Positions 1 to 64,000 of a DNA stretch of 64,000 nucleotides are shown one piece after another (position 1 is the stretch's first letter; every line of letters starts with the position of its first letter). The notes under the pieces were generated by a model, which saw only the letters and a list, made by a program, of their open reading frames with translations, had not been told where the DNA came from and made no database searches. Both the position numbers and the translations under genes were made by a program. This DNA is from an uncultured bacterium. Lineage in GTDB: Bacteria; Auribacterota; UBA3054; JAPLST01. The stretch lies in assembly GCA_964397565.1 (NCBI GenBank), contig CAYNJC010000025.1, positions 84-64,083 on the forward strand. Direction: 5' to 3'.

Positions 1-1686
1 GTCACGGCGCTGCGCGACGCGCAGAACACCATCATCGGCTATCTGCTGATCGGCACCGACAACACGGCGCGCAAGCAGATCGAGGCAGAGCAGAAGCAGC
101 TCGCCCAGCGCCTGCGCGACCAGCAGTTCTACACGCGCTCCCTGTTCGAATCCAACATCGACGCGCTGATAACCACCGATCCGTCCGGCATCATCACCGA
201 TGTCAACAAACAGATGGAGGCGCTCACCGGGTGCACGCGCGACGAGCTGATTGGCGCGCCGTTCAAGAGCCACTTCACCGATCCAGATCGGGCCGAAGCG
301 GGGATCAAACTGGTCCTGAGCGAGCAGAAGATCACCGACTACGAACTCACCGCGTGTGCCAGGGACGGCAAGGAAACGGTGGTGTCCTACAATGCAACCA
401 CCTTCTGCGATCGTGACCGGCGATTGCAGGGCGTGTTCGCCGCCGCGCGCGACATCACTGAACGCAAACGCCTGGATCAGGTGCTGCTGGAAAAGAACGT
501 CGAACTGGAACACGCCAGTTCCGTGGCGGACAAAGCCAGCCTCGCCAAATCGGATTTCCTTTCCAGCATGAGCCATGAGCTGCGCAGCCCGCTCAATGCA
601 ATCCTCGGTTTCGCGCAACTGATGGAGTCGGCCTCCCCGTTGCCAACGGACGCGCAGAAGGAAAGCATTGCCCAGATTCTCCAGGCAGGATGGCATCTGC
701 TCAAGCTGATCAACGAAATCCTCGATCTCACCATGATCGAGTCCGGCAAGGTGTCACTCTCGCCGGAATCGGTCGCGCTGGCCGAGGTTATGTTCGAATG
801 CCAGGCCATGATGGAGCCGCAGGCGCAACAGCGTGGCATCTGCATGACCTTTCCCCCCTTCGCTGACGATGCCCCGTTATTTGTCAAGGCCGATCGGACG
901 CGCTTGAAACAAATCATCATCAACCTGCTTTCCAACGCGATCAAATACAACAAGGAGCAGGGCACGGTTATTGTAGGTTGCACCGTGCGCACCCCACAAC
1001 GCATTCGTATCAGCGTCGCGGACACGGGTGCGGGATTGCCTTCGGAAAAGCTGGCGCAATTATTCCAGCCGTTCAATCGTCTCGGCCAAGAAGTCGGCGA
1101 TGTGGCCGGCACGGGCATTGGCTTGGTGGTGACAAAGCGCTTGGCCGAACTGATGGATGGCGTCATCGGCGTGGAAAGCACGGTCGGGGTGGGCAGCGTG
1201 TTTTGGTGCGAACTGACCTCGGCGGCGGCGCCCCGCCTTGCAGTCCACCACGACGAAGCCGAGGCCGTTGCCGCAGCGCACATGCCGCATGCTTCGCCAC
1301 TGCGCACCCTCCTCTATGTCGAGGACAACCCGGCCAACCTACAACTGATTGAGCAACTTATCGCGCGCCACCCCGCGCTGCGCCTGCTGACCGCAGTGAA
1401 CGGGACGAGCGGCATCGAGCGCGCACGCGCCTGCCAGCCGGCGGTGATCCTGATGGACATCAATCTGCCGGACATTAACGGCTTCGAAGCCCTGAAAATC
1501 CTGCGGGCAGACCCGGCCACGACGCACATCCCGGTCATTGCCATCAGCGCCAATGCCATGCCGCGTGACATCACCAAGGGCCGGAAGGCAGGCTTTTTCC
1601 ACTATCTCACCAAGCCCATTAAGGTCAAGGAGTTCATGGACACGCTGAACCTGGCCTTGGAATATGCGGAAAAAGGCACGCCATGA
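1..1686 (+). CDS. Hybrid sensor histidine kinase, 5'-partial (PAS - HisKA - HATPase_c - receiver)
   Basis: Frame 1 is open from base 1, so the gene starts upstream of the window. PAS-like segment, H-box SHELRSPLNAILGF, N/G boxes LLSNAIKYN, DTGAGL, GTGIGL. C-terminal receiver domain (LLYVEDNPANL ... ILMDINLPDINGF ... TKPI). Confidence 0.9.
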   Translation, partial: VTALRDAQNTIIGYLLIGTDNTARKQIEAEQKQLAQRLRDQQFYTRSLFESNIDALITTDPSGIITDVNKQMEALTGCTRDELIGAPFKSHFTDPDRAEAGIKLVLSEQKITDYELTACARDGKETVVSYNATTFCDRDRRLQGVFAAARDITERKRLDQVLLEKNVELEHASSVADKASLAKSDFLSSMSHELRSPLNAILGFAQLMESASPLPTDAQKESIAQILQAGWHLLKLINEILDLTMIESGKVSLSPESVALAEVMFECQAMMEPQAQQRGICMTFPPFADDAPLFVKADRTRLKQIIINLLSNAIKYNKEQGTVIVGCTVRTPQRIRISVADTGAGLPSEKLAQLFQPFNRLGQEVGDVAGTGIGLVVTKRLAELMDGVIGVESTVGVGSVFWCELTSAAAPRLAVHHDEAEAVAAAHMPHASPLRTLLYVEDNPANLQLIEQLIARHPALRLLTAVNGTSGIERARACQPAVILMDINLPDINGFEALKILRADPATTHIPVIAISANAMPRDITKGRKAGFFHYLTKPIKVKEFMDTLNLALEYAEKGTP

Positions 1687-2786
1687 CTGCCACCCAGCAG
1701 CAGCAGGCCCCGCACATCCTGATCGTGGACGACACGCCCGCCAATGTGCTGCTGCTGGTGAGAATGCTGACGGAGCGCGGTTACCAACCACGACCGGTGC
1801 TCAGCGGCAAGCTGGCGTTGCAGGCCGCCCGCGCGGAACCGCCTGACCTGATCCTGCTCGACATCACCATGCCGGTGATGAACGGCTACGAAGTCTGCGC
1901 GCAACTCAAGGCCGACGCGGCGTTGAAAGATATCCCCGTCATTTTCATCAGCGCGCTGCATGAAACGATCGACAAGGTGAAAGCGTTCGGTGTGGGTGGG
2001 GTGGACTATGTGACCAAGCCGTTCCACTTTGAAGAAGTCTATGCCCGCATCCAAACGCATCTGCGCCTGCGCCGGCTGGAGAAACTTCGCGACGACCTTA
2101 CCCACATGTTCGTCCACGATCTGTGCAACCCGCTCTCGGTCATCTTATGTTTTCTGGATGCCCTGCAGTTCCAAGAGAGCCAGAACCTTTCCGACAGCAT
2201 CCGGAAATTCGCCACGCTGGCGCACCGCAGCGCCGAGGAGTTGCGCACCATGATCAGTGCCATCCTCGATGTCAGCAAAATGGAGGCGGATGAGATGCAA
2301 CTCCACTGTGAGCCGTGCGACCTCGACGCACTCATCCGCGCCGTGCTGGCCACGACCCAGCCCTTGCCGGACAACCGCACGGTGACGCTCGCTGCGCCGC
2401 AATCGCCATGCACCATCACGGTGGATGTCGGGTTGATTCGCCGGGTGCTCCAGAACCTGCTCAGCAACGCCCTCAAGTACAGCCCGAGCGGCGGCGCGGT
2501 TCGCATGGTCGTCACCCCATCCCGCAGCGAGGTCCGCGTCGCCGTCATGGATGCCGGCCCCGGCATCGCGCCCGAATATCATCAGCGCATCTTCGAAAAG
2601 TTCGGCCAGGTCGAAGACGGCAAAAATCGCTTCGGCACGGGATTGGGATTAACCTTCTGCAAACTGGCCGTCGAAGCCCACGGCGGCCGCATCGGTGTCG
2701 AAAGCGAAGTTGGCAAAGGCTGCACCTTCTGGTTCGTGCTCCCCTGCCGAACGATAGGCGCGGGACGCGCTAAGACAAGCCGCTAG
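1683..2786 (+). CDS. Receiver-domain/histidine kinase hybrid (REC - HisKA - HATPase_c)
   Basis: N-terminal receiver (ILIVDDTPANV, LLDITMPVMNGY, TKPF) followed by a kinase core (VHDLCNPLSV, LLSNALKYS, DAGPGI, GTGLGL). ATGA overlap with the upstream kinase. Confidence 0.85.
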   Translation: MTATQQQQAPHILIVDDTPANVLLLVRMLTERGYQPRPVLSGKLALQAARAEPPDLILLDITMPVMNGYEVCAQLKADAALKDIPVIFISALHETIDKVKAFGVGGVDYVTKPFHFEEVYARIQTHLRLRRLEKLRDDLTHMFVHDLCNPLSVILCFLDALQFQESQNLSDSIRKFATLAHRSAEELRTMISAILDVSKMEADEMQLHCEPCDLDALIRAVLATTQPLPDNRTVTLAAPQSPCTITVDVGLIRRVLQNLLSNALKYSPSGGAVRMVVTPSRSEVRVAVMDAGPGIAPEYHQRIFEKFGQVEDGKNRFGTGLGLTFCKLAVEAHGGRIGVESEVGKGCTFWFVLPCRTIGAGRAKTSR

Positions 2787-3136
2787 TACTCTTCCGGCAA
2801 CAGCAACAATAGAAATCGCGGCACGGGGGCCGCTCCCCTGCTTAGTAATCGGTATTCGGTGTTCAGCATTCAGTCGCAGCCTGAGCCCTGTACCCTGAAT
2901 CCTGATGAATATCGACTATCGAACAGGGAATAGCCAATACTGATGAATGATGCATGTGGAACAAGAAGAACATCATGTCTTGCATGCTGCGCAGACACTC
3001 ATCACTCATCATTCATCACTCATCATTTCTCCTGAATCCTGACGCCAGCCGGCGCGCCTACAGCAATTTGACGCGCGTTTTAGTACAATATTAATGAATG
3101 AGAGACAGATGTACTAGTTCGACCATAGCACCAATC

Positions 3137-4609
3137 ATGGGATCAGACACTATCCGCGTGCGCTTTGCGCCGAGCCCGACCGGCATGCTGCATGTCGGCG
3201 GCGCGCGCACCGCCTTGTTCAACTGGCTGTTCGCGCGCCATTGCGGCGGCGCCTTCATTGTGCGGATCGAAGACACCGACCGCGCCCGCTTTGACGCGCG
3301 CGCCCTCGATGACATAACCGCCAGTTTGCGCTGGCTCGGCCTGCAATGGGACGAGGGCTATGAAGTTGGCGGGCCGTGCGGCCCGTATGTCCAGTCCGAG
3401 CGCAGCGCGCTCTACCTGCGGCACGCACAGCAATTGCTGGACAGTGGTCACGCCTACAAATGCTATTGCACGCCGGACCAGCTCGCGGCCGCGCGCGAGC
3501 AACAGCAACGCGACGGCAGCGCGCCCGGCTATGACCGCGCCTGCCGCGACCTCAGCCCCGACGCACGCGCCGCGCACGACGCGGCCGGCACGCCGTGTGT
3601 CATCCGCTTTCGCATGCCGTTGACGGGCGCGACCACCTTTACGGATGCGATTCGCGGCGTCATTTCGTATCCCAATGCGCAGCAGGATGATTTTGTGTTG
3701 TTGAAGAGCGATGGCTTCCCGACCTATCATTTGGCCAACATCGTGGATGACCATTTGATGCGGATTTCGCATGTGCTGCGCGGCGATGAATGGATCCCGA
3801 GCACACCCAAACATGTGCAGTTGTACGCGGCCTTCGGCTGGCAGCCGCCGGTGTTTGCGCATCTGCCCGTGATTCTGGCGCCGGGCGGCGGCAAGCTCTC
3901 GAAACGGCATGGCGCCGCGGCCGTCTGCGAATACCGCGCGCGCGGCTATCTGCCGGACGCGCTGGTCAATTTCCTGGCCTTGCTGGGCTGGGCAGTCTCG
4001 TCGGATAATGAGATCGTGCCGCGCGCGCAGATGATTAAAGAGTTCACGCTCGAAGGCATCAACAAGACCGGCGCGCAATTCGATCATGAAAAACTGAACT
4101 GGATGAACGGCGCCTACATTCGGCAATTGCCGCTGGCGGAGTTTATCCGCGAAGTAACGCCGTTTCTGACGGCCGCCGGCGTGCTCACGGGCGATGAGGA
4201 CCACGTGCGGGTCGCGCAGGTCTTGCAGATGGAGCAGGCGCGCGTGCATCTCTTGTCGGATGCGCCGGCCGCCTGTGCATTCTTCTTTGCGGACCCGCTC
4301 GAGTATGAGCCGCAGGCGGTCAAGAAAATTCTGCAGAAGGCCGGCACGCGCGCCCATCTGCAGGCCGTGCACGACCTGCTGGCCGGCGTGCCGAGCGACC
4401 AGTTTGACGCGGCGCATCTGGAAACGCTGCTGCAGGAGTATCTGACCCGCAGCGGGCAGCCGCTGAAAAATATCGTGCATCCCTTGCGCGTCGCGGTCAC
4501 CGGCCGGTCCGCCAGCCCGGGCATTTTTGAAACGCTGGTGGGCATCGGCCAAGCGCGCGTCGTGCAACGCCTCGCCTATGCCGTCGAGCATTTGTGCAAC
4601 ACGCCGTAG
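3137..4609 (+). CDS. gltX: Glutamate--tRNA ligase
   Basis: RVRFAPSPTGMLHVGGARTALFNWLFAR (HIGH-type motif) and KLSKRH (KMSKS-type motif). Internal ATG at 3137 preferred over the ORF-track start at 3098. Confidence 0.9.
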   Translation: MGSDTIRVRFAPSPTGMLHVGGARTALFNWLFARHCGGAFIVRIEDTDRARFDARALDDITASLRWLGLQWDEGYEVGGPCGPYVQSERSALYLRHAQQLLDSGHAYKCYCTPDQLAAAREQQQRDGSAPGYDRACRDLSPDARAAHDAAGTPCVIRFRMPLTGATTFTDAIRGVISYPNAQQDDFVLLKSDGFPTYHLANIVDDHLMRISHVLRGDEWIPSTPKHVQLYAAFGWQPPVFAHLPVILAPGGGKLSKRHGAAAVCEYRARGYLPDALVNFLALLGWAVSSDNEIVPRAQMIKEFTLEGINKTGAQFDHEKLNWMNGAYIRQLPLAEFIREVTPFLTAAGVLTGDEDHVRVAQVLQMEQARVHLLSDAPAACAFFFADPLEYEPQAVKKILQKAGTRAHLQAVHDLLAGVPSDQFDAAHLETLLQEYLTRSGQPLKNIVHPLRVAVTGRSASPGIFETLVGIGQARVVQRLAYAVEHLCNTP

Positions 4610-5208
4610 AACAACAATCGGAGCGGGTAGTCAATCTCGCCAACGCCATCACGCTGGTGCGCATCCTGTGCACCCCGGTGTTTGTGGCGCTGCTGGTGCG
4701 GCATCGCTTGGTGCACAATGTCACGCCGGATGCAGCGGTACTGACGTGGTATCGCCATTGCGCGCTGGGCGTGTTTATCTTCGCTTCGCTGTCGGATGCC
4801 GTGGACGGCTACCTGGCGCGCCGCTTTGGCCAGCGCACCACCGTGGGCGCCTGGCTTGATCCCTTGGCCGACAAATTGTTGTTGACGACCGCAGTGCTGA
4901 CGCTGAGTCTGCCCGTGGGCCTGCCGGAGCGCTTTCCGTTTTGGTTTCCAATTGTGACTTTGACGCGCGATTTCATTATTTTGACCGGCACGGTCCTTCT
5001 TTTCATGCTGCGCGGCAGCGTCGAAATAAAACCGGCCTTAGCCGGCAAATTGACGACCTGCGCGCAAATGCTGTGCGTCATTCTGGCATTGCTGGTGGTG
5101 CCGGCAACGGCCTTGTTCTGGGCGCTGGGCGCCGCGACAGTCTTGACCTGTGTGTCGGGCGCGCAGTATGTGGCGCGTGGCTTCCGGCAAATGAACGCGC
5201 AAGGATGA
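4594..5208 (+). CDS. pgsA: CDP-diacylglycerol--glycerol-3-phosphate 3-phosphatidyltransferase (CDP-alcohol phosphatidyltransferase family)
   Basis: Motif DAVDGYLARRFGQRTTVGAWLDPLAD fits D-x2-DG-x2-AR-x8-G-x3-D-x3-D. Multi-TM protein. First codon is GTG, so the exact start is uncertain. Confidence 0.8.
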   Translation: MQHAVEQQSERVVNLANAITLVRILCTPVFVALLVRHRLVHNVTPDAAVLTWYRHCALGVFIFASLSDAVDGYLARRFGQRTTVGAWLDPLADKLLLTTAVLTLSLPVGLPERFPFWFPIVTLTRDFIILTGTVLLFMLRGSVEIKPALAGKLTTCAQMLCVILALLVVPATALFWALGAATVLTCVSGAQYVARGFRQMNAQG

Positions 5209-5212
5209 ACGC

Positions 5213-6547
5213 ATGACCCGCTTCGCAATTGTAGGCCGGCCGAATGTCGGCAAGTCGGCCTTGTTCAACCGCCTGATTGGCCGGCGTCTCGCGATTGTTG
5301 ACGCCGAAAGCGGCGTGACGCGCGATCGCCTGCACGTCGTGTCCGAATGGCAGGGCACGTATTTCGCGCTGATGGACACGGGCGGCTTGGTCAGCCAGCC
5401 GGACGAGCTCGAGACGCATATCGCCCACCAAGTCGCGCAGGCCGTCGCGGAAGCGGATGTGCTCTTGTTCATGGTGGACGGCCAGTGCGGGCGCCTGCCG
5501 CTGGATGACGAGGTGGCGGCGCGCGTGCGCGCGATCAACAAACCCGTCTGGCTGGTGGTGTCGAAGGCCGACACGCAGGCGCTGGACGATGCCTGGACGG
5601 ATTTTGCCGAGTACGGCTTTGCGCGGCGCTTCACCCTCTCGGCCTTGCATGGGCGTGGGATCAACACCCTGCTGGATGCGATGATCGAGGTTGCCGACGA
5701 CGACGTGCCGACCGAGGCACCGGCCAAGATTTCAATCGCCATCTTAGGCCGGCCTAACGCGGGCAAGTCGTCGCTGCTGAATGCGCTGTTGGGCACGGAT
5801 CGTGCGATTGTCAGCCCGATTCCGGGCACGACCCGCGACGCCGTGGACGCCCACGTGTTGTTCGACTACACGCACAAGCGCGCGCTCCTGCGCGAACAGA
5901 TCATCCTGATTGACACGGCCGGCATCCGCCGCAAGCGCACGATCAAGACGACCCTCGAGTATTATGCGATTCATCGCGCGGAAGCCGCCTTGGCGCGCGC
6001 CAGTGTCGCCATCCTGTTGATGGACGCCGAAGCCGGCGTGACCGTGACCGACAAGAAAATCGCTGCGTTGATCGCCGAGGCCGGCAAGGGCTGCGTCATC
6101 GGCGTCAACAAATGGGACCTGATGGAGAAAGCCACAACCACCCGCGCGTTCAGCGCCTGGGTGCGCGCGCAACTGCCGTTTGTGGCCTATGCCCCGCTGG
6201 TGTTCCTCTCGGCCCGGACGGGCGAGAATGTCCGCCCGCTGGTGCAGCGCGCCTGCAGCGTCCACCATTCAACCCATCTGCGCGTCAGCACCGGCGTGTT
6301 GAACGAGCGCCTGCAAAAGATTTTCACCACGACCCCGCCGCCGATGCTGCGCGGCAAACGCTTGAAATATTACTATGCGACCCAAGTCAGCGTCGCACCG
6401 CCGCGGATCGTCTTGTTTGTCAACGATCCGGAACGCGCGCAACAAGCCTATGCGCAGTATGTCACCAATCAACTGCGCACGGCATTTGACTATACCGGCG
6501 CGCCCGTCGTGCTGGAATGGCGCAAGCGCGACGACGCCCACCGCTAA
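5213..6547 (+). CDS. der: Ribosome-associated GTPase Der (EngA)
   Basis: Two tandem G domains (GRPNVGKSALFN and GRPNAGKSSLLN) plus a KH-like C-terminus. AAGGA Shine-Dalgarno upstream. Confidence 0.92.
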   Translation: MTRFAIVGRPNVGKSALFNRLIGRRLAIVDAESGVTRDRLHVVSEWQGTYFALMDTGGLVSQPDELETHIAHQVAQAVAEADVLLFMVDGQCGRLPLDDEVAARVRAINKPVWLVVSKADTQALDDAWTDFAEYGFARRFTLSALHGRGINTLLDAMIEVADDDVPTEAPAKISIAILGRPNAGKSSLLNALLGTDRAIVSPIPGTTRDAVDAHVLFDYTHKRALLREQIILIDTAGIRRKRTIKTTLEYYAIHRAEAALARASVAILLMDAEAGVTVTDKKIAALIAEAGKGCVIGVNKWDLMEKATTTRAFSAWVRAQLPFVAYAPLVFLSARTGENVRPLVQRACSVHHSTHLRVSTGVLNERLQKIFTTTPPPMLRGKRLKYYYATQVSVAPPRIVLFVNDPERAQQAYAQYVTNQLRTAFDYTGAPVVLEWRKRDDAHR

Positions 6548-6550
6548 CGC

Positions 6551-7162
6551 ATGCTGCTGGTCATTGTGGCATATTTGTGCGGCGCGATTCCGGGCGGCTA
6601 TTTGCTGAACCGCCTGCTGTGGCAGCCGTTGACGCCGCGCATGGCGCGCGCGCTGGCCGGCCGACGCGGCGCCGCACTGTTTCTGCGCGTGGCGCCGCGC
6701 GCTTTGTCGGTCATGGCGGATTTCTGCATCGGTGCGCTGGTCACATGGGCCTTGGCGAATCTGGCAGCGCACTTGCGTGGCACGCGCTGGGAATGGACCA
6801 TCCATCCGCTGGTTTCCGACGGCCTGGTCCATGGCGCAACCCTGATCGCGCTGGTCGTCGGGCATGCCCTGTCCGTCTATATTTGCGGCTGGGGCGGCAA
6901 AGGCATTGCCATGGCGCTGGGCGGTTTCATGATCTTGACGCCGATCCCCAGCCTGGTCGCCATCGGCGTCTTTTGCCTGACCACCGGCGTCACGCGACGC
7001 ATCGGGTTGGGCGGTGTGGCCGGCACGCTGGCCTTGCCCCTGGCGATCTGGTATATGGATCATTCCGCGCTGGTCTACATCGCGGTGGCCGGCTTGCTGT
7101 GTTGCTACACCGTGTTGGTACATGCCGTTGATTTTTTGCCCGGCCACCATGACCAGGCCTAG
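6551..7162 (+). CDS. plsY: Glycerol-3-phosphate acyltransferase PlsY
   Basis: N-terminal YLCGAIPGGYLL and GGKGIAMALGG motifs in a small multi-TM protein. Confidence 0.8.
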   Translation: MLLVIVAYLCGAIPGGYLLNRLLWQPLTPRMARALAGRRGAALFLRVAPRALSVMADFCIGALVTWALANLAAHLRGTRWEWTIHPLVSDGLVHGATLIALVVGHALSVYICGWGGKGIAMALGGFMILTPIPSLVAIGVFCLTTGVTRRIGLGGVAGTLALPLAIWYMDHSALVYIAVAGLLCCYTVLVHAVDFLPGHHDQA

Positions 7163-7658
7163 TCACAGCGTGCGCGTGGCCGTGCAAAATCGCCAGCGGG
7201 CGTGCCCGGTAGACTGCGCGGCCGTGCGCGCCCTGGCCCTGTTTGTCTTGGCGCACGAAGGCCGGCCGGCCAGCGCCGGCGCGACCGTGCGCTTGGTCAG
7301 TGACGCCGCCATGATCGCCTTCAACACCCGCTATTTTGGCAAAACCACACCGACGGATGTCATCAGTTTCCCGGACGCAACGACACCCGGCCACGACGCT
7401 ACCGGCGCGTATGTCGGCGACGTGCTCGTGTCGGTCGAACAAGCCCGGCGGTATGCCCAGGCCCATGCGCTCGCGCCGGACGTCGAGCTGGCCCGCTACG
7501 TGATTCACGGCCTGTTGCATTGTCTGGGCTACGACGATCTAGAACCGCGCGCGCGCCGCCGCATGCTGCCGCGCCAGGAAGCCTTGCTGCGCGCATGGCG
7601 GCGCCAGCCGGCCTGCAGGCCGCTCCTCAAAACGCCTGCAATTAAAGCTCCCCTATAG
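7149..7658 (+). CDS. ybeY: rRNA maturation endoribonuclease YbeY
   Basis: HGLLHCLGYDD zinc-binding motif. Internal ATG at 7149 chosen because the longer ORF (7014) runs through plsY in another frame. Confidence 0.85.
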   Translation: MTRPSHSVRVAVQNRQRACPVDCAAVRALALFVLAHEGRPASAGATVRLVSDAAMIAFNTRYFGKTTPTDVISFPDATTPGHDATGAYVGDVLVSVEQARRYAQAHALAPDVELARYVIHGLLHCLGYDDLEPRARRRMLPRQEALLRAWRRQPACRPLLKTPAIKAPL

Positions 7659-7767
7659 CGCCGCAGTCCCGGCCGTGTCTGGCTGCAGCCTGTCCCGTCC
7701 CGCCCACGACGCAGCGCGCGGATCATGCCGTCATATCGGAATTTTAGTGAAAACGCTATACTAATTC

Positions 7768-9054
7768 ATGCACTCGAATTTGATTATGTGTCTGACGAGC
7801 ATCGCAACATGGTTGGCATTGCAGGCGATTGCGGCAGCGGCGGCGGCGATGCGGATTGCCTTCCTGCGCCTGCACGCGCGCGAGGTGATGGAGATTGATG
7901 ATCTCGATCATGCCACCGCCGCGCATTGGTTGAAAGGCGCGCCGCAGATGCGGGCAGCGGCCGTGGTGACCCACGCCGTGTGCAGCGCCGGCGCGGTGGC
8001 CGCCGCCTTGTGGGTGGCGCAGGCTAGCAATGTATTCTGGCCGCAGGGCGGCGTGGCGCCGGCCCGCATCGTGCTGGTGGCGGTGACGATTGTCACGACC
8101 GGCTGCATGCCCTGGTATCTCGGCACGTATTACGCCCACGGGCTGGTGCGCACCTGCACGCACGTCATGTTTGCGTGGGCGACCGTAACGCGCTACCTGA
8201 ATCTGGCCTTGCTGGCGCTGGGCCGCGCGTGCGCCTGGCTGCTGGGCGTGCGCGGCAGCATCCTGCAGCCGTTCCACACCGAGGAGCACGATTCGCCACT
8301 GGCCGAGATCAGCGGCAATGCCGAGGAAATCGAGGCCGAAGAGCACGAGATGATCAAGTCCATCTTCGAATTCGGCGACACCATTGTGCGCGAAGTCATG
8401 ACACCGCGCACGGCCATGTGCGCCGCATCGGCGACCATATCCTTGCGCGATGCGCTGGCGCTGGCGTGCGAGTCCGGCCATTCACGCCTGCCGGTCTATG
8501 ACGAGACCGTTGATAAAATCATCGGTGTGTTGTACGTGCGCGACGCCCTGGCGCATTGGGACGCGCGCGACAGCGCCAGTTTGCCGGCACTGAAAAGCAT
8601 TGCACGCACCCCGCTCTTTGTCCCGGAAACCAAGAAGGTCAATGAGTTGCTGCGCGACTTCCGCGCCAAGCGCACGCAGTTGGCGATTATTGTGGATGAG
8701 TACGGCGGCACCGCCGGCTTGGTCACGCTCGAAGATCTGCTCGAGGAAATCGTCGGCGATATTGATGATGAATTTGACCAGGCCCAACCGGAAGAGTATG
8801 CCCAGACGGCCCACGACACCTTCGAATTGGACGGCAGCATCCCGGTGTTTGATGTCAATGACTCGCTCAATCTGAATTTGCCCGATGATCAAGGCTTTGA
8901 CACCTTGGCCGGCTTCATCATGTACAAACTCGGCCGCCTGCCCGACGAGGGCGAAGAATTGCGCATGCCGGAGTGGACCCTGCAGGTCTTGCGCGTGGAA
9001 GACCGCCGCATCGATCGCGTCAAAATCACTATGCACGCCAAGCCCAGTCCGTAA
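7768..9054 (+). CDS. CNNM/CorC-HlyC family transporter (DUF21 - CBS pair - CorC_HlyC)
   Basis: N-terminal TM region, EEHEMIKSIFEFGDTIVREVMTPR leading into a CBS pair, and a CorC-type C-terminal domain. Sits downstream of ybeY. Confidence 0.85.
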   Translation: MHSNLIMCLTSIATWLALQAIAAAAAAMRIAFLRLHAREVMEIDDLDHATAAHWLKGAPQMRAAAVVTHAVCSAGAVAAALWVAQASNVFWPQGGVAPARIVLVAVTIVTTGCMPWYLGTYYAHGLVRTCTHVMFAWATVTRYLNLALLALGRACAWLLGVRGSILQPFHTEEHDSPLAEISGNAEEIEAEEHEMIKSIFEFGDTIVREVMTPRTAMCAASATISLRDALALACESGHSRLPVYDETVDKIIGVLYVRDALAHWDARDSASLPALKSIARTPLFVPETKKVNELLRDFRAKRTQLAIIVDEYGGTAGLVTLEDLLEEIVGDIDDEFDQAQPEEYAQTAHDTFELDGSIPVFDVNDSLNLNLPDDQGFDTLAGFIMYKLGRLPDEGEELRMPEWTLQVLRVEDRRIDRVKITMHAKPSP

Positions 9055-9080
9055 ATCTCAAATCTCAAATCTCAAATTTT
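9053..9080. repeat. Heptamer tandem repeat (AAATCTC x3 plus a degenerate copy)
   Basis: aaatctc aaatctc aaatctc aaatttt starts inside the TAA stop of the CorC-like gene and ends 2 nt before the next ATG. Confidence 0.9.
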
Positions 9081-9082
9081 CT

Positions 9083-9673
9083 ATGACCCGCCGCACACTC
9101 CGCTACAGTATTCTGATCGTTTTTCTGGTCACCGTCGTGATCCTGACCGGCTATCTGGCCTATGATGCCCGGGTCTGGTGGAAGGTGAACTTCCGCGAAG
9201 TGACGCCCGGCCGCGTCTATCGCGCCGGCATCTACTCGAAAGACTCGCTGCAGCGCATCCTCAAACGCCAGCCGATCCGCACGGTGCTGCAGTTCTCCGG
9301 CGATGTCACGCCGCGCTTCCTCGAATACGACGCCTTCGTCGCCGCCCAGCCCGGCATGCGGCATATCAAAATGCCGCGCTATGTCACCACCGTGCCGAGC
9401 TATCAGGACACGCTGACGGTCATGGCCATTCTGAACGATTCGAACAATTGGCCGGTACTGGTGCATTGCGAGCACGGCAAAGATCGCACGGGCTATTTCA
9501 TCATGCTCTACCGCATCATGCACGACGGCTGGACCTGGGAGCGCGCGTTGCAGGAGGCGGCCGATTGCCGCATGCGCACTAACGGCCGGCCCCAGCTCGT
9601 GTTGCAGCAGATGCCGGCGCTGCTGGCCGAGCTGCGCGCGTCGAACGCCTTCGCCCAAGCGCAGACGCCCTGA
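9083..9673 (+). CDS. Membrane-anchored protein tyrosine/dual-specificity phosphatase
   Basis: CX5R P-loop HCEHGKDRTG and an N-terminal TM helix. Internal ATG at 9083 chosen because the 8885 start overlaps the preceding gene. Confidence 0.75.
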   Translation: MTRRTLRYSILIVFLVTVVILTGYLAYDARVWWKVNFREVTPGRVYRAGIYSKDSLQRILKRQPIRTVLQFSGDVTPRFLEYDAFVAAQPGMRHIKMPRYVTTVPSYQDTLTVMAILNDSNNWPVLVHCEHGKDRTGYFIMLYRIMHDGWTWERALQEAADCRMRTNGRPQLVLQQMPALLAELRASNAFAQAQTP

Positions 9674-9730
9674 ACAGCCGGCGGTCGCAGACGAGCCGTC
9701 TCAGCTCGTTTCCCATGTGCGCGCAGAGAG

Positions 9731-9762
9731 CCCACGACCCCGCCGTTGGCGGGATCGTGGGT
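9731..9762. repeat. REP-like hairpin (CCCACGAyCCCGCC-GTTG-GGCGGGATCGTGGG)
   Basis: 14-nt arms with one mismatch and a 4-nt loop. Shares the CCCGCC-N4-GGCGGGA core with other intergenic copies in the window. Confidence 0.7.
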
Positions 9763-9783
9763 GAATGAGGTATCGCGCTGACT

Positions 9784-9812
9784 TTGACAAGGCAAAGCGG
9801 TTATGCTATAGT
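9784..9812 (+). promoter_or_regulatory. Sigma70-type promoter TTGACA-N17-TATAGT
   Basis: ttgaca at 9784-9789, a 17-nt spacer ending in TGC, tatagt at 9807-9812. Lies upstream of the 9886 gene. Confidence 0.6.
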
Positions 9813-9885
9813 CTCTGCAAGATCACGCCTACTGAAGTATGCACAATGTAGAATAACACGTTAGCCTCACAGAAAGGAACAAGTT

Positions 9886-11067
9886 ATGAAAAACATTGTT
9901 GAAATCAAAAACACGAAGCAAGCGGTGTGGAGCGCGTTGAGGACAAGCGTTTTCGGAGCACTTGTCACCGTCTTGCTTGCCTCAGCCTGGATGTTTGCAC
10001 AAGAAGCTGCGACGAAACCAGGCGTTTCGCCAGAGCAGAAAAAGAGATTGGACCTAATGAAATCCAAAGGAACGGAAGCCTCATTGACCATTCTCCCCGT
10101 CCGACTTGGTGGGAAACCGTTGGCTCAAGAGACCGCACAGGCGAGAGATTTTCGGGCTCGTGTTACCGAAGTTGTGGGACTTTTTCTGGAGCAGCAGGGG
10201 CTGCAGAATATTGAACTTCAGAAAACGGCGTTCGAACCGGCAGCCAAGACCGACATGGCGAGTTTGGCTGCCTCTCTGGCTGAATTCGTCAAGCAGCATC
10301 CAATCACAACTGAATATGTTTTATACGCCGAGTTGCGTACCGACGGGATGAGCGCGCTCGTGGGCGACAAGACCGGCGCGGTCGTATGGTCCGACCGGCT
10401 GACGGCCCAGGATAAACTCTTCAAGAGTGGACCGCCGGAACCGATGGCCGTCATTGCCCTGCTGGTCAAGCGGCTGAGTCCGCAATTGGGTCTCACTGAG
10501 CAAACCAAGAAGGCCGCCAAGCCCGGCAAGATTGCGGCAGTCATGGCGGAGCGCAGCGGAGAGCCCCCCGAGAACGAAACCACGCCGCTCCCTGGACGCC
10601 AGGACGAGATGAAGAAAGCAATGCCCAACGCGACCTTGGTGGTTTTTCCGCCTCGGGTCCGGGTGGCTGAGAATGCCGCAGAAGCCGGGAATGCCGCCGA
10701 CCTTGTGAAACTGATCAATGCTGCGGGATTGTGCAAGGCCGAGCCTGCCAAGCAGTCCCTATTGCTCAAGGCTTCCCAGGCTGATGTGAATGAGGCGAAG
10801 GTGATGTGGGACCTGGCGCGCGAGTTCCGGGACTACGCCAGGAAAAACCCGACAGATGCTGATTACGTTCTCTATGCGGACTACCGATTCAACCCGCAAC
10901 GATGGGAGGCAGGATTTGTGCATTTCATTGTGTGCGACCGCAGGGGCGAGTGGGTCCTCGCGGACCTGGTGAACTCGCATCACCCCGAATACCAGAGCAT
11001 CAAGCCGACATCGAGGGAGGACTGCGACAAGATTCTGGTCAAACGGCTGAAGGATTACCTGAAATGA
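9886..11067 (+). CDS. Hypothetical exported/membrane-anchored protein with internal domain duplication
   Basis: AAAGGA Shine-Dalgarno 7 nt upstream. N-terminal hydrophobic segment VFGALVTVLLASAWMFA. Two ~130-aa halves share motifs (HPITTEYVLYAELR and NPTDADYVLYADYR; VVWSD and WVLAD). No family recognised. Confidence 0.7.
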   Translation: MKNIVEIKNTKQAVWSALRTSVFGALVTVLLASAWMFAQEAATKPGVSPEQKKRLDLMKSKGTEASLTILPVRLGGKPLAQETAQARDFRARVTEVVGLFLEQQGLQNIELQKTAFEPAAKTDMASLAASLAEFVKQHPITTEYVLYAELRTDGMSALVGDKTGAVVWSDRLTAQDKLFKSGPPEPMAVIALLVKRLSPQLGLTEQTKKAAKPGKIAAVMAERSGEPPENETTPLPGRQDEMKKAMPNATLVVFPPRVRVAENAAEAGNAADLVKLINAAGLCKAEPAKQSLLLKASQADVNEAKVMWDLAREFRDYARKNPTDADYVLYADYRFNPQRWEAGFVHFIVCDRRGEWVLADLVNSHHPEYQSIKPTSREDCDKILVKRLKDYLK

Positions 11068-11268
11068 CCCGGCCGGCATGACTCCAGTTTCACGGCCCCT
11101 TGGTCATCGTCGGTCGGGTGCGGCCCTCTGCAGCGTTCGAATGGAATCAGGCGGCGCCTAACAAAATCACTGGAGCGAACGCGGGCGGGCCGCGTCAGTT
11201 GCCAATGCGGACGCGCGGCACCGCCCGCGTCGTTCAGTTCTGGCGTTGGCCAGAAGATAGAGGCAGAT

Positions 11269-11652
11269 ATGGAAGGCAAACCATTGATGTATGCCGACAT
11301 GAGTGAACGAGACCTGCTCACGTGGCAACTCGACTACACGATGCCTATGATCATCAAGGATTTCGAGGCGATTCCCGATGACAAGTTGGGCTGGCGTCCT
11401 GCAGCGAAGGCTCGGTCGGCCGGTCAGATCTTCGGGCATATTATGGCAACGGAACGCGTACACGTTCGCGGCTTCGTTCAGGGAATAGACGATTTTGAAA
11501 AAGACGCACAGTTGTTCCACCGCCTCTCGCGCTGCGCCCCGAGCGCAAACAAAGTTGTGAAAGCCATGGCTTCAAAAGAACAGCTCATTGCCGCATGGCG
11601 TGCGGTGCGCAAACAGACACATGAGTATCTCTCTAAGTGTAGTGTCTCATAA
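11269..11652 (+). CDS. DinB-like (DinB_2-type) protein, probably 3'-truncated
   Basis: Pattern DLLTWQLDY ... GQIFGHIMATERVH resembles the N-terminal half of DinB-fold proteins. It is only 127 aa, and the last six codons plus the stop lie inside the left terminal repeat of the 11633-12232 element. Confidence 0.45.
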   Translation: MEGKPLMYADMSERDLLTWQLDYTMPMIIKDFEAIPDDKLGWRPAAKARSAGQIFGHIMATERVHVRGFVQGIDDFEKDAQLFHRLSRCAPSANKVVKAMASKEQLIAAWRAVRKQTHEYLSKCSVS

Positions 11653-12232
11653 ATACCTTGACAAATCAGAACTGTCCGGATAGGTTGCCTTCGTCATAAC
11701 CTAAATCCCGCTTGCATCTCTCCCGCCGCTGGCGCATGCGCGTCAACTTAAGCGGCTGCAAGCCGCATCTACAACAGATGTTCCTGAAATTCCGCTATAG
11801 GGGAAAATGCGAACCTGACGTGGCCAAATCTGTTGGGGGTCCTGCGCGTGCGTGGCCGGAGGCTGAGGTAGGGCGGTCAGGCCCTGACCGCCGTTGCTGC
11901 ATGCGCGCGCACGCCGGTGCTACCATGGCGCAACAACGACCGCGGCGGTCAAGGGCCTGACCGCCCTACCTGTCTGCGCGCTCTACGCCGGCGGCTCCCG
12001 TTCTTATAGCGGAATTTCAGGACAGATGTTCTTGTTACGTTGACGCGCATGCGCCGCTGGCGGGACTGGCGAAGCCAGCCACCCGACCAGGGAGACCATA
12101 CAGCGCCTGCGCAAGCGCTCCGTCCCCCTGGCGGCGCTTGCGCCGTACCGCCAACGGCGGTAGGGTTGGGGGATTTTTTGCGATTTTGCCTTGGTGGTCA
12201 AATGTAAAGAAATGTTAGAGACACTGCACTAG
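11633..12232. mobile_element. 600-bp non-coding nested-palindrome element (MITE-like)
   Basis: Four sets of inverted repeats. (1) Termini: ctaagtgtagtgtctc at 11633-11648 against gagacactgcactag at 12218-12232. (2) cccgccgctggcgcatgcgcgtcaac at 11722-11747 against its partner at 12039-12064. (3) cctgaaattccgctata near 11783-11799 against tatagcggaatttcagg near 12005-12021. (4) gtagggcggtcagg at 11868-11881 against cctgaccgccctac at 11956-11969. No credible ORF inside. Confidence 0.6.
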
Positions 12233-12378
12233 CGCTCCATTCCCGCCCGCGAGCTTCGCCGTTCCACGGCGACTATGGTATAATCTTCGCAGGCGCTCCA
12301 GCCAGCCGCGGGTCAACGCCCGCGCCGTTATGCAGAGTTACGTTCAATCAGGTACAACCATCACCAGGAGCACATGCT

Positions 12379-13182
12379 ATGCGTGTTGAAGACTACTTTC
12401 GTGACAAAAACTGCGTGGTTACCGGCGCGGCGTCGGGCATTGGCTATGCCGTCTCTGAGGCGCTGCTGCACGCGGGCGCCGTTGTCGTTATGGCGGATCG
12501 GGATGCGCAGACGCTGGCCTCTGCCGTTGCACGACTTGGCGCGCATGCCGATCGCGTGCGTAGCGCGAACGTCGACGTGACGAGCCAAGAGCAGGTGCAA
12601 CAGATGATTCAGGCTGCGGCTGCACCCCCTGGTCGGCTCGACTTTCTCTTCAACAATGCCGGCATCGGTTACGGCATGCCGATCGAGAAGGCAACCTTGG
12701 AGCATTGGCGCCGCATTATTGACATCAACCTCTGGGGTGTCATCTACGGGGTTGACGCGGCCCTGCCGATTATGCGTCACCAGGGCGGTGGGCACATCAT
12801 CAATACGGCGTCAATCGCCGGGATCATCCCATTCGCATACCAAGTTCTGTATTGCGCAACCAAGTATGCGGTGGTGGGTCTGAGCGAAAGCCTGCGCCTT
12901 GAACTCGCGGATGAGGGCATTCATGTCTCCGTCGTCTGCCCCTCAGAGGTCGTCTCCCGCATTTGGGGGAAGAAGGTCCCGGACAGTGCGATTGCCGCCG
13001 AGGAGGCAGCCCAGACCATCCTTGCGGGCGTCGCGAGTAAACAGGGCATCATTGCCCTGCCCGAATCAGCCCGGCAGCTTTGGCTGCAATACCAAACTGC
13101 CCCTGCATCCAGTGAGGAGTTTCTGCTGACGATGGCCAGGGACCGCCGTAAGGCTTGGCAGTCCACGGGCTCCTATTACTAG
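12379..13182 (+). CDS. SDR family oxidoreductase
   Basis: TGAASGIGYA cofactor motif, NNAG, and catalytic YCATKYAVVGL (YxxxK). AGGAG Shine-Dalgarno 9 nt upstream. Confidence 0.88.
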   Translation: MRVEDYFRDKNCVVTGAASGIGYAVSEALLHAGAVVVMADRDAQTLASAVARLGAHADRVRSANVDVTSQEQVQQMIQAAAAPPGRLDFLFNNAGIGYGMPIEKATLEHWRRIIDINLWGVIYGVDAALPIMRHQGGGHIINTASIAGIIPFAYQVLYCATKYAVVGLSESLRLELADEGIHVSVVCPSEVVSRIWGKKVPDSAIAAEEAAQTILAGVASKQGIIALPESARQLWLQYQTAPASSEEFLLTMARDRRKAWQSTGSYY

Positions 13183-13202
13183 GCCTGGCACCTGGAAACC
13201 AA

Positions 13203-13700
13203 ATGATGCCGCTATCGCTTAGGGCTTATATTCGCACGCAAGGAATTTCTGCCGCCATCATTAACGCCGTGCTCAACCCGGCGCTGGCATGGCTCGGCAA
13301 CCGCAAGATGGAGTTTGTGCCGCTCACCGGCGGGCACAGCATTATCATTGATACCGCCGTGACTGCCGTTCTCCTGTCGCTGCTGGTGGCGCTGTTCGTC
13401 ACCGCCGGGTTTCATCGCGATCTTGGGGCCGGGCGGGTCACCGCGGCCAACGTCGTGGGCCGGCAAGGGCGGCTGCTCGGGCGCCTACCGCATCACGCGT
13501 GGGCGCTGGGGCTGCTGCTTGGGTTTGGCATCGCCTTTGTCCTGATACCTCTCCTGCTCGGGCTGTTCCGTGTGACCGGCATGCACGGACTTTCTTTCGT
13601 GGCGTTTGCGCTGTTCAAAGCCGTGTACACTGGGCTATTGGGCTTTGTCGTGACGCGTTGGGTGATTGTCCGGCAGTGGCTGCTGGTGCCCCAGGCGTGA
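13203..13700 (+). CDS. Hypothetical integral membrane protein
   Basis: About four hydrophobic helices. No family recognised. Internal ATG chosen to avoid overlapping the SDR gene. Confidence 0.5.
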   Translation: MMPLSLRAYIRTQGISAAIINAVLNPALAWLGNRKMEFVPLTGGHSIIIDTAVTAVLLSLLVALFVTAGFHRDLGAGRVTAANVVGRQGRLLGRLPHHAWALGLLLGFGIAFVLIPLLLGLFRVTGMHGLSFVAFALFKAVYTGLLGFVVTRWVIVRQWLLVPQA

Positions 13701-13823
13701 GGTGGGCGGCGCGGCACCTTGGTTTGTTGCGTTGCGAAAAACATTATCAAGGATTTGATTTTGCATTGAGTACCTACAGTATGCAACAACATGTTGTCTG
13801 GTGCTGTAATAATGGAGGACCTT

Positions 13824-14345
13824 ATGGTTGGCGCTTCAGCAGAGCAAGATCGCTTGAGGGCAGCACGGCGGCGATTGCACTTCAGGCATGGCGCGAGTCC
13901 GCTCAACGTCTCTGAGGCGGAGTGGCAGACGGCGCTCGCTGCCGCCATGTTCGACGCCGCGGTTGGCATCTGCCACGCAAAAATTTCCGGCGACACTTCC
14001 TATAGCATCCATGTTGCCGCAATCCCCAATCAAGTGGGATGCCACCTGCATCGGAATCCGAACCGCGATCAAGTGAACGACGGCAATGAAGTGTACGTGG
14101 TGGTGTCCGGCCATGGCGTCCTCCATTTCGGCAAGGCCGGGCAAGATGCCGGCGCAGTGCGGGTGGCTGATGGAGAATGGGAGCGGCTCCCGGTGCAGAC
14201 CGGCGATAGTTTTATTATTCCGGCAGGCTTCGCACACCAGCTCAGGCGCCATGGGCCCGGCGCGTTGACCGTTCTGTTTGCCTGTCCGGACGCACACCTC
14301 AAGGATGACCGGGACAGGACCATGCTGCCGGACGCACCCGATTGA
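13824..14345 (+). CDS. Cupin domain protein
   Basis: Two cupin motifs (CHLHRNPN ... EVYVVVSGHG and GDSFIIPAGFAHQL). The ATG at 13824 is preceded by GGAGG at 13814-13818. The ORF-track start at 13791 is also possible. Confidence 0.7.
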   Translation: MVGASAEQDRLRAARRRLHFRHGASPLNVSEAEWQTALAAAMFDAAVGICHAKISGDTSYSIHVAAIPNQVGCHLHRNPNRDQVNDGNEVYVVVSGHGVLHFGKAGQDAGAVRVADGEWERLPVQTGDSFIIPAGFAHQLRRHGPGALTVLFACPDAHLKDDRDRTMLPDAPD

Positions 14346-14390
14346 ACTCATGCGGTGCCACGCGGTGAATTGATTCTTTGCAGCGCCACC

Positions 14391-14611
14391 ACTAATGCGT
14401 GCGCGTTCTCCTTTGCAGCATCCTTGTAGCCGCCTGCGGCGAGGGCGGCTTCTGCAGCCGCGGTCATCCGCGCCGTTGACGGGATCGCCGCCGGTGGCGG
14501 GATCCCCGCCTTTGACGGGACTAGGCTGGTGCCTTAGCTAGCCAGGCCAGCTCCAAGCAGGCGCCCGCGGCCACAATTGAAATGCCAACGAGTAAGCGTA
14601 CTCATTAGTAA
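14391..14611 (+). mobile_element. MITE-like repeat, copy A (long form with 94-bp nested insert at 14469-14562)
   Basis: Terminal inverted repeats ACTAATGcGTgCGC and GCGTACTCATTAGT. The core gtagccgcc-gcgg-gagggcggcttctgcagccgcggtcatc is shared with copies at 20938, 24886 and 52874. Confidence 0.8.
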
Positions 14612-14615
14612 GATG

Positions 14616-14644
14616 TTGCAACGCCATGGATGAATTGCTATAGT
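14616..14644 (+). promoter_or_regulatory. Sigma70-type promoter TTGCAA-N17-(TGc)TATAGT, leaderless configuration
   Basis: ttgcaa at 14616-14621 and tatagt at 14639-14644. Only 7 nt separate the -10 box from the ATG at 14652, and there is no Shine-Dalgarno. The -35 box sits 5 nt downstream of MITE copy A. Confidence 0.6.
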
Positions 14645-14651
14645 ACTCATC

Positions 14652-15680
14652 ATGCACACAACATTGACCGGAGCTTACCTGCGTCTGCGGTGGGCGCTAT
14701 TCACGGTGGGTGGCACCGTCGGGTTGGTGGTGGTGCTGGCTGGTTGCGGGCGCCACGCGTCGGCGCTTGCGGGCACGGCCCGGCCCCTCTATCGGATCGC
14801 ATTCGCCTCGTTCGGGCCGGATCTGGCGGCAGACAATGCCATCCAGGGCTACCTGGACGGCTTGCGCGCCGAAGGCATTGAAGAGGGCCGCAACCTGGCG
14901 GTCATCCGCAAGCACGCCTTTGGCGAAATCAGTCAGTTGCCGCTGATGATGCAGGTCCTCGATGCCCAAGACCTCGATTTGATTGTGCCCATGACGACGC
15001 CGGGGCTGGCGGCTGCGTTCGGGGCGGTCAAGAGCACGCCGATGGTTTTTGTCTACACCTACGATCCGCTCGGTGCGGGCGCGGGCAAGAGCTTCGCCGA
15101 CCATCTGCCGCGCGTCACGGGCGTGGCGTCGTTCCCGCCCATTGAGGAAACCATGGCTGTCATCCTCCAGCTGGTGCCCCATGCCCGGACGGTCGGGACG
15201 CTCTACAACGCCGCGGAAGCCAATTCGGTCAAGGCGGTTGGGGTGGCGCGTGCCGTGCTTGCAGCCAAGGGCGTCGCGCTGGAGGAAGTGACCATCAGCA
15301 GCACGGCTGACGTGCAACTCGGGGCGCAGGCGCTGCTCGCGCGGCACCCGGATGTGATCTGGATCACCGGCGACAACACCGTGCTGCAAGCGCTCGAAGG
15401 CGTGATCAAGCCCGTGACGGACGCCAAGCTGCCGCTCATCCTGAATGATCCCGAGTTTGTCGAGCGCGGTGCCCTGGCCGCTATCGGGATCGGCTGGCAT
15501 GCCAGCGGCATGGCCGCGGGAAAAATGGCGGCCCGCGTTTTGCGCGGCGCGCAGACGGCCACAATGCCCATTGTGGCACTGGCCCAGCGCCGCATTGTCC
15601 TCAATCACGACGTGGCCCGCAAGCTGGGGGTGGTGTTCCCGCCCGCCTTGGCGCGGGAAGCGGCACAGCCGCCACGGTGA
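14652..15680 (+). CDS. ABC transporter substrate-binding protein (ABC_sub_bind/BMP-like family)
   Basis: N-terminal TM/signal segment. YRIAFASFGPD ... LDLIVPMTTPG ... VFVYTYDP pattern resembles the PF04392-type family. No cognate permease or ATPase gene nearby. Confidence 0.65.
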   Translation: MHTTLTGAYLRLRWALFTVGGTVGLVVVLAGCGRHASALAGTARPLYRIAFASFGPDLAADNAIQGYLDGLRAEGIEEGRNLAVIRKHAFGEISQLPLMMQVLDAQDLDLIVPMTTPGLAAAFGAVKSTPMVFVYTYDPLGAGAGKSFADHLPRVTGVASFPPIEETMAVILQLVPHARTVGTLYNAAEANSVKAVGVARAVLAAKGVALEEVTISSTADVQLGAQALLARHPDVIWITGDNTVLQALEGVIKPVTDAKLPLILNDPEFVERGALAAIGIGWHASGMAAGKMAARVLRGAQTATMPIVALAQRRIVLNHDVARKLGVVFPPALAREAAQPPR

Positions 15681-15718
15681 CGACGATTTATGCTATCATA
15701 TCCATATTCACTTACCGG

Positions 15719-16459
15719 ATGAACCCCATGAAACGCATCAAACAATTCCTGATTCTATTGCTGGTGCTGCTGATCGGCGTCGTGCTGCTGCGCAATGTCA
15801 TCGTCCGCCTGGCGCTGCCGCCGCTGGCGCGGGCGCTCGCCGGCGTGCAGGTCGCCGTGGGTAACGTGGCCATTGGCCTGCGCGCGCCGCAGATTGCGCT
15901 GCGGGATGTGCACGTGATGAATCCAGCGGGCTTTCCGTCCGAGCCAATGCTGACCGTGCCGGAAGTGTACCTGCAGTACAGTCGGGCATCCTTGTTGCAG
16001 GACACTGTCCGCGTCCTGAGTGCGCGCCTGCACATCAGCCGCATCGTCATTGGTCGCAATGCGCAGGGCGCCGTCAATGTGCGTGTCCCGCCGGATGGCG
16101 GCAGCGGCAGCAGCACCGGCAGTGGGGCAAAGCCGAAGAAGAATATCGCCTTCGAACGCCTGCATCTGGTCATCGACGACGTGGTGCTGAAAGATTATTC
16201 CGTCACGCCGCCGCGTGAGTTTGTCGTGCCGGTCAACCTGGATGAGGACGTGGCCAACCTCACCAACCATGCCCAAGTGGTGGCGATCATCGTCGAGCGC
16301 GCCATGCAGCGCATTCCGGTTGACATGCTGGCCCAACAGGGCTTGGCGGCGCTCTCGCGCTCGCTGGGCGGCGGCAACGCGATCAACGTCAGCAATGTGC
16401 AGGCGATCATTCGCGACGCAAGCGCCACGCTGAAATCACTGCTCAACAAGAAAAAATAG
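15719..16459 (+). CDS. Hypothetical membrane-anchored protein
   Basis: N-terminal TM (FLILLLVLLIGVVLL). Extended -10 TGCTATCAT at 15691-15699. Start could be 15719 or 15728. No family recognised with confidence. Confidence 0.55.
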   Translation: MNPMKRIKQFLILLLVLLIGVVLLRNVIVRLALPPLARALAGVQVAVGNVAIGLRAPQIALRDVHVMNPAGFPSEPMLTVPEVYLQYSRASLLQDTVRVLSARLHISRIVIGRNAQGAVNVRVPPDGGSGSSTGSGAKPKKNIAFERLHLVIDDVVLKDYSVTPPREFVVPVNLDEDVANLTNHAQVVAIIVERAMQRIPVDMLAQQGLAALSRSLGGGNAINVSNVQAIIRDASATLKSLLNKKK

Positions 16460-16460
16460 C

Positions 16461-17846
16461 ATGAAAGAAACCACCGCAGCAGACGACCAGAGCAACGCGG
16501 CGCTGCCGCTGTCGCCATGGTATCTCGAGCATCCGCTCCGGGCGGCCCGCTTTGTGCATCGCGGCATCTGGCAGATCGAGAGTGCGCGCCTGCCGCGCGC
16601 CAAAGCGCTGTTGCTCAAAATCGCCCGGGTGCTGGTGCTCTCGGCCTTCAAATTTGTCGAGGATAAGTGTCTGTTGCGCGCGGCGGCGTTGACCTTGTAT
16701 CTGTTGCTCTCGCTCGTGCCGCTGGTCGCGCTGGCCTTCGCCATCTCGAAGGGCTTCGGCATGGACGAGCTGTTGCAGAACAAGCTGCAGGAACTGGAGT
16801 TGCAGAAAGAAGTGATTTCGCATATCACCTTGTTTGCCCGCAATCTGCTGGACAAGACCAGCGGCGGCGTGGTCGCCGGCGTCGGCGTCGCGTTCTTGTT
16901 TTGGACCGTGTTGCAGGTGCTGGGCAATATCGAGGAGTCCTTCAACGCCATCTGGGGCATCACCAAGTCGCGCGGCTTCGGGCGCAAATGCACCGACTAT
17001 TCCTCGATCGTCATTCTCTGCCCGCTGCTCTTGATCGTCTCCAGCAGCTTGACCGTCATGATTAACAAACAAGTGCAGTTCATGGCCAGCCAGTTTGAAG
17101 TGCTGGGCATGGTCGCGCCGCTGATCATTCGCGCGCTGCGCTTCTCCACCTATTTGATCATCTGGATTCTGTTCTCCTTCCTGTATCTCTTCATCCCCAA
17201 CACGCGCGTGCGCTGGTCCACTGGCATTATTGCCGGGATTGTCGCCGGCACGATTTTTCAATTGGGCCAGTTCGGTTACGTCACCTTTCAAATCGGCGTG
17301 GCGCGCTATAATGCCATATATGCCGGCTTCGCCGCCCTGCCCTTGTTCATCATCTGGCTGCAAATGAGCTGGATGATCGTGCTGTACGGCGCCGAATTTG
17401 CCTATGCCTGGCAGCATGTGCAACAGTATGAATTTCTCGATGAAAGCTTGCGCGCCAGCGCCGCGACGCGCGCGCGCATGGCCTTGATCATTGTGCGCGC
17501 CATTGTCGCGCGTTTCACGCAGGGGGCCGCGCCGTTCTCGCTGGCCGAGCTGCAGGCCACTCTCGCCCTGCCGCTGCGCCTGTTGCAGCAACAATTGGAC
17601 GCGCTGGTTGCCTGCGGCGTCTTGGCCGAGACGCGCGCCGCCGATCCGGTCGGTATCACGTATCAGCCCGCGCGCGACACCGCCCTGCTCAGTATCAACA
17701 ATGTGCTCAGCGCACTTGAGCAACACGGCGCACAGGACGTCCCCCATGCGCCGACCGCCGAGGCGGCGGCAGTGACCGCAGCGCTGGCTGAGTTGAGCGC
17801 CGCGCGCGCGCAGTCGCCCGCCAACCGCCTCATCCGCAACCTGTGA
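16461..17846 (+). CDS. YihY/BrkB family membrane protein with C-terminal extension
   Basis: FNAIWGITKSRGFGRKCTDY and a multi-TM core typical of the YihY family, plus a ~120-aa soluble tail. Confidence 0.75.
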   Translation: MKETTAADDQSNAALPLSPWYLEHPLRAARFVHRGIWQIESARLPRAKALLLKIARVLVLSAFKFVEDKCLLRAAALTLYLLLSLVPLVALAFAISKGFGMDELLQNKLQELELQKEVISHITLFARNLLDKTSGGVVAGVGVAFLFWTVLQVLGNIEESFNAIWGITKSRGFGRKCTDYSSIVILCPLLLIVSSSLTVMINKQVQFMASQFEVLGMVAPLIIRALRFSTYLIIWILFSFLYLFIPNTRVRWSTGIIAGIVAGTIFQLGQFGYVTFQIGVARYNAIYAGFAALPLFIIWLQMSWMIVLYGAEFAYAWQHVQQYEFLDESLRASAATRARMALIIVRAIVARFTQGAAPFSLAELQATLALPLRLLQQQLDALVACGVLAETRAADPVGITYQPARDTALLSINNVLSALEQHGAQDVPHAPTAEAAAVTAALAELSAARAQSPANRLIRNL

Positions 17847-17958
17847 TGTTGCCCATGCGATGATGCTGTCTTTGTGAGTCTCGTGCCTGCCTGTGGCCAT
17901 GATTCTTCTGCGGCAGGCGCCAATGGCTACAAACGACAAAAAATGTCGATTGTCGAGG

Positions 17959-17983
17959 AAATTCGTTTGCGGCGAACGAATTT
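17959..17983. repeat. Palindromic hairpin repeat AAATTCGTTyGCGGCGAACGAATTT (family 2)
   Basis: 10-11-nt arms. Near-identical copy at 34019-34043 and a related copy at 55972-56006. Confidence 0.8.
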
Positions 17984-18021
17984 AGAACGGGCGCAATAGC
18001 CAACGTCAACACCCTCTGCCC

Positions 18022-18050
18022 AAGTTTCGAGTTTCAAGTTTCAAGTTTCA
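18022..18050. repeat. Heptamer tandem repeat (AGTTTCA x3-4)
   Basis: aagtttcg agtttca agtttca agtttca, immediately upstream of the fucosidase promoter. Confidence 0.85.
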
Positions 18051-18061
18051 TACCCCCGCCA

Positions 18062-18090
18062 TTGACAGCGCGGCGGCGGCATGCTATTAT
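18062..18090 (+). promoter_or_regulatory. Sigma70-type promoter TTGACA-N17-TATTAT
   Basis: ttgaca at 18062-18067, exact 17-nt spacer, tattat at 18085-18090. Upstream of the fucosidase ATG at 18126. Confidence 0.6.
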
Positions 18091-18125
18091 GCTCGCACAT
18101 TGATCTTCACCACCCGGAATTTGCT

Positions 18126-19433
18126 ATGACCGACCCATCCGTCGTTGTTGCGTATCCCAAGCCCGACCCAGCTTGGTTTGTCGCCAGCCGCTTTGGCATG
18201 TTCATCCACTGGGGCACCTACGCTCAGGCCGCACGCAATGAGTGGATGAAAAGCCATGAGCAAATCCCGGCCGACGCCTACATGGCCTACTTTGACCATT
18301 TCTACCCGGACTTGTACGCACCGCAGGAATGGGCCGCGCTGGCCGTCGCAGCGGGGATGAAGTATGTCGTCATCACGGCCAAGCACCACGAGGGTTTCTG
18401 CCTGTGGGACACGCAGTATACCGACTACAAAGCCACCAAGACCCCGTGGGGCAAAGACCTGCTCAAACCGTTTGTCGAGGCCTTCCGCGCGGCCGGCCTG
18501 CGGATCGGTTTTTACTACTCGCTGATTGACTGGCATCATCCGCAGTTCACCATTGACGCAAATCATCCCCTGCGCAACAATGCCGCGGAACGCGCCCGGA
18601 ACACGAGCCGGGATATGCGCATCTACACCCAGTACATGCGCGACCAAGTGCGTGAGTTGCTGACCCAGTTCGGCAAGATCGACATCATTTGGTACGACTT
18701 CTCATATCCGGGCCCGGATGGCAAAGGCCGCGCACAGTGGGAGTCTGAAAAGCTCTATGCCCTGACGCGTGAATTGCAGCCGCAGATTTTGATTGACAAC
18801 CGGCTCGATCTGCCCGGCTCGGGCGATTTCGTCACGCCCGAACAATTTCAGCCAATGGTGCAACCCAACGACGAACACGGCGCACCGGCCGTGTGGGAAG
18901 CCTGCCAAACCTTCAGCGGTTCGTGGGGCTATCACCGCGACGAACAGACTTGGAAATCCGTGCCACAATTGCTCTGGATGCTGATTGACGGCGTTAGCAA
19001 GAATGGCAATTTGTTGTTGAACGTCGGGCCGACCGCGCGGGGCGAGTTTGACGAGCGCGCCACTGAACGTCTGGCCGGCATCGCGACCTGGATGAAGCGG
19101 CACAGCCGCAGCATCTATGGCTGCGGCGCCGCGCCGCCTGAGTTCGCCTGCCCACCTGACTGCCGACTGACCTACAACGCCGCGACCAAGCGCCTTTATG
19201 TGCATGTCCTGAGCTGGCCGATGAGACATTTATGGTTGACCGGCGCCAGCTACTGCCAGCACGTGGCCTACGCCCAATTGCTCCACGATGCCTCGGAAAT
19301 TCAGCGCACCGGTATCGAGCAATGGCAGGAGCAAAACTCCGGCGCAGTCAAAAACGCTGACGTGGTCGGCCTCGTCCTGCCGATCCTCAAGCCGCCGGTC
19401 GCCATCCCTGTGCTTGAGCTTTTCTTGCGCTAA
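18126..19433 (+). CDS. Alpha-L-fucosidase (GH29)
   Basis: FGMFIHWGTYAQ ... KYVVITAKHHEGFCLWDT ... IGFYYSLIDW are typical GH29 catalytic-domain motifs. No obvious signal peptide. Confidence 0.88.
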   Translation: MTDPSVVVAYPKPDPAWFVASRFGMFIHWGTYAQAARNEWMKSHEQIPADAYMAYFDHFYPDLYAPQEWAALAVAAGMKYVVITAKHHEGFCLWDTQYTDYKATKTPWGKDLLKPFVEAFRAAGLRIGFYYSLIDWHHPQFTIDANHPLRNNAAERARNTSRDMRIYTQYMRDQVRELLTQFGKIDIIWYDFSYPGPDGKGRAQWESEKLYALTRELQPQILIDNRLDLPGSGDFVTPEQFQPMVQPNDEHGAPAVWEACQTFSGSWGYHRDEQTWKSVPQLLWMLIDGVSKNGNLLLNVGPTARGEFDERATERLAGIATWMKRHSRSIYGCGAAPPEFACPPDCRLTYNAATKRLYVHVLSWPMRHLWLTGASYCQHVAYAQLLHDASEIQRTGIEQWQEQNSGAVKNADVVGLVLPILKPPVAIPVLELFLR

Positions 19434-19486
19434 GACCGGCGGTGGTCCGACTCCGGCATGTCCTGCCGGAAAATGTTTGTGCTCAC

Positions 19487-20749
19487 CTACTGCCGTGCCC
19501 CCTCAGGATGCGCAGTAACTTCCCTCACGATCCGGCAGGCATCAGCGACTCTCTCTTCCATTGCGCCGGTCAACCGGTTTGTGTCACGAAAGATGAATTC
19601 AATGAAATAGCCGGCTCCGATATCCAGCGTTTCTCTGAGGTGTGCCCTGAAGTCATGCGGATCAAACGTCGCGCCGCAGAGTTTCAAGGGGACCGGTTTT
19701 CTGGACCAGATGATGCCGCTATGGCAATGGGCGGCAAGTTTCTTCTGATCGCACCATGGCGAGACACTTATTTTGCGGAGTCCATGCAGTTCCTGGAGGT
19801 GGGGCATGAAGCCATGGACCGGTTCGCAGCACCCGAATTTCATCAGTCTGAACCGCGCGGCAAGTTTCCGGAAATGAGGCATGAGAAACTCGGCGAACAT
19901 GTCCGGAGAAAGACCGGCAGCTTCCTGTGCTTCAAGATATCCGTACCGGTCTGTGGAAAGGATGGGGTCCCCTGGCGTAATCGCGCGACCCGGAAGGTCG
20001 TCTGAAAATTGCGAACTGCCTGAACAGTACCCCTGATTGCCGTCATGGTTGTGCGTGAGCAGCCCCAGATCTTCCTCCCACTGTCCCAGCGCCATGTTGT
20101 CCTCGGCGAGGAATGTCAGCAGGCGATGAACGGCGGCGGGCTGCATGGCCATCTGGAGATAGAGTTCCTGCATGCCCATCAGATGGACCGCCTTGCCGGT
20201 AATGCCGTCCGAGTAGCACGAGCCACATCGGCCGACCACGACCGGCAAGAGTCCCTGGAAAACATTCGCCGCCAGTTCCGCGTGCGCATCCGTCAACTGC
20301 CTGTTCAGCGTCAGGGTTCTTTTCTTCAGTTTGTCGAAATCACCGTCAATATCCTTGACGGGCTTGTTGGTTGCATATCCGAACAGTCCACCATGGCCGT
20401 CGTCTGCATGAGTGAACTGGAGCGCATCACAGTACGTGCTGATCTCGGTTACCCAGTCGACGACGAATCTGTCCGGTATGATCCGGTCATCATTGATGCG
20501 CTCATAGCTCACGATGGCATGGAGAAGTTGCGCCTCAAGATGTCGCTGCAGCGGATCTTCGCATATCAGCGCCGGGATCAGATCCTGAAGATAGGTGCCA
20601 TTGTCTTCGATGTGAAACGGGAACGTTCGTGCCCGCAGGCCATTATGCAGCCGCCACTTCTGCCTGCGCTGCGCCATGACCTCGCCGAGGGCATATGCCG
20701 CGTACGTGCCGGCGAGACGCCTCAGGTGTGAGCGGCATTGTTCATGCAT
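19487..20749 (-). CDS. Hypothetical protein (possibly URO-D-like TIM-barrel fold)
   Basis: 420-aa ORF with an ATG start and coherent codon usage. My impression of uroporphyrinogen-decarboxylase-like similarity is weak. Confidence 0.5.
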   Translation of the reverse strand: MHEQCRSHLRRLAGTYAAYALGEVMAQRRQKWRLHNGLRARTFPFHIEDNGTYLQDLIPALICEDPLQRHLEAQLLHAIVSYERINDDRIIPDRFVVDWVTEISTYCDALQFTHADDGHGGLFGYATNKPVKDIDGDFDKLKKRTLTLNRQLTDAHAELAANVFQGLLPVVVGRCGSCYSDGITGKAVHLMGMQELYLQMAMQPAAVHRLLTFLAEDNMALGQWEEDLGLLTHNHDGNQGYCSGSSQFSDDLPGRAITPGDPILSTDRYGYLEAQEAAGLSPDMFAEFLMPHFRKLAARFRLMKFGCCEPVHGFMPHLQELHGLRKISVSPWCDQKKLAAHCHSGIIWSRKPVPLKLCGATFDPHDFRAHLRETLDIGAGYFIEFIFRDTNRLTGAMEERVADACRIVREVTAHPEGARQ

Positions 20750-20937
20750 TACGGACCTCGTCTTGCTGGCGAACTACTTCCATGCAGTTACTACTCAGTG
20801 CATGCACTACTTGACATAGAGGGTAAAGAGATGAACAGAGCAACAGGAGCCGGCACATCCTTATGACTGCTGGTTCTCTTCCTGCTCTTTCGACCTCTGG
20901 TCCTCTTCGTTACAGCGCAAAGTAAATGTAAATCTTA

Positions 20938-21066
20938 TTACTAATGAAACCGCTTTCTACGTTGCAGTGTCCGTGTAGCCGCCCGCGGTGAGGGCGGCTT
21001 CTGCAGCCGCGGTCATCGCCCGCGGCCACAATGGGCATGACACCAAGTAAGCGCATGCATTAGTAG
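20938..21066 (+). mobile_element. MITE-like repeat, copy B (short form)
   Basis: TTACTAATGAAACCGCTTTCTAC ... AGTAAGCGCATGCATTAGTAG. By my manual alignment it has 13 mismatches to copy C over 129 positions. Confidence 0.85.
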
Positions 21067-21218
21067 TATCATACGGCATATAGCACAACATGTCAAGACT
21101 ACGCACGTGATTTTCAATCATTTGACAAAGCATTACGCACATGCTACACTGTCACCATCTTGATTTTTTGGCGTAGGTACACTAAAGAACACCTAGTGGA
21201 ACTAAAGGAATCTTACTC

Positions 21219-22622
21219 ATGCGGAATACGACAAATATCGTCGTGATCATCGTAGACACATTGCGCGTGGCGGATGTGGGATGCTACGGGAACGGGCACG
21301 TACACACGCCCCATCTGGATGCGTTGGCCCGACGGAGCCTTCGTTTCACGCGCGCGTATCCGGAGAGCCTCCCCACGATCCCCGTGCGTCGAGCCCTGCA
21401 CACCGGCCGTCGCGCGTATCCTTTTCGCGATTATACAGCCTGCAAGTGGGGAACCGTCTGTACGCCTGGTTGGCAGCCGCTCGCTGAAGATGAAGATACG
21501 CTGGCCGAAAACCTAGCCGCGGCAGGTTATCAGACGGGGTTTGTGTGCACCACGCAGCACTGCTGGAATCCCGGTTTCAACTTTCAGCGCGGCTTTTGGC
21601 AGTGGGAATTTGTGCGCGGTTATTCCGGTGAAGATCGCTGGAATTCGCCGTTCGCCGTTCCCCGCGAAGCGCTGTCACGCTACGGGGCTGCAGATGCGCT
21701 GCTTGCCAAGCCGCATGCCGGACTGGGTGCGCCGATGGTTCTGGCCAACCGCGGCGTCAGCATGATTGACGAAGAAACCGCCACGGCCAAGGCGTTCACC
21801 TGGGCTGCTCGGTTCCTGGCAGATAATCGCGACGTCCCGTTCTACCTGCTGATCGATTCGTTTGCACCCCACGAGCCGTGGGAAGCTCCACAGAAGTACT
21901 ACCAGCTCTACGGGGATCGCGACTACCAGGGGACGAAGCATCTTTGTTCCTGTTACGGACCGGCTGATCGCTATGCCGTTGAGGAACTCAACTACATGAG
22001 GGCGCACTACCAAGGGCTGGTCACTCACGTCGACCACTGGTTCGGGGTCTTCATGGAGACGCTGGACAAGCTGGAACTTGCAAAGAACACGGCGGTGTTG
22101 CTTATCAGCGACCACGGAACCAACTTCTGTGAGAATCCACGAAAGGTGATCGGAAAACCATCCGACTCAATGTATCCAAGCCTCATGCGGCTGCCATTGT
22201 TCCTGAAAACGCCGGAGGAGCACGCCGCCGGAACCGTGTGCCACGAACAGGTCTACAATTTCGACCTGACTGCAACGGTCTATGACTTGGCCGGGGTCGC
22301 GTCGGCCCAGCGCATTTCAGGGCAGAGCCTCTACCCCCTTTGCGGTGGAAGAGGCCAGTGGCAACCACGCGAGTATATTACGTGCCGGTACGCAAACTCG
22401 CTGTGCTACCTGGATGATTCGACCTGGGCGCTGGGCGACATTGACGGACACCTCCAGGAAGTCTTTGATGTAAAAGACGATCCCGAATGCAGATCGCCGC
22501 TGGAGCAAAAGGATGCTGAACCCCGGTGGGAGCGCGCATGGAGACGGTTGCTTGCTGACGCCGGCGGGGAGTTCCCCGACTACCGTGGCGCGCAGAAAAC
22601 GGACGCTCTTGGGCGCCGCTAG
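21219..22622 (+). CDS. Sulfatase-family (alkaline-phosphatase superfamily) protein with Thr at the formylglycine position
   Basis: NIVVIIVDTLRVADVGCYG ... LPTIPVRRALHTGR aligns to the C/S-x-P-x-R-x4-TG sulfatase signature with Thr in place of Cys/Ser. No signal peptide. Confidence 0.75.
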   Translation: MRNTTNIVVIIVDTLRVADVGCYGNGHVHTPHLDALARRSLRFTRAYPESLPTIPVRRALHTGRRAYPFRDYTACKWGTVCTPGWQPLAEDEDTLAENLAAAGYQTGFVCTTQHCWNPGFNFQRGFWQWEFVRGYSGEDRWNSPFAVPREALSRYGAADALLAKPHAGLGAPMVLANRGVSMIDEETATAKAFTWAARFLADNRDVPFYLLIDSFAPHEPWEAPQKYYQLYGDRDYQGTKHLCSCYGPADRYAVEELNYMRAHYQGLVTHVDHWFGVFMETLDKLELAKNTAVLLISDHGTNFCENPRKVIGKPSDSMYPSLMRLPLFLKTPEEHAAGTVCHEQVYNFDLTATVYDLAGVASAQRISGQSLYPLCGGRGQWQPREYITCRYANSLCYLDDSTWALGDIDGHLQEVFDVKDDPECRSPLEQKDAEPRWERAWRRLLADAGGEFPDYRGAQKTDALGRR

Positions 22623-22729
22623 ATGACTCTCAACAATCACATCGAACCTCCGACGTGCACCGCGCTTCATGCGCGCCGTTCGCCAAGCCAGAACGACCGC
22701 TGCGCCGGAGATTCACGGAGGTATGTCGC

Positions 22730-24718
22730 GTGAAAACACAAACAAGTGCAGAACAGAGCATCACCTTGAACCACGGCGTGATCGTGGTGGATGAGAACCA
22801 GCCTGCGTATGTGCAGCATGCCGTCGGGGAACTGGCAGAGTATCTCAAAGAAATCACTGGCAGTGAGATAGGTATAAAAAGTGCACCGGTGCCGGATGCC
22901 CCGCTCCAGATCGTCGTGGGCGGGCCAAGCGTGCAGAAGGTAGCCCCCGATCTCTGGCAGGCACACGCGGAAACTCTGGGGCAGGAGGGCTTCCTGATCC
23001 GCGCGCTGCCGCACGGCCGCGGGACGGCCTTGATCGTGATGGGTGCCACGCCCCAGGGGACCAATTATGGCGTGATCGATCTGATGAAGCGGATTCAGGT
23101 GCGGGAGCAATCGGCCTTTGTCTGCACTACGAACGATGTCATCATCAGACCTTCCTTTCCGGTGCGCGGCATGCATCTGAACGGCTGGGCGTTCAAGTAC
23201 CCGCACACCTTTCGATGCTGGAAAGAGGCTGACTGGCGGCACTACGTGGATCTCCTCGCCTACCAGGGTGTCAACCTTTTCTTCATCTGGCCCTTCATGG
23301 AGATCATGCCGGTGCCCCTCTCGGCGGAAGACGAGGAGTACCTGCACGAGGTGCGGCGCGTCGTAGACTACGCCCAGCGACAGCGCGGCATGGAGGTGTG
23401 GGTGTTCCAGAGTGCGAACCGGGTGGCGGTGTCAGACTGCGGAGTGCGCGATCCGCGCCTGCGCCCCTATTGGGTGTTGCAGGCGCAGGGCGACTTTCCG
23501 GCCGCGGGCCAGGTCGACATGGACCCGGCCAATCCGCAGCAGTTCGAGGCGATCATGCAATCACGCGAGGCGCTGTATCGCATCGTCAACAATGCCGACG
23601 GCTACTGCACGATTGACAACGACCCGGGTGGGATGGAACAGAGTCCCGTCGGCGATTTCATGAAGATCTTTACGGCCTCCCGCGCGCTGCTTGATCGGCT
23701 CGCCGTCCTCGGGCAACGCACGAAATTGATCCAATGGCTGTGGACCGGCTGGGGTGTCGGCGGGCGGTGGTGGGCCGCAGACTGCAACCCGCAGGAGCGG
23801 CATGACTTCATGCGGGAAATGATCCGCGCGATGAAGGAGCTACGGGAACCCTGGTGGATCGTTGCGGGCCGGCGGGAGTATCTGCCGGCATGCGCGGCCG
23901 AAGGGGTATTGGCCAAAACGGTGTACCTGCCCTATAGCATCATCGAGGACGAGCCGTCGCGCCCACGCACGCAGCACAACTTCCCGAACATGCGCGATCA
24001 TTTGGACGCGCTGTCATCCTATCCGGGAATTGCAGGGGTCATGGGCAATGTGCAGACGCCGCTGCTGCAGTTCCCGCACGTCTACAGTTTTCTTTCCTCC
24101 GCCTGGGACTTTGAGTCTCGGCGGCGAAGCCCGCGCGAAGTCCTCCTGGAACTGGCGCGGCACCTCTATCCCGACCAGGCGGAGGTGCTGGCCGACTGCT
24201 GGATAGCCCTGGCGTCGTGCGGTCGAGCGCACATGGACGAACTCGTTGGCTGTCTGGAGCGGTTGACGGCCGAGGACTGCTTGGTCCGACCAGGGATGTT
24301 TGCGCGCAAATTGTTCCCTCATCGTCTACAGATTACGCGGGACTTGCTTTGGCAGTTGAAGGGCCGACTGGCGTTCGAAGCGTTACGGGCGGGCGCAACT
24401 TCCGACGCGCGGCCGGAAACGTGCGCGACGTTGATCGAGGCGTGGCTGGACGCAGAACTGGCGTGGGACCAGCAGCACGGCTGGTCTGTCTATTGGCGCA
24501 CATTGGGTCGCGCGTGGGACCTTATGCCCGTAGCGGACGCGGGATTCCCGCAGATCCTCGCGAACGTGAAGAAGGTCTTGGGGGGCACCGCCGACGAGCC
24601 GACTCTGGATTTGTTCCTGGAGCCGATATGCCAGCGCCTGATGCGCAAATACGACGCATGGGTGGTGGCGCAGTGTGCCATCGCGCCCTTGAAGAAAGCC
24701 ATCCTGGAAGTAAAGTGA
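22730..24718 (+). CDS. Hypothetical protein, putative glycoside hydrolase-like
   Basis: In-frame GTG at 22730 preceded by GGAGG (22717-22721). The N-terminal alpha/beta module followed by a TIM-barrel-like region (PVRGMHLNGW ... YQGVNLFFIWP) is an impression only. Confidence 0.5.
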   Translation: MKTQTSAEQSITLNHGVIVVDENQPAYVQHAVGELAEYLKEITGSEIGIKSAPVPDAPLQIVVGGPSVQKVAPDLWQAHAETLGQEGFLIRALPHGRGTALIVMGATPQGTNYGVIDLMKRIQVREQSAFVCTTNDVIIRPSFPVRGMHLNGWAFKYPHTFRCWKEADWRHYVDLLAYQGVNLFFIWPFMEIMPVPLSAEDEEYLHEVRRVVDYAQRQRGMEVWVFQSANRVAVSDCGVRDPRLRPYWVLQAQGDFPAAGQVDMDPANPQQFEAIMQSREALYRIVNNADGYCTIDNDPGGMEQSPVGDFMKIFTASRALLDRLAVLGQRTKLIQWLWTGWGVGGRWWAADCNPQERHDFMREMIRAMKELREPWWIVAGRREYLPACAAEGVLAKTVYLPYSIIEDEPSRPRTQHNFPNMRDHLDALSSYPGIAGVMGNVQTPLLQFPHVYSFLSSAWDFESRRRSPREVLLELARHLYPDQAEVLADCWIALASCGRAHMDELVGCLERLTAEDCLVRPGMFARKLFPHRLQITRDLLWQLKGRLAFEALRAGATSDARPETCATLIEAWLDAELAWDQQHGWSVYWRTLGRAWDLMPVADAGFPQILANVKKVLGGTADEPTLDLFLEPICQRLMRKYDAWVVAQCAIAPLKKAILEVK

Positions 24719-24885
24719 TCCGTCTGGAAAAAGGAGTGCGCACGAGGGGCCATTGGGTGCTAGTGGGGGCGGACCTAAACACACAGTTGCCCTTCATGGT
24801 GTGGCATCATCAGAAGGGCTGCATTTGACCGATAGACCGCCGTTTTGCACAGCAAAATCGGCCAAATAAGGATACGCGGCCCCTC

Positions 24886-25014
24886 TTACTAATGAAACCG
24901 CTTTCTACATTGCAACGTCCTTATAGCTGCCCGCGGTGAGGGCGGCTTCTGCAGCCGCGGTCAGCGCCCGCGGCTACAGTTGGCATGGCACCTAGTAAGC
25001 GCATTCATTAGTAG
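24886..25014 (+). mobile_element. MITE-like repeat, copy C (short form)
   Basis: Same termini and core as copy B, in the same orientation. Confidence 0.85.
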
Positions 25015-25052
25015 ATACACCTTTGATACACCTTTGCTTGATCAGCGTGCCA

Positions 25053-25142
25053 CGCCGTAGGCGGGATCCACGTCGATGGCGGGATCCACGCCGCTGGCGG
25101 GACTAGGCTGGTGCCTTAGCTAACCAAGCCAGCTCCAAGCAG
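25053..25142 (+). repeat. Free-standing copy of the ~94-bp GGCGGGATC/...CTCCAAGCAG module
   Basis: ggcgggatccacgtcgatggcgggatccacgccgctggcgggactaggctggtgccttagctaaccaagccagctccaagcag is related to the insert nested in MITE copies A and D. Confidence 0.75.
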
Positions 25143-25195
25143 CCAGCTTTGCCTTCGCGGCTGCGCGACTTCGTGGCGAGCACCGCATTGGCGCT

Positions 25196-25224
25196 TTGAT
25201 TGCCGGCGCGTAAAATGATAGACT
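25196..25224 (+). promoter_or_regulatory. Sigma70-type promoter TTGATT-N17-(TGa)TAGACT, leaderless configuration
   Basis: ttgatt at 25196-25201 and tagact at 25219-25224. Only 6 nt to the ATG at 25231 and no Shine-Dalgarno. Confidence 0.5.
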
Positions 25225-25230
25225 ATCCCC

Positions 25231-26712
25231 ATGTCTATCGAATGCCATGCACAAACGACCGGCATGGTCGTCAGTCCTTCAGCCACCGTTGTATTGCATG
25301 CGCCGGTGTTCGTTCACCTGCGCACGTACGGTTGCCAGATGAACGTGCTGGACTCAGAAATTCTCAGCGGCTTGCTCGCGGCACGCGGTTTTGTCATCAC
25401 CGCCGATGAAGAAGCTGCTGATGCCGTGCTGTTCAACACCTGTAGCGTGCGCGACAAGTCCGAGCGCAAAGTGTTGGGCAAACTGGGCATGTTGACGTAT
25501 GCCCGTACCCGGCGGCCTGAATTGGTGCTGGGGGTGCTGGGCTGCATGGCCGAATTGTCCGGCGACGAACTGCTGCGGCGCGCGCCGCAGCTTGATTTTG
25601 TGTGTGGCACGAATCAGCGCCAGCACGTGCCCGCCTTGCTGTATCAGGCGCTGTGCCGGCGCGTGGCGGCAGCGCCGGCTACCCGCCACAACACAGCCTC
25701 GCTCGAGCGTCTGCGCCAAGCCCTCAATGGCCACGCCGCTCAACCTGTGGAACATGCACAGGTGGTCACCGGCCTGGATGCGCACTCGACCGTGGACGAA
25801 CGCGTCGCCGTGCGGGCCCAGCCGTGGCGCGCCTACGTCGAAATCATGCGCGGCTGCAGCAACTTCTGCTCGTATTGCGTCGTGCCCTACGCACGCGGGC
25901 CGGAAGTCAGCCGCGCGACCGACGATATCGTGGTGGAGATCGAACAGCTTGTTGCGCACGGTTGCCGCGAAGTAACGCTGCTGGGCCAAAATGTGAACTC
26001 CTATGGCAAGGATCGTGGGGAGGGACCCGCTGCGTTTCCCGCCTTGTTGCACCGGCTCAATGCCATCGCGGATTTGCGCTGGCTGCGCTTTGTCACCTCC
26101 AATCCGCAGGACGTTTCGGACGCCTTGATTGCCGCGCTGGCCGCGTGCGAGAAAGTATGTCCGCAGATTCATTTTCCGCTGCAATCCGGGTCGGATCGCG
26201 TGTTGCAGCGCATGCACCGCCAGTATAGCTGCGCCGACTATTTCGACCACGTCGCGCAGATACGCGCAGCCGTGCCGGCGATGATGTTCAGCAGCGATTT
26301 CATTGTGGGCTTTCCGGGCGAGACGGACGAGGATTTTCAGGCGACCGTGGCGGCGCTGGAGCAGGTGCGCTTCGCCAGCGCGTTCATCTTCAAATACAGT
26401 CCGCGACCGCGCACCGCCGCCGCGCGCGACCTGCAGGACGACGTGCCGACCGCCGTGAAGGAGGCGCGCCATCAGCAGTTGCTCGCCCGGCAAAACGCGC
26501 ACACCCTGGCACACCATCAGCAGCAGATCGGTACTCGCCAACTCGTGCTCGTGGATGGCCCCAGCAAAACCAACCCGGCCATGCTGCAAGGCCGCAGTGC
26601 GCAACATTTCAACATTGTTTTCCCCGGCGCCGCGCACCTGGCCGGCGCCTTTGTGGCGGTGCACATTACGCATGCCACCGCGTTGACCTTGTACGGAGAA
26701 CAAGCGCCATGA
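25231..26712 (+). CDS. miaB: tRNA-2-methylthio-N6-dimethylallyladenosine synthase (radical SAM methylthiotransferase)
   Basis: LRTYGCQMNVLDSE N-terminal cluster motif, radical SAM motif GCSNFCSYCVVPYARG, and a TRAM-like C-terminus. Confidence 0.88.
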   Translation: MSIECHAQTTGMVVSPSATVVLHAPVFVHLRTYGCQMNVLDSEILSGLLAARGFVITADEEAADAVLFNTCSVRDKSERKVLGKLGMLTYARTRRPELVLGVLGCMAELSGDELLRRAPQLDFVCGTNQRQHVPALLYQALCRRVAAAPATRHNTASLERLRQALNGHAAQPVEHAQVVTGLDAHSTVDERVAVRAQPWRAYVEIMRGCSNFCSYCVVPYARGPEVSRATDDIVVEIEQLVAHGCREVTLLGQNVNSYGKDRGEGPAAFPALLHRLNAIADLRWLRFVTSNPQDVSDALIAALAACEKVCPQIHFPLQSGSDRVLQRMHRQYSCADYFDHVAQIRAAVPAMMFSSDFIVGFPGETDEDFQATVAALEQVRFASAFIFKYSPRPRTAAARDLQDDVPTAVKEARHQQLLARQNAHTLAHHQQQIGTRQLVLVDGPSKTNPAMLQGRSAQHFNIVFPGAAHLAGAFVAVHITHATALTLYGEQAP

Positions 26713-27407
26713 AGTCAGCCAAGCAATCCACGCGTGCCGCCGAGCCGGCCAAAGAGCTGATGCCACGCGAGAAACTTGCCGCGCTCGGCCCCGGTGCCCT
26801 GACGGTCGCGGAATTGCTGGCGATCATTTTTGGCACGGGGCGGCGTGGCGAACCGGTCAAGGAATTGGCTGGTCGGATTTTGCGCGAGTATGGCGCCTTT
26901 GCCTTGCGCGATGCGCGCACCCTTGCGCAGGTGCAGCGCGAAACCGGGTTGCCGCTCGTCAAGTCCTGCCAGTTGCTGGCCTGCTTTGAGCTGGGCGCGC
27001 GCTTGTTCAAGCCACTACCCCACGACAAACAAGCCGTCACCATTCGCACGCCGCAGGATGTCTTTGAGTTTCTGACCGACATGCGCAGCCTGCGCAAGGA
27101 GCAATTGCGCGGCCTGTACCTTAATGCGCGCAATGTCGTGATTCACCAGGAGACCGTCTCGATCGGCACGATCACCGCCAATTTGGTGGATGCCAAGGAA
27201 GTCTTTCGCCCGGCCCTCGAGTATGGCGCCATCAGCGTGATAATCGCCCACAATCATCCGTCCGGCAATCCCGAGCCGAGTGACGAGGACATCGCCGTCA
27301 CGGCCCAGCTTTCGCATGCCGGCAGCATTCTCAGCGTGCGCTTGATTGATCACATCATCATTGCCGGCGAGAGTTTCGTCTCGCTCAACGAGCGGGGTGT
27401 GGTATAA
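26709..27407 (+). CDS. radC: RadC-family JAB-domain protein
   Basis: HNHPSGNPEPSDEDIAVT JAMM motif. ATGA overlap with miaB. Confidence 0.88.
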   Translation: MKSAKQSTRAAEPAKELMPREKLAALGPGALTVAELLAIIFGTGRRGEPVKELAGRILREYGAFALRDARTLAQVQRETGLPLVKSCQLLACFELGARLFKPLPHDKQAVTIRTPQDVFEFLTDMRSLRKEQLRGLYLNARNVVIHQETVSIGTITANLVDAKEVFRPALEYGAISVIIAHNHPSGNPEPSDEDIAVTAQLSHAGSILSVRLIDHIIIAGESFVSLNERGVV

Positions 27408-28207
27408 TGGGCCGGCATGTATCCATGTGGCTTCTGGCATGCAGTGCCCTGGCGGCATGCGTATGCCGGGCCGGGCCGATGGATGACGCCGAACAGTATT
27501 TTCTGCAGCGCAAGTACAGCGCGGCAATTCAGGCTTGTACACAAGCCTTAACCTTTGACTTGAGCGCGCCGAATCGCGCCAGGTGCTGGTATATGCTGGG
27601 CCAATCGTATTTGATGAGCGGCAACGCCAGTAAGGCGCGCAGCGCGTTTCAGACGATTCTGACGGACTATGCCGCCACCGCCTGGCTGCCGCACGCCTAT
27701 CTGGGTGTGGGCGACGTGGCCTTTCATCAAAAAAAGTATGATGACGCGCTGAAGGCCTACAAGAGCTCGATGAGTGCGCAATTTCTGCGGCAATACGGCG
27801 CGAGTGTGTATTATCGTCTGTTGCGCGTCCATCGCGCGCGCGGCGAGACAGCCTTGGTCACGCGCTACGAAAGTGTTTTGCGCAACCAATATCCCAATAG
27901 TCTTGAAGCACGCTTGATGCTGAACGGCAAGGAGACGACGCAGCCGGCGCCCGCGCCCGCCGGCGCCATGCAGTATGCCGTGCAGGTGGCGTTCACGCCG
28001 CGCGCCGATTATGCCCAAGCCGCCGCCACACGCCTCAAGAAGAAGGGCTACAATGCCTATCTCGACACCGCAACCATCAAAGGCAAGGCCGGGTATCGCG
28101 TGCTGGTCGGCCGCTATCAAGGCCGCGAAGCCGCGGATGCTTTGGCCAAGAAACTTGCTGGCGCCGAGAAGATGCCTGGTTTTGTCACCACAATCGCCGC
28201 GGATTGA
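27407..28207 (+). CDS. TPR-repeat plus SPOR-domain protein
   Basis: Signal-like N-terminus and TPR-like repeats. C-terminal SPOR-like segment YAVQVAFTPRADYAQAAATRLKKKGYNAYL ... YRVLVGRYQGREAADALAKKL. Confidence 0.7.
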   Translation: MGRHVSMWLLACSALAACVCRAGPMDDAEQYFLQRKYSAAIQACTQALTFDLSAPNRARCWYMLGQSYLMSGNASKARSAFQTILTDYAATAWLPHAYLGVGDVAFHQKKYDDALKAYKSSMSAQFLRQYGASVYYRLLRVHRARGETALVTRYESVLRNQYPNSLEARLMLNGKETTQPAPAPAGAMQYAVQVAFTPRADYAQAAATRLKKKGYNAYLDTATIKGKAGYRVLVGRYQGREAADALAKKLAGAEKMPGFVTTIAAD

Positions 28208-28250
28208 CCCATGACCAATAACCAATGAACTACTGCCCTTGACCCCGCGC

Positions 28251-30896
28251 ATGGCCACTCCTGATTTCAGCCCGATGATGCGCCAGTATTTGGCGATCAA
28301 ACAGCAGCATCCGGACACGATCCTTCTGTTTCGGCTGGGTGATTTCTATGAAATGTTCTATGCCGACGCGATCGAGGCCGCCCGCCTGCTCAACCTGACG
28401 CTGACGCGCCGTGGCACGCAGAAGGGCGACGATGTCCCAATGTGCGGCGTGCCGTATCATGCCGCCGAAACGTATATCGGCCGCCTGCTGCGCCACAACA
28501 AGCGGATTGCCATTTGCGACCAGGTCGAAGATGCGCGCGCAGCCAAGGGCATTGTCAAACGGCAGGTCACGCGTGTCGTCACGCCCGGCACCACCTTTGA
28601 TGAACGCACGGTGCCGGTGACCGCCAATAATTATCTGGCCGGCATCTATGCACAGCGCAGCAAAGCTGGCGCGATCACGCGCCTCGGTATTGCCGTGCTG
28701 GACGTGACCACCGGCGCGTTCGAAGTCAGCGAAGTGGCGGACGCCGAGACCTTGCGGCAGGAACTGGTGCGCGTCCAGCCGCGCGAGCTGCTGGCGCCGG
28801 CCGACCTGCCGCTCGACGAGCTGCGCGCGCAGCCGGCTGTTGCCAACGCCTTGGTCATCACCCGCGATGCCCTCTTCTTTGATGACGGTCGCAATGTGCT
28901 GCTGAAGCATTTCGGCGTGTTGACCCTGGACGGCTTCGGCTGCGAGAAGATGACCTGCGCGGTCTGCGCGGCCGGCGCCGTCCTGCGTTATGTCCAGGAA
29001 AACCTGCCGGAGGCGAATCTGGCGCACATTCGCGCACTGCGCGTCTTTCAGCGCGAACAGCACATGTTGCTGGATGACGTCTCGCGCCGCAATCTCGAGC
29101 TGGTCCAATCGCTGCGCGATGGTGGCACGGACGGGACGCTCTTCGGCGTCTTGAACCACACGGCCACGGCCATGGGCGCGCGCCTGTTGCGCCAGTGGAT
29201 CATGACGCCCTTGCGCACGGTGCTGCCGATCGTGCAGCGCCAGGAAGTCATTGCCGCCTTGATGCGCGCACAACGCGTGGTGCCGCAATTGCAGCAGACG
29301 TTGAAGTCGGTCAGCGATATTGAACGCCTGACCAGCCGGCTCAGTACCGGCTACGGCACGCCGCGCGACTTGGCCGCCTTGCGCGACACGTTGCAGTGTC
29401 TGCCGCAGGTGCGCGCCGGCGTGCAGGAGGTGCTGAACGCCCGCGCACTGGACTCGCTGCCGGGCACGCCCGCCGCCGTGCATGACGACGCGCCGGACGA
29501 AAACGATCTGCTGGCCGCGCTGCTCACCGACCTGGCGGATGTGCCAGAGTTGTCTGCGACACTGGCCCGCGCACTGGTGGACGACCCGCCGCTCAAGCTG
29601 CAAGACGGCGGCATCATTCGCGCAGGCTACCACGCCGAACTCGATGAAACGCGCGCCCTGGCCCACAGCGGCAAGGATTGGGTTGCCAAGCTGCAGGTCG
29701 CCGAGGCGAACCGCACGGCCATCAAATCCCTCAAAGTCGGCTTCAATAAGGTTTTCGGCTATTACATCGAAGTGACCAAGCCAAATCTGCACTTGGTGCC
29801 CCCGGAATACATTCGCAAACAAACCATCGTCAATGGCGAACGCTTTGTCACACCGGAATTGAAGGAAATGGAGGCGCGCATTTTGCACGCCGACGAGCAC
29901 GCCAAGGAACTTGAATATGATTTGTTTCAACAATTGCGGTTGCTGATCGCCGCGCAGCATGAGGCCTTGCAGCGCAGCGCGCACGCCCTGGCGTTTCTGG
30001 ATGTCAGCCTGAATCTGGCCTGGCTCGCGTTGCAGCGCAATTATTGCCGCCCGCACATGACTGCGGATGACACGCTCGAGATTGTCGCCGGGCGGCATCC
30101 GGTCGTCGAGTGCCTGCTGCCCGAACGCCAGTTTGTGCCCAACGATGTCCGGCTCAACCCGCGCGACGCGCAGATCATGATTCTGACCGGGCCGAATATG
30201 GCCGGCAAGTCCACCTATATTCGCCAAGTTGCGTTGCTGACACTGATGGCCCAGATGGGCAGTTGTATTCCCGCCCAGGCTGCCACCCTCGGCGTGGTTG
30301 ACCGCATCTTCACGCGGGTCGGCGCCAGCGACGAGTTGACCCGCGGCCAGTCCACCTTCATGGTCGAAATGACCGAGACGGCCAATATTCTCAACAACGC
30401 CACGCCGCGCAGCTTGATCATTCTCGACGAGATCGGGCGCGGCACCTCGACCTATGACGGCTTGGCCATCGCCTGGTCGGTCGTCGAATATTTGTACCAC
30501 TGCGCGCCGGTGAAAGCCAAGACCCTGTTCGCCACGCATTACCACGAATTGCTGCAGCTCGAAGCGCAATTGCCGGGCGTGGTCAATTACAATGTCGCCG
30601 TGCGCGAATACCAGGACACCGTCGTCTTTCTGCACGAAATTGTGCGCGGTGGCAGCGACCGCAGCTACGGCATTCATGTCGCGCGCCTGGCCGGCCTGCC
30701 TGCGCCGGTCATCACTCGCGCCCACACCATCCTTGAGCATCTCGAGGCTACGCACCAGGAAAAAGCGCTTGCCACCGGCAGCATGCCGCCCACACCCGCT
30801 GCGCCCGCCACCACGCCTTCATCCGCCGCGCCGGACACCGTCGCCACACCCGCGTCAGCGCCTGCTGACGACCAGTTGCAATTATCCCTTTTTTGA
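28251..30896 (+). CDS. mutS: DNA mismatch repair protein MutS
   Basis: MMRQYLAIKQQHPDTILLFRLGDFYEMF and Walker A TGPNMAGKST. The ORF-track start at 28239 is TTG, so the first in-frame ATG at 28251 was used. Confidence 0.93.
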   Translation: MATPDFSPMMRQYLAIKQQHPDTILLFRLGDFYEMFYADAIEAARLLNLTLTRRGTQKGDDVPMCGVPYHAAETYIGRLLRHNKRIAICDQVEDARAAKGIVKRQVTRVVTPGTTFDERTVPVTANNYLAGIYAQRSKAGAITRLGIAVLDVTTGAFEVSEVADAETLRQELVRVQPRELLAPADLPLDELRAQPAVANALVITRDALFFDDGRNVLLKHFGVLTLDGFGCEKMTCAVCAAGAVLRYVQENLPEANLAHIRALRVFQREQHMLLDDVSRRNLELVQSLRDGGTDGTLFGVLNHTATAMGARLLRQWIMTPLRTVLPIVQRQEVIAALMRAQRVVPQLQQTLKSVSDIERLTSRLSTGYGTPRDLAALRDTLQCLPQVRAGVQEVLNARALDSLPGTPAAVHDDAPDENDLLAALLTDLADVPELSATLARALVDDPPLKLQDGGIIRAGYHAELDETRALAHSGKDWVAKLQVAEANRTAIKSLKVGFNKVFGYYIEVTKPNLHLVPPEYIRKQTIVNGERFVTPELKEMEARILHADEHAKELEYDLFQQLRLLIAAQHEALQRSAHALAFLDVSLNLAWLALQRNYCRPHMTADDTLEIVAGRHPVVECLLPERQFVPNDVRLNPRDAQIMILTGPNMAGKSTYIRQVALLTLMAQMGSCIPAQAATLGVVDRIFTRVGASDELTRGQSTFMVEMTETANILNNATPRSLIILDEIGRGTSTYDGLAIAWSVVEYLYHCAPVKAKTLFATHYHELLQLEAQLPGVVNYNVAVREYQDTVVFLHEIVRGGSDRSYGIHVARLAGLPAPVITRAHTILEHLEATHQEKALATGSMPPTPAAPATTPSSAAPDTVATPASAPADDQLQLSLF

Positions 30897-30902
30897 TATA
30901 AT
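30876..30902 (+). promoter_or_regulatory. Promoter TTGCAA-N15-(TGa)TATAAT, leaderless configuration
   Basis: Extended -10 with tataat at 30897-30902, overlapping the mutS stop codon. Only 7 nt to the ATG at 30910. The 15-nt spacer to the -35 box is short. Confidence 0.45.
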
Positions 30903-30909
30903 AGCCGCT

Positions 30910-32121
30910 ATGAAAACAACATTTCCTTTCTTCGCCATTTTGTGTGCCGCTGTCTGTCTGTCTGCGCAGGCGGATTCCGGCCCGACCCCCAGTGCGCTCG
31001 CCGCCTTGACCACGTCGCAGGTCTCGGTCGCCATGACCGCCTTGCCCGCGCCCGTGGAGCAAGACCTTTCGCGCGTCTTTGCCACCATCGATCAAGGCGC
31101 GGCGCTCCAGCCGGATGATCTTGACGATATCATCAATCTTGCCTGCGAGGCCTGTGAGGCGCCCAATGCCTTCCGCATGGCCGACCGCTGGAACGCGTCC
31201 GGCGCGGGCAATGCCGTGCACATCAGCAAGGATTTTCAGGAATTCCTGTCCATGCTTTTTGGCACCAACATTCCGATGTACACCCTGTATGCCGACATGC
31301 TGCGCTATGCCGCGCCACTCGACCAGGAGCGTTATCGCGAGGCCTTTGAGCGCTGCGTCACCGCACCGGCGCCAGCCGGCACCGTCCGCAGTGCTTCATT
31401 CCTGCGCTATGAGGAAACCACGCCCAATCCCGACGCCGGCTCGGCCTACACCTATACGTCCGCCTGCACGTTCATCCGCACCACTATCGCCGGCCATGAT
31501 GCCTTGATCTTCACCGCCCGCGTGCTGGCCCCGTCATCCATTGGCCTGCGCGGCGTCAATGTCGGCAATCCCTTGTATAACCTTTACTATTACAGCAACA
31601 AGACCGGCACCAATTTGCGCGGCCTGACCTGGGCCGATTCGCAAATTTATGTCACCCGCCTGCTCAGCGTCTTCGTCGATCTCGGCGACCAGCAGACCGC
31701 CCTGTTTTCCTGCACTTGGGTGCGCGCCGGTTGGAATGATTTCAATGTCGTCGCGGCTGACAGTATTTACCAAAGCTTGAGTCGCAGTTTGCAGCGCATG
31801 CGCCTGGTGCGCGAGTATCCGCGCGTGACCAGCGCGATGCTGGCCGCCTGCGCCGAACGCGTGCGCATCATGCCGCCAGCCGAAGTCACGGAAATGTTCA
31901 ATCGCTACTGCGCTTATGTCCGTTATTGCCAGTCGCATCAATCAACCAGTTGGGCGCCGTGGGTGCGCACGCCCTTGCTGACCCAGCTCTACGACCCGGC
32001 CACGCTCCGGCTCACCACGGAGTATCAGAAACGCGCCCTGATTTTGCAGGAATATGTGCGCATTATCGCCGGCCATCCCACCTGGTCGCACGAAGATAAC
32101 TTTCACACCGCGCGCGACTAG
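30910..32121 (+). CDS. Hypothetical secreted protein
   Basis: Signal peptide MKTTFPFFAILCAAVCLSAQA. The ORF-track start at 30592 lies inside mutS and was rejected. No family recognised. Confidence 0.65.
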   Translation: MKTTFPFFAILCAAVCLSAQADSGPTPSALAALTTSQVSVAMTALPAPVEQDLSRVFATIDQGAALQPDDLDDIINLACEACEAPNAFRMADRWNASGAGNAVHISKDFQEFLSMLFGTNIPMYTLYADMLRYAAPLDQERYREAFERCVTAPAPAGTVRSASFLRYEETTPNPDAGSAYTYTSACTFIRTTIAGHDALIFTARVLAPSSIGLRGVNVGNPLYNLYYYSNKTGTNLRGLTWADSQIYVTRLLSVFVDLGDQQTALFSCTWVRAGWNDFNVVAADSIYQSLSRSLQRMRLVREYPRVTSAMLAACAERVRIMPPAEVTEMFNRYCAYVRYCQSHQSTSWAPWVRTPLLTQLYDPATLRLTTEYQKRALILQEYVRIIAGHPTWSHEDNFHTARD

Positions 32122-32129
32122 TAGTAGTC

Positions 32130-33998
32130 ATGGGTTCCTCGGCGTTTCTTGCGCGCCTGCAGCACGGCCTTATTCTTGGCGACGGCGCGCTCGGCACCAT
32201 GTTCTACCATCGCGGCGTGTTCATCAATCGCTGCTACGATGAGCTGAATCTGTCGCAGCCGGCGGATGTCGAGGAGATCCACCGGGCCTACATCGCCGCC
32301 GGCGCCGAATTGATCGAGACCAATACGTTTGGCGCCAACGCCATCGCCCTTTCACGCCACGGCCTGGCCGAGAAAATGGCGCAGATCAACGAGCGTGGCG
32401 CCGCCATCGCCCGTGCCTGCGCCGCCGACACCGCCGTCCTCGTCGCCGGCAGTATTGGTCCCACCGGCCTGATCCTCGAACGCGATCTGCAGCACACCGC
32501 CGATCGCGTCCGCGACGCCTTTCTCACCCAGGCCCAAGCGCTTGTCGCCGGCGGCGTGGATGTCATCATTCTTGAGACCTTTTACTCGCTGGCCGAGTTG
32601 CTGCTCGCCCTCGACGTGATCAAGGCCGCCGTGCCCGTGCCGGTCATCGCCCAAGTCACGTTCGACCCACACAAGCAGGCCGAATACGACATGGCCGCGT
32701 CAACGCCGGCCGAGATTGCACGCACCTTGGCCGCGCATGGCGCCGATGTGGTCGGCACCAACTGCGGCGGCGGCCCGGCCGCGCTTCTGCATATTGTCGA
32801 GGAAATGGCGCGCGCCACGCCCACGCCCGTCAGCGTGTTTGCCAACGCCGGCGTGCCGGAAACGCACGGCGGCCGCTTGCTGTGTCTCGGCACTTCTTCC
32901 GAGTACATCGCCGAATATGCGCGCCGCTACGCGCAAGCCGGCGCGCGCGTGCTCGGCGGCTGCTGCGGCACGACGCCCGAGATGATCAAGGAAATGGCGA
33001 AGTTCTTGAAAGGTGTGACCGCCGCACAACGCTCGCGTGCATTTGTCGCCGGCGCCGCGTCAGCGGCCGCGCGCGCGCCGATCCCGCTCGCGCAACGCTC
33101 CGCCTTCGGCGCAAAATTGTGCGACCGCGCCCGCACGCGCCCGCTGGTCAGCGTTGAACTGTCCCCGCCGCTCGGCACCGACCCGGCCCGCTTGCTGCGC
33201 GGCGCCCAATTGCTCAAGGATGGCGGCGTCGACATCGTCAACATTCCCGATGGGCCGCGCGCCACACCGCGCATGAGCCCAATCGCCTCCGCGCGCTTGA
33301 TTCACGACACGGTTGGCCTCGAAACCCTGGTCCATTATTGCTGTCGCGACCGCAATCTGCTGGGCATGCAAATGGACCTGCTCGGCGCACACGCGCTCGG
33401 CATTCATCACGTGATGCTGATCACCGGCGACCCGCCCAAAATCGGCAACGTCCAAGCTGCCACGCCGGTCTTTGATGTTGACGCAATCGGCTTGATCAAA
33501 ATGGTCAACAACATGAATCGCGGCATCGGCTTGGCCAACACTGATCTGGGCGGCCAGACCCAGTTCGTCATCGGCGCGGGCTGCAATCCCGGCGCGATTG
33601 ATCTCGCGCACGAAGCGCAGCGCTTCGCCCTTAAAGCCGAAGCCGGCGCCGAATTCTTTTTCTGCCAGCCGGTGTATTTGCCGGAATTGCTCGACCGCTT
33701 TCTTGACCTGACCAGAGACCACGCAGCGCTCCCCTTCTTCGTCGGCATCTTGCCGCTGGCCAGCTTGCGCAACGCCGAGTTTTTGCACAACGAGGTGCCC
33801 GGCATGCAGATTCCGGCCGACATCATGGCGCGCCTGCGCGCCGCGCGCTCCAAGGAAGACCAACAGCGCGAAGGCATCCGCATCGCGCAGGACATGCTGC
33901 GCCAGGCCTTGCGCCATCCGCGCGTCACCGGCATCTATCTGTTTCCGCCGTTCGGTCGCTACGAGAGCGCGCTGGAAGTCCTCGCCGCCCTGCCGTAA
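32130..33998 (+). CDS. Bifunctional homocysteine S-methyltransferase-domain / 5,10-methylenetetrahydrofolate reductase protein
   Basis: N-terminal Hcy-binding domain (LILGDGALGTMFY ... GGCCGTTPE) fused to an MTHFR domain (VSVELSPP ... ITGDPP ... FFCQPVY). Confidence 0.82.
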   Translation: MGSSAFLARLQHGLILGDGALGTMFYHRGVFINRCYDELNLSQPADVEEIHRAYIAAGAELIETNTFGANAIALSRHGLAEKMAQINERGAAIARACAADTAVLVAGSIGPTGLILERDLQHTADRVRDAFLTQAQALVAGGVDVIILETFYSLAELLLALDVIKAAVPVPVIAQVTFDPHKQAEYDMAASTPAEIARTLAAHGADVVGTNCGGGPAALLHIVEEMARATPTPVSVFANAGVPETHGGRLLCLGTSSEYIAEYARRYAQAGARVLGGCCGTTPEMIKEMAKFLKGVTAAQRSRAFVAGAASAAARAPIPLAQRSAFGAKLCDRARTRPLVSVELSPPLGTDPARLLRGAQLLKDGGVDIVNIPDGPRATPRMSPIASARLIHDTVGLETLVHYCCRDRNLLGMQMDLLGAHALGIHHVMLITGDPPKIGNVQAATPVFDVDAIGLIKMVNNMNRGIGLANTDLGGQTQFVIGAGCNPGAIDLAHEAQRFALKAEAGAEFFFCQPVYLPELLDRFLDLTRDHAALPFFVGILPLASLRNAEFLHNEVPGMQIPADIMARLRAARSKEDQQREGIRIAQDMLRQALRHPRVTGIYLFPPFGRYESALEVLAALP

Positions 33999-34018
33999 CG
34001 TCCGTATTCGACATGAGG

Positions 34019-34043
34019 AAATTCGTTCGCGGCGAACGAATTT
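34019..34043. repeat. Palindromic hairpin repeat AAATTCGTTCGCGGCGAACGAATTT (family 2)
   Basis: Perfect 11-nt arms around GGC. Lies between two convergent genes and overlaps the lipoprotein gene's stop codon. Confidence 0.85.
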
Positions 34044-34626
34044 ACGGCATGGTCAATTTTTCCAGCGCCTCTTGAAACGCGCTGTTGAGACACGCATTCA
34101 ACATTTCGTCGTCGCTGATGCGTCCTTTGTCATCGTTCGCGCGCTCCTTGCTTACTTGCGCGTCCAGCGACTGCGTCTTGATTATCTTGCTTGACAGCCG
34201 GTCACGCACGGCCACGCGCATCTCGACATACGCGCGAAATTCATCATCCCAAATCCACTCATATTGCTTGACCACTTCGAGGCGCGTAATGTCACACTGG
34301 ATATAATAATCGGCTTGATCCGGATTGGCCACGACAATCTGCCGGTGACGCGCGAGGAATTGGCGCCATTGCCCGATGGCCCATGTCCGCAGGTCGCTCT
34401 CGGTCTTGATCCGCGCCCAGAAGTCGCCCGCCAAGGTCCGCCGAATGCCGATATTGTTGTCCTTCGTCAGCGGCAGCACCAGGCGATCCAGATACAGTTT
34501 CTTGCCCTGACTATTGAACAGCGCCATTTTCTTGACCGGTACCTGCACCGAGCGCACCTGCATGGTGCTGCTGCATGCAACCAGCAGCGCGCTCAGCGCC
34601 AGCGCACACGCATAGGTCGTTCTCAT
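34042..34626 (-). CDS. Hypothetical lipoprotein
   Basis: MRTTYACALALSALLVACSS lipobox. Internal ATG at 34626 chosen. Confidence 0.7.
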   Translation of the reverse strand: MRTTYACALALSALLVACSSTMQVRSVQVPVKKMALFNSQGKKLYLDRLVLPLTKDNNIGIRRTLAGDFWARIKTESDLRTWAIGQWRQFLARHRQIVVANPDQADYYIQCDITRLEVVKQYEWIWDDEFRAYVEMRVAVRDRLSSKIIKTQSLDAQVSKERANDDKGRISDDEMLNACLNSAFQEALEKLTMP

Positions 34627-34632
34627 GCCGAA

Positions 34633-34662
34633 AGTATAGCACGATCCCGGCCTGCTTGTCAA
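34633..34662 (-). promoter_or_regulatory. Sigma70-type promoter TTGACA-N18-(TGc)TATACT, leaderless configuration
   Basis: On the minus strand: ttgaca (34662-34657), tatact (34638-34633), then 6 nt to the ATG at 34626. Confidence 0.6.
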
Positions 34663-34669
34663 TCAGCGC

Positions 34670-34699
34670 TTGACAGCCGTTCCCCGAACACGGTACAAT
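34670..34699 (+). promoter_or_regulatory. Sigma70-type promoter TTGACA-N18-TACAAT
   Basis: ttgaca at 34670-34675 and tacaat at 34694-34699. Divergent from the lipoprotein promoter and upstream of the NYN gene. Confidence 0.55.
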
Positions 34700-34740
34700 T
34701 GTGAGCAACCTCGTAACAAGATTTCAGACGCAGGCTACTT

Positions 34741-35478
34741 ATGAATGAGCAAACAACCCAGAAAATCCTCGCCGTCCTCATCGACGCGGACAATACCACA
34801 CCCACGATCGTCAACGCGCTCTTCGCCGAGATCGCCAAGTACGGCGTGGCCACCGTCAAGCGCATTTATGGCGACTGGACCAATCCCCATCTGAAAGGCT
34901 GGCAGAAAGTCCTGTTTGACTATGCCATCCATCCCGTGCAGCAGTTCAGCTATGCCAAGGGCAAGAACGCCACCGACTGCGCGCTGATCATTGACGCGAT
35001 GGATTTGTTGTACACCAACCGCTTCGAGGGCTTCTGCATTGTGGCCAGCGACAGCGACTACACCCGGCTCGTCTCACGCATTCGCGAGCAGGGCTTGTTG
35101 GTCTATGGCTTTGGCGAAAAGCAATCGCCCTTGCCGCTGGTCAATGCCTGCGACAAATTCATTTACACGGAAATTCTGCGCGAAGGCGCGCGCGAGGAGC
35201 GCGAGAAACCAGCGGACGAGAAATCGCTGCGCCGCGACACCAAGCTCATGCAAGTGCTGCGCGACGCGGCCGAAGCCGTCGCCGATGACGACGGCTGGGC
35301 CTACCTCGGCAGCATCGGCAATCAGATTCTCAAGCAAAGCCCGGCCTTTGATCCGCGCAACTACGGCTACGGCAAACTGCTGAGCTTGTGCCGCGCCACC
35401 GCTTTGTTCGAAATGCGCGAGCGCGCCGTCGAGGGCAGTCCCAGTCAGAAGGCATGGTACATTCGCTGTCGGCCGTAG
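34741..35478 (+). CDS. NYN (LabA-like) nuclease domain protein with C-terminal OST-HTH/LOTUS domain
   Basis: AVLIDADN ... IYGDW ... KNATDCALIIDAMD ... FCIVASDSDYTRLVSRIRE is a NYN-type pattern. The C-terminal ~70 aa (GWAYLGSIGNQILKQSPAFDPRNYGY) resembles OST-HTH. Confidence 0.8.
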   Translation: MNEQTTQKILAVLIDADNTTPTIVNALFAEIAKYGVATVKRIYGDWTNPHLKGWQKVLFDYAIHPVQQFSYAKGKNATDCALIIDAMDLLYTNRFEGFCIVASDSDYTRLVSRIREQGLLVYGFGEKQSPLPLVNACDKFIYTEILREGAREEREKPADEKSLRRDTKLMQVLRDAAEAVADDDGWAYLGSIGNQILKQSPAFDPRNYGYGKLLSLCRATALFEMRERAVEGSPSQKAWYIRCRP

Positions 35479-35510
35479 TCGCTGCCGCTGCCGCTCCCAC
35501 TTTACTACTA

Positions 35511-35624
35511 CTGAAAACCGAAAATCCCGCCGTTGGCGGGACTCCAAGCAGCCGAAAATCCCGCTGCTGGCGGGACGCCACGCAGCTGCAAACTGAAAAC
35601 AACTGCGCCGGCGCCATGCAGTTG
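35511..35624. repeat. Mosaic intergenic repeat (CTGAAAACCGAAAATCCCGCC-N4-GGCGGGACTCCAAGCAG ... CATGCAGTTG)
   Basis: Closely related copy at 52621-52719. Contains two CCCGC-N-GCGGGA hairpins. Confidence 0.75.
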
Positions 35625-35752
35625 ACTTTGCCGCGCCAGAAGCGTACCATGTTCTGCACGTCACGGCCGCTGACCGGCGGCTGGGTGGCGGGATTGCATC
35701 TCCCGCCCCGTGACAGTATCACCCACACGCGGCGCGCGCGCCGAGAGTACTC

Positions 35753-37093
35753 ATGAGCATATTAGCACAGGTGGTCAAGCGCAGTGGCGCCGTCGTTCCG
35801 TTTAGCCGCGACAGAATCATGAATGCCATTTACCGCGCGGCCGTCGCGGTGGGCGGCCGCAATCGCGACAAGGCCGGCCAGATTGCCGATCAAGTCGTGC
35901 AACGTCTTGAAGAGACCTGCCCGGCCGGGCATATCCCGCACATTGAGGAGATTCAGGATATTGTTGAAAAAACGCTGATCGAGAATGGGCATGCCAAGGT
36001 TGCCAAAGAATACATCTTGTACCGCGCCGAACGAAAACGTCGGCGGCAAAAAGACAAACGCTTTTCTTCGCGCCCGTCGGACAATATTCCCTGGTCCAAG
36101 ATCTGGCATGTGCTCGATTGGGCCGTCGATCATAATCTGCATACCATCGCCGCGCTCAACACGCGTCTGGTCAAGGGTGAGTTTGCCCAAATTGTGCAGG
36201 AGTCGGAAAGCGCATATGAAGAGGATCTGGACACGGTGGCCGATGCCATTGCCGAGCGGCAGCGCGAGCTCAAAATGGTCATGATCTGCGGCCCGTCCTC
36301 CTCCGGCAAGACAACCACGACCATCAAACTTGAGCAGCGCTTGCAGCGCATGGGCTTGAAGTTCACGGCCTTGAATGTTGACAATTATTTCTTTAACCTG
36401 GACGTGCATCCCAAGGATGAATTTGGCGATTACGATTTCGAGACGCCGCAGGCGCTGGATTTGGCGCTGATTAACGAGCACCTTGAACAGTTGAGCGACG
36501 GCAAGGAAGTCGCCATTCCTTTTTATAACTTCAAGACCGGGGTGCGCCAGCTGAATCACACGCCCATGCAGCTGGCCGACAAGGCCATTCTCCTGATTGA
36601 CAGTCTGCATGGCTTGTATCCGCCCATGAGCGAAAGCATTTCCAGCGAGAAGAAATTCAAACTCTATCTTGAACCGCTGCTGCAGATCAAGAGTGCCGAT
36701 GGCCATTATGTGCGCTGGACCGACATTCGCATGATCCGGCGGATGTTGCGCGATTCGGTGCAACGCTCCTATAACCCGCAGCAAACCCTGGAGCATTGGC
36801 ACTATGTCCGCACCAGTGAACTGCGCAACATTATCCCCTACAGCAACGCCGCCGACTACATTATCAACAGTGCCATGCCCTATGAACTGGCTCTGTATCG
36901 CGCCCGCATGCTGGAGTTGTTCGCCACCTGGGAACAGGAATATCGCGGCAACCAGCTGCGCGAAGATGCCTATCGCCGCGCGGCCCGCATCCATGCCGTC
37001 CTGAAGAGTGTGGAACCGGTGGCCGACGATGCGGCCGTGCCGGCTGACTCGGTGCTGCGCGAGTTTATCGGCGGGAGCTGTCTGCACTATTGA
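35753..37093 (+). CDS. ATP-cone domain / P-loop nucleoside-kinase-like (Udk/PRK family) fusion protein
   Basis: N-terminal ATP-cone (VVKRSGAVVPFSRDRIMNAIYRA). Walker A ICGPSSSGKTTTT followed by a uridine-kinase-like region. Confidence 0.7.
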   Translation: MSILAQVVKRSGAVVPFSRDRIMNAIYRAAVAVGGRNRDKAGQIADQVVQRLEETCPAGHIPHIEEIQDIVEKTLIENGHAKVAKEYILYRAERKRRRQKDKRFSSRPSDNIPWSKIWHVLDWAVDHNLHTIAALNTRLVKGEFAQIVQESESAYEEDLDTVADAIAERQRELKMVMICGPSSSGKTTTTIKLEQRLQRMGLKFTALNVDNYFFNLDVHPKDEFGDYDFETPQALDLALINEHLEQLSDGKEVAIPFYNFKTGVRQLNHTPMQLADKAILLIDSLHGLYPPMSESISSEKKFKLYLEPLLQIKSADGHYVRWTDIRMIRRMLRDSVQRSYNPQQTLEHWHYVRTSELRNIIPYSNAADYIINSAMPYELALYRARMLELFATWEQEYRGNQLREDAYRRAARIHAVLKSVEPVADDAAVPADSVLREFIGGSCLHY

Positions 37094-37217
37094 GCCGTGC
37101 CGTTAGTCTCTTGCGCCACGGAGTACATTGAAGGCCGAACCAGCGCCTTCAGTGTACCATTTTCCCGCGGCGAGCACAACGGAAATGCAGCGTAACGCGC
37201 TGACACAGGAGACGACA

Positions 37218-39050
37218 ATGGAGCTGAAAAAGCCGCTCGGATTGATCCATGTGTTCTGCATTGCAGCGGGTGCGATGATCAGTTCGGGGATCTTCGTGCT
37301 CCCCGGGCTCGCCTACGCCATGGCTGGTCCTGCGGTTGTATTGTCATACTTACTGGCCGGCGTACTGGCCGCCACAGGACTGTTGAGTACGGCTGAACTT
37401 GCCACCGCTATGCCAAAGGCGGGCAGCGACTATTACTTCATCACCCGGAGTGTGGGTCCGGCATTTGGCACGATTGCGGGCGTACTGAACTGGGTCTCAT
37501 TCTCGCTCAAGAGCGCTTTTGCGCTGGTGGGGATGGCGGCACTGATCCGGCTTCTGGCCCCCATCGATATGCGCGTCAGCGGCGTCATCCTCGGCGCTGT
37601 TTTTGTGGGAATCAACCTGGTTGGGGTCAAAGATGCGGCTCGTCTTCAGGTCTCCCTTGTCCTCGGTCTCATGGCGCTGATGGCGGTCTACATTGTATAC
37701 GGTGTGCCCGCCGTCAGCCTTCGGAACTACGCGCCTTTTAGCCCACGTGGCATGGGCGCCGTATTCTCAACCGCGGGTCTCGTCTTCGTTTCCTACGGAG
37801 GACTGCTCAAGGTGGCGAGTGTCGCCGAAGAGGTGCGGAACCCGGGGCGCACCATCCCCGCCGCGATGATTCTGTCGCTGGTGCTGGTGGGCATCTGCTA
37901 TGCCCTGATGGTCGCGGTGACGGTGGGCGTCGTCAGGCCGGATGCGCTGAGCGGTACACTCACCCCGATCACCGATGGTGCTTTTGTGGTGATGGGCCAG
38001 GCTGGCGCGGTCGCCATGGCTGTTGCGGCTTCTCTGGCATTCCTTACGACGGCTAATGCCGGCATCCTTGCGGGTTCCCGCTACTTGCTGGCCCTTAGCC
38101 GCGACGGCATGCTGCCACCGTCGCTTGCTAATATCAGCGCACGCTTCCATACCCCGCATGTCGCCATCCTTGTGACCGGCGGCCTCGTGATCGTGCCCCT
38201 CTTCATTGATCTCCATATTCTGGTGGAGTCTGCGTCCGTCGGGCTGATTCTGACAAACATGTTCTCGCTTCTCTCGGTGATCATTCTGCGAGAGAGCCGG
38301 TTGCAGAACTATCGCCCGATTTTCCGCGCACCGCTCTATCCCTGGCTGCAGATTATCGGTTTGGCAGGCTTTGCCTTCGTGCTTGTGGAAATGCGCGAAC
38401 AAGCGTTTCTGATCAGCGCGGCGTTGGCAATCACAGGCTTCGCCATTTACTGGTTCTACGGACGGCCCCATGTCGAGCATCAATCCGCCCTTCTTCATGT
38501 TCTTGAGCGGCTTACCGCCCGAAAACTGGTCAATGGAACCCTTGAGGCGGAACTCAAGGAGGTCGTCCGCGAACGTGACGAAATCGTTGCTGACCGCTTC
38601 GACGAACTGACCGAGCAGTGCCCCGTTCTTGATCTGAACGGCACGCTGACCCGAGATGCGTTCTTCGCCAAAGCCGCGGACGCCATGGCCCCCCGGCTAG
38701 GCGTGCCCCGCGAGACGCTTGTCCAGCTCCTGATCAACCGAGAAGAAGAGAGTTCCACGGCACTCGCTCCACACTTGGCGATTCCGCACATTATTATCGA
38801 AGGCTCAAAGCCTTTTGAAATCCTCATCGCACGGTGCAGGCCCGGGGTCTATTTCGGTGAGTCTGATCCGGAGGTACAGGCGGTGATTGTGCTTGCCGGC
38901 CCGCTGCACGAGCGCAATTTCCATTTGCGCTGCCTGGCGGCAATTGCGCAGGTTGTGCAGGCGGCAGACTTTGTGCCGCGCTGGCTGGCCGCCCCCGGAC
39001 AACAAGCGCTTCGGGACCTGTTCGTCCTTTCACGACGCCACCGCAGATAA
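37218..39050 (+). CDS. APC-family amino acid permease fused to a PTS EIIA(Ntr/Fru)-like domain
   Basis: AGGAG 7 nt upstream of the ATG. A ~12-TM permease core, then a C-terminal domain with the LAIPHIIIEG His motif. Confidence 0.75.
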   Translation: MELKKPLGLIHVFCIAAGAMISSGIFVLPGLAYAMAGPAVVLSYLLAGVLAATGLLSTAELATAMPKAGSDYYFITRSVGPAFGTIAGVLNWVSFSLKSAFALVGMAALIRLLAPIDMRVSGVILGAVFVGINLVGVKDAARLQVSLVLGLMALMAVYIVYGVPAVSLRNYAPFSPRGMGAVFSTAGLVFVSYGGLLKVASVAEEVRNPGRTIPAAMILSLVLVGICYALMVAVTVGVVRPDALSGTLTPITDGAFVVMGQAGAVAMAVAASLAFLTTANAGILAGSRYLLALSRDGMLPPSLANISARFHTPHVAILVTGGLVIVPLFIDLHILVESASVGLILTNMFSLLSVIILRESRLQNYRPIFRAPLYPWLQIIGLAGFAFVLVEMREQAFLISAALAITGFAIYWFYGRPHVEHQSALLHVLERLTARKLVNGTLEAELKEVVRERDEIVADRFDELTEQCPVLDLNGTLTRDAFFAKAADAMAPRLGVPRETLVQLLINREEESSTALAPHLAIPHIIIEGSKPFEILIARCRPGVYFGESDPEVQAVIVLAGPLHERNFHLRCLAAIAQVVQAADFVPRWLAAPGQQALRDLFVLSRRHRR

Positions 39051-39382
39051 TCGGCGCGATCCGTTCTGCAGACAACTAGCGCTGGTGCCCATCCTTGCCG
39101 CCGACACCATGCAACAAGCACGGGCGGCTGCGTGCGTCGCCTGATCGCGTCACATACCACTTGCATGCTGGGCATGGGTCGCATTGGGAGTGGGTTTCGG
39201 GTTCGCTCCCGCTGCTCCGCCTTTTTTCACCACGGAACATTCTGTAGAAGCTAAAAGATACGAAAAATGCGTTGGCGTTGTTGACGCAGGCACAATTGCG
39301 CCAGCAGGAGTTCAATATGCTATACTAGGCCTGTTGTAGCGTAGACCGGTGATTCCTCTTTCAGCAGCACTCAGGACACACC

Positions 39383-42300
39383 ATGAAACCAACCTTGCTC
39401 CGCATCCGCGTCATCTCTTTCTTTGTGGTGTTTTCACTTCGGCATGCGGCACACGCGCGTTGGGCGCTGGTCGTGTGTCTGTGCGCCGCGGGCACCGCCT
39501 TGGGCGGCGCACGCATCAATGGCACCGGCGTTGTCTACAGCACCGTGCAGGCCGCCGTGGATGCCGCCCAGCTTGGCAATCGCGTGCACATCGCCACCGG
39601 CCTGTACTTTGGTACCGTGAATGTGCCGCGCTCGCTCACGCTGGCCGGTGGCTATGACACCAACTGCACGGTGACGCTCGGCCGGCGTTCGGCTTTGAGT
39701 GTCAGCGGGCTCGGCAGCGTCTTGGAACTCACGACGGAAACCAACATGGTCACCCTGACCGACCTCGAATTCACCGGCGGCAATGGCTTCCGTGGCGGCG
39801 GCGTCTATCTTGGGTTAGGCAACACCATGTTCATGGACAACTGTCTGGTGCACAGCAACAGCGCGCAGATCGAGGGCGGCGGCATCTGGGGCGGCGTGGG
39901 CAGCAGCCTCATCTGCAGCAACACGATTGTTTGTAGCAATACCGCCGCGTACACCGGCGGCGGCATCGCGTTTCAAGGCAATCTGCTGATGGTACGCGGC
40001 GACCGCATGCGCATTTTCGCCAACCGGGCCGAGAACGGCGGCGGCGTGCACTTTGGTGGCGGTGTCTTCTGGCAAACCGACCAGGCCGATATCTATGCCA
40101 ACGTCGCCTCGAATAGCGGCGGTGGGCTGATGCTGCTAGGCTACGCCACGGCGATTGTCTGCGGCCCGAATTGTACGATCGGCGTGCCCGGCGGCGAGAA
40201 TGTCGCGCTGACCGGCAACGGTGGCGGCGTCTGCGCCACGGTGGCCAGCATGCTGGTTGTCTCGAATGAGGCCGCAGTCCTGCATAATCGCGCCGCCCTC
40301 GACGGCGGCGGCATCTACGCCAGCAACAATATCACCGTGTTGCTTGCGGATCGCGCGTACCTCGGCTACGACTCGCCCTTCGTCACCAATCTGGCCGGTC
40401 GCAACGGCGGCGGGCTGTGCGCGTTGCGCTCGATCGTCCTGCTGACCAACGCCGTGCGCGTGTCACGCGGCGTGGCCGAAGCCGGCGGCGGGCTCTATCT
40501 TGGTCTCGGCACGCGCTGTGACATTGTTGATTCCAAGGTGCTCACCAATCGCGCCGAGACCGGCGGCGGCATCCGCTGCGTCGGCGCGTCTCTGCGCATT
40601 GCCGGTGAAGACACGGATGTTCGCGACAATTACGCGCTCGAAGGTGGCGGCGTCTCGTGCAGCGGCGGCACGTTCGTGCAAGAGACCGGCGCGGATATCC
40701 ATGCCAATATTGCCGTCACCTTTGGCGGCGGCGCATTTCTGGCCGACGGCGTCACCGGTGTTGTGCGTGGCAGTGGCACGGCCATCGGTTTGCTGCCGCG
40801 CTATGACAACATGGTGACCAATGGCGACGGCGGCGGCATGTATCTTGAAAATGCGTGGCTGGTGATCAGCAACAGCGTAGGCTTCGCGCGCAACAGTGCT
40901 TCCCGCGACGGCGGTGCGCTGTATGCCGTGAACAGCATGATTGAATGCTATGACGGCGTCTCATTTGGCACGGGCAACAGTGCCAGCACCAACAGCGCCG
41001 GGCGCGATGGCGGCGGCGTGTTCGCCGATGCCTGCGGGCTGACGTGCAGTGGCAACGTCGGCTTCGAGTGCGGTGTCGCCGGGCGCGACGGCGGCGCGTG
41101 TCGCATGGTCAACAGCACCGGCGTGTTCATATTGTGCGAGATGCTCCACAACCGGGCTGATCGCGGCGGCGCACTCTTCGCCGATGGTGCCTCCTTCGTC
41201 CAGATGTCAAGTTCGTGCGTGGCATGGAATTGGGCCACCAATTATGGCGGCATCGGCCTGACGGACACGCGCAGCCAGCTCAGTGTGGATGCCAGCGACA
41301 TTGTCAGCAATTACGCCCACACCTTCGTCGGTGGGCTCTATTGCGCCGCGCCGCTGATGGCGTCCGACGTGCGCATCAGCGCCAATCGCGCCAGCGGCAT
41401 GGGCGGTTGTTATCTGGTGAGCTGTACCGCCACGTTCACCAACTGTGAATTCAACAACAACACGGCGGCCATGGACGCCGGCGGCCTGCAGGTCGCCAGC
41501 GCGATGGTCACCCTGCGTGATACCTCGTTTGCCGACAACGTCGCCGGCATGGGCGGCTATGGCTTTGGCGACGGCGGCGCGGCGGTCATCAACAACTCGC
41601 ACATCTCGTACGAGCCGCTCAGCGCCAATTGCAGTTTCGCGCGCAATGCCGCCTGGAACGGCGGCGCGATTTACGCCGATGCCGCGGAACTCGACATTAT
41701 CGCGCCCGCCAATCGCTTCACGACCTTCTTCAACAACACGGCCAGCAACTGCGGCGGCGCCGTCTATCTGCGCGGCGGCAGCACGCTGAATGTGCAGGGC
41801 AACGTCCGCTTCACCGGCAATGACGCGCTGCACGGCGGCGGTCTGTGCGTCATGACGCAGGGCACGGTTTGGGTGGCGGTCTCCAACAATTACGCGCCGC
41901 GCTTCTACGCCAACACGGCGCGCGGCAGTGGCGGCGCAATCTACGCCGCGGGCCCGGTCTGGCTCTCGCTTCTGGGCGTCGAGATTGGCGCGCCGAATTT
42001 CGGCAATCGCGCGGGCGCCACGGCCGGCACGAGTGGCGGCGGCGGCCTGGCGCTGTTTGACCGCGCCGCCATGCTGGGCATCAACTGTGCCGTGTGCGAG
42101 AACAGCAGTGCCAATCTCGGCGGCGGTCTGCTCGCCTTGGGCGGCTGCGATGTGCGCTTCGACAGCGATGTCCCCGCGCCCGTTGCCGGGCCGCTGCCGC
42201 CCTCCGTGTTCCTCGGCAATTACTCCTCCAATTCCGCCGGTGGCGCGTTTATCGGCGATGACTCATTCGCGCGCTTTGCCAGCACCTGCATCGCCAGCAA

Positions 42301-43198
42301 TCGCGCCATTGTGTTTGGCGCCGGTGGCATCTACTTCAGCCGCAGCACGGGCGAATTGGTCAATGTCGTCATGGCGCGCAACAATTCGGCGAGCGAAGGC
42401 GACGGCATTTATTGTTATGAAAACCGCGCGTTGCGCCTGCTGCACTGCACCATCGCCGACAATTCCTCGTACGGCGTGTATAGTCCCAGTAACCCGTTGA
42501 GCGCCACCAACTGCATTGTTTGGGGCCACTTTGCCGAGCAAATCAGCAGCGGCAAATCCGTGGCATATTCTGACGTCGAAGACGGCTATGCCGGCACGGG
42601 CAATCTGAACGCCAATCCCCTCTTCGTCAGCGCCGGCCTGTTGAACTATGCCCTGCAAAACGGCTCGCCGTGCATCAACACCGGTGTGTTTGCCGGCGTG
42701 ACGGAGGACATTCTCGGCTACCCACGCCCGTTTGGTCCGCGCGTTGATCTCGGCGCGTATGAATTCGTGCCGGAGCCGGGCGGCGCACTGCTGCTCATGG
42801 CGCTGGCCGGCATGGCGGCGCGCATGCGGCGCCGGGCACGGCGTGCTGATGGCGTGTGCCGGCATACGCCGCCCGCACCGGCGGCGTGGCGGCACCGCAC
42901 GACCAATGGCCTACGGCGCGACAGTTGTACTGCCTGTGTCTGCAGGCGGCACGACGTGCGTGAAGCGCCGCGCCAGGATCATCACATACTCGACGATGTC
43001 TGTGCGAACGGCACTCGGCCCGTGCGGCACTTCGCCGCGGAAAAACAGGCAATCACCACTGCCCAAGCGATAGATGGTGCCGGCATGGCTGTAGTCCAGC
43101 ATGCCTTTCACCACATAGATAAACTGGTCGCCTGGCGCTGTGTTGGAGATGGGCTTGAAACTGCGGCGCTTGAGTCGCACCAGGAACGGGTTGAATAA
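39383..43198 (+). CDS. Giant Pmp-repeat/right-handed beta-helix surface protein with internal PEP-CTERM motif
   Basis: Many GGG(I/V/A)-type and FxxN repeats (FARNSASRDGGALYA, FFNNTASNCGGAVYL, FTGNDALHGGGLCV). VPEP-GGALLLMALAGMAA-RMRRRARR lies at 42770-42844, but the frame stays open for 117 more codons. Confidence 0.8.
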   Translation: MKPTLLRIRVISFFVVFSLRHAAHARWALVVCLCAAGTALGGARINGTGVVYSTVQAAVDAAQLGNRVHIATGLYFGTVNVPRSLTLAGGYDTNCTVTLGRRSALSVSGLGSVLELTTETNMVTLTDLEFTGGNGFRGGGVYLGLGNTMFMDNCLVHSNSAQIEGGGIWGGVGSSLICSNTIVCSNTAAYTGGGIAFQGNLLMVRGDRMRIFANRAENGGGVHFGGGVFWQTDQADIYANVASNSGGGLMLLGYATAIVCGPNCTIGVPGGENVALTGNGGGVCATVASMLVVSNEAAVLHNRAALDGGGIYASNNITVLLADRAYLGYDSPFVTNLAGRNGGGLCALRSIVLLTNAVRVSRGVAEAGGGLYLGLGTRCDIVDSKVLTNRAETGGGIRCVGASLRIAGEDTDVRDNYALEGGGVSCSGGTFVQETGADIHANIAVTFGGGAFLADGVTGVVRGSGTAIGLLPRYDNMVTNGDGGGMYLENAWLVISNSVGFARNSASRDGGALYAVNSMIECYDGVSFGTGNSASTNSAGRDGGGVFADACGLTCSGNVGFECGVAGRDGGACRMVNSTGVFILCEMLHNRADRGGALFADGASFVQMSSSCVAWNWATNYGGIGLTDTRSQLSVDASDIVSNYAHTFVGGLYCAAPLMASDVRISANRASGMGGCYLVSCTATFTNCEFNNNTAAMDAGGLQVASAMVTLRDTSFADNVAGMGGYGFGDGGAAVINNSHISYEPLSANCSFARNAAWNGGAIYADAAELDIIAPANRFTTFFNNTASNCGGAVYLRGGSTLNVQGNVRFTGNDALHGGGLCVMTQGTVWVAVSNNYAPRFYANTARGSGGAIYAAGPVWLSLLGVEIGAPNFGNRAGATAGTSGGGGLALFDRAAMLGINCAVCENSSANLGGGLLALGGCDVRFDSDVPAPVAGPLPPSVFLGNYSSNSAGGAFIGDDSFARFASTCIASNRAIVFGAGGIYFSRSTGELVNVVMARNNSASEGDGIYCYENRALRLLHCTIADNSSYGVYSPSNPLSATNCIVWGHFAEQISSGKSVAYSDVEDGYAGTGNLNANPLFVSAGLLNYALQNGSPCINTGVFAGVTEDILGYPRPFGPRVDLGAYEFVPEPGGALLLMALAGMAARMRRRARRADGVCRHTPPAPAAWRHRTTNGLRRDSCTACVCRRHDVREAPRQDHHILDDVCANGTRPVRHFAAEKQAITTAQAIDGAGMAVVQHAFHHIDKLVAWRCVGDGLETAALESHQERVE

Positions 43199-43516
43199 CT
43201 TGCGGCCGTACCCCTCGCTGACCAAGGGTGCGAACGAGTTCCACGGCGTTTTCGGCGACGCGATGAAACGATGCGCGCGGGCACGTGTGTGCGATATTTC
43301 TGCCACGCCCTCCTCCTGGAAAAATGCACTGATGTGCACGTCGAGCGCATCCGCGATTTTGCTTAACGTCGCAATCGGCGGGCTGACCAAGCCATTTTCG
43401 ATGCGCGACAGCAGGGCTTTGGAAAGACCGGTTCTCTCCGCCACAATCGCCAGGGTAAAGTCGCTGGCAACCCGCAGATTGTGGATCAGTGCGCCGACAT
43501 ATTTGTCATCAACCAT
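42911..43516 (-). CDS. XRE-family HTH / cupin-domain transcriptional regulator
   Basis: HTH segment LAIVAERTGLSKALLSRIENG plus a cupin domain (GDQFIYVVKGMLDY ... GDCLFFRGEVPHG). Internal ATG at 43516. Confidence 0.8.
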   Translation of the reverse strand: MVDDKYVGALIHNLRVASDFTLAIVAERTGLSKALLSRIENGLVSPPIATLSKIADALDVHISAFFQEEGVAEISHTRARAHRFIASPKTPWNSFAPLVSEGYGRKLFNPFLVRLKRRSFKPISNTAPGDQFIYVVKGMLDYSHAGTIYRLGSGDCLFFRGEVPHGPSAVRTDIVEYVMILARRFTHVVPPADTGSTTVAP

Positions 43517-43552
43517 GGGTGATCCGGGGTGATCGTTCGTGTGTGCGTGGCC

Positions 43553-43581
43553 AGTATAGCGAAGTGCCGGCCAGCTGTCAA
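43553..43581 (-). promoter_or_regulatory. Sigma70-type promoter TTGACA-N17-TATACT (regulator gene)
   Basis: On the minus strand: ttgaca (43581-43576), 17-nt spacer, tatact (43558-43553). Confidence 0.6.
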
Positions 43582-43613
43582 CAAACCATCGAGTTGCACA
43601 ACAAACAATATAG

Positions 43614-43642
43614 TTGATTTTCGTGCAACAATATGCTATATT
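43614..43642 (+). promoter_or_regulatory. Sigma70-type promoter TTGATT-N17-(TGc)TATATT
   Basis: ttgatt at 43614-43619 and tatatt at 43637-43642. Overlaps the TGCA(C)AACAA-AATAT direct repeats. Upstream of the 43745 gene. Confidence 0.55.
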
Positions 43643-43744
43643 GAATGCTGATGCGCGCCAGTCCGTGCCGCTGGCACTGCGGGCTATCCTGCCGACACCG
43701 CACGGTTGGCGCGCGCGTATGATAACTCTCACGCGAGACTCACG

Positions 43745-46678
43745 ATGAACGTTTCTCACTCCACGTTTTCAATCCGCCCGTTGTTGCTGTGTCTCGGCAC
43801 TGTGCTGGCGTCAGGCATTGGCTTGGCTGCGGATGCCTACGTTGCCAAATGGGGCAGCGACGCCAGCGACGGCCTGTCATGGGCCATGGCCAAACTGACC
43901 GTCAACGCTGCCTTAGGCGTCGCCACGACAGCCGGCAACACGATCTACGTCGGTACCGGCACGTATAGCGGCGCCGGCAACGTCGACCTGAGCTGGAGCG
44001 CCCGCAATGGCGTCAACCTGATCGGCACAGGTCCCACCAAGACCACGTTCGTGCTGACCGGCACGCAACGCTTGATCACCGGCCTCGAGAACAAAACCAT
44101 CGCGCCGCTGTTGGCTAGTTTTAAGATTGACGGCAGCGCCAAAGACGACGGCTTCGATGGCTCCGCCAGTCTCCTGTATGCCGACAATGCCATTCCGTTG
44201 AATCTGGTGTTTTCCAACCTGTGGCTGGTGGGCCGCTATGACGGCGATCAAGTGAACAATGTCAAGGGCACGGCCGAGAAACAGAACGGCACGGGCATCG
44301 AGTTGAACTGGTATGGCAATGCTGCCTATACCGGGTATGTCACCATGACGCACTGCTTGTTCGAGCGGCTGGGCCGCGCGTTCTACGCCGATGATGACAA
44401 CGGTGGTTTTTCGTGTTACACGGCGCGCTTCGTGCGCTGCACCTTTGTCAACAACGCCGACACGCGCAACAACGCGTATGGCGACCGCGCGACGGTGTTC
44501 ATGCGCGGCGCTACGGCGGGTCGTTGGATGTTCTTTGACAAGTGCGTCATGAGCCACACCGCGCAGGACTCGTTGAGTGCCAGCGGGTATGGCATCTATT
44601 ATAATCCCAACGTCACCACGCGTGTGTTCTGCAATGACGATCTGTTCTACACCAACACCATCGGCCGCGGCGCCGACAACTGCTATGGCCCGGGCATCAA
44701 CCGTTACGTGGGCTATGGCACCGACCTGGTCACCAATGCGCCGACCTATGTGCCGTATCTAGGCCAGGCCTACACTTTGCAGATTCCTGAAGCCGGCACA
44801 GAGCGCGGCTGGAATTGCACGACCAATCAGAACGTGCCCTGGCTGGTGATTGCGCCGGCGAACCGCTGGGTGCCGCGCAGCACCACGGCCTATACATTGC
44901 TGGCGGGCACATCCGGCAACATGGTGGGCATGCTTGCCTGGCACAACGCCAACAACGACGAGCGTGGTGCCATTGCCGCTGTAGCGTCTTGGAGTGTCGC
45001 GGCGGTACCACTGGGGCTGGGCAACAATCTCATCACCGTTTCCGGCACGAATGCCAGCGGCGACGCAGCCAGCGCGAGCGTCACGGTCATGCGCGATCTG
45101 ACGCTGCCGATGGTGACTGTTGCGCCATTCGAGATATGGGTTGAAAACCATATTGCCGACCTGGCGCTGAATGGCGTGCCCAGCAATGTCGCTGAAGCGA
45201 TCGCGTGGCAGAACACCGCCACGGGGGCAGGCGGCACGGTGCCGAGCACGACGCCGTTTATCATCCCTGCCATCAGCGTGAACGTCGGCACGAATTACAT
45301 CGTTGTCTCGGCGACCAACATGTACGGTGACAGCAGCGTGCAGACGGTCGTGGTCTATCGCACCGGCGTGCCCACCAACTACTATGTCAACCTGATGGGC
45401 AGCGACGTGACGGGCAGCGGGTCGCTGGGCAACCCGTGGCTAACGATCAACAAGGCCATCGGCACGGCGCCCAATGGCACCTTCATGCAGCCCACGCTGA
45501 TCAACGTCGCCGCCGGTACCTACACCAATGAAACTACCGGCGGCAACTGGGTGATGACCATTGCCAGCAAGCAGTATTTCATCATCGCAGGCGCCGGCCC
45601 GACCAACACACTCCTGAGAAAGGGCGCGCTCATCCTGAGCTTGCCGGTCGTGCGCATTGACAATTCGCGCTTTACGGCCCTGCGCGGGATGAATCTGGAC
45701 ATGAGTGCCGAGACCGTCGCTTGGAGCGATAACAACAGCGCGTTGCGCATGCAAACGTATGAGCACGTGGTGCTGGAGGACTTGTGGCTGAAAGGGCCCG
45801 TGACCACAGCCCAGCGCAACGGGCATGGTCTGCAATTGGTCAGCGCCACCACGACGAGGAACGTCACGGCGCGGCGCGTCCTGGTGGACGGCTTTGGCCG
45901 CGGCGTGTACGTGCAGAACAACTCCGCCACCGCGCCAGCCACAATGCTGATTGACCAGTGCACCCTTGTCAATCAGAATGGCAGCAATCCACCCGACGAT
46001 TCGCGCGCGATCTGGACACGCGCCAACGCCAGCGGGAACGGCAAAGATTCGATTGCGGTCAAGAATTGTGTCGTGGCGAACGTGCAGCGCGGATTGTGCA
46101 GTGACAACGAGGTCGGCAATGTCAATAGCATCGGGGTGAAGCTCTTTGTGCAATCCTATGGCAATGCCTACTCGAATGTGCTCAACGGGTTATATAATGG
46201 CGTGGGCATTCAAAACAGCGGCGCAGCGCTGAACGATCTTCAGATCGCACCGCTCTTCACGACACTGCCCGACACGCGGCCGTATGTGGCCACGGGCGTC
46301 TACGGCAAAGGCTGGGTGACGTACAGCGAGAACACCCTTGCACCGCGCGCGATTGGCGCCGGCACCAATGTGCCGCCGGGTGGCTCGGTGTACATCCTCA
46401 CCAACGCACCCGCGACGTTTACCGGTACTAAACCATTGATGTCCTACCTGCTGCTGAATAGTAGTATGCAGAACGCCGGCTGGACTGACACGACCTGGTC
46501 GGTGACTATGCCCTTGCCGCCTGCGGGCATGGTCGCAACGAATCGGTTGGCGTTTATTGGCAGTCCGATGTCGCCGGAGACGTTAATCATCATGCAGCAA
46601 ATCCCGGAACCGCTGGTGGGTGGCTTGCTGCTGCTGGGTGTCGCGCTGCTGCGCTGCCACCGCGATCTGTATATGTGA
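43745..46678 (+). CDS. PEP-CTERM beta-helix surface protein
   Basis: Signal peptide (LLLCLGTVLASGIGLAADA), two beta-helix modules, Ig-like repeats, and C-terminal IPEP-LVGGLLLLGVALL-RCHR close to the stop. Confidence 0.8.
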   Translation: MNVSHSTFSIRPLLLCLGTVLASGIGLAADAYVAKWGSDASDGLSWAMAKLTVNAALGVATTAGNTIYVGTGTYSGAGNVDLSWSARNGVNLIGTGPTKTTFVLTGTQRLITGLENKTIAPLLASFKIDGSAKDDGFDGSASLLYADNAIPLNLVFSNLWLVGRYDGDQVNNVKGTAEKQNGTGIELNWYGNAAYTGYVTMTHCLFERLGRAFYADDDNGGFSCYTARFVRCTFVNNADTRNNAYGDRATVFMRGATAGRWMFFDKCVMSHTAQDSLSASGYGIYYNPNVTTRVFCNDDLFYTNTIGRGADNCYGPGINRYVGYGTDLVTNAPTYVPYLGQAYTLQIPEAGTERGWNCTTNQNVPWLVIAPANRWVPRSTTAYTLLAGTSGNMVGMLAWHNANNDERGAIAAVASWSVAAVPLGLGNNLITVSGTNASGDAASASVTVMRDLTLPMVTVAPFEIWVENHIADLALNGVPSNVAEAIAWQNTATGAGGTVPSTTPFIIPAISVNVGTNYIVVSATNMYGDSSVQTVVVYRTGVPTNYYVNLMGSDVTGSGSLGNPWLTINKAIGTAPNGTFMQPTLINVAAGTYTNETTGGNWVMTIASKQYFIIAGAGPTNTLLRKGALILSLPVVRIDNSRFTALRGMNLDMSAETVAWSDNNSALRMQTYEHVVLEDLWLKGPVTTAQRNGHGLQLVSATTTRNVTARRVLVDGFGRGVYVQNNSATAPATMLIDQCTLVNQNGSNPPDDSRAIWTRANASGNGKDSIAVKNCVVANVQRGLCSDNEVGNVNSIGVKLFVQSYGNAYSNVLNGLYNGVGIQNSGAALNDLQIAPLFTTLPDTRPYVATGVYGKGWVTYSENTLAPRAIGAGTNVPPGGSVYILTNAPATFTGTKPLMSYLLLNSSMQNAGWTDTTWSVTMPLPPAGMVATNRLAFIGSPMSPETLIIMQQIPEPLVGGLLLLGVALLRCHRDLYM

Positions 46679-46683
46679 ATACC

Positions 46684-46720
46684 GCGGGAACGGCGCGCCG
46701 TCACGGCGCGCCGTTCCCGC
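46684..46720 (+). terminator. Perfect 17-bp-stem hairpin between two PEP-CTERM genes
   Basis: gcgggaacggcgcgccg-tca-cggcgcgccgttcccgc. No U-tract follows, so terminator function is uncertain. Confidence 0.35.
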
Positions 46721-46747
46721 TCATTGCCTCTCTACACGAGCCCCCCC

Positions 46748-49700
46748 ATGCGGACTATTCCAATTTGGTTTGCGTTCTTTGCCGCGCTTATTTCGGCACC
46801 TGCGTATGCCAATGCGCTGACGACCGGTCTTTGGTCAACCCACACACAATCCGCCACCCTGCGCGCGGATCTGCTGCTCACCAACCAAGGTCATTTCATC
46901 TGGGCCACTAGCCCGGTGGCGCCACGCAAGCTGGTGGTCGTTGTTTTGGATGGCTATCGGGCCAATAGCGTGTTGCTGTCCGACTCGCCCGGCGTCGTCT
47001 ACAGAGACCCGGAAGACATGGCGCGCGAATACATGCGCGACATGTTCATCAGCAGCCACGGGCACGTGCGCTATGACGCCATCGAGGTGATTGTCAGCTC
47101 CAATGTGCCGACCCGCAAGCTCGGCGCGGCGGAAGGCAGCGTCTACACCAATTTTACGATTGACGCCTACTACGACCGCTGCGTCGACAATCCCACCCAC
47201 GGGCCGCTGACGGTGGACAACGACGGCTCGACTATGGACGCCACCTGCATCACGTCCATGCTGCACCGCCTCGCCATGCGCAGTGGCATCTCGCTGTTTA
47301 CCGCCGCCACGAACGCCGCGGTCCATGAAATTCTCTACTTCGGGCCACACAAAGCCTATCAATGGGAAGCCAGCATGTGTGGCGCCCGTCCGCTCTCGAT
47401 CAACGGCGCGACTGCCACGATTCCCAACAGTCCGCATTTCGTGATCCTGGCCTGCAACACGGGCCGCGGGATTGCGGAGATGATTCACAACAACTTCCAT
47501 CGCTGGGAAAATGTCGCGCCCAACATGTACGCTAATGCGAAATCGGTTGGCTGGAAATACGAATGGTCCTACAAGTGGGACACCACCACGCCCGCGCCCT
47601 ACACCGAACTGCAGCGACAGACATTGTTCACCGACAAGTATAATGCGTGGGAACAGTTCTCCGCCCTCTATCTTGCGCTGCACACGAACATCAACAGTGT
47701 CGGCCAGACACTGGCGGGCATCGGCGATTGCCATTACCCGGTAAATGTGCAGGCCAAGGTCGATGGCGCTTATATTTATAACAGCCCACGTGCCGCCTAT
47801 TCCACGTACCGCTATTGGCGGCAACCGCGGCTTGTGTTGAATTACAACCGCGCGCCCGACCCACGCAATGGCTCGACTACCAATGTTTCATATCTGACAT
47901 GGCGTAACGAAGTGAAGTGGAGCCCCGCTTCTACTGATGACCAACGTTCCTTCATTAACTGGGCGTACTGTGCCATGCCGCACGGCCCAGGCCAACACAA
48001 GAACATCACGGCCCAGGAAGTCCCCGGCGAAACGCCCAACTATGTGCACAACAACTGGTGGGGCTACTTTTCCGATCATGACTATTTTCTCGAGCCCATC
48101 CGCGCGGTGCGCCGCGCCGGCCAGATGGTCAATAGTTTTGCCGAAGCGGCCTGGACCAACAGCACCCTGATTCCTATGACCAACCTGTGGGGCGAACTCG
48201 GGCTGCCGCGCACCGCGCATGATGTGCAGGTGGCCGCCAGCGGCTCGGGTGTTATTGGCGGCACGGGTGTTTTCTTTTGGGGCAGCAGTACGCTGCTCAC
48301 CGCGTCGCCCCCGGCGTATATGTGGATTCACAACACGGCCACCAATTTCTGCACCGACTGGTTCCCGCTGCTGGTGACGAACGCATCGCTCGTGCAGGTT
48401 GTGTTCCAACCCTATCCCGAGAATGCCATCACCAACCCGGCCTCCACCAGCATTACCATGCCGACCGCGGTGGAAACGTACGCGCTGGCCGGTGTCAATG
48501 CCAATGCGCTGGCGGCTTGGTGGACGAATCTCACCACCGGCGCGCACGGGCCGCTCGCGCTCGGCGGCTGGTCCACCACCGTTGCGCTGGTCAAAGGAAA
48601 AAACGTCATCGTGGTCTACGCGACCAATCAATGGTTCTCCACCAGCGCGGGTGTCGAGATTACGCGCCAATCACCCTTGTATGTGGCCAAGTGGGGAAAC
48701 GATGCCAATGGCGGGCGTTCATGGGCAAACGCAAAACTAACCGTCAACAGCGCCTTAACTGCCGCTATCGCCGGGGATATGATCTATGTCGGCACCGGCA
48801 CCTACAGCGGTGCCGGCAATCAAAACTTGAGTTGGTCGGGGCGCAACGGTGTGGCGCTGATTGGTGACAGCCCGGTCAGCACGGTCTTTGTGGTTTCCGG
48901 CGGCAACAATTTCATCAATGGCCTTGAAGGCAAAACCACGCCGACGTTGTTTGCCAGCTTCAAGGTGGACGGCAGCGCCAAGAGTGACGGGCTTGATGGC
49001 GGCGCCAGCTTGTTGTATGCCGGCGACAGCACCGCGCTGAATCTGATCTTCTCGAATCTCTGGCTGAAAGGACGTTATGACGGCAACCAGAGCACCGGCA
49101 GTGCCGGCACCGCCGGACAGGCCAACGGCTCCGGCATTGAACTGAACTGGTATGGCACGAGTGCCGCGTATGCGGGCGAAGTAACTGTGACGCACTGCTT
49201 GTTGGAGCGGTTGGGCCGCGCGTTCTATGCCGATGATGACAGCGGCTCATCGTGCTACACGGTGCGCTTCACGCGCTGTACGTTTGTCAACAACGCCGAT
49301 ACGCGCATGTCGCCGGCCGGCGACATGTCCACGATCTGGCTGCGCGGCAATAACACCGGCCGCTGGCTGATGATGGATCGCTGTGTGATGAGTCATTGCG
49401 CAGGTGACAATACCACCTCCGCAAAATCCGGCATGTATTGCCAGCCGAGCGCAGCGCGTGTCATCCACAACGACAATCTGTTGTACTCAAGCAGCATTGG
49501 TGTTGGCGAGAACAATGTGTATGGATCCGACATCAGCAAACACAGCGGGTATGCTGGAAATTCAGTGACGGTCGACCCGGCGTATGTGACCTACGACGGC
49601 CGGGATTACAGTCTGCAGGTGCTGGCCGGACAAGCCAAGCGCGGGTGGAGCATTGCGGAGGACACGACCCCGCCGACGATCGCTGACACTGCACTCCTGT

Positions 49701-50125
49701 ATCCTGCCGCGTTCAGCCTGGTCGAGCAGGGCATGCCCACCAATGTGCAGTGGAATCCGGCGCTGATCAACGATGACCATGATGGCAGCAATTGCTGGGT
49801 CGTGCAGTTCGATGTGTTGTATAGCAACACCCTGGCGATTGCTCAAGTCATTGCTGCGCCCGTCAGCAACACCGTCGGGCAGCATCCCTGGGTGCCGGCG
49901 GCGCTGGGGCACACCTACCCGGACGAGATGTTTGTGCTGCGCATCGTGGCGCAAGATTCTGCCGGCAACAGCGCCAGTAACATCATGTGGAACAATCGCT
50001 TCTACATCATGCCCGAGCCGGGCGTAGCGTTGCTTGCGGCGCTGCTGTCCCTTATGCTGCCGCGCTGTCGCACGTTTCGTGCACCTATGCGCCGCCGGGC
50101 ACGGAGTGCCGGAGCAACGGAGTAG
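46748..50125 (+). CDS. PEP-CTERM surface protein (unknown N-terminal region plus beta-helix module)
   Basis: Signal peptide IWFAFFAALISAPAYA. The ~600-aa N-terminal part is unrecognised. Module 48680-49651 is paralogous to 43838-44815. C-terminal MPEP-GVALLAALLSLMLP-RCR. Confidence 0.8.
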   Translation: MRTIPIWFAFFAALISAPAYANALTTGLWSTHTQSATLRADLLLTNQGHFIWATSPVAPRKLVVVVLDGYRANSVLLSDSPGVVYRDPEDMAREYMRDMFISSHGHVRYDAIEVIVSSNVPTRKLGAAEGSVYTNFTIDAYYDRCVDNPTHGPLTVDNDGSTMDATCITSMLHRLAMRSGISLFTAATNAAVHEILYFGPHKAYQWEASMCGARPLSINGATATIPNSPHFVILACNTGRGIAEMIHNNFHRWENVAPNMYANAKSVGWKYEWSYKWDTTTPAPYTELQRQTLFTDKYNAWEQFSALYLALHTNINSVGQTLAGIGDCHYPVNVQAKVDGAYIYNSPRAAYSTYRYWRQPRLVLNYNRAPDPRNGSTTNVSYLTWRNEVKWSPASTDDQRSFINWAYCAMPHGPGQHKNITAQEVPGETPNYVHNNWWGYFSDHDYFLEPIRAVRRAGQMVNSFAEAAWTNSTLIPMTNLWGELGLPRTAHDVQVAASGSGVIGGTGVFFWGSSTLLTASPPAYMWIHNTATNFCTDWFPLLVTNASLVQVVFQPYPENAITNPASTSITMPTAVETYALAGVNANALAAWWTNLTTGAHGPLALGGWSTTVALVKGKNVIVVYATNQWFSTSAGVEITRQSPLYVAKWGNDANGGRSWANAKLTVNSALTAAIAGDMIYVGTGTYSGAGNQNLSWSGRNGVALIGDSPVSTVFVVSGGNNFINGLEGKTTPTLFASFKVDGSAKSDGLDGGASLLYAGDSTALNLIFSNLWLKGRYDGNQSTGSAGTAGQANGSGIELNWYGTSAAYAGEVTVTHCLLERLGRAFYADDDSGSSCYTVRFTRCTFVNNADTRMSPAGDMSTIWLRGNNTGRWLMMDRCVMSHCAGDNTTSAKSGMYCQPSAARVIHNDNLLYSSSIGVGENNVYGSDISKHSGYAGNSVTVDPAYVTYDGRDYSLQVLAGQAKRGWSIAEDTTPPTIADTALLYPAAFSLVEQGMPTNVQWNPALINDDHDGSNCWVVQFDVLYSNTLAIAQVIAAPVSNTVGQHPWVPAALGHTYPDEMFVLRIVAQDSAGNSASNIMWNNRFYIMPEPGVALLAALLSLMLPRCRTFRAPMRRRARSAGATE

Positions 50126-50242
50126 CGGCGTCGCGGAGTGATGTATGGGAACAAGCGGCGCGGCACGCAGGTCGCTTCGAAGTGCTGCCCGCAATTCCGT
50201 TTGACATGGCGGCGGTTGAAGCGTACAATGTTGCCCAGCACC

Positions 50243-51082
50243 ATGACGCAGACCACGACCATAATCGCGCCGCCACGCCGCTGGCTTTCCTTCAACTGGC
50301 GCGAGTTGTGGCGCTATCGTGATTTGTTCATCGTCCTGGCGTGGCGCGATATCAGCGTGCGTTACAAACAGACCGTGTTCGGCGTGGCCTGGGCCGTGTT
50401 TCAGCCGATCAGCGCCATGGTCATCTTCACCTTCATCTTCAACCGCGTCGCCAAGATCGAGAGCGGCGACGGCACGCCCTATCCGGTCTTCTTGTACACC
50501 GGCTTGCTGCTGTGGCAGTACTTCGCCGGCATTCTTTCAAAGGCCAGCAATGCGTTGGTCGCCAATGCCTACCTGCTCCAAAAAGTTTATTTCCCACGCG
50601 TGATCATTCCGGCCACCACCGCCGCAACCGGGCTGGTGGAGCTGGGCATCGCCGCGATAGTGCTGGCTGGATTGATGCTGTGGTACGGCTGCGCGGTGCA
50701 CTGGCTCGGCCTGGCGCTGCTGCCGCTGTTACTATTGATCACGATGTCGGCAGCGCTCGGCTGCGGCTTGTTTTTGAGCGCCGTGCACATCAAGTATCGC
50801 GACGTCGGCCACGTGCTGCCGTTTCTGATCCAGCTTCTCATGTATGTGACGCCGGTGCTGTATCCGGTCAGCATGCTGGCGCGCTATCCGACCATTCGCG
50901 CGCTGATGCGCTGGCTCAATCCGATCGCGGCGGTCATCACCACTGCGCGCGCCGGCTTGCTCGGCCACGCGGCGGTGGACTGGTCCTCGCTGGGCATTGC
51001 CGCGGTCTCGGCGCTGGTGATGTTCGTCGGCGGGCTGTGCTATTTCCGCAACACGGAGCGCTACTTTGCAGACCTGGCATGA
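50243..51082 (+). CDS. wzm: ABC-2 type polysaccharide export permease
   Basis: WRELWRYRDLFIVLAWRDISVRYKQTVFGVAWAVFQP is typical of Wzm/TagG/KpsM permeases, with ~6 TM. Start uncertain (50228 or 50243). Confidence 0.8.
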   Translation: MTQTTTIIAPPRRWLSFNWRELWRYRDLFIVLAWRDISVRYKQTVFGVAWAVFQPISAMVIFTFIFNRVAKIESGDGTPYPVFLYTGLLLWQYFAGILSKASNALVANAYLLQKVYFPRVIIPATTAATGLVELGIAAIVLAGLMLWYGCAVHWLGLALLPLLLLITMSAALGCGLFLSAVHIKYRDVGHVLPFLIQLLMYVTPVLYPVSMLARYPTIRALMRWLNPIAAVITTARAGLLGHAAVDWSSLGIAAVSALVMFVGGLCYFRNTERYFADLA

Positions 51083-51132
51083 GCACCGGCGGCGCGGAGC
51101 GAGCCGTCAGTTTCTTTGTGGCACTGGTCCCC

Positions 51133-51159
51133 TTCAATGTTCAATGTTCAATGTTAATG
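51133..51159. repeat. Heptamer tandem repeat (TTCAATG x3 plus a degenerate copy)
   Basis: ttcaatg ttcaatg ttcaatg ttaatg, between the permease and ATPase genes. Confidence 0.9.
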
Positions 51160-51175
51160 TGAAACCTAGTTAAGC

Positions 51176-52474
51176 ATGCCCTCCCCCGCCATTACCGTCT
51201 CCGGTCTCAGCAAAGTGTATCGCATTGGTGCACCGCGCGAACCGTATTTGACATTGCGCGACAGCGTCGCCGGCGCAGCCACACAGGTCATGCGGCAGGT
51301 TGCGCGCCTGGCGACGGGCGCGGCGCGCGGCGCACGCGACGGCGAAGAGTTGTGGGCGCTCACGAATGTCAGTTTCGAAGTCAACCAGGGCGAATGCTTC
51401 GGCATCATTGGCCGCAATGGCGCGGGCAAGACGACTTTGCTGAAGATTCTCAGCCAGATCACTCCGCCAACAGCCGGGCGGATCATTTGTCGCGGCCGCG
51501 TCGCCAGTCTGCTGGGTGTCGGCACAGGCTTTCATCCCGAACTGACCGGGCGCGAGAATATTTTTCTGAACGGCACGATTCTGGGCATGACGCGCGCCGA
51601 GGTGCGGCGGAAGTTTGACGAAATTGTCGCCTTTGCCGAGATCGAGCGCTTCCTGGAGACGCCCGTCAAGCGCTACTCGAGCGGCATGTATGTGCGCCTG
51701 GCATTTGCCGTTGCGGCCCATCTCGAGCCGGAGATTTTGGTGGTAGACGAAGTACTGGCGGTGGGCGACACGGCCTTTCAGAAGAAGTGTCTGGGCAAAA
51801 TGGAAGCTGTCGCCAGTCATGGGCGCACGGTGTTGTTTGTCAGCCACAACATGGCGGTCATTGCGGCGTTATGCAAGCAAGCGGTTCTGTTGGAGAGCGG
51901 CCGCGTGGCCGCAGCGGGCCGCGCGGACGACGTGGTGCGCGCGTATCTGACCACGGCGGCGGCCGAAGGTACGTCGGCGCAAGCGTACCAGACGATCGCG
52001 CCGGTAGAGCATGACGCGGCGTGGGGCGGCACCAGCCGCATTGCGTTTCGCTCGATCCGACTGGTGAATAATGCCTATCCGACCTTCACGGTGCACTGGA
52101 AGGAACCGATCACGCTCGAAGTCGAGTTTGCAGTGCAACAGCCGGCGCGCAATGTCGTGTTCTCCCTAACGGTCTCCACGCTCGAGGGCGTTGGCATATT
52201 TCGCGTGCACAGCAATGATGCAGGCGGGCGCTTGTTCTCCTTCGAGCCGGGCAGTCACCGGATCAGCTTGGTGGTCGAGAATGCGCTGCAAGCCGGCAAT
52301 TACGTTGTGGCGCTGGACGGCACCACGGCGGTGGGCAACGTGCCGCTCGCTCGCGTTGCAAGAGCGGCGGGGCTGGAAGTGTTGGATGTCGCGTTGGGCG
52401 AGGAACTCTCGCCGCAGCGCGGCGGGCATTTGGTTAACGGCGCGGCCTTGTGGTCGGAGCCGGTGCGGTGCTGA
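51176..52474 (+). CDS. wzt: Polysaccharide ABC exporter ATP-binding protein with Wzt-like C-terminal domain
   Basis: Walker A GRNGAGKTT, signature YSSGMYVRL, Walker B ILVVDE, plus a ~170-aa beta-rich C-terminal extension. Confidence 0.82.
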   Translation: MPSPAITVSGLSKVYRIGAPREPYLTLRDSVAGAATQVMRQVARLATGAARGARDGEELWALTNVSFEVNQGECFGIIGRNGAGKTTLLKILSQITPPTAGRIICRGRVASLLGVGTGFHPELTGRENIFLNGTILGMTRAEVRRKFDEIVAFAEIERFLETPVKRYSSGMYVRLAFAVAAHLEPEILVVDEVLAVGDTAFQKKCLGKMEAVASHGRTVLFVSHNMAVIAALCKQAVLLESGRVAAAGRADDVVRAYLTTAAAEGTSAQAYQTIAPVEHDAAWGGTSRIAFRSIRLVNNAYPTFTVHWKEPITLEVEFAVQQPARNVVFSLTVSTLEGVGIFRVHSNDAGGRLFSFEPGSHRISLVVENALQAGNYVVALDGTTAVGNVPLARVARAAGLEVLDVALGEELSPQRGGHLVNGAALWSEPVRC

Positions 52475-52620
52475 GCCGAAAACCGAAAACTGCTGCCGCA
52501 ACCGCACTCCTTTCTCTCACAAAGGCACAAAGCCACGAAGGATGTTGCATGGTAAACAGTAATCAGTGATCGGTGATTGAAGTGTGGAATAATGGCGGGC
52601 TGGAAGTATCAATGCTGATT

Positions 52621-52719
52621 ACTGAAAACTGAAAACCGAAAATCTCGCCGCCGGCGGGACTCCAAGCAGCTGAAAACCGCTGCCCGCACGCCACGCGCTC
52701 CGCGCGGGGCATGCAGTTG
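52621..52719. repeat. Mosaic intergenic repeat, second copy
   Basis: actgaaaactgaaaaccgaaaatctcgccgccggcgggactccaagcagctgaaaaccgctgc ... catgcagttg, related to 35511-35624. Confidence 0.75.
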
Positions 52720-52873
52720 CTGCCATTCTTCTCACAAAGACACCACGGCACAAAGAAGCGACACGCATAGTTGCCGTTTGCAATCGACATTTTATGTCGT
52801 TTGCATCGCCGGTTGTAGCCACGCCGCCCGGCGTGGATGCTGCCGCTGCCACTTATCCCTTATTCATTCCTTA

Positions 52874-53096
52874 TTACTAATGAGAGCGCTTTCTACTTTG
52901 CAGCGTCCTTGTAGCCGCCCGCGGTGAGGGCGGCTTATGCAGCCGCGGTCATCCGCGCCGTTGACGGGATCGCCGCCGGTGGCGGGATCCCCGCCTTTGA
53001 CGGGACTAGGCTGGTGCCTTAGCTAGCCAGGCCAGCTCCAAGCAGGCGCCCGCGGCCACAACTGGCATGACAACAAGTAAGTGCTTTCATTAGTAA
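52874..53096 (+). mobile_element. MITE-like repeat, copy D (long form with 94-bp nested insert at 52954-53047)
   Basis: TTACTAATGAGAGCGCTTTCTAC ... AGTAAGTGCTTTCATTAGTAA. By my reading the insert is identical to the one in copy A. Confidence 0.85.
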
Positions 53097-53248
53097 TTCT
53101 CGCGCCGCGCGAGAATTATGCGGCAGCGATTGTATCCGCAGACGGCGCCGATGCCACCGATGTTTTAATGGCAACAAATTACCATTGTGCGCCGAAGCCA
53201 TTAAGAAAGCCGCGCATGCAACCTTACATTATTTCGCCGCGAAAGAAT

Positions 53249-53662
53249 TTATCGTCGTTTCTTCACCGTGCTGCGTGGCTGGCGGCGTGGATGATACTCG
53301 CCCGGACCATCGGCGGCAATAGACGCGGCTGGCACGCCGACAGGATACACCGACACACCTTCCCGACGCGCGACCATGAGGAGCGGCTGCCACGCTTGCT
53401 CCGCATATTGCCGCACGCCAACGCCAATGGGTTCGATGCGCGTGTCCACGCGCCAGACCATGTGCCACAGCGTGTCCAACGCAGCTTCACGGTCCTTGCC
53501 GTCGAACGCAGGCGAAACCACCACCAGATCAATATCGCTTTCCGGCCGCTGGCATCCGCGCGCACACGAACCGAAGATGACGCCCCGGTCAACCACAATG
53601 CCGGCTTCCGCGACTTTCGCCAGATACTTCCGCACCACGCTCACAATTGCATCATCAACCAT
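53249..53662 (-). CDS. Nucleotidyltransferase-domain protein (MNT-type antitoxin candidate)
   Basis: VIFGSCARGCQRPESDIDLVVVS matches the GSxxRG ... DxD minimal nucleotidyltransferase motif. Confidence 0.8.
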   Translation of the reverse strand: MVDDAIVSVVRKYLAKVAEAGIVVDRGVIFGSCARGCQRPESDIDLVVVSPAFDGKDREAALDTLWHMVWRVDTRIEPIGVGVRQYAEQAWQPLLMVARREGVSVYPVGVPAASIAADGPGEYHPRRQPRSTVKKRR

Positions 53663-54036
53663 CTGAAAACCTCCTTCGCCCTCTTCACGCGCGCCTGTGC
53701 CGAACGAATTGGCACCGGTTGATTCTTTTCGTCAGGATAACGTCCCGCAATATTGAAGCGACCGGTTTCGCCCAGAACGTCTCGCATCCCGGCACTAATC
53801 GTCAGTCCGCTCAGTTCAGCCAAGCGGGTGAGCGAATGGATCTTGGGCGCAACGTCCTTTGTGGCGCGCGTCACATGCGCCTTGAGGACTTTTTCAAGCG
53901 CCAGATGGATGAAGAACAAGCCCTGACGCCCGTGCCCGCTGCGCACCAGCACTTCGCCGCTCGCCAAATCCTCAACGGCGTTGGCGCGCCAGTACCCGAC
54001 CTGCCGCTCAATGTCTTGTGCGCTTATCATATACAT
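53641..54036 (-). CDS. HEPN-domain protein (toxin candidate)
   Basis: HEPN-like helices (FFIHLALEKVLKAHV ... NIAGRYPDE). Overlaps the downstream MNT gene by 22 nt. Confidence 0.7.
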   Translation of the reverse strand: MYMISAQDIERQVGYWRANAVEDLASGEVLVRSGHGRQGLFFIHLALEKVLKAHVTRATKDVAPKIHSLTRLAELSGLTISAGMRDVLGETGRFNIAGRYPDEKNQPVPIRSAQARVKRAKEVFRWLMMQL

Positions 54037-54040
54037 GCTG

Positions 54041-54317
54041 ATCTATCATGTCATATCATGTCGTTTCTGTCAAGCATGTAAAGTACCGCGCCTATAATGG
54101 GCGCACTTCACCTTTGCCGGTCTTGCCTAACCGGGCGCTGCAAAAGGCACGCATAATGTTGTCACAGTCCGCAATCGCTTCCATGAGGTTCCCAATCCGT
54201 TTCATATTTTTCGACAGGATTTACATGATTAAACATGATTGAATCCTGCACTAATTAAGATTCTTGTTTGTGTTCGGCGCTTTTCTCATCATGTAACATC
54301 ATGTCAATCCTGTCAAG
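54041..54317. repeat. Three copies of a ~32-bp unit (TTGACAGGATTGACATGATGTTACATGATG-like)
   Basis: Unit at 54041-54074 (minus sense), 54211-54241 (plus sense) and 54286-54317 (minus sense). Each has a TTGACA-like box followed by two ACATGAT half-sites. Confidence 0.65.
54092..54205 (-). pseudogene. N-terminal fragment resembling a bacterial reverse transcriptase (RNA-directed DNA polymerase)
   Basis: The 37 codons MKRIGNLMEAIADCDNIMRAFCSARLGKTGKGEVRPL* match, from memory, the MKRxGNL(W/Y)ExI ... N(L/I)xxA(F/Y)xxARxGK start of many stand-alone bacterial RTs. No RT domain follows. Confidence 0.35.
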
Positions 54318-54463
54318 AAAACTGTGCTCCAAAAAGAATGTTCGCCCGAACTGACGAATTCACGCTGCACCGTCAACACCCGGTGCGTCGCGAGAAATGC
54401 ATTCAACTCGCGCTCGGTTTCACCGACGTTTTTAATCGGTATGACGAAGAAACTCTATTTCAT
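54299..54463 (-). pseudogene. Small ORF interrupted by an in-frame TAG at codon 3
   Basis: ATG AAA TAG then SFFVIPIKNVGETERELNAFLATHRVLTVQREFVSSGEHSFWSTVFLTGLT*. Looks like a real small protein. No alternative start codon follows the TAG. Confidence 0.3.
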
Positions 54464-54747
54464 ACAATTACTCAACTCTTGCAGCCCATGCCTGCCACGG
54501 CAACATCGGCGTCGCGCCGAGGGGAACGCGGCACACCCGTGCCGCTGATGGTCGGCGGGATTTCCATATCCCGCAAGTACACCAGGAGCTGCGATCTGGA
54601 GATCGCACCTACCTTCGGCCGATCTGGAGATCGGCGTTCCCGGCGCGACGCGGCGTGCCGCCGCGCCGCCAGAACCAGAACCAGACCGCAGGGCGCCCGG
54701 CAGGTGCGGCTCCGCGCGCACCTGCCAGCACCCTGCTCACGCTAACC

Positions 54748-55938
54748 TCAACGACGCACACAACGGAAGCCAATACCTTCGTCCGCGCCGTCCGGCGTGT
54801 AGTAGCTGCGGGACGCCACGCGGCAGCGGTTCGAGCTGTAGGCCCAACCGCCGCCGCGCAGCACGCGGTCCGAGCCAGAAGAAGGTCCGCATGTGTCATT
54901 TTGCGTCGCACCCGTATTACTGTACCAACTTGCATCATACCGGTCCCAACACCATTCCCAGACATTGCCGGCCATGTCGTATAAGCCATAGCCATTCGGC
55001 GCGAAATAGCCGACCGGACTGGTGTAGGGCATTGGTTCGTTGGTAAACGCCGGATTGTAGCCGTTCGGACCTAAGTCGTATGCGTAAGCTGTATTACCAT
55101 AATAATTCGCGCGCGAATTCGTGATCGCATTCGCATCGCTCCACGGGAAGCGCATGCCAACCGCGCCGCCGCGCGCCGCTTTCTCCCATTCGGCCTCGGT
55201 CGGCAGGCGATAGCCGTTGGCACTCCAGTTCACCCATTCGTTCGACAGATTTGCTGACCCGCCGCGGTACACCAGGGTCTGGGCCGCATTGGTATAATAG
55301 CATGGCGTCAGGCCTTCTTTCTCACTGCGCGCATTGCACCACTTGACACAGTTGTACCAGTTCACCATCTGCACTGGGTGATTCGGCACTTTGCCAGCGC
55401 CGGGATTTGTAAACGCGTAGCCGTTGTTCGTGGCCCAGATATACACATCCTGCCACTGCTGCGACGTCACCTCGTGTTTGTCCATGAAAAAGGCGCTGAG
55501 GGTCACGGTATGATTCGGTTGTGCAGACGTTCCGTCGTCGGTGAAGTTCGTGCCCATCTGAAACGGGCCGGCCGGGATCAGCGCCATATCATCCATGGCC
55601 GTCACGCGCACGCGGGCCGTGACACCGCTGGCCTCCGGCAGATCGCCCGCCGCAAACCAGACGACCTGCTTATTCGTGCCGGTCGTGACGGTCGCGCCAA
55701 CCGCGCCGCTGAAATTCGTGCAGGCCAATGAATACGTTGCGCCGGCGTTGGTGGAGACATTGATTGCAACCGTATGGATACCACCGCTCGGATTCAGCAG
55801 ATCATAGGCAATGTCCACAATCGCCGCGCCTATCCGTTGGGCGGCCGTGACATTCGTGACCGTCACCGGCCCGGCTACGGCGGTGAACGCGCCCAGCGCA
55901 AGGGACAGAATGATGGCGGTGATTGGTGTTGATTTCAT
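54748..55938 (-). CDS. Secreted FGE-sulfatase (SUMF1/EgtB/PvdO-type) domain protein
   Basis: Signal peptide and an Ig-like N-terminal module, followed by MALIPAGPFQMG ... GYRLPTEAEWEKAARGG ... GNVWEWCWD ... RVLRGGGW. Confidence 0.88.
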   Translation of the reverse strand: MKSTPITAIILSLALGAFTAVAGPVTVTNVTAAQRIGAAIVDIAYDLLNPSGGIHTVAINVSTNAGATYSLACTNFSGAVGATVTTGTNKQVVWFAAGDLPEASGVTARVRVTAMDDMALIPAGPFQMGTNFTDDGTSAQPNHTVTLSAFFMDKHEVTSQQWQDVYIWATNNGYAFTNPGAGKVPNHPVQMVNWYNCVKWCNARSEKEGLTPCYYTNAAQTLVYRGGSANLSNEWVNWSANGYRLPTEAEWEKAARGGAVGMRFPWSDANAITNSRANYYGNTAYAYDLGPNGYNPAFTNEPMPYTSPVGYFAPNGYGLYDMAGNVWEWCWDRYDASWYSNTGATQNDTCGPSSGSDRVLRGGGWAYSSNRCRVASRSYYTPDGADEGIGFRCVRR

Positions 55939-55971
55939 GGTTGATCTCCTGACAAACGGTTGCAGGCACGC

Positions 55972-56006
55972 GGATTACATTCGTGCGCGGCGAACGAATG
56001 TAATCC
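55972..56006. repeat. Palindromic hairpin repeat (family 2 variant) GGATTACATTCGTGCGCGGCGAACGAATGTAATCC
   Basis: Shares the TTCGT-GCG-GCGAACGAA core with 17959 and 34019. Followed by the perfect palindrome ccggacatgcatgtccgg (56005-56022). Confidence 0.75.
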
Positions 56007-56028
56007 GGACATGCATGTCCGGCCACAT

Positions 56029-56202
56029 TCACTTGCGCCGCAGCAACAGCCAGAGCGGCAGCGCGGCGGCCAGAATCAGCGCCGGTTCCGGCACGGTCGT
56101 GTCCAGCGTAAAATCCGGCGATTCGGCCTGGCCCCAATCGGCCAGACAGGGCAAGGTCCAGATTACCAGAATCGCCAGCAGAATCATTAGTTTTGTGTGC
56201 AT
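56029..56202 (-). CDS. Minimal PEP-CTERM protein (57 aa)
   Basis: GGAG 7 nt upstream of the ATG. MHTKLMILLAILVIWTLPCLA signal peptide, a 15-aa middle part (DWGQAESPDFTLDTT), then VPEP-ALILAAALPLWLLL-RRK. Confidence 0.65.
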   Translation of the reverse strand: MHTKLMILLAILVIWTLPCLADWGQAESPDFTLDTTVPEPALILAAALPLWLLLRRK

Positions 56203-56292
56203 GGTTTTTCTCCCCAATAAATGTTGCTGTACGCAGGTAAAATAGCATAGCACAAACGCCGACAAAAGGCAAAGGCCGGCGCAGGCCGGTCG

Positions 56293-57522
56293 TCACTGCG
56301 GCGTGTCCGCCAGCCAGTGGTGGAGCGTATGCTTGCTGCGCGCGCGCGGCGTCAGTGTCGTGGCGCCGCGCCATAAGTTGAAGACCGTGCGCCCATAGCG
56401 TGCCAGCAACGTCATCAGGCGAACAGGATAGTAGAGGTACAGCACGGGCGAGGTCGCACGTACGCCATAGAGCCGCGCGAGGACTGCCTTGGGTACGCAG
56501 ACGTTGTGCACGAACAGCGAGATTTTCTTGTGCCACACGGCATCGTGCCACGCCACCACATTGGGCGACAGCGCCGCGTCCGCGGTCACATCCGTGAGGA
56601 TTTGTGTCCGGGCGCAGAACAGCACGGGGTCTGGCAAAGAATCTGGGCGCAGCTCGCGCAGAACCTGCGCAGGCACGGCGGCGCCAACCATGTCGTGCGC
56701 CAGTTGCAGCGCCAGAAAGACACCGCGCGTCCAGCGCCACGCCCGCGCGCGCGCCACCACATCCGGCCACGCCAGGCTCTCGTGCTGCCATCGTATGATC
56801 TGCGCAATATCACAGAACGGGCGCAAACCAAACTCGAATTCGTGCTGATAAGCCGCATGGAAACAGGCATAGAGCAGGAGATCCTCGGCGCACAAGCCCA
56901 GGACGCTGTTATCGCCGATGCGCACCGGCACGGCACGCTGCCACAGGTCACCGGGTTCAATCGAATAGACGTGCCGCGGCGCAGTGATGTTCCAGTGCAG
57001 CTCGATCGTGGTGCGGCCTTGCTGCGCGAAGGGCGGCAGATGCAAGTTGCCGTCGAAGAACGCCTGGTCGAGCACATACGGGAACTGCGCCGCGTAGCCG
57101 TGGCGCTCCAGAACGTGCGCGACGCGCGCCAGGTTGCCGCGTGGCACCAGCAGATCAATATCCACCATTTGCCGCGCGCCGAGGTCGTCATAGACGCCAA
57201 AGGCAAGATGTGCGCCTTTGAGCAGCACGACCGGCTGATGGTCGGCGTGGAGCGCGGCCGCGATGTCGTGCAGCTCATTGCGGATGCGAAGATTGCGCAC
57301 CGCGTTTGATGCGTAGAACGTCTGCAACGTGTGCAGGGCGTCACGGGCCGGCGGCCCCGTGATGCCGAGCGCCTTGATGCGCTGGTACACAAGGCCGACC
57401 ACTTGCTGCGCCAGCGCGTCGTGCAGCAGCGCCTGCCACTCGTTTGCTTGCAGGGCTGCCAGGTGCGCGGCCGTCGCACGCTCATTGCCCGGACGCAGGC
57501 AGTCGAGCAGCAGCTCGGTCAT
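56293..57522 (-). CDS. Nucleotidyltransferase family protein (PF14907/NTP_transf_5-like)
   Basis: MVDIDLLVPRG motif, size and context. The ATG at 57522 forms an ATGA overlap with the upstream gene. Confidence 0.55.
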   Translation of the reverse strand: MTELLLDCLRPGNERATAAHLAALQANEWQALLHDALAQQVVGLVYQRIKALGITGPPARDALHTLQTFYASNAVRNLRIRNELHDIAAALHADHQPVVLLKGAHLAFGVYDDLGARQMVDIDLLVPRGNLARVAHVLERHGYAAQFPYVLDQAFFDGNLHLPPFAQQGRTTIELHWNITAPRHVYSIEPGDLWQRAVPVRIGDNSVLGLCAEDLLLYACFHAAYQHEFEFGLRPFCDIAQIIRWQHESLAWPDVVARARAWRWTRGVFLALQLAHDMVGAAVPAQVLRELRPDSLPDPVLFCARTQILTDVTADAALSPNVVAWHDAVWHKKISLFVHNVCVPKAVLARLYGVRATSPVLYLYYPVRLMTLLARYGRTVFNLWRGATTLTPRARSKHTLHHWLADTPQ

Positions 57523-58490
57523 GACAAGCACTTCCGCATGGGGATGCGCCGGCGGCCGTAGTGCTCGACGTCGGCGGCCAGCTCTGCTGCGAGTGCCGCG
57601 ATGGTCACGCGTTCGAAGCCAAGTTTCTCATAGAGGGCGCGGGCGGGACAATTGTCCTCGAAGACGGTCAAGAGCAGCTCCTGGGCGCCGGCAGCCGTGG
57701 CTTGGTCAATCACGTGGCGGACCAATTCTGCGCCAATGCCCATGCCGCGATAGCGTGTTCTGACGGTCAGACTGTAGAGCCAATGGCCGACCCGCGGGGT
57801 ATCGCCGGCGGGGTGCCGCATCAGCCGGACGAAGCCCAGCAACTCTGTGCCGCGCGTGGCGACGTAGTTGGTCAGGCCTGGCGGAGCAGTCGGCGCGGCG
57901 GCGGGCAGGTCACGCGCGGCGGACAGATCGAGCCATGCGGCCACGCGAACAAGCTCCGCGGGCGTGGCTTCTCGGATGACGAAGGTGGGGCGGCAGCGAT
58001 GCAGCAGTGCGCGCAATAATGGGCTGCGCTGCAGGCGCCCGAGCGCGCGGCCGCTGGCGTGCCGCAGCCATCTCGTCAGCGCGCACAGCCACGCGATCAG
58101 CGGTGCACAGCATGTGCAGACCAGGCCGGCGAACCACCAAGCGCCGCGGTCGAGTGTGCGGCTGCGCCCGGCGTGGGTGGCGTGCGTCACCGTGCCGAGC
58201 AGGTCGCGCGGCGCGAGCGGCCCCGCGCGGTGAGTCTGCGCGTCACCGCGCAGCCAGACGCCCTCGCCACGCACACGCACCACGCGATGGACCACGTACC
58301 GTGCGGGCGCGGACTCGGCCAGCACAATGTCGCCCCGCGCCGGCGCAGCACACTGGGGCGCCAGCTCGATGACATCACCGTCGTGAATGATCGGCCACAT
58401 GCTGTTGCCGTTGACCGTCATGCGCACGCATTGCCCGCGTGCCAGCGCCGCGCGGATGACCGGCATCATGGCATGGCCGGGGATCGTCAT
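57519..58490 (-). CDS. S24/S26-type (signal-peptidase-like) peptidase - TM - GNAT acetyltransferase fusion
   Basis: GNSMWP nucleophile motif, HRVVRV where bacterial SPase I has KR, then LRGD. A hydrophobic segment WWFAGLVCTCCAPLIAWLCAL. GNAT motif A YRGMGIGAELVRHVIDQA ... ALYEKLGFE. ATGA overlap with the kinase gene. Confidence 0.6.
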   Translation of the reverse strand: MTIPGHAMMPVIRAALARGQCVRMTVNGNSMWPIIHDGDVIELAPQCAAPARGDIVLAESAPARYVVHRVVRVRGEGVWLRGDAQTHRAGPLAPRDLLGTVTHATHAGRSRTLDRGAWWFAGLVCTCCAPLIAWLCALTRWLRHASGRALGRLQRSPLLRALLHRCRPTFVIREATPAELVRVAAWLDLSAARDLPAAAPTAPPGLTNYVATRGTELLGFVRLMRHPAGDTPRVGHWLYSLTVRTRYRGMGIGAELVRHVIDQATAAGAQELLLTVFEDNCPARALYEKLGFERVTIAALAAELAADVEHYGRRRIPMRKCLS

Positions 58491-59389
58491 AGCGCCGCAC
58501 GCACGAGCGGAATGACGGCCTTCTCCGCGCGGCAGCGCAGGCGGAAGACGGGCGTGCGCGCCAAAATCGTGTTGAGATTGGTCAGCGCGCGTTGCAGCAG
58601 CGGCGCATCCCAATACGGCAGAAATGTGCGCGCCAGCAGCAGCGGCGCGGCCGCCGTCGGTGCGAGTTGTTCGATCCGGTTCTCCGGCGCTTGTTCCAGC
58701 AGAATGATGGCACGCAGTGGCGCGGCATGATTGCGGGCAATATTGGCCGTGCCACCCCAGGGCGTGCCGTAGCACATGGCGGTGTGTGCGTTGACGCGTA
58801 CGGCGATGCGGTCGTCGTTCATGGCGATCACGCCCGGCTCCTGGGTCCACAGGCACGCGTGTGTGCTCTTGCCGGCGCCGGAATGCCCGACGAAGACAAG
58901 GCCCTGGCCGTGGTCGTCAATGCCGGACGCGTGAAAAACCAGACCATCGGTGAAGAGCACGGCGGTGCGCAGCAGCAGTTCGCCCGCGCCGATGTTAAGG
59001 ACGCTCTGCCACGTCGTGCCGTGCGGTCGCCCGGCCGGGACGCTGCGCTGTTCGGTCAGCGTCAGATCGTTCCACGCGGCATTGGCGCGCAGGACGCTGT
59101 GCATCTGCGCCGGCTGCTTGTCATCATGATACGTAATCGCGGCGTAGAACTCGGCGCCGTCGCGATACATGCGCCAGATCGAGCCCGGGTCGTACACCAA
59201 GGTGCCGCGCGGCTCGGGCGTGTCCGCGCTTTCCTCCCAGTGCAGCACGACGCGCGCCAGCGGCTGTGGCGTCAGGCCGAAGAATGGGCCGAGGCGTTGT
59301 TCGATCCCCAATTCGGCGGCGGACAGCGGGCTGTGCAGCTCGATCACAATGTCGGCGATCGAAATCGGTATGTTATGTTGGTTGGCCAT
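58487..59389 (-). CDS. HPr kinase/phosphorylase-related kinase
   Basis: P-loop LVFVGHSGAGKSTHACLW followed by NDD, as in the HprK C-terminal domain. Start is ATG at 59389 or TTG at 59413, and both overlap the 3' end of the rSAM gene. Confidence 0.7.
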   Translation of the reverse strand: MANQHNIPISIADIVIELHSPLSAAELGIEQRLGPFFGLTPQPLARVVLHWEESADTPEPRGTLVYDPGSIWRMYRDGAEFYAAITYHDDKQPAQMHSVLRANAAWNDLTLTEQRSVPAGRPHGTTWQSVLNIGAGELLLRTAVLFTDGLVFHASGIDDHGQGLVFVGHSGAGKSTHACLWTQEPGVIAMNDDRIAVRVNAHTAMCYGTPWGGTANIARNHAAPLRAIILLEQAPENRIEQLAPTAAAPLLLARTFLPYWDAPLLQRALTNLNTILARTPVFRLRCRAEKAVIPLVRAAL

Positions 59390-60443
59390 GCTGTTCCTTG
59401 CGCGCCCAGGCAACTTCGCACAGATACGGCACCGGTTCGTTCAACGTATGCGTCTCGAGCAACGACCAAGCCGGGCAGCGCGGGCAGTAGACGCGCGCGC
59501 CGCAGTTCCGGCAGGCATCAGCCAGCGGCGGTGCCGTGTCAACATAGCGCTGCGTCTGTTCCCATGCCGCGCGAAAGCCAACCTCCAGCGGGCGCGCGGC
59601 CGGCAGCGGCAAGTCCATGCAGACGTTCATCTCCCCGCGCGGATTGATGACAAACGAAGCCGCGCCAGCCTGACAGTGGAAATTGCGATCATGGGCCGGC
59701 GCGACTGCGTGCCGCGCCGTTTCAGTCCACCCTCTGGCCGAGATTTGGTCGGTCGCTTCGAGTGCGACACATGCGGACGGTGACAGGCGGCAGTGCTCCA
59801 CCTCGGAACACGCGCCATCGCGGCGCTGGGACAGCAGCCAGCCGCCCGAGAACGGCACACCCCAGTTGCGCGCCATCTGCCGCATTGCATCCAGTTCGCC
59901 CACGTTTTGCCGCGTGACCGTCGTCTTGAGCCCGAGCGGCACACGCCGCCGCACGAGCGCCTCAATCCCGGCGCAGCAGCGCGCGTAACTGCCGGCGACA
60001 CCGGTGATCGCCTCGTAGGTCGCCGTAGTGGCGCCGTAGAGCGTGATCTCCGTCCGGCTCGGCGGCGCTTCCGCCAGGCGTTGCGCCAGCGCCTCGCTGA
60101 CCAACGTCCCATTGCTGAACAGCGTCAGCAGCAGACCCATTCTGGTCAGCGGCGTGTAAATCTCAAAAAAATCGGGCCGCAGGAGAACTTCGCCGCCCGT
60201 CAGCAGCAGAAAGAGCATGCCCTCGTCAACGGCCGCGCGCGCCAGTGTCAGCCATGCCGCCGCCGTCAGCTCCTCCGCGCGCACCGTGGCGTCGCCGCCA
60301 GATTGGCTGATGTAGCACATGCGGCAGGCCAAGTTGCAGCGCGCCGTGAGTTCAAAGGTGCCATTGACGGGCTGGCGGCGCGCGGCGGCGCGCGCGTGCA
60401 GTTCACGCACCAGATCGCCATACTCGCACGGCAGGCTGCTCAT
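59373..60443 (-). CDS. Radical SAM/SPASM domain peptide-modifying enzyme
   Basis: CNLACRMC (CX3CX2C) near the N-terminus. C-terminal SPASM cysteines (CQAG ... NVC ... CRNCGARVYCPRC). ATGA overlap with the PqqD-like gene. Confidence 0.85.
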   Translation of the reverse strand: MSSLPCEYGDLVRELHARAAARRQPVNGTFELTARCNLACRMCYISQSGGDATVRAEELTAAAWLTLARAAVDEGMLFLLLTGGEVLLRPDFFEIYTPLTRMGLLLTLFSNGTLVSEALAQRLAEAPPSRTEITLYGATTATYEAITGVAGSYARCCAGIEALVRRRVPLGLKTTVTRQNVGELDAMRQMARNWGVPFSGGWLLSQRRDGACSEVEHCRLSPSACVALEATDQISARGWTETARHAVAPAHDRNFHCQAGAASFVINPRGEMNVCMDLPLPAARPLEVGFRAAWEQTQRYVDTAPPLADACRNCGARVYCPRCPAWSLLETHTLNEPVPYLCEVAWARKEQHGQPT

Positions 60444-60706
60444 CCGTCAACCATGCCCAGCGGCGCGATCTCATCGAGAAAGGTTTGCACATCGGCGCGG
60501 GCGCGCACCGGCTCGACGGCAAACCGTTCGACCACGATGGCTGTCAGTTCATCCAGCGTGCGCTCTTCTGCCAGCAGCTCCCACACACAGCAGGCCGTGT
60601 CGTTTAGGATCACCAAGCCATTCATCTCCATAACCTGGGCGCCCAGCGGCGTCAGCAGAGCGACGCCTCCAACATTCTGTAGCATGAATTTCTCACTGCG
60701 TTTCAT
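60440..60706 (-). CDS. PqqD-family protein (RiPP recognition element candidate)
   Basis: 88 aa. NDTACCVWELLAEERTLDELTAIVVERFAVEPVRARADVQTFLDEI is a typical PqqD-like pattern. The ATG at 60706 lies just downstream of the attenuator. Confidence 0.8.
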   Translation of the reverse strand: MKRSEKFMLQNVGGVALLTPLGAQVMEMNGLVILNDTACCVWELLAEERTLDELTAIVVERFAVEPVRARADVQTFLDEIAPLGMVDG

Positions 60707-60751
60707 CTTCTTGCCTTGGTTGGAACCCGACGAAACATCAGTCCGGGCCAC

Positions 60752-60794
60752 AAATAAAAAAGCTGGCCTGCATCCTTTTCACGGTGCGGCCAGC
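60752..60794 (-). terminator. Intrinsic terminator/attenuator between the precursor and maturase genes
   Basis: Minus-strand GCTGGCCGCA ... TGCAGGCCAGC stem (one bulge) followed by TTTTTTATTT. Confidence 0.6.
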
Positions 60795-60923
60795 AGCTTC
60801 TTGATGAAACCTTTTCCGGCGAATGTTACCACGCCTCGCCACTGTCCCGTGTACCAATATCGTGCTCCCTTCGCCGATTGGTACGTGCCACGAGCAGCGG
60901 ACTACGCGGTAGACAAACGCCGC

Positions 60924-61088
60924 TTACGAGCCACTCGGCCCGTTTGAGCATGTCCTCGGGTCGGTCTTCAAACAGCCCAGCAATCTCTCCTCCAGCTTAA
61001 GCGGGACAAAGGTTGCCTTGGGCGCCTCATAGGGCTGCTTGTGCGATGCCTGCGCCGCAGTGGTCACGGTGATGTGCTGCTTTTCCAT
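60924..61088 (-). CDS. Candidate precursor peptide (54 aa), not in the ORF track
   Basis: GGAGAG-ttagc-ATG. Sequence MEKQHITVTTAAQASHKQPYEAPKATFVPLKLEERLLGCLKTDPRTCSNGPSGS*. Lies directly upstream of PqqD and the rSAM gene on the same strand, with a consensus promoter at 61146-61174. Confidence 0.7.
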   Translation of the reverse strand: MEKQHITVTTAAQASHKQPYEAPKATFVPLKLEERLLGCLKTDPRTCSNGPSGS

Positions 61089-61145
61089 GCTAACTCTCCA
61101 TACCGTTGAATAACCAGCAATTTTCTTGTAAAAATACTTTTGTTA

Positions 61146-61174
61146 AGTATACCAAGAACGGCCACTTTTGTCAA
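61146..61174 (-). promoter_or_regulatory. Sigma70-type promoter TTGACA-N17-TATACT (peptide operon)
   Basis: On the minus strand: ttgaca (61174-61169), exact 17-nt spacer, tatact (61151-61146). About 55 nt of 5' UTR before the peptide ATG. Confidence 0.65.
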
Positions 61175-61219
61175 GGATGGCTTTTGACAGGGTGGTTTTG
61201 CCTCATGAGGCAGTCCATA

Positions 61220-61248
61220 TTGCAAAATCAGCCGGGCTATGGTATACT
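61220..61248 (+). promoter_or_regulatory. Sigma70-type promoter TTGCAA-N17-TATACT (ssrA)
   Basis: ttgcaa at 61220-61225 and tatact at 61243-61248. About 18 nt upstream of the mature tmRNA 5' end. Confidence 0.65.
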
Positions 61249-61266
61249 GAGGTAGATCTTTGGTAT

Positions 61267-61621
61267 GGGGGCGCACTGGGTTCGACTGGAGTCGATGCTG
61301 TACCGTGGCGTGCCGCGGACGTCCGTTGGCCGCGTTACCAATCGGGCACAAACAACAAACGCGAACGAAGAACTCGCACTTGCTGCGTAATTTAACGTAG
61401 CCGCTCGGTCGTCGTGCTGCCTGTCAGGGCGACATGAGCGACGATTACAGGCTGGCGCGGATGATCGGCTGGGAGCCATCCGCGTGAGACACTTCCCGGC
61501 TCGACCGGCGGTGGCCTGCTGATGGGCAACCAATGGTTTAAACTCAATCCACCAGCTACGCGCGTAGAAGCGGTACGGATAGATGTTCAGGACGCGGGTT
61601 CAACTCCCGCCGCCTCCACCA
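61267..61621 (+). ncRNA. ssrA: Transfer-messenger RNA
   Basis: The 5' GGGGGCG pairs with the 3' CGCCUCC (G3-U wobble) followed by ACCA. T-arm GGACGCGGGTTCAACTCCCGCC. Tag reading frame at 61346-61390: gca caa aca aca aac gcg aac gaa gaa ctc gca ctt gct gcg taa, encoding AQTTNANEELALAA*. Confidence 0.92.
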
Positions 61622-61696
61622 CTTTTCTGCATTCTGTATTCAGGGTTCAGTGGCAACGTTGCCGCACTGATCACTGACGCACCCTTTTCCGACCTA

Positions 61697-61725
61697 TTGA
61701 CTTTCCCATCTTGGTTGGCTATCAT
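61697..61725 (+). promoter_or_regulatory. Sigma70-type promoter TTGACT-N17-TATCAT
   Basis: ttgact at 61697-61702 and tatcat at 61720-61725. Upstream of the ATG at 61770. Confidence 0.55.
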
Positions 61726-61769
61726 CACTGGCCGGTCTGTTGCAGCCGCACAGATCAGCACCCTAACGC

Positions 61770-62927
61770 ATGGCTGACCAGCTTCACATCCACGTCGTCG
61801 AGACCGCGCGTGACCGCGCCGCATTCCTCGATCTTCCTTGGCGCATCTATGCCGGCTCGCCGTGCTGGGTGCCGCCACTCCGGCGCATCATCCGTCACCA
61901 ACTTGATTTTCGCGCGCACCCCTTTTGGCAGCATGCCGAGGGCTGCCTGTTCATCGCCTGCCGCGGCGCCGCAGTGCTCGGCCGCATATGCGCGCAGATT
62001 GACCACGCTTACATTGCGCAATGGCACGAGCCGGTCGGCTCGTTCGGTTTCTTTGAATGTGTGGATGAGGTCGCCGTGGCGCGCGCGCTGGTGCAGGCAG
62101 CGGCGGCCTGGCTGCAGCAGCGCGGCATGCGCGTGCTGCGCGGCCCGATGAGCCCCTCGTGTCATGGCGAATGGGGCCTGCTGATCGAGGGCTTCGCGCG
62201 GCCGCCGACCTTACTGATGCCGTACAACCCGCCCTACTATCGCGCCCTGCTGGAGGCCTGCGGCTTGCGCCCGGTCAAGACGGTGCTGGCCTATGAAAAA
62301 ACGCAGGACAGTCAGAGCCCGGCGGTACTCGCACGCATCGCCGCGCGGCTCCTGCGCAATTCACACGTGCGCATCGAGTGCCTGCGCAAGGCCGAGCTGA
62401 AGCACAGGGCGGAAACTGTGCGCCTGCTGTACAATGCCACCTGGAGCGCGCAGTGGGGTTTTACGCCGCTCAGCGCGGGTGAAATGAACGAGTTTCTCGA
62501 CGCGGTGCGCTTCTTCGGCCGCGAAGAGCTGGCGTGGCTGGCCTTTTATGACGACCAACCAGCGGGGCTGTGCATCACCCTGCCCGATATCAATGAAATC
62601 CTGCGCGATGCCAACGGACGACTCGGCCTGCGCACGCTCTGGCGCCTGCTATTTCAGCAGCGGCGCATCACGGGCTGCCGCACGATGTTGGTCGGGTTTT
62701 TGCCGCAATTCCGGCGCACCGGTCTGCCGGCTTTGCTCTATCACATATCCGAGCCGTATATCCGCGCGCACTTCCAGCGGGCCGAGTTCTCGTGGATTTT
62801 GGAGGATAATCTGCCGATGCAAATGCTGATCGGCGCCATCGGTGCGACGGTCAGTAAACGCTACCAGCTCTTTGAATTGCAGCTGCCTGTATCACCGCCG
62901 ATTCCGCTCTTCGATGAACATCGCTGA
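61770..62927 (+). CDS. Hypothetical protein, probable GNAT-like N-acetyltransferase family
   Basis: The N-terminal pattern RAAFLDLPWRIYAGSPCWVPPL ... resembles a widespread uncharacterised acyltransferase-like family. Assignment is from memory only. Confidence 0.45.
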   Translation: MADQLHIHVVETARDRAAFLDLPWRIYAGSPCWVPPLRRIIRHQLDFRAHPFWQHAEGCLFIACRGAAVLGRICAQIDHAYIAQWHEPVGSFGFFECVDEVAVARALVQAAAAWLQQRGMRVLRGPMSPSCHGEWGLLIEGFARPPTLLMPYNPPYYRALLEACGLRPVKTVLAYEKTQDSQSPAVLARIAARLLRNSHVRIECLRKAELKHRAETVRLLYNATWSAQWGFTPLSAGEMNEFLDAVRFFGREELAWLAFYDDQPAGLCITLPDINEILRDANGRLGLRTLWRLLFQQRRITGCRTMLVGFLPQFRRTGLPALLYHISEPYIRAHFQRAEFSWILEDNLPMQMLIGAIGATVSKRYQLFELQLPVSPPIPLFDEHR

Positions 62928-63453
62928 CACGACTGCGCTGGTGTTGATTGATGTGCAGGCATCACTGGCGCCGCTGATGTTCGAGGCCGCGCTGTTGCGC
63001 GCCAATTTGCGCAAAGTGCTGGCGGGCGCCCGTCTGCTCGGCGTGCCAGTGCTGTGGTGCGAACAACATCCACGCCATTTGGGCGGCACGCTGCCGGAGC
63101 TGGCCGCGCTACTGCCGGACCAGCAGCCAATTTCCAAGATGACGTTCAGTTGTTGCGGCTGTCCGCCGTTCATGCAGGCCGTGCGCGCCCTGGGCCGCCC
63201 AACTATGGTGCTGACCGGTATCGAAACCCATGTCTGTGTCTATCAAACCGCGCGCGATCTGATGGCCGACGGCTATCGCGTCGAAGTCGTGGCCGATGCG
63301 GTCTCGTCGCGCACCGCGCTCAACCGCACGATCGGCCTGCAGCGCGTGCAGCAGCTCGGCGCGGTTGTGACCTGCACCGAAATGCTCTTGTTGGAATTGC
63401 TCGGCAGTGCCGAACATCCAGCGTTCAAGGCGATCCTGCAACTGATTAAGTGA
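62914..63453 (+). CDS. Isochorismatase-family hydrolase
   Basis: ALVLIDVQ ... VLTGIETHVCVYQTARDL, with the catalytic Cys context. Internal ATG at 62914. Confidence 0.8.
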   Translation: MNIADTTALVLIDVQASLAPLMFEAALLRANLRKVLAGARLLGVPVLWCEQHPRHLGGTLPELAALLPDQQPISKMTFSCCGCPPFMQAVRALGRPTMVLTGIETHVCVYQTARDLMADGYRVEVVADAVSSRTALNRTIGLQRVQQLGAVVTCTEMLLLELLGSAEHPAFKAILQLIK

Positions 63454-63584
63454 GTTGTTACTATAGTAGACGTCTCGTAACAGAAGCACCATTTCTGAAG
63501 GCTCCCCACGGTCTCGCCGCTGGCGTGACCGCGGCTGAATCAGATTGAGCAGAACCACGCGCCCGCTCTTTTCAATACCTGCTT

Positions 63585-63616
63585 CCACCGATCCCGCCAC
63601 CGGCGGGATCGGTGGG
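63585..63616. repeat. REP-like hairpin CCACCGATCCCGCC-ACCG-GGCGGGATCGGTGG
   Basis: Perfect 14-nt arms with the same CCCGCC/GGCGGG core as the other copies. Confidence 0.8.
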
Positions 63617-63742
63617 GAGACGGAACTGCACAACATGACCATATGGGTGCGGGTAACTTCATTGCGTTGCTACTACAATTTCTAGTATTGCGAGACGGTT
63701 ACTACCACTGAAATGCGCCAATCACTAACCTTGGGAGTTTGT

Positions 63743-64000
63743 ATGGAAAAAACATGGATGGGTATTGTGCTGGCGTGGCTGCTGGTAGTGCGCAGTGCTT
63801 GCGCCGACAGCGTCTGGGCGCTTGAGGCCAACGGCATTTTGCGCGAGATCAATCCGGCCACCGGTGGCGAAATTGCGCAACACACATTAGCCGGAGGCGC
63901 CATTGGCTATGGCGGTCTGGCATATGGCCAGGGCTATCTGTGGGCGGCGCACACCAATGGCGTGCTGCAAAAGTTTGATGTAGCGACCTCGGCGCAAAGC
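63743..64000 (+). CDS. Hypothetical secreted protein, 3'-partial
   Basis: ATG at 63743 with GGGAG upstream. Signal peptide MEKTWMGIVLAWLLVVRSACA. The frame is open to the window end. Confidence 0.5.
   Translation, partial: MEKTWMGIVLAWLLVVRSACADSVWALEANGILREINPATGGEIAQHTLAGGAIGYGGLAYGQGYLWAAHTNGVLQKFDVATSAQS

Follow-up and report, generated by a model that had tools for sequence, protein, structure and literature searches.

A 300-residue protein encoded on the minus strand of a 64,000-nucleotide stretch of DNA from an uncultured bacterium (the window, meaning here the whole stretch) is probably an ATP-dependent kinase of the HprK/PEPCK fold, ScmC branch, that phosphorylates the C-terminal serine of a precursor peptide. 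The assignment is drawn from sequence comparison and a predicted structure. Phosphorylation of this serine had been put forward in the original prediction, and it is now supported computationally by the fold of the protein, its catalytic tetrad, the conservation of the serine among precursor homologues, and the loss of the serine together with ScmC. HprK-like kinases are known to phosphorylate the C-terminal serine of lasso peptide precursors (PMC9266682, PMC6993621), and for pseudomycoidin the NTP transferase PsmN adds a hexose to the phosphate (PMC6993621). In 2026, Popov et al. described a family of linear polyphosphorylated peptides, or LPPs, with the genes LppA/K/B/S/D/N in Paenibacillus alginolyticus (Nat Commun, PMC13381572). 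The non-lasso context that had been proposed for the window was confirmed, as neither a lasso cyclase nor a B2 peptidase is encoded in the operon or on the contig, but it is not unprecedented given the publication of the LPP family.

Fold, family, and active site of the kinase-like protein

The protein had been placed at positions 58487-59413. A minus-strand open reading frame does occupy this interval, but the TTG at 59413 was rejected as start codon in favor of the ATG at 59389. The latter start is shared by homologues and by the called protein P0001 (300 aa, 100% identical), it is preceded by AAGGAA, and it gives a 17-nt overlap with the stop end of the radical SAM gene. The kinase gene was therefore assigned to positions 58487-59389 (minus strand, 300 aa). 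A common ATGA junction connects it with the peptidase gene.

P0001 and all 120 homologues listed carry the Pfam label PF27840 (ScmC). This assignment stems from precomputed Pfam labels, the model being newer than the Pfam set used for scoring; scoring without it yielded only a weak match to AAA_33. The NCBIfam models TIGR04249 (ScmC; 24.6 bits, cut-off 125, E 1.4e-5, residues 155-294), HprK_rel_B (35.3 bits, cut-off 200), and HprK_rel_A (16.7 bits, cut-off 200) all scored far below their cut-offs, so that the protein does not count as an equivalog in any of these three families. In hhalign, HprK_rel_A was matched with 93% probability but over only 49 columns. The ScmC/HprK-related superfamily as a whole comprises 11,831 representatives at 50% identity.

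An AF2 model of the protein was obtained with a pLDDT of 89 and a pTM of 0.88. When it was compared with the PDB by Foldseek, the only matches at E <= 1e-3 were PEPCK and HprK/P catalytic-domain chains, namely 18 chains of ATP-PEPCK (17 crystal-structure chains and one integrative model) and 22 of HprK/P (1kkl, 1jb1, 1knx, 1ko7, 3tqf, 2qmh). The whole-length structural match was PEPCK. A PDB search with the single kinase sequence retrieved nothing beyond the P-loop of adenylate kinase, and a search with the kinase profile found HprK/P at E 0.07 amid the P-loops of ABC transporters. The description of the protein as an HPr-kinase homologue was thus borne out by the match of the model to the PEPCK and HprK/P folds and by the conserved catalytic tetrad.

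The predicted Walker A motif or P-loop, GHSGAGKST, was found by translation as residues 168-176 (58862-58888, minus strand), as had been stated before, with Lys174 at 58868-58870. Residues G168, G171, G173, K174, and T176 are invariant in an alignment of 21 orthologues from many phyla (A1). His153 (58931-58933, minus strand), which supplies the first residue of the catalytic tetrad His-Lys-Asp-Asp, is invariant in A1 and in a second alignment of 44 second-tier relatives (A2), where the Lys of the tetrad is conserved as well; it aligns with the His of a lasso-cluster kinase and with that of the genome's own HprK/P. Asp192 and Asp193, which lie in an NDDR motif (58811-58816, minus strand) located by translation and in A1, are the predicted metal-binding and catalytic pair. 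D193 is invariant in A1, and D192 is conserved at a level of at least 90%. The same tetrad is essential in lasso kinases including ThcoK and PsmK (PMC9266682, PMC6993621), and the PsmK double mutant D158A/D159A, in which the equivalent Asp pair is replaced, is inactive (PMC6993621).

Against the one lasso kinase compared, that of locus L040, hhalign gave a probability of 85.8% over 143 columns that span the catalytic domain in full. At 26% identity, the sequence similarity to this kinase is low. L040 is a bona fide lasso cluster with genes for an Asn synthase, a transglutaminase-like B2 protein, and an ABC transporter nearby; its candidate precursor ends in ...RFSP. The genome's own HprK/P was aligned with a probability of 34.8% over 50 columns.

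Identity with a housekeeping HprK/P was rejected. The true HprK/P of the genome (G000:C11:85146-85652, 208.7 bits) lies on contig 11 directly beside the only PTS-HPr gene (C11:84839-85075), and neither gene is found on the window contig, so the original prediction, which grouping with a housekeeping HprK/P and a nearby HPr would have refuted, was upheld on this point. The HprK/P model PF07475 scored 14.4 bits against the window kinase (cut-off 33.3), and TIGR00679 gave no match at E <= 0.01. The two proteins have the same P-loop catalytic-domain fold and the same H...GxSGxGKS...DD layout, but only about 50 columns can be aligned between them.

The operon and its recurrence

All genes of the window operon are encoded on the minus strand. 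A PqqD-type RiPP recognition element (PF05402, 1e-12) is encoded at 60440-60706; the longest open reading frame begins with GTG at 60751, and homologues, with orthologues of 88-91 aa, suggest the ATG at 60706 as start. The protein shows weak matches to the lasso PqqD and GeoRSP PqqD models. It is followed by a radical SAM maturase with a Cys-rich, SPASM-like C-terminal region (59373-60443; PF04055, 4e-16), which matches the AhbD, NirJ, ScmE, MftC, and PqqE models, in each case below the cut-off. Downstream of the kinase gene lies a gene for an S24/S26-like peptidase that continues into a hydrophobic segment and a GNAT acetyltransferase (57519-58490; Peptidase_S24 5e-8, Acetyltransf_1 2e-17). 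Ser30, His68, and Asp83 are its predicted catalytic residues, and it is probably the leader peptidase. The S24 part directly followed ScmC in all loci examined. An NTP_transf_5 nucleotidyltransferase (56293-57522; PF14907, 5.5e-63) is the predicted decorator of the phosphoserine.

Genes for the precursor, PqqD, radical SAM enzyme, ScmC-like protein, and S24-like peptidase were found in this order in more than 40 loci from many phyla. Twenty-four of these were reached via the kinase, where the contig allowed, and 19 more via the precursor leader; for two second-tier ScmC representatives the contigs ended too soon to reveal the neighboring genes. Because the order recurs in kinase-first and precursor-first loci, the pairing of kinase and precursor is not due to chance. 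The cassette always includes the radical SAM maturase and occurs in Chloroflexota, Planctomycetota, Acidobacteriota, Desulfobacterota, and Ignavibacteria and further in Armatimonadota, WOR-3, Bipolaricaulota, and Gammaproteobacteria. NTP_transf_5 was present in the flanks of 13/24 kinase-first loci and 6/19 ScmC-positive precursor-first loci; the ScmC-less cassettes examined all lacked it.

The surroundings of the cassettes often contain polysaccharide genes: an ABC ATPase is encoded at 51176-52474 of the window, and Wzy_C and an epimerase are encoded at locus L003.

It is very unlikely that the protein has no peptide-kinase role at all and serves instead as an ATP-binding scaffold or as a kinase of sugars, lipids, or polysaccharide intermediates, or, alternatively, that the nucleotidyltransferase nucleotidylates the serine directly. 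Such a role would suit the whole-length match to PEPCK, a small-molecule kinase, and the position of many cassettes amid polysaccharide genes. However, the gene is translationally coupled within the peptide operon by the 17-nt overlap and the ATGA junction, it is kept in the operon whatever the neighborhood, and its presence varies together with a trait of the peptide; moreover, homologous HprK-like enzymes are proven peptide kinases in two RiPP classes. A hidden lasso cluster was rejected as well, since the operon has neither a lasso cyclase (Asn synthase homologue) nor a B2 peptidase, and a PF00733 search of contig C25 gave no match.

The precursor peptide and its terminal serine

The candidate precursor with a C-terminal serine was confirmed as a 54-aa open reading frame at 60924-61088 (minus strand) that ends in ...CSNGPSGS and has homologues by leader profile. 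The Ser54 codon, the predicted phosphorylation site, occupies 60927-60929 on the minus strand by translation. The leader contains YEAP (a YxxP motif) and FVPLKLEERLL, and continues past YxxP as ...ATFVPLKLEERLL-x-C-x-K; the core is GCLKTDPRTCSNGPSGS.

A search with the single precursor sequence gave only 11 matches. Homologues were therefore gathered with a leader-only profile (A3) that holds no information on the C terminus, which gave 122 distinct sequences. The last residue was Ser in 114/122 (93%) and Thr in 2/122, as compared with a Ser frequency of 7.3% at the remaining core positions and variable residues at positions -2 to -5. The core begins with A, G, T, or S at position +1, has Cys at +2 in 122/122 and Lys at +4 in 105/122, and is otherwise hypervariable. 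No other conserved Ser or Thr was detected in the core of the 122 homologues, including the region near the junction.

Terminal serine and ScmC were found to co-vary. In de-duplicated ScmC-positive loci, 14/16 precursors had a terminal Ser. In cassettes without intact ScmC, with orthologous PqqD and radical SAM proteins (<=72% identity), precursors ended in G, R, A, C, or T (L041/L093, L046, L043, L090, L075); the one ScmC-less precursor that ended in S was that of L082, which carries an IS-like ORF behind its radical SAM gene. Fisher's test gave a p value of 0.016 when only the metagenome scan was counted, 0.004 once targeted look-ups were added, and 0.001 for all loci, in a sample with only 4-6 ScmC-less loci, some of which were picked because their precursors were exceptions. 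Exceptions on the ScmC-positive side, with only non-Ser or atypical precursors, were L084 (...FSH), L008 (...GGVV), and L012, whose precursor is truncated with no obvious reading-frame artefact found. Because the kinase-less relatives have mostly also lost the serine, the co-variation supports phosphorylation of this residue.

L046 keeps the S24 peptidase and lacks both ScmC and the terminal Ser, which indicates that the serine tracks the kinase and neither the peptidase nor the radical SAM enzyme. In L041/L093 and L046 the radical SAM proteins are 68-72% identical to that of the window, and the precursors have shortened tails ending in G or R. These ScmC-less precursors retain the two Cys and the CxK motif, so the radical SAM chemistry does not depend on the serine.

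These loci bear on a reading in which the terminal Ser is required by the radical SAM enzyme, for an MftC-like C-terminal reaction or a Cys-to-Ser cross-link, and ScmC does something else. MftC modifies its peptide at the C-terminal residue, and among the NCBIfam models only that of the mycofactocin maturase could be aligned with the radical SAM protein over nearly the full length (residues 24-338 vs 10-328 of 339, 81 bits, under the cut-off). The precursors ending in G or R beside such closely related enzymes without ScmC speak against this requirement, which we consider improbable to a high degree.

Somewhat less improbable, though still unlikely, is a peptide kinase with another target, either at the leader/core junction or at a variable core Ser/Thr, with the terminal Ser serving export, peptidase recognition, or the nucleotidyltransferase. 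LppK does phosphorylate Ser3 of its core (PMC13381572), and the spacing from YxxP to the junction appears alike in both leader types. Against this, the core has no second conserved Ser/Thr, the terminal Ser co-varies with ScmC and not with S24 (L046), and it was also found at loci without a nearby nucleotidyltransferase (L001, L010, L016, L017).

Comparison with known systems and predicted pathway

Phosphorylation of the terminal Ser, the preferred reading, has a parallel in the phosphorylated lasso peptides (paeninodin PadeK/ThcoK/SyanK and pseudomycoidin PsmK). Common features are an HprK-like kinase with the His-Lys-Asp-Asp tetrad, a conserved C-terminal Ser in an otherwise variable peptide, and a PqqD-type recognition element with an optional NTP transferase. 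The window operon differs in that it has no lasso cyclase or B2 peptidase, a radical SAM protein serves as primary modification enzyme, and the probable leader peptidase is S24/S26-like.

The LPP system shares with the window a discrete recognition element, an HprK-like kinase, an SpI-like peptidase, and an NTP transferase, matched by PqqD, the ScmC-like protein, Peptidase_S24, and NTP_transf_5, respectively. A YxxP leader motif, a variable core, and a frequent setting in polysaccharide loci are also common to both, and the peptidase residues Ser30/His68/Asp83 show a spacing similar to that of LppS S29/H68/D93. The LPP core set includes an MsbA-like exporter; an ABC exporter is absent from the window operon and present in the related loci L003 and L042. 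In contrast to the window, LPPs are linear products that involve no further primary modification enzyme and in particular no radical SAM enzyme; they lack the conserved Cys pair, and their phosphosite is core Ser3 by the cleavage site rather than the C-terminal residue. Leader removal by LppS is reported to require that phosphorylation has taken place first. The leaders (YxxPxVLxHQxIxFETxxS in LPP) share YxxP only. LPPs are reportedly restricted to Bacillota, whereas the window cassette occurs outside Bacillota in many phyla.

In SynChlorMet, ScmC (TIGR04249) is likewise an HprK-related P-loop protein encoded with PqqD and radical SAM/SPASM proteins, and HPr-rel-A combines a PqqD chaperone, an HprK-related kinase, and NTP_transf_5. 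SynChlorMet, HPr-rel-A, and HprK_rel_B are bioinformatic NCBIfam definitions only, without an identified precursor. A literature search found nothing relevant on ScmC or SynChlorMet, and no paper joining HprK, radical SAM, precursor peptide, and phosphorylation.

In the predicted pathway, the PqqD protein would bind the YxxP-containing leader and the radical SAM enzyme would modify the two-Cys core. The kinase would move at least one phosphate from ATP to the side-chain hydroxyl of Ser54, an acceptor that probably sits on a flexible tail of 3-16 residues after the second Cys. The NTP_transf_5 enzyme may then add a further group, e.g. a hexose, to the phosphate, and the S24-like peptidase would take off the leader. 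The original prediction had also offered nucleotidylation of the serine by the nucleotidyltransferase; by analogy with pseudomycoidin, direct transfer to Ser was rated less likely, and decoration of the phosphate is the more likely role of this enzyme.

Phosphorylation of the terminal Ser could also be an activating step only, followed by beta-elimination to dehydroalanine or by displacement, with a final product free of phosphate. Class III/IV lanthipeptide synthetases form dehydro-residues by phosphorylation and subsequent elimination and serve as precedent, and the core Cys residues could add to a dehydroalanine. However, the conserved cassette holds no lyase-like gene, the Cys pair is kept in ScmC-less cassettes and is thus independent of the serine, and the NTP_transf_5 partner points to a phosphate that is retained and decorated as in pseudomycoidin. 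We regard elimination or displacement as very improbable.

HprK-like peptide kinases have been shown in only two kinds of RiPP, first in lasso peptides and from 2026 also in the LPPs of Bacillota. The window locus would represent a third and much wider-spread setting, with the same tailoring set joined to a radical SAM maturase and a terminal Ser. The prediction is sharp and cheap, with one enzyme (58487-59389) and one acceptor (Ser54 of the 54-aa peptide), and the kinase-less cassettes with Ser-less peptides provide a natural negative control. If confirmed, it would give a first function to the Pfam family ScmC, so far a conserved hypothetical protein from the SynChlorMet cassette, and would define the end group of an uncharacterized peptide family of many uncultured phyla. 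A more far-reaching proposal, which is tentative and on balance rather doubtful, is that the loci form a distinct, phylum-spanning RiPP class in which a radical SAM enzyme cross-links the Cys pair, an ScmC-type kinase (poly)phosphorylates the C-terminal Ser, and NTP_transf_5 extends the phosphate to a phosphodiester-linked glycan. Were this true, the peptide would be a phosphoserine primer or anchor for the neighboring exopolysaccharide machinery, and a function would be assigned to the large ScmC/HprK-related superfamily.

Operon organization and the kinase-like protein

Six successive genes, whose ends overlap or abut, were found on the minus strand of the window. The 54-codon precursor ORF (60924-61088) encodes a peptide ending in ...LGCLKTDPRTCSNGPSGS, in agreement with the original prediction of a Ser-terminated precursor. 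It is followed by a PqqD-type RiPP recognition element (60440-60706/60751; PF05402, 1e-12), a radical SAM enzyme (59373-60443; PF04055, 4e-16), the kinase-like ORF, an S24/S26-like peptidase joined via a hydrophobic segment to a GNAT (57519-58490), and an NTP_transf_5 nucleotidyltransferase (56293-57522/57531; PF14907, 5.5e-63). The span first assigned to the kinase-like gene (58487-59413) exists as the longest form of the ORF. Judged from the sequence, however, the start codon is most likely ATG 59389 rather than TTG 59413, because the 300-aa product P0001 and every homologue begin there. AAGGAA lies six bases 5' of this ATG, and a start at the ATG gives a 17-nt overlap with the end of the radical SAM gene. 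The predicted P-loop GHSGAGKST was located in the translation at 58862-58888 (minus strand). Among NCBIfam models, MftC (mycofactocin maturase) was the only one to align near full length with the radical SAM enzyme (24-338 against 10-328 of 339; 81 bits, cut-off 265). Matches to AhbD, NirJ, ScmE/F and PqqE covered the N-terminal core alone.

The kinase-like protein scored below cut-off with HprK_rel_B (35 bits, cut-off 200), ScmC TIGR04249 (25 bits, cut-off 125), HprK_rel_A (17 bits, cut-off 200) and PF07475 (14.4 bits, cut-off 33.3). By precomputed label, it and all its relatives belong to a recent Pfam family, PF27840 "ScmC". Searching 1.84 billion representatives with a profile returned 11,831 superfamily members at E <= 1e-3, of which 423 reach E <= 1e-30, and the next tier of relatives is also without NCBIfam classification. 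An AlphaFold2 model built from 21 orthologues (pLDDT 89, pTM 0.88) matched only two kinds of protein in the PDB, ATP-dependent PEP carboxykinase over the full length and HPr kinase/phosphorylase over the catalytic domain. These two make up the known membership of one P-loop kinase fold. Across the aligned orthologues His153, Lys174 and Asp193 never vary, and Asp192 reaches at least 90% conservation. Lasso-peptide kinases are reported to conserve and to require a His-Lys-Asp-Asp motif (PMC9266682), and the Asp-Asp pair is likewise essential in the lasso kinase PsmK (PMC6993621). It is very unlikely that the protein is no peptide kinase at all, or that the Ser is nucleotidylated directly.

The original prediction was to be refuted if the protein grouped with housekeeping HprK/P and had HPr encoded close by. 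This reading was ruled out: the genome's true HprK/P (208.7 bits) and its only HPr gene, 71 bases away, sit on contig 11, and neither gene was found on the window contig. In profile comparisons the kinase family aligned with the genome's HprK/P over 50 columns (34.8%) and with the single lasso kinase compared, from a Desulfocapsa MAG, over 143 columns (85.8% probability). The latter alignment covers the catalytic domain in full, with its terminal VPV(F/Y)RL motif; BLASTP identity was 25.6% over 180 residues. The Desulfocapsa MAG carries both a radical SAM cassette (L016) and a genuine lasso cluster (L040, 7096-13041) with an Asn-synthase-type cyclase, a 76-aa ORF, the HprK-like kinase, a transglutaminase-like B2 and an ABC exporter. 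In that cluster the leading candidate for the precursor (10876-11022, minus strand) ends in ...DDLRFSP, so Ser is penultimate, not last.

The terminal serine of the precursor family

Among loci reached through the kinase, Ser is the last residue of 27 of the 30 small ORFs homologous to the precursor. Because circularity had to be avoided, an alignment of leaders alone, cut behind the CxK motif (A3), was searched against a 5.8-billion-protein collection. The resulting 122 distinct precursors comprise 111 first listed by this search and 11 from a single-sequence search, 7 of which were relisted with A3. The last residue is Ser in 114 and Thr in 2 of the 122, and elsewhere in the core Ser accounts for 7.3% of positions. 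No preference is seen at positions -2 to -5. Thus, no hydroxyl residue other than the terminal Ser is conserved. Every precursor has Cys at core position +2, and 105 have Lys at +4; 114 contain exactly two Cys, spaced 5-19 residues apart, and 3-16 residues follow the last Cys. The terminal Ser closes a variable, probably flexible tail, which is the pattern reported for lasso precursors accompanied by a kinase (PMC9266682). Given this conservation, a phosphosite other than the terminal Ser appears unlikely.

Cassette distribution and co-variation with the kinase gene

The kinase-like protein has 418 homologues with 60-88% identity. Cassette hosts include Competibacter, WOR-3, Chloroflexota/Anaerolineae, Bipolaricaulota, Pirellulales/Planctomycetia, one PVC-group MAG, Desulfocapsa, Electronema and other Desulfobacterota, Fimbriimonadaceae/Armatimonadota, Bryobacterales/Acidobacteriota, Myxococcales and Kapaibacterium/Ignavibacteriaceae. 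The order precursor(s), PqqD, radical SAM, ScmC, S24-like peptidase holds at every locus as far as the contig reaches. GNAT is carried by five loci, NTP_transf_5 lies inside the flanks of 13 of 24, and some loci also have an ABC exporter.

Several variants were observed. A second, rearranged Competibacter cassette (L037, 7993-14835) contains the S24-like peptidase, a 345-aa HprK-like protein, PqqD and radical SAM/SPASM; no precursor was identified in it, and 4 kb upstream there is another HprK-like gene with an ABC exporter. At L081 (8195-10073) and L084 (113-673) the main cassette is adjoined by an additional, divergent ScmC-like gene (25-26% identity), which at L081 is on the opposite strand alongside an NTP_transf_5 gene. 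Ignavibacteria-type loci L065 (5031-9923) and L023 (2957-7864) have two precursor genes each. At L065 full precursor, PqqD, radical SAM modules form a tandem pair, and at L023 radical SAM and ScmC are ~2 kb apart; one kinase may serve both modules. Frame-shifted radical SAM and ScmC pieces on MAG contigs L024 and L026, and the L012 precursor truncated after a T5 run (...ERLFASYQPD), are possible assembly indel errors. Genes of polysaccharide-export type occur close to the cassette: in the window, an ABC ATPase with a C-terminal carbohydrate-binding-like extension (51176-52474) and a small PEP-CTERM protein (56029-56265); at L003 (7407-10609), an epimerase and Wzy_C. This setting parallels the capsule loci reported for linear polyphosphorylated peptides (LPPs) and paeninodin-like clusters.

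The contexts of precursors with other endings were looked up, and metagenome contigs were scanned with the leader profile. In its natural minimal form, at L041 (6001-7496; also L093), the cassette consists of the precursor, PqqD and radical SAM genes alone, with neither ScmC nor S24 following. Its PqqD and radical SAM proteins are 66% and 72% identical to those of the window, and its precursor, present on 19 contigs, has a very short core (KCHHLKGCEAG) and ends in ...KGCEAG. At L046 ScmC is missing, the S24 peptidase starts ~50 bases downstream of radical SAM, and the precursor ends in ...YPKEPR. ScmC is also absent from the 1 kb downstream of radical SAM at L075 (...QVEVT). Mobile-element genes occupy the usual place of ScmC at L043 (3957-5832), where a 49-codon ScmC stump precedes a DDE transposase (precursor ...VIEKA), at L090 (6032-7654; serine recombinase, ...VPVSC) and at L082 (4315-4821; IS-type helix-turn-helix ORF), where the precursor still ends in Ser. 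This suggests repeated disruption at that position.

After removal of near-duplicates, 14 of 16 ScmC-positive loci were Ser-ending, the exceptions being L042 (Thr) and L084 (...FSH). Fisher's exact test gave p = 0.016 for the metagenome scan alone (14:1 vs 1:3), 0.004 with the targeted look-ups and 0.001 with the kinase-first loci included too; the sample is small and partly ascertained through the exceptions, and the direction is consistent. This co-variation is the chief new argument for assigning the Ser to the kinase, which is told apart from the peptidase by L046 and from the radical SAM enzyme by L041; that the terminal Ser serves the radical SAM enzyme is quite improbable.

Proposed pathway and related systems

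The phosphorylation interpretation is supported as far as computation reaches, with fold and catalytic residues, operon linkage, terminal-Ser conservation and co-variation with the kinase gene established. We consider the whole proposed mechanism, with phosphorylation of the terminal Ser by the ScmC-type kinase, reasonably probable. The PqqD protein would bind the YxxP leader motif, which is recognized by lasso and LPP recognition elements (PMC13381572), and the radical SAM enzyme would modify the Cys-containing core. The kinase would place one or more phosphates on Ser54, by analogy with paeninodin, pseudomycoidin and LPP probably on the full-length precursor. Where present, the NTP_transf_5 enzyme would decorate the phosphate. 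PsmN adds hexoses to phospho-Ser (PMC6993621), although LppN was silent in a heterologous host (Popov et al. 2026, PMC13381572). That phosphorylation is an activating step only is highly unlikely. The leader would be removed by the S24-like peptidase, whose Ser30/His68/Asp83 can be compared with S29/H68/D93 of LppS.

Among published systems the LPP family (Popov et al., Nat Commun 2026, PMC13381572) comes closest; it is described as Bacillota-restricted, has a YxxP leader and is often found in capsule loci. In contrast to the present cassette, LPPs have neither a radical SAM enzyme nor a Cys pair, and their phosphosite is core Ser3 instead of the C-terminus predicted here. The non-lasso context of the original prediction is real, with no lasso cyclase and no B2 found in the window operon or on its contig. 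Its novelty is superseded, since the LPP paper reports an HprK-like kinase active outside lasso biosynthesis (PMC13381572). With phosphorylated lasso peptides the cassette has the C-terminal Ser logic in common, but its cyclase-free, radical SAM architecture sets it apart. The NCBIfam systems SynChlorMet, HPr-rel-A and HprK_rel_B are bioinformatic relatives. An HPr-rel-A set (L036, 9247-11755; PqqD_rel_X, 40 bits, HprK_rel_A, 353 bits, and NTP_transf_5) lies within an exopolysaccharide locus (Bac_transf, polysaccharide deacetylase) on the Acidobacteriota chromosome that also carries cassette L025. It contains no radical SAM enzyme and no cyclase, and an upstream 80-aa ORF ends in ...HHPDDAK. 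The literature search returned no paper that joins HprK, radical SAM, precursor peptide and phosphorylation. Ser phosphorylation by HprK-like kinases is a known way of tailoring RiPP precursors; the locus would carry a new form of it into a radical SAM peptide family that is uncharacterized and widespread.

Follow-up and report, generated by a model that had tools for sequence, protein, structure and literature searches.

Structure of the locus

The gene of interest lies on the minus strand of the window (that is, the whole 64-kb stretch of DNA that was analysed), where it occurs as a single copy at positions 60924..61088 and encodes, from an ATG to a TAA stop codon, a peptide of 54 amino acids (MEKQHITVTTAAQASHKQPYEAPKATFVPLKLEERLLGCLKTDPRTCSNGPSGS). 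Its start codon is preceded, with a 5-nt spacer, by the Shine-Dalgarno sequence GGAGAG (61094..61099, minus strand), and further upstream there is a sigma-70-type promoter, TTGACA-N17-TATACT with a TG extension, which matches at 11/12 positions (61146..61174, minus strand) and is predicted to drive the peptide operon. The 1.4-kb region around the gene contains two promoter-like sites, compared with 0.5 expected from shuffled sequences. The ORF, the ribosome-binding site and the promoter had all been put forward in the preliminary description, and each is indeed in place. The closest independent relative of the window locus, designated L008 (with L005), retains GGAGA of the Shine-Dalgarno sequence and has a promoter of the same architecture (TTGACA-N17-TATGAT, again with TG) embedded in intergenic DNA that is otherwise diverged. 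The ORF had also been called unannotated, which is true with respect to the list of ORFs of at least 60 amino acids then at hand but not with respect to public resources: the gene callers of NCBI, JGI, ENA and Logan already predict exactly this peptide, leaving it unnamed. In an exact public look-up, neither the peptide nor the radical SAM (rSAM) and ScmC proteins encoded downstream of it had a name or an accession.

The placement of the gene immediately 5' of the pqqD-like gene needs to be corrected, as the two are separated by a spacer of 217 nt. In RNA folding this spacer is much more stable than its shuffled versions (z = -4.06), and within it lies a GC-rich hairpin with UUUUUUAUUU behind it (60752..60794, minus strand); the hairpin is kept in L008. 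A default terminator scan of the window found no terminator, because the hairpin loop exceeds the limit of the scan; the structure was revealed by RNA folding and by the comparison with L008. A similar hairpin with a T-run occurs in the loci L010, L032, L040, L042 and L050, and since it is recurrent without being universal, we treat it as a local feature rather than a hallmark of the family. The hairpin and UUUUUUAUUU probably constitute a partial terminator that sets the ratio of precursor to enzyme: the strong promoter would drive the operon, and the hairpin with its U-run behind the peptide gene would leave the precursor with more transcripts than the enzymes.

The operon continues on the minus strand with genes for a PqqD-family protein, a radical SAM/SPASM protein, an HPr-kinase-like protein of the ScmC family, a fusion of an S24 peptidase with a GNAT domain, and an NTP_transf_5 protein, in this order. 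The PqqD-family protein (60440..60706, minus strand; 88 aa; PF05402, E 1e-12) is predicted to be a leader-binding RRE, and its best NCBIfam matches are the lasso-type PqqD chaperones (B1), all of them below the cut-offs. Its gene overlaps by 4 nt with that of the rSAM/SPASM protein (59373..60443, minus strand; 356 aa; PF04055), a predicted peptide maturase. The cysteines of the latter, C36-x3-C40-x2-C43 in the N-terminal part and C257...G270-x4-C275, C311-x2-C314-x5-C320-x2-C323 and C342 in the C-terminal part, are invariant in the family, the seven C-terminal ones showing SPASM spacing. An AF2 model built from a 16-sequence alignment reached a pLDDT of only 51 and was left out of the fold search; a sequence-profile search against the PDB was used instead, and it identified peptide maturases as the nearest solved relatives, namely SkfB (the best, at 1.7e-16, with modest similarity), PqqE, YydG and SuiB. 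Among NCBIfam models a full-length alignment was obtained only with the mycofactocin maturase. The rSAM enzyme is unusually conserved across phyla (65-86% identity). Its family, with over 1,700 proteins at E <= 1e-10, extends over Pseudomonadota, Chloroflexota, Planctomycetota, Acidobacteriota, Chlorobium, Armatimonadota, Firmicutes and archaea; its members at present carry no annotation beyond 'radical SAM protein' or 'hypothetical protein'.

The ScmC-family protein (58487..59389, minus strand; 300 aa; PF27840 in the precomputed annotation) is a P-loop protein with an HPr-kinase-like fold and a predicted kinase for a C-terminal Ser. Its AF2 model (pLDDT 90) was matched by Foldseek to HprK/P catalytic domains and PEPCK with a probability of 1.0 and moderate TM scores of 0.5-0.59 per target, and its P-loop G-x-x-G-x-G-K is invariant. 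The scores against the curated HprK-related families are far lower than their cut-offs (TIGR04352, 35.3 bits against 200; TIGR04355, 16.7 against 200), and a plain phmmer search of the PDB gave only an adenylate-kinase P-loop match at E = 1. The next gene (57519..58490, minus strand) encodes an S24/S26-like peptidase fused to a GNAT acetyltransferase (323 aa; PF00717, PF00583), a candidate leader peptidase and acetylase. The catalytic residues of the peptidase are well kept in 43 loci, with the Ser (GxSMxP; GNSMWP in the window protein) present in 40/43 and the His and Asp in 40/40 and 41/41 non-gap positions, respectively; the fusion with GNAT occurs in 4/26 loci. The last gene (56293..57522, minus strand) encodes a nucleotidyltransferase of the NTP_transf_5 family (409 aa; PF14907, E 5.5e-63), a candidate extender of phospho-Ser. 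An FGE-sulfatase protein and a 57-aa ORF located downstream were not counted as members of the cluster, because L005 and L008 carry other genes after NTP_transf_5. No exporter or immunity gene was found within 10 kb of the window copy.

A widespread family of peptides with a constant leader and a variable core

A search of 1.84 billion representatives (E <= 1e-3) retrieved related peptides falling into 291 clusters at 50% identity, including ten close homologues with 47-87% identity to the peptide from the window. We inspected 150 of these clusters, all of which consist of peptides of 38-95 aa, and calculated position statistics on 136 independent members. The codons used at invariant residues vary synonymously (four codons each for Thr and Leu, three each for Val, Pro and Arg), and the cores of the window peptide and its counterpart in L008 differ by an indel of 3 nt, which keeps the frame. 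The ORF is short, and at E <= 10 it still has no match among the Pfam and NCBIfam models, nor do nine or ten of its diverse relatives, as one might expect of a chance ORF or of a non-coding or regulatory element 5' of the pqqD operon. Such an origin is ruled out by the comparative data: amino acids are conserved despite synonymous codon change, the indel is in frame, relatives form as many as 291 clusters, and no Rfam family overlaps the ORF. Comparison thus identifies the 54-aa ORF as a conserved protein-coding gene.

The peptides share a common layout, in which a variable N-terminus is followed by the almost invariant block Y-E-x-P-K-A-T-F-V-P-L-K-L-E-E-R-L-L and then by a hypervariable core. 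In the window peptide the block corresponds to residues 20-37 (YEAPKATFVPLKLEERLL; 60978..61031, minus strand) and is probably what PqqD and the enzymes recognize; in the close family its invariant columns are Y20, P23 and A25-L37. The Y-x-x-P element, known as the RRE-binding leader element of lasso systems, persists even in relatives whose rSAM protein is only 33-42% identical. The predicted core, residues 39-54 (CLKTDPRTCSNGPSGS; 60927..60974, minus strand; the exact boundary with the leader is inferred), conforms to a simple grammar recognizable throughout the family: a small residue, Cys, any residue, Lys, then 5-9 residues, Cys, 4-11 residues, and a final Ser. Cys39 is invariant and Cys47 nearly so in the close family. 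Among the 136 members, Cys occupies position +2 in 121 and exactly two Cys are present in 111, with some peptides having a single Cys or none; Lys is found at +4 in 98 of the cores, and Ser is the last residue of 107 of the otherwise hypervariable tails. Most distant relatives end in Ser as well, several of them in -C-S. Some cores are made of repeated units. As the window core contains CLKTD, we also considered the ranthipeptide motif C-X3-D/E, which turned out not to be conserved in close homologues. The features that had first suggested a RiPP precursor, i.e. a leader-like N-terminal part with YEAP resembling YxxP, two Cys in the C-terminal part and a terminal Ser, are therefore borne out at the level of the family.

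Gene content of related loci

The preliminary description proposed looking for equivalent small ORFs at related PqqD/rSAM loci. With nothing but the rSAM gene as an anchor (identity of 49% or more), we collected 54 genomes representing many phyla and also archaea, and a homologue of the peptide is encoded beside PqqD/rSAM in 52/52 of the loci with upstream sequence (47 identified by HMM and five divergent ones, with Y-E-x-P, by inspection); the remaining 2/54 have no upstream sequence. The pqqD gene is present in nearly all related loci, and independent contigs agree in their gene order. The peptide gene occurs in tandem copies with different cores in several loci, with three copies each in L011, L035 and L050 and two each in L006, L032, L045, L052 and L055.

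The loci differ in what accompanies the three core genes. Nineteen consist of the peptide, PqqD and rSAM genes only; the S24 peptidase, missing from them, cannot therefore be a universal leader peptidase. ScmC and S24 occur together in 26/26 loci, with NTP_transf_5 alongside in 14/26, and about 16 related loci have ABC exporters inside the cluster. Peptides with the terminal Ser or the C-x-K motif are almost confined to loci that have the genes for the kinase-like protein and the S24 peptidase: the association with ScmC, uncorrected for phylogeny, gave 21/3 against 2/15 for peptides ending in Ser (p = 2e-6) and 26/6 against 1/18 for C-x-K (p = 1e-7). The exceptions from the former association are L013, L020 and L048, with the kinase and no Ser ending, and L027 and L034, with the Ser ending and no kinase. 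The peptide family is widespread and, as far as curated models and the open-access literature go, hitherto undescribed. It brings an rSAM protein together with a tailoring set of serine kinase and nucleotidyltransferase that was previously known from lasso peptides alone.

Proposed maturation of the peptide and its alternatives

Taken together, the sequence data make it very probable that the ORF encodes a true precursor, on which the neighbouring PqqD and rSAM proteins act. Its likely product is a peptide with cross-linked Cys and a modification on the C-terminal Ser. The stand-alone PqqD protein would bind the leader block and offer the core to the rSAM/SPASM enzyme, which would modify the two-Cys core. 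The most likely outcome is the formation of intramolecular Cys thioether cross-links of the sacti/ranthi type, a prediction to which we give slightly less than an even chance, because the chemistry of an rSAM enzyme is not readable from its sequence. If the cross-link involves the conserved C-x-K motif, its chemistry might be new. The ScmC protein, judging from its sequence and modelled fold, is the predicted kinase for the C-terminal Ser, and NTP_transf_5 could then add a glycosyl or nucleotidyl group to the Ser phosphate, which seems plausible though somewhat short of probable. Precedents for both steps exist: HPr-kinase homologues phosphorylate the C-terminal Ser of lasso precursors (PMC8498205; PMC7533575), and a nucleotidyltransferase adds a hexose to the Ser phosphate in pseudomycoidin (PMC8498205). 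We see evenly balanced prospects for the idea that the S24/S26-like Ser/His peptidase cuts the leader off between the small residue G38 and Cys39, and regard more tentatively the possibility that the fused GNAT domain acetylates the new N-terminus or the conserved Lys41.

Several other interpretations of the peptide and its enzymes deserve consideration. The most serious of them keeps the peptide as a RiPP precursor and assigns a different chemistry to the rSAM/SPASM enzyme, which would introduce a C-C or ether cross-link (e.g. via the Lys of C-x-K), epimerize residues or convert Cys to formylglycine, with the two Cys forming a disulfide. SPASM enzymes found at similar E-values do make C-C bonds (PqqE, SuiB), epimerize (YydG) or catalyse other reactions, the full-length relationship to the mycofactocin maturase points in the same direction, and so do the conservation of Lys at +4 and the existence of family members with one Cys or none. 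However, the Cys at +2 and the second Cys are the most conserved features of the core, the best solved relative of the enzyme is the thioether synthase SkfB, and the characterized SPASM maturases known to work on Cys-rich cores by means of a PqqD-type RRE form thioethers. We therefore regard a chemistry other than thioether formation as possible but the less likely option. The fate of the terminal Ser could also differ from that outlined above. Class III/IV lanthipeptide kinases phosphorylate Ser, and elimination to dehydroalanine follows; if the ScmC protein acted likewise, a Cys could add to the dehydroalanine, yielding a lanthionine-type C-terminal ring with loss of the phosphate. The co-occurrence of the terminal Ser and Cys with the kinase-like gene and the -C-S ending of several distant members would fit such a scenario, but a lyase or cyclase domain was not detected in the operon, the tail after the last Cys ranges from 4 to 11 residues, and the presence of NTP_transf_5 beside the kinase in 14/26 loci agrees better with a phosphate that is retained and decorated, as in pseudomycoidin. 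We consider the formation of this ring improbable.

A comparably low probability is assigned to the notion that the peptide is not secreted and gives rise to an intracellular cofactor or a redox or signalling molecule akin to PQQ or mycofactocin. The unusually high conservation of the rSAM protein across phyla, its similarity to the mycofactocin maturase over the full length, and the absence of an exporter, an immunity gene and a dedicated protease near the window copy and from the minimal three-gene loci all speak for it. In cofactor precursors the modified residues are invariant, though, whereas the cores here are hypervariable in both sequence and length and even differ between tandem paralogues, and the clusters with ABC exporters likewise argue against an intracellular product. 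Finally, the 18-residue block is invariant between fully diverged flanks, far beyond the conservation typical of leaders, so that it could itself be taken for the modified part, with the Cys tail as a follower or a recognition-neutral appendage. We find this more improbable still, given that the block includes the Y-x-x-P element bound by the RRE in lasso systems and that the scaffold of the tail (Cys, Lys, Cys and the terminal Ser) is conserved in its own right and covaries with the tailoring genes.

The interpretation that we favour, i.e. a leader-guided precursor of a Cys-crosslinked peptide, can be extended to a more specific and correspondingly tentative proposal: the loci may define a widespread class of RiPPs in which a lasso-like toolkit (the YxxP leader, PqqD, an HPr-kinase-fold enzyme and NTP_transf_5) is combined with an rSAM/SPASM enzyme replacing the lasso cyclase, the products being cross-linked two-Cys peptides with a phospho-(glycosyl or nucleotidyl)-Ser C-terminus. 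Such a C-terminus would be new among rSAM RiPPs. If the prediction holds, it assigns a substrate to an rSAM/SPASM family that is both large and very highly conserved, and the module of a Ser kinase and a nucleotidyltransferase, hitherto tied to lasso peptides, appears to be portable between RiPP classes. The clean grammar of the peptide (a fixed 18-residue leader followed by C-x-K...C...S) makes the proposal directly testable, and the three genes for the peptide, PqqD and rSAM should suffice for core modification. An invariant leader attached to hypervariable cores would, if the proposal is true, also be an attractive scaffold for leader-guided peptide engineering.

Comparison with known systems

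In the phosphorylated and phosphoglycosylated lasso peptides (paeninodin with PadeK, and pseudomycoidin with PsmK-PsmN), as in the present system, the precursor ends in Ser and carries a YxxP leader, and the cluster encodes an enzyme with the HPr-kinase fold, a free-standing PqqD protein and an 'uncharacterised nucleotidyltransferase'. The ScmC protein, a predicted kinase, has in its model the HprK/P-like fold and the P-loop of PadeK-like kinases, and the peptide has the C-terminal Ser. The protein differs from PadeK-type kinases in belonging to the ScmC family (PF27840) and in scoring far below the HprK_rel_A/B cut-offs. That the peptide is itself a lasso precursor might be suggested by the YxxP motif with its invariant Y20 and P23, by the terminal Ser, by the similarity of PqqD to lasso B1 chaperones (above any other match, yet below the cut-off) and by the HPr-kinase-like and nucleotidyltransferase genes, which are typical of Firmicutes lasso clusters (PMC8498205; PMC7533575). 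We nevertheless reject this reading as effectively refuted, because neither an Asn-synthetase-like lasso cyclase nor a transglutaminase-like B2 protease appears in the Pfam gene tables for 10 kb on either side or in the related loci inspected (including L005 and L006). The conserved position is taken by the rSAM/SPASM protein, the class-defining enzyme here, and an S24-like peptidase is present instead of B2.

The sactipeptides and ranthipeptides (subtilosin/AlbA, SKF/SkfB, thermocellin/CteB, freyrasin/PapB and SCIFF) resemble the present system in combining an rSAM/SPASM enzyme and an RRE of the PqqD type with a precursor whose conserved leader is followed by a core containing Cys. The enzyme from the window has the CxxxCxxC motif together with the SPASM set of cysteines, and the core provides Cys as donors for the predicted thioethers. 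The minimal form of the locus is reminiscent of SCIFF in being a free-standing unit of peptide and enzyme without a protease or exporter. In contrast to these systems, the RRE here is a separate protein rather than an N-terminal domain of the rSAM enzyme, the precursor matches zero curated models, the scaffold of the core, C-x-K...C, offers just two Cys, and about half of the loci add the HPr-kinase-like protein, the S24 peptidase and often NTP_transf_5. We found no report of this set with sactipeptides or ranthipeptides in the open-access literature, where the combination of HPr kinase with radical SAM RiPPs led to lasso-related work and to a genome-mining mention of a kinase in lasso clusters.

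The same parts, i.e. a PqqD relative, an rSAM/SPASM protein and a ScmC-family protein, also make up the SynChlorMet (Scm) cassette (ScmC, ScmD, ScmE and ScmF), which has two rSAM genes in place of the single one found here. The NCBIfam matches include ScmC (24.6 bits against 125), ScmE (81.6 against 400) and ScmF (78 against 400); with scores so far below the curated cut-offs, also for the relatives from Chlorobium, the locus was not assigned to this cassette. No paper on SynChlorMet, or on ScmC with radical SAM, was found in the open-access literature, and to our knowledge the description of the Scm family does not identify a precursor. If the more specific proposal made above is true, the peptide family would also indicate where to seek the precursors of related SynChlorMet-type cassettes.

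The small open reading frame and its operon

The 54-aa ORF put forward in the preliminary description lies at 61088..60924 on the minus strand (ATG to TAA; MEKQHITVTTAAQASHKQPYEAPKATFVPLKLEERLLGCLKTDPRTCSNGPSGS), occurs once in the 64-kb window and overlaps no Rfam family. The 5' signals attributed to it were recovered on the same strand: a GGAGAG Shine-Dalgarno sequence (61099..61094) with a 5-nt spacer to the ATG, and the promoter TTGACA-N17-TATACT, which is TG-extended (61174..61146; 11/12 positions matched). The 1.4-kb region has two promoter-like sites, where shuffled sequences would give 0.5. The second (61220..61248, plus strand) stands back to back with the first, about 45 nt away, 5' of a divergently transcribed tmRNA gene (61267..61621, plus strand; tag ANEELALAA; Rfam RF00023, 167 bits). 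Some 4 kb from the peptide gene, across the tmRNA gene and past the high-coordinate end of the window, the public contig carrying the window's own locus (L001) encodes a second, unrelated rSAM protein (426 aa) in a group with two neighbours, a TPR protein and a membrane protein of DsbD_2/Fer4_5 type (L001 2873..5901).

Gene order in the operon was taken from gene calls on identical public contigs, whose records leave these genes without names, and compared with our own translation. All genes are on the minus strand: PqqD (60706..60440, 88 aa; PF05402, E 1e-12), rSAM/SPASM (60443..59373, 356 aa; PF04055), a ScmC-family protein (59389..58487, 300 aa; PF27840), an S24-like peptidase fused to GNAT (58490..57519, 323 aa; PF00717, PF00583) and NTP_transf_5 (57522..56293, 409 aa; PF14907, E 5.5e-63). 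Each of the four genes 3' of PqqD overlaps the preceding one by 4 or 17 nt. The peptide ORF, originally placed immediately 5' of the PqqD-like gene, is in fact separated from it by a 217-nt spacer whose predicted fold is far more stable than that of shuffled controls (z = -4.06). Within the spacer, a GC-rich hairpin precedes UUUUUUAUUU (60794..60752, minus strand). This hairpin and U-run probably attenuate read-through into the enzyme genes. The promoter, Shine-Dalgarno sequence and hairpin are all kept in the closest independent relative, a Lake Pavin MAG (L005/L008), amid diverged intergenic DNA; the hairpin recurs in some further loci and is not universal.

The same six genes occur in the Lake Pavin MAG and the neighbours beyond them differ; we therefore set the cluster boundary after NTP_transf_5, leaving outside it a 57-aa ORF (56202..56029, minus strand) and a secreted FGE-sulfatase-domain protein directly 3' of the cluster (55938..54748, minus strand; PF03781, E 7.7e-56). 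The former (MHTKLMILLAILVIWTLPCLADWGQAESPDFTLDTTVPEPALILAAALPLWLLLRRK) begins with a signal peptide and continues with some 20 residues, VPEP, a hydrophobic segment and RRK, which by eye gives it the appearance of a PEP-CTERM protein in miniature; the gene calls for L001 and L002 include it, and it is missing from the cluster of the closest relative. The FGE-sulfatase protein is probably unrelated to the cluster, since it is not conserved beside it in the Lake Pavin MAG; an FGE-domain match also lies upstream of rSAM in one gathered locus (L027). Further on, the Pfam table of L001 lists a HEPN protein (54036..53641, minus strand) and an overlapping minimal nucleotidyltransferase gene (NTP_transf_2, about 53662..53249, minus strand), which look like a toxin-antitoxin-type pair.

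Conservation and anatomy of the peptide family

A direct search with the peptide returned 10 homologs of 47-87% identity. As an unbiased test, we gathered loci through the rSAM enzyme alone, keeping the best 80 of 319 relatives (one-genome-per-species contigs), ran a peptide HMM against their ORFs in all six frames, and scored the 54 loci with an rSAM at least 49% identical. In 47 of these the HMM found between one and three homologs of the peptide, encoded on the same strand and nearly always directly upstream of PqqD/rSAM; five more contain divergent peptides that on inspection share the Y-E-x-P leader, and two lack upstream sequence, so the peptide is present in 52/52 testable loci. The hosts of the rSAM-anchored loci span Pseudomonadota, Chloroflexota, Planctomycetota, Acidobacteriota, Nitrospirota, Chlorobium, Armatimonadota (Chthonomonas), candidate phyla and archaea. 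A more distant group (rSAM 33-42% identical; Anaerocolumna and other Firmicutes, some Acidobacteriota) encodes a homologous peptide between the rSAM and ScmC genes (L063, L066-L070 and L075, at about 7010..7490 of each locus; L071, L076, L080, L082), with three or four Cys and usually a terminal Ser, e.g. MKEYIKPTIEIVELRPEERLATCHIGLSGPDPLTYIWEMIFCRKSRCKLGYTSAGGCS. Searched by profile, 1.84 billion representative proteins yielded 291 clusters at E <= 1e-3 (38-95 aa in all 150 listed of the 291), and neither Pfam nor NCBIfam had a model that matched the peptide or any of its diverse relatives (nine or ten tried against each library). Within the invariant leader block, four synonymous codons are used for Thr and for Leu and three each for Val, Pro and Arg, and an in-frame 3-nt indel separates the window core from that of L008. 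The small ORF is genuine.

Conserved leaders, cores that are hypervariable or repeated, and tandem paralogs usually mark RiPP precursors. The proposed division into leader and core is borne out across the family: a variable N-terminus precedes the near-invariant Y-E-x-P-K-A-T-F-V-P-L-K-L-E-E-R-L-L (aa 20-37 in the window peptide), of which the Y-E-x-P element singled out earlier is part. The two Cys and the final Ser of the preliminary description likewise proved to be family traits. Among the best 150 representatives, 136 have an E-E-R-L-L-type motif; of these, 121 have a Cys two residues past it, 98 have C-x-K, 111 exactly two Cys and 107 a terminal Ser. In the rSAM-anchored set, G, S, A or T precedes the first Cys in 35/47, the Cys are mostly spaced 5-9 apart, and the last one is mostly followed by 4-11 residues; the core is otherwise hypervariable. 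Eight loci (L006, L011, L032, L035, L045, L050, L052, L055) carry two or three tandem peptide genes that encode the same leader but differ in the core.

Several core sub-types stand out. One has a fixed core (CNFSTIQVCGLTE). Peptides upstream of rSAM in L025, L029, L041, L043, L057 and L059 have cores almost identical to one another, G-C-N-F-S-T-I-Q-V-C-G-L-T-E, although the lineages are unrelated (Aminicenantes, Syntrophobacteraceae, Acidobacteriota, a Eubacteriales MAG and an archaeon); the kinase is absent from this sub-family. The product here is fixed, unlike that of the hypervariable type that ends in Ser. Another, in Methylococcaceae and Lamprocystis, ends in PCGC. A third, in Chromatiaceae and Acidobacteriaceae, joins a Y-E-x-P leader to repeated GN[Y/F]PSxNSPC[G/D]DC units (L021 5309..5545; L023 4921..5466; L026 5305..5649; L038 5156..5443), which points to one rSAM modification per repeat. 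In two Chlorobium loci (L039 11631..11858; L046 11704..11910) a single-Cys peptide homolog whose core is strongly Arg-rich (...CGRRRMRRNMMRGRRRRPNVVPVGKMS) sits at the far end of the operon, past an ABC exporter and NTP_transf_5.

Enzymes and covariation with the core

The rSAM protein has C36-x3-C40-x2-C43 and a seven-Cys SPASM pattern, both invariant across the family. Its best solved relatives by profile are SkfB (1.7e-16), PqqE, BlsE, YydG and SuiB, all peptide maturases except BlsE; its AF2 model (pLDDT 51) was too poor for use. The ScmC-family protein reveals only a P-loop by sequence, with an invariant G-x-x-G-x-G-K; its confident model (pLDDT 90) has structural matches to PEP carboxykinase and to the catalytic domain of HPr kinase/phosphorylase (probability 1.0, TM 0.5-0.59 per target). 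The peptidase domain resembles Ser/His-type signal peptidases, the Ser of G-x-S-M-x-P being present in 40/43 loci and the His and Asp at 40/40 and 41/41 non-gap positions.

Among loci with enough downstream sequence, all peptides end in Ser in 21/24 with ScmC versus 2/17 without (p = 2e-6), and C-x-K peptides occur in 26/32 versus 1/19 (p = 1e-7), both by Fisher tests that ignore shared ancestry. Even so, that tails which are otherwise hypervariable keep a single terminal Ser, distant Firmicutes included, is difficult to account for unless selection acts on it. ScmC and the S24 peptidase co-occur in 26/26 loci, accompanied by NTP_transf_5 in 14 and by the GNAT fusion in four. The 19 loci without ScmC, S24, NTP_transf_5 or GNAT consist of peptide-PqqD-rSAM with unrelated neighbours. 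Seven close relatives, and most members of the Firmicutes group, have an ABC exporter inside the cluster; the window's copy has none nearby.

Proposed pathway and comparison with known systems

As far as comparative genomics goes, these data support the precursor interpretation of the preliminary description, and we regard the identification as solid; the family is large and the claim directly testable. The core module would consist of the peptide, PqqD, which would bind the leader block, and the rSAM/SPASM enzyme, which would modify the two-Cys core, our best guess being thioether cross-linking. The accessory module would act on the peptide features that covary with its genes: the HPr-kinase-fold enzyme may phosphorylate the C-terminal Ser, NTP_transf_5 extend the Ser phosphate, the S24-like peptidase cut off the leader after the small residue before Cys39, and the fused GNAT acetylate the product. 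[quoted passage not shown] Many Firmicutes lasso clusters carry an HPr kinase, PqqD and an 'uncharacterized nucleotidyltransferase' together (PMC7533575).

A lasso peptide can be rejected, as both the cyclase and the B2 protease are absent within 10 kb. Membership of the SynChlorMet cassette (ScmC/D/E/F) is rejected as well: every score falls far short of its curated cut-off, and the locus has a single rSAM gene where the cassette has two. The locus appears to encode an rSAM-dependent RiPP with recombined modules, a recombination new to the searchable literature; the open-access literature searched yielded no mention of HPr-kinase-type RiPP tailoring outside lasso contexts. The nearest way of working is that of sacti/ranthipeptide systems, with which the locus shares an rSAM/SPASM enzyme, an RRE and a Cys core; here, though, the RRE stands alone, the precursors form a family of their own and the tailoring set seems borrowed from lasso systems.
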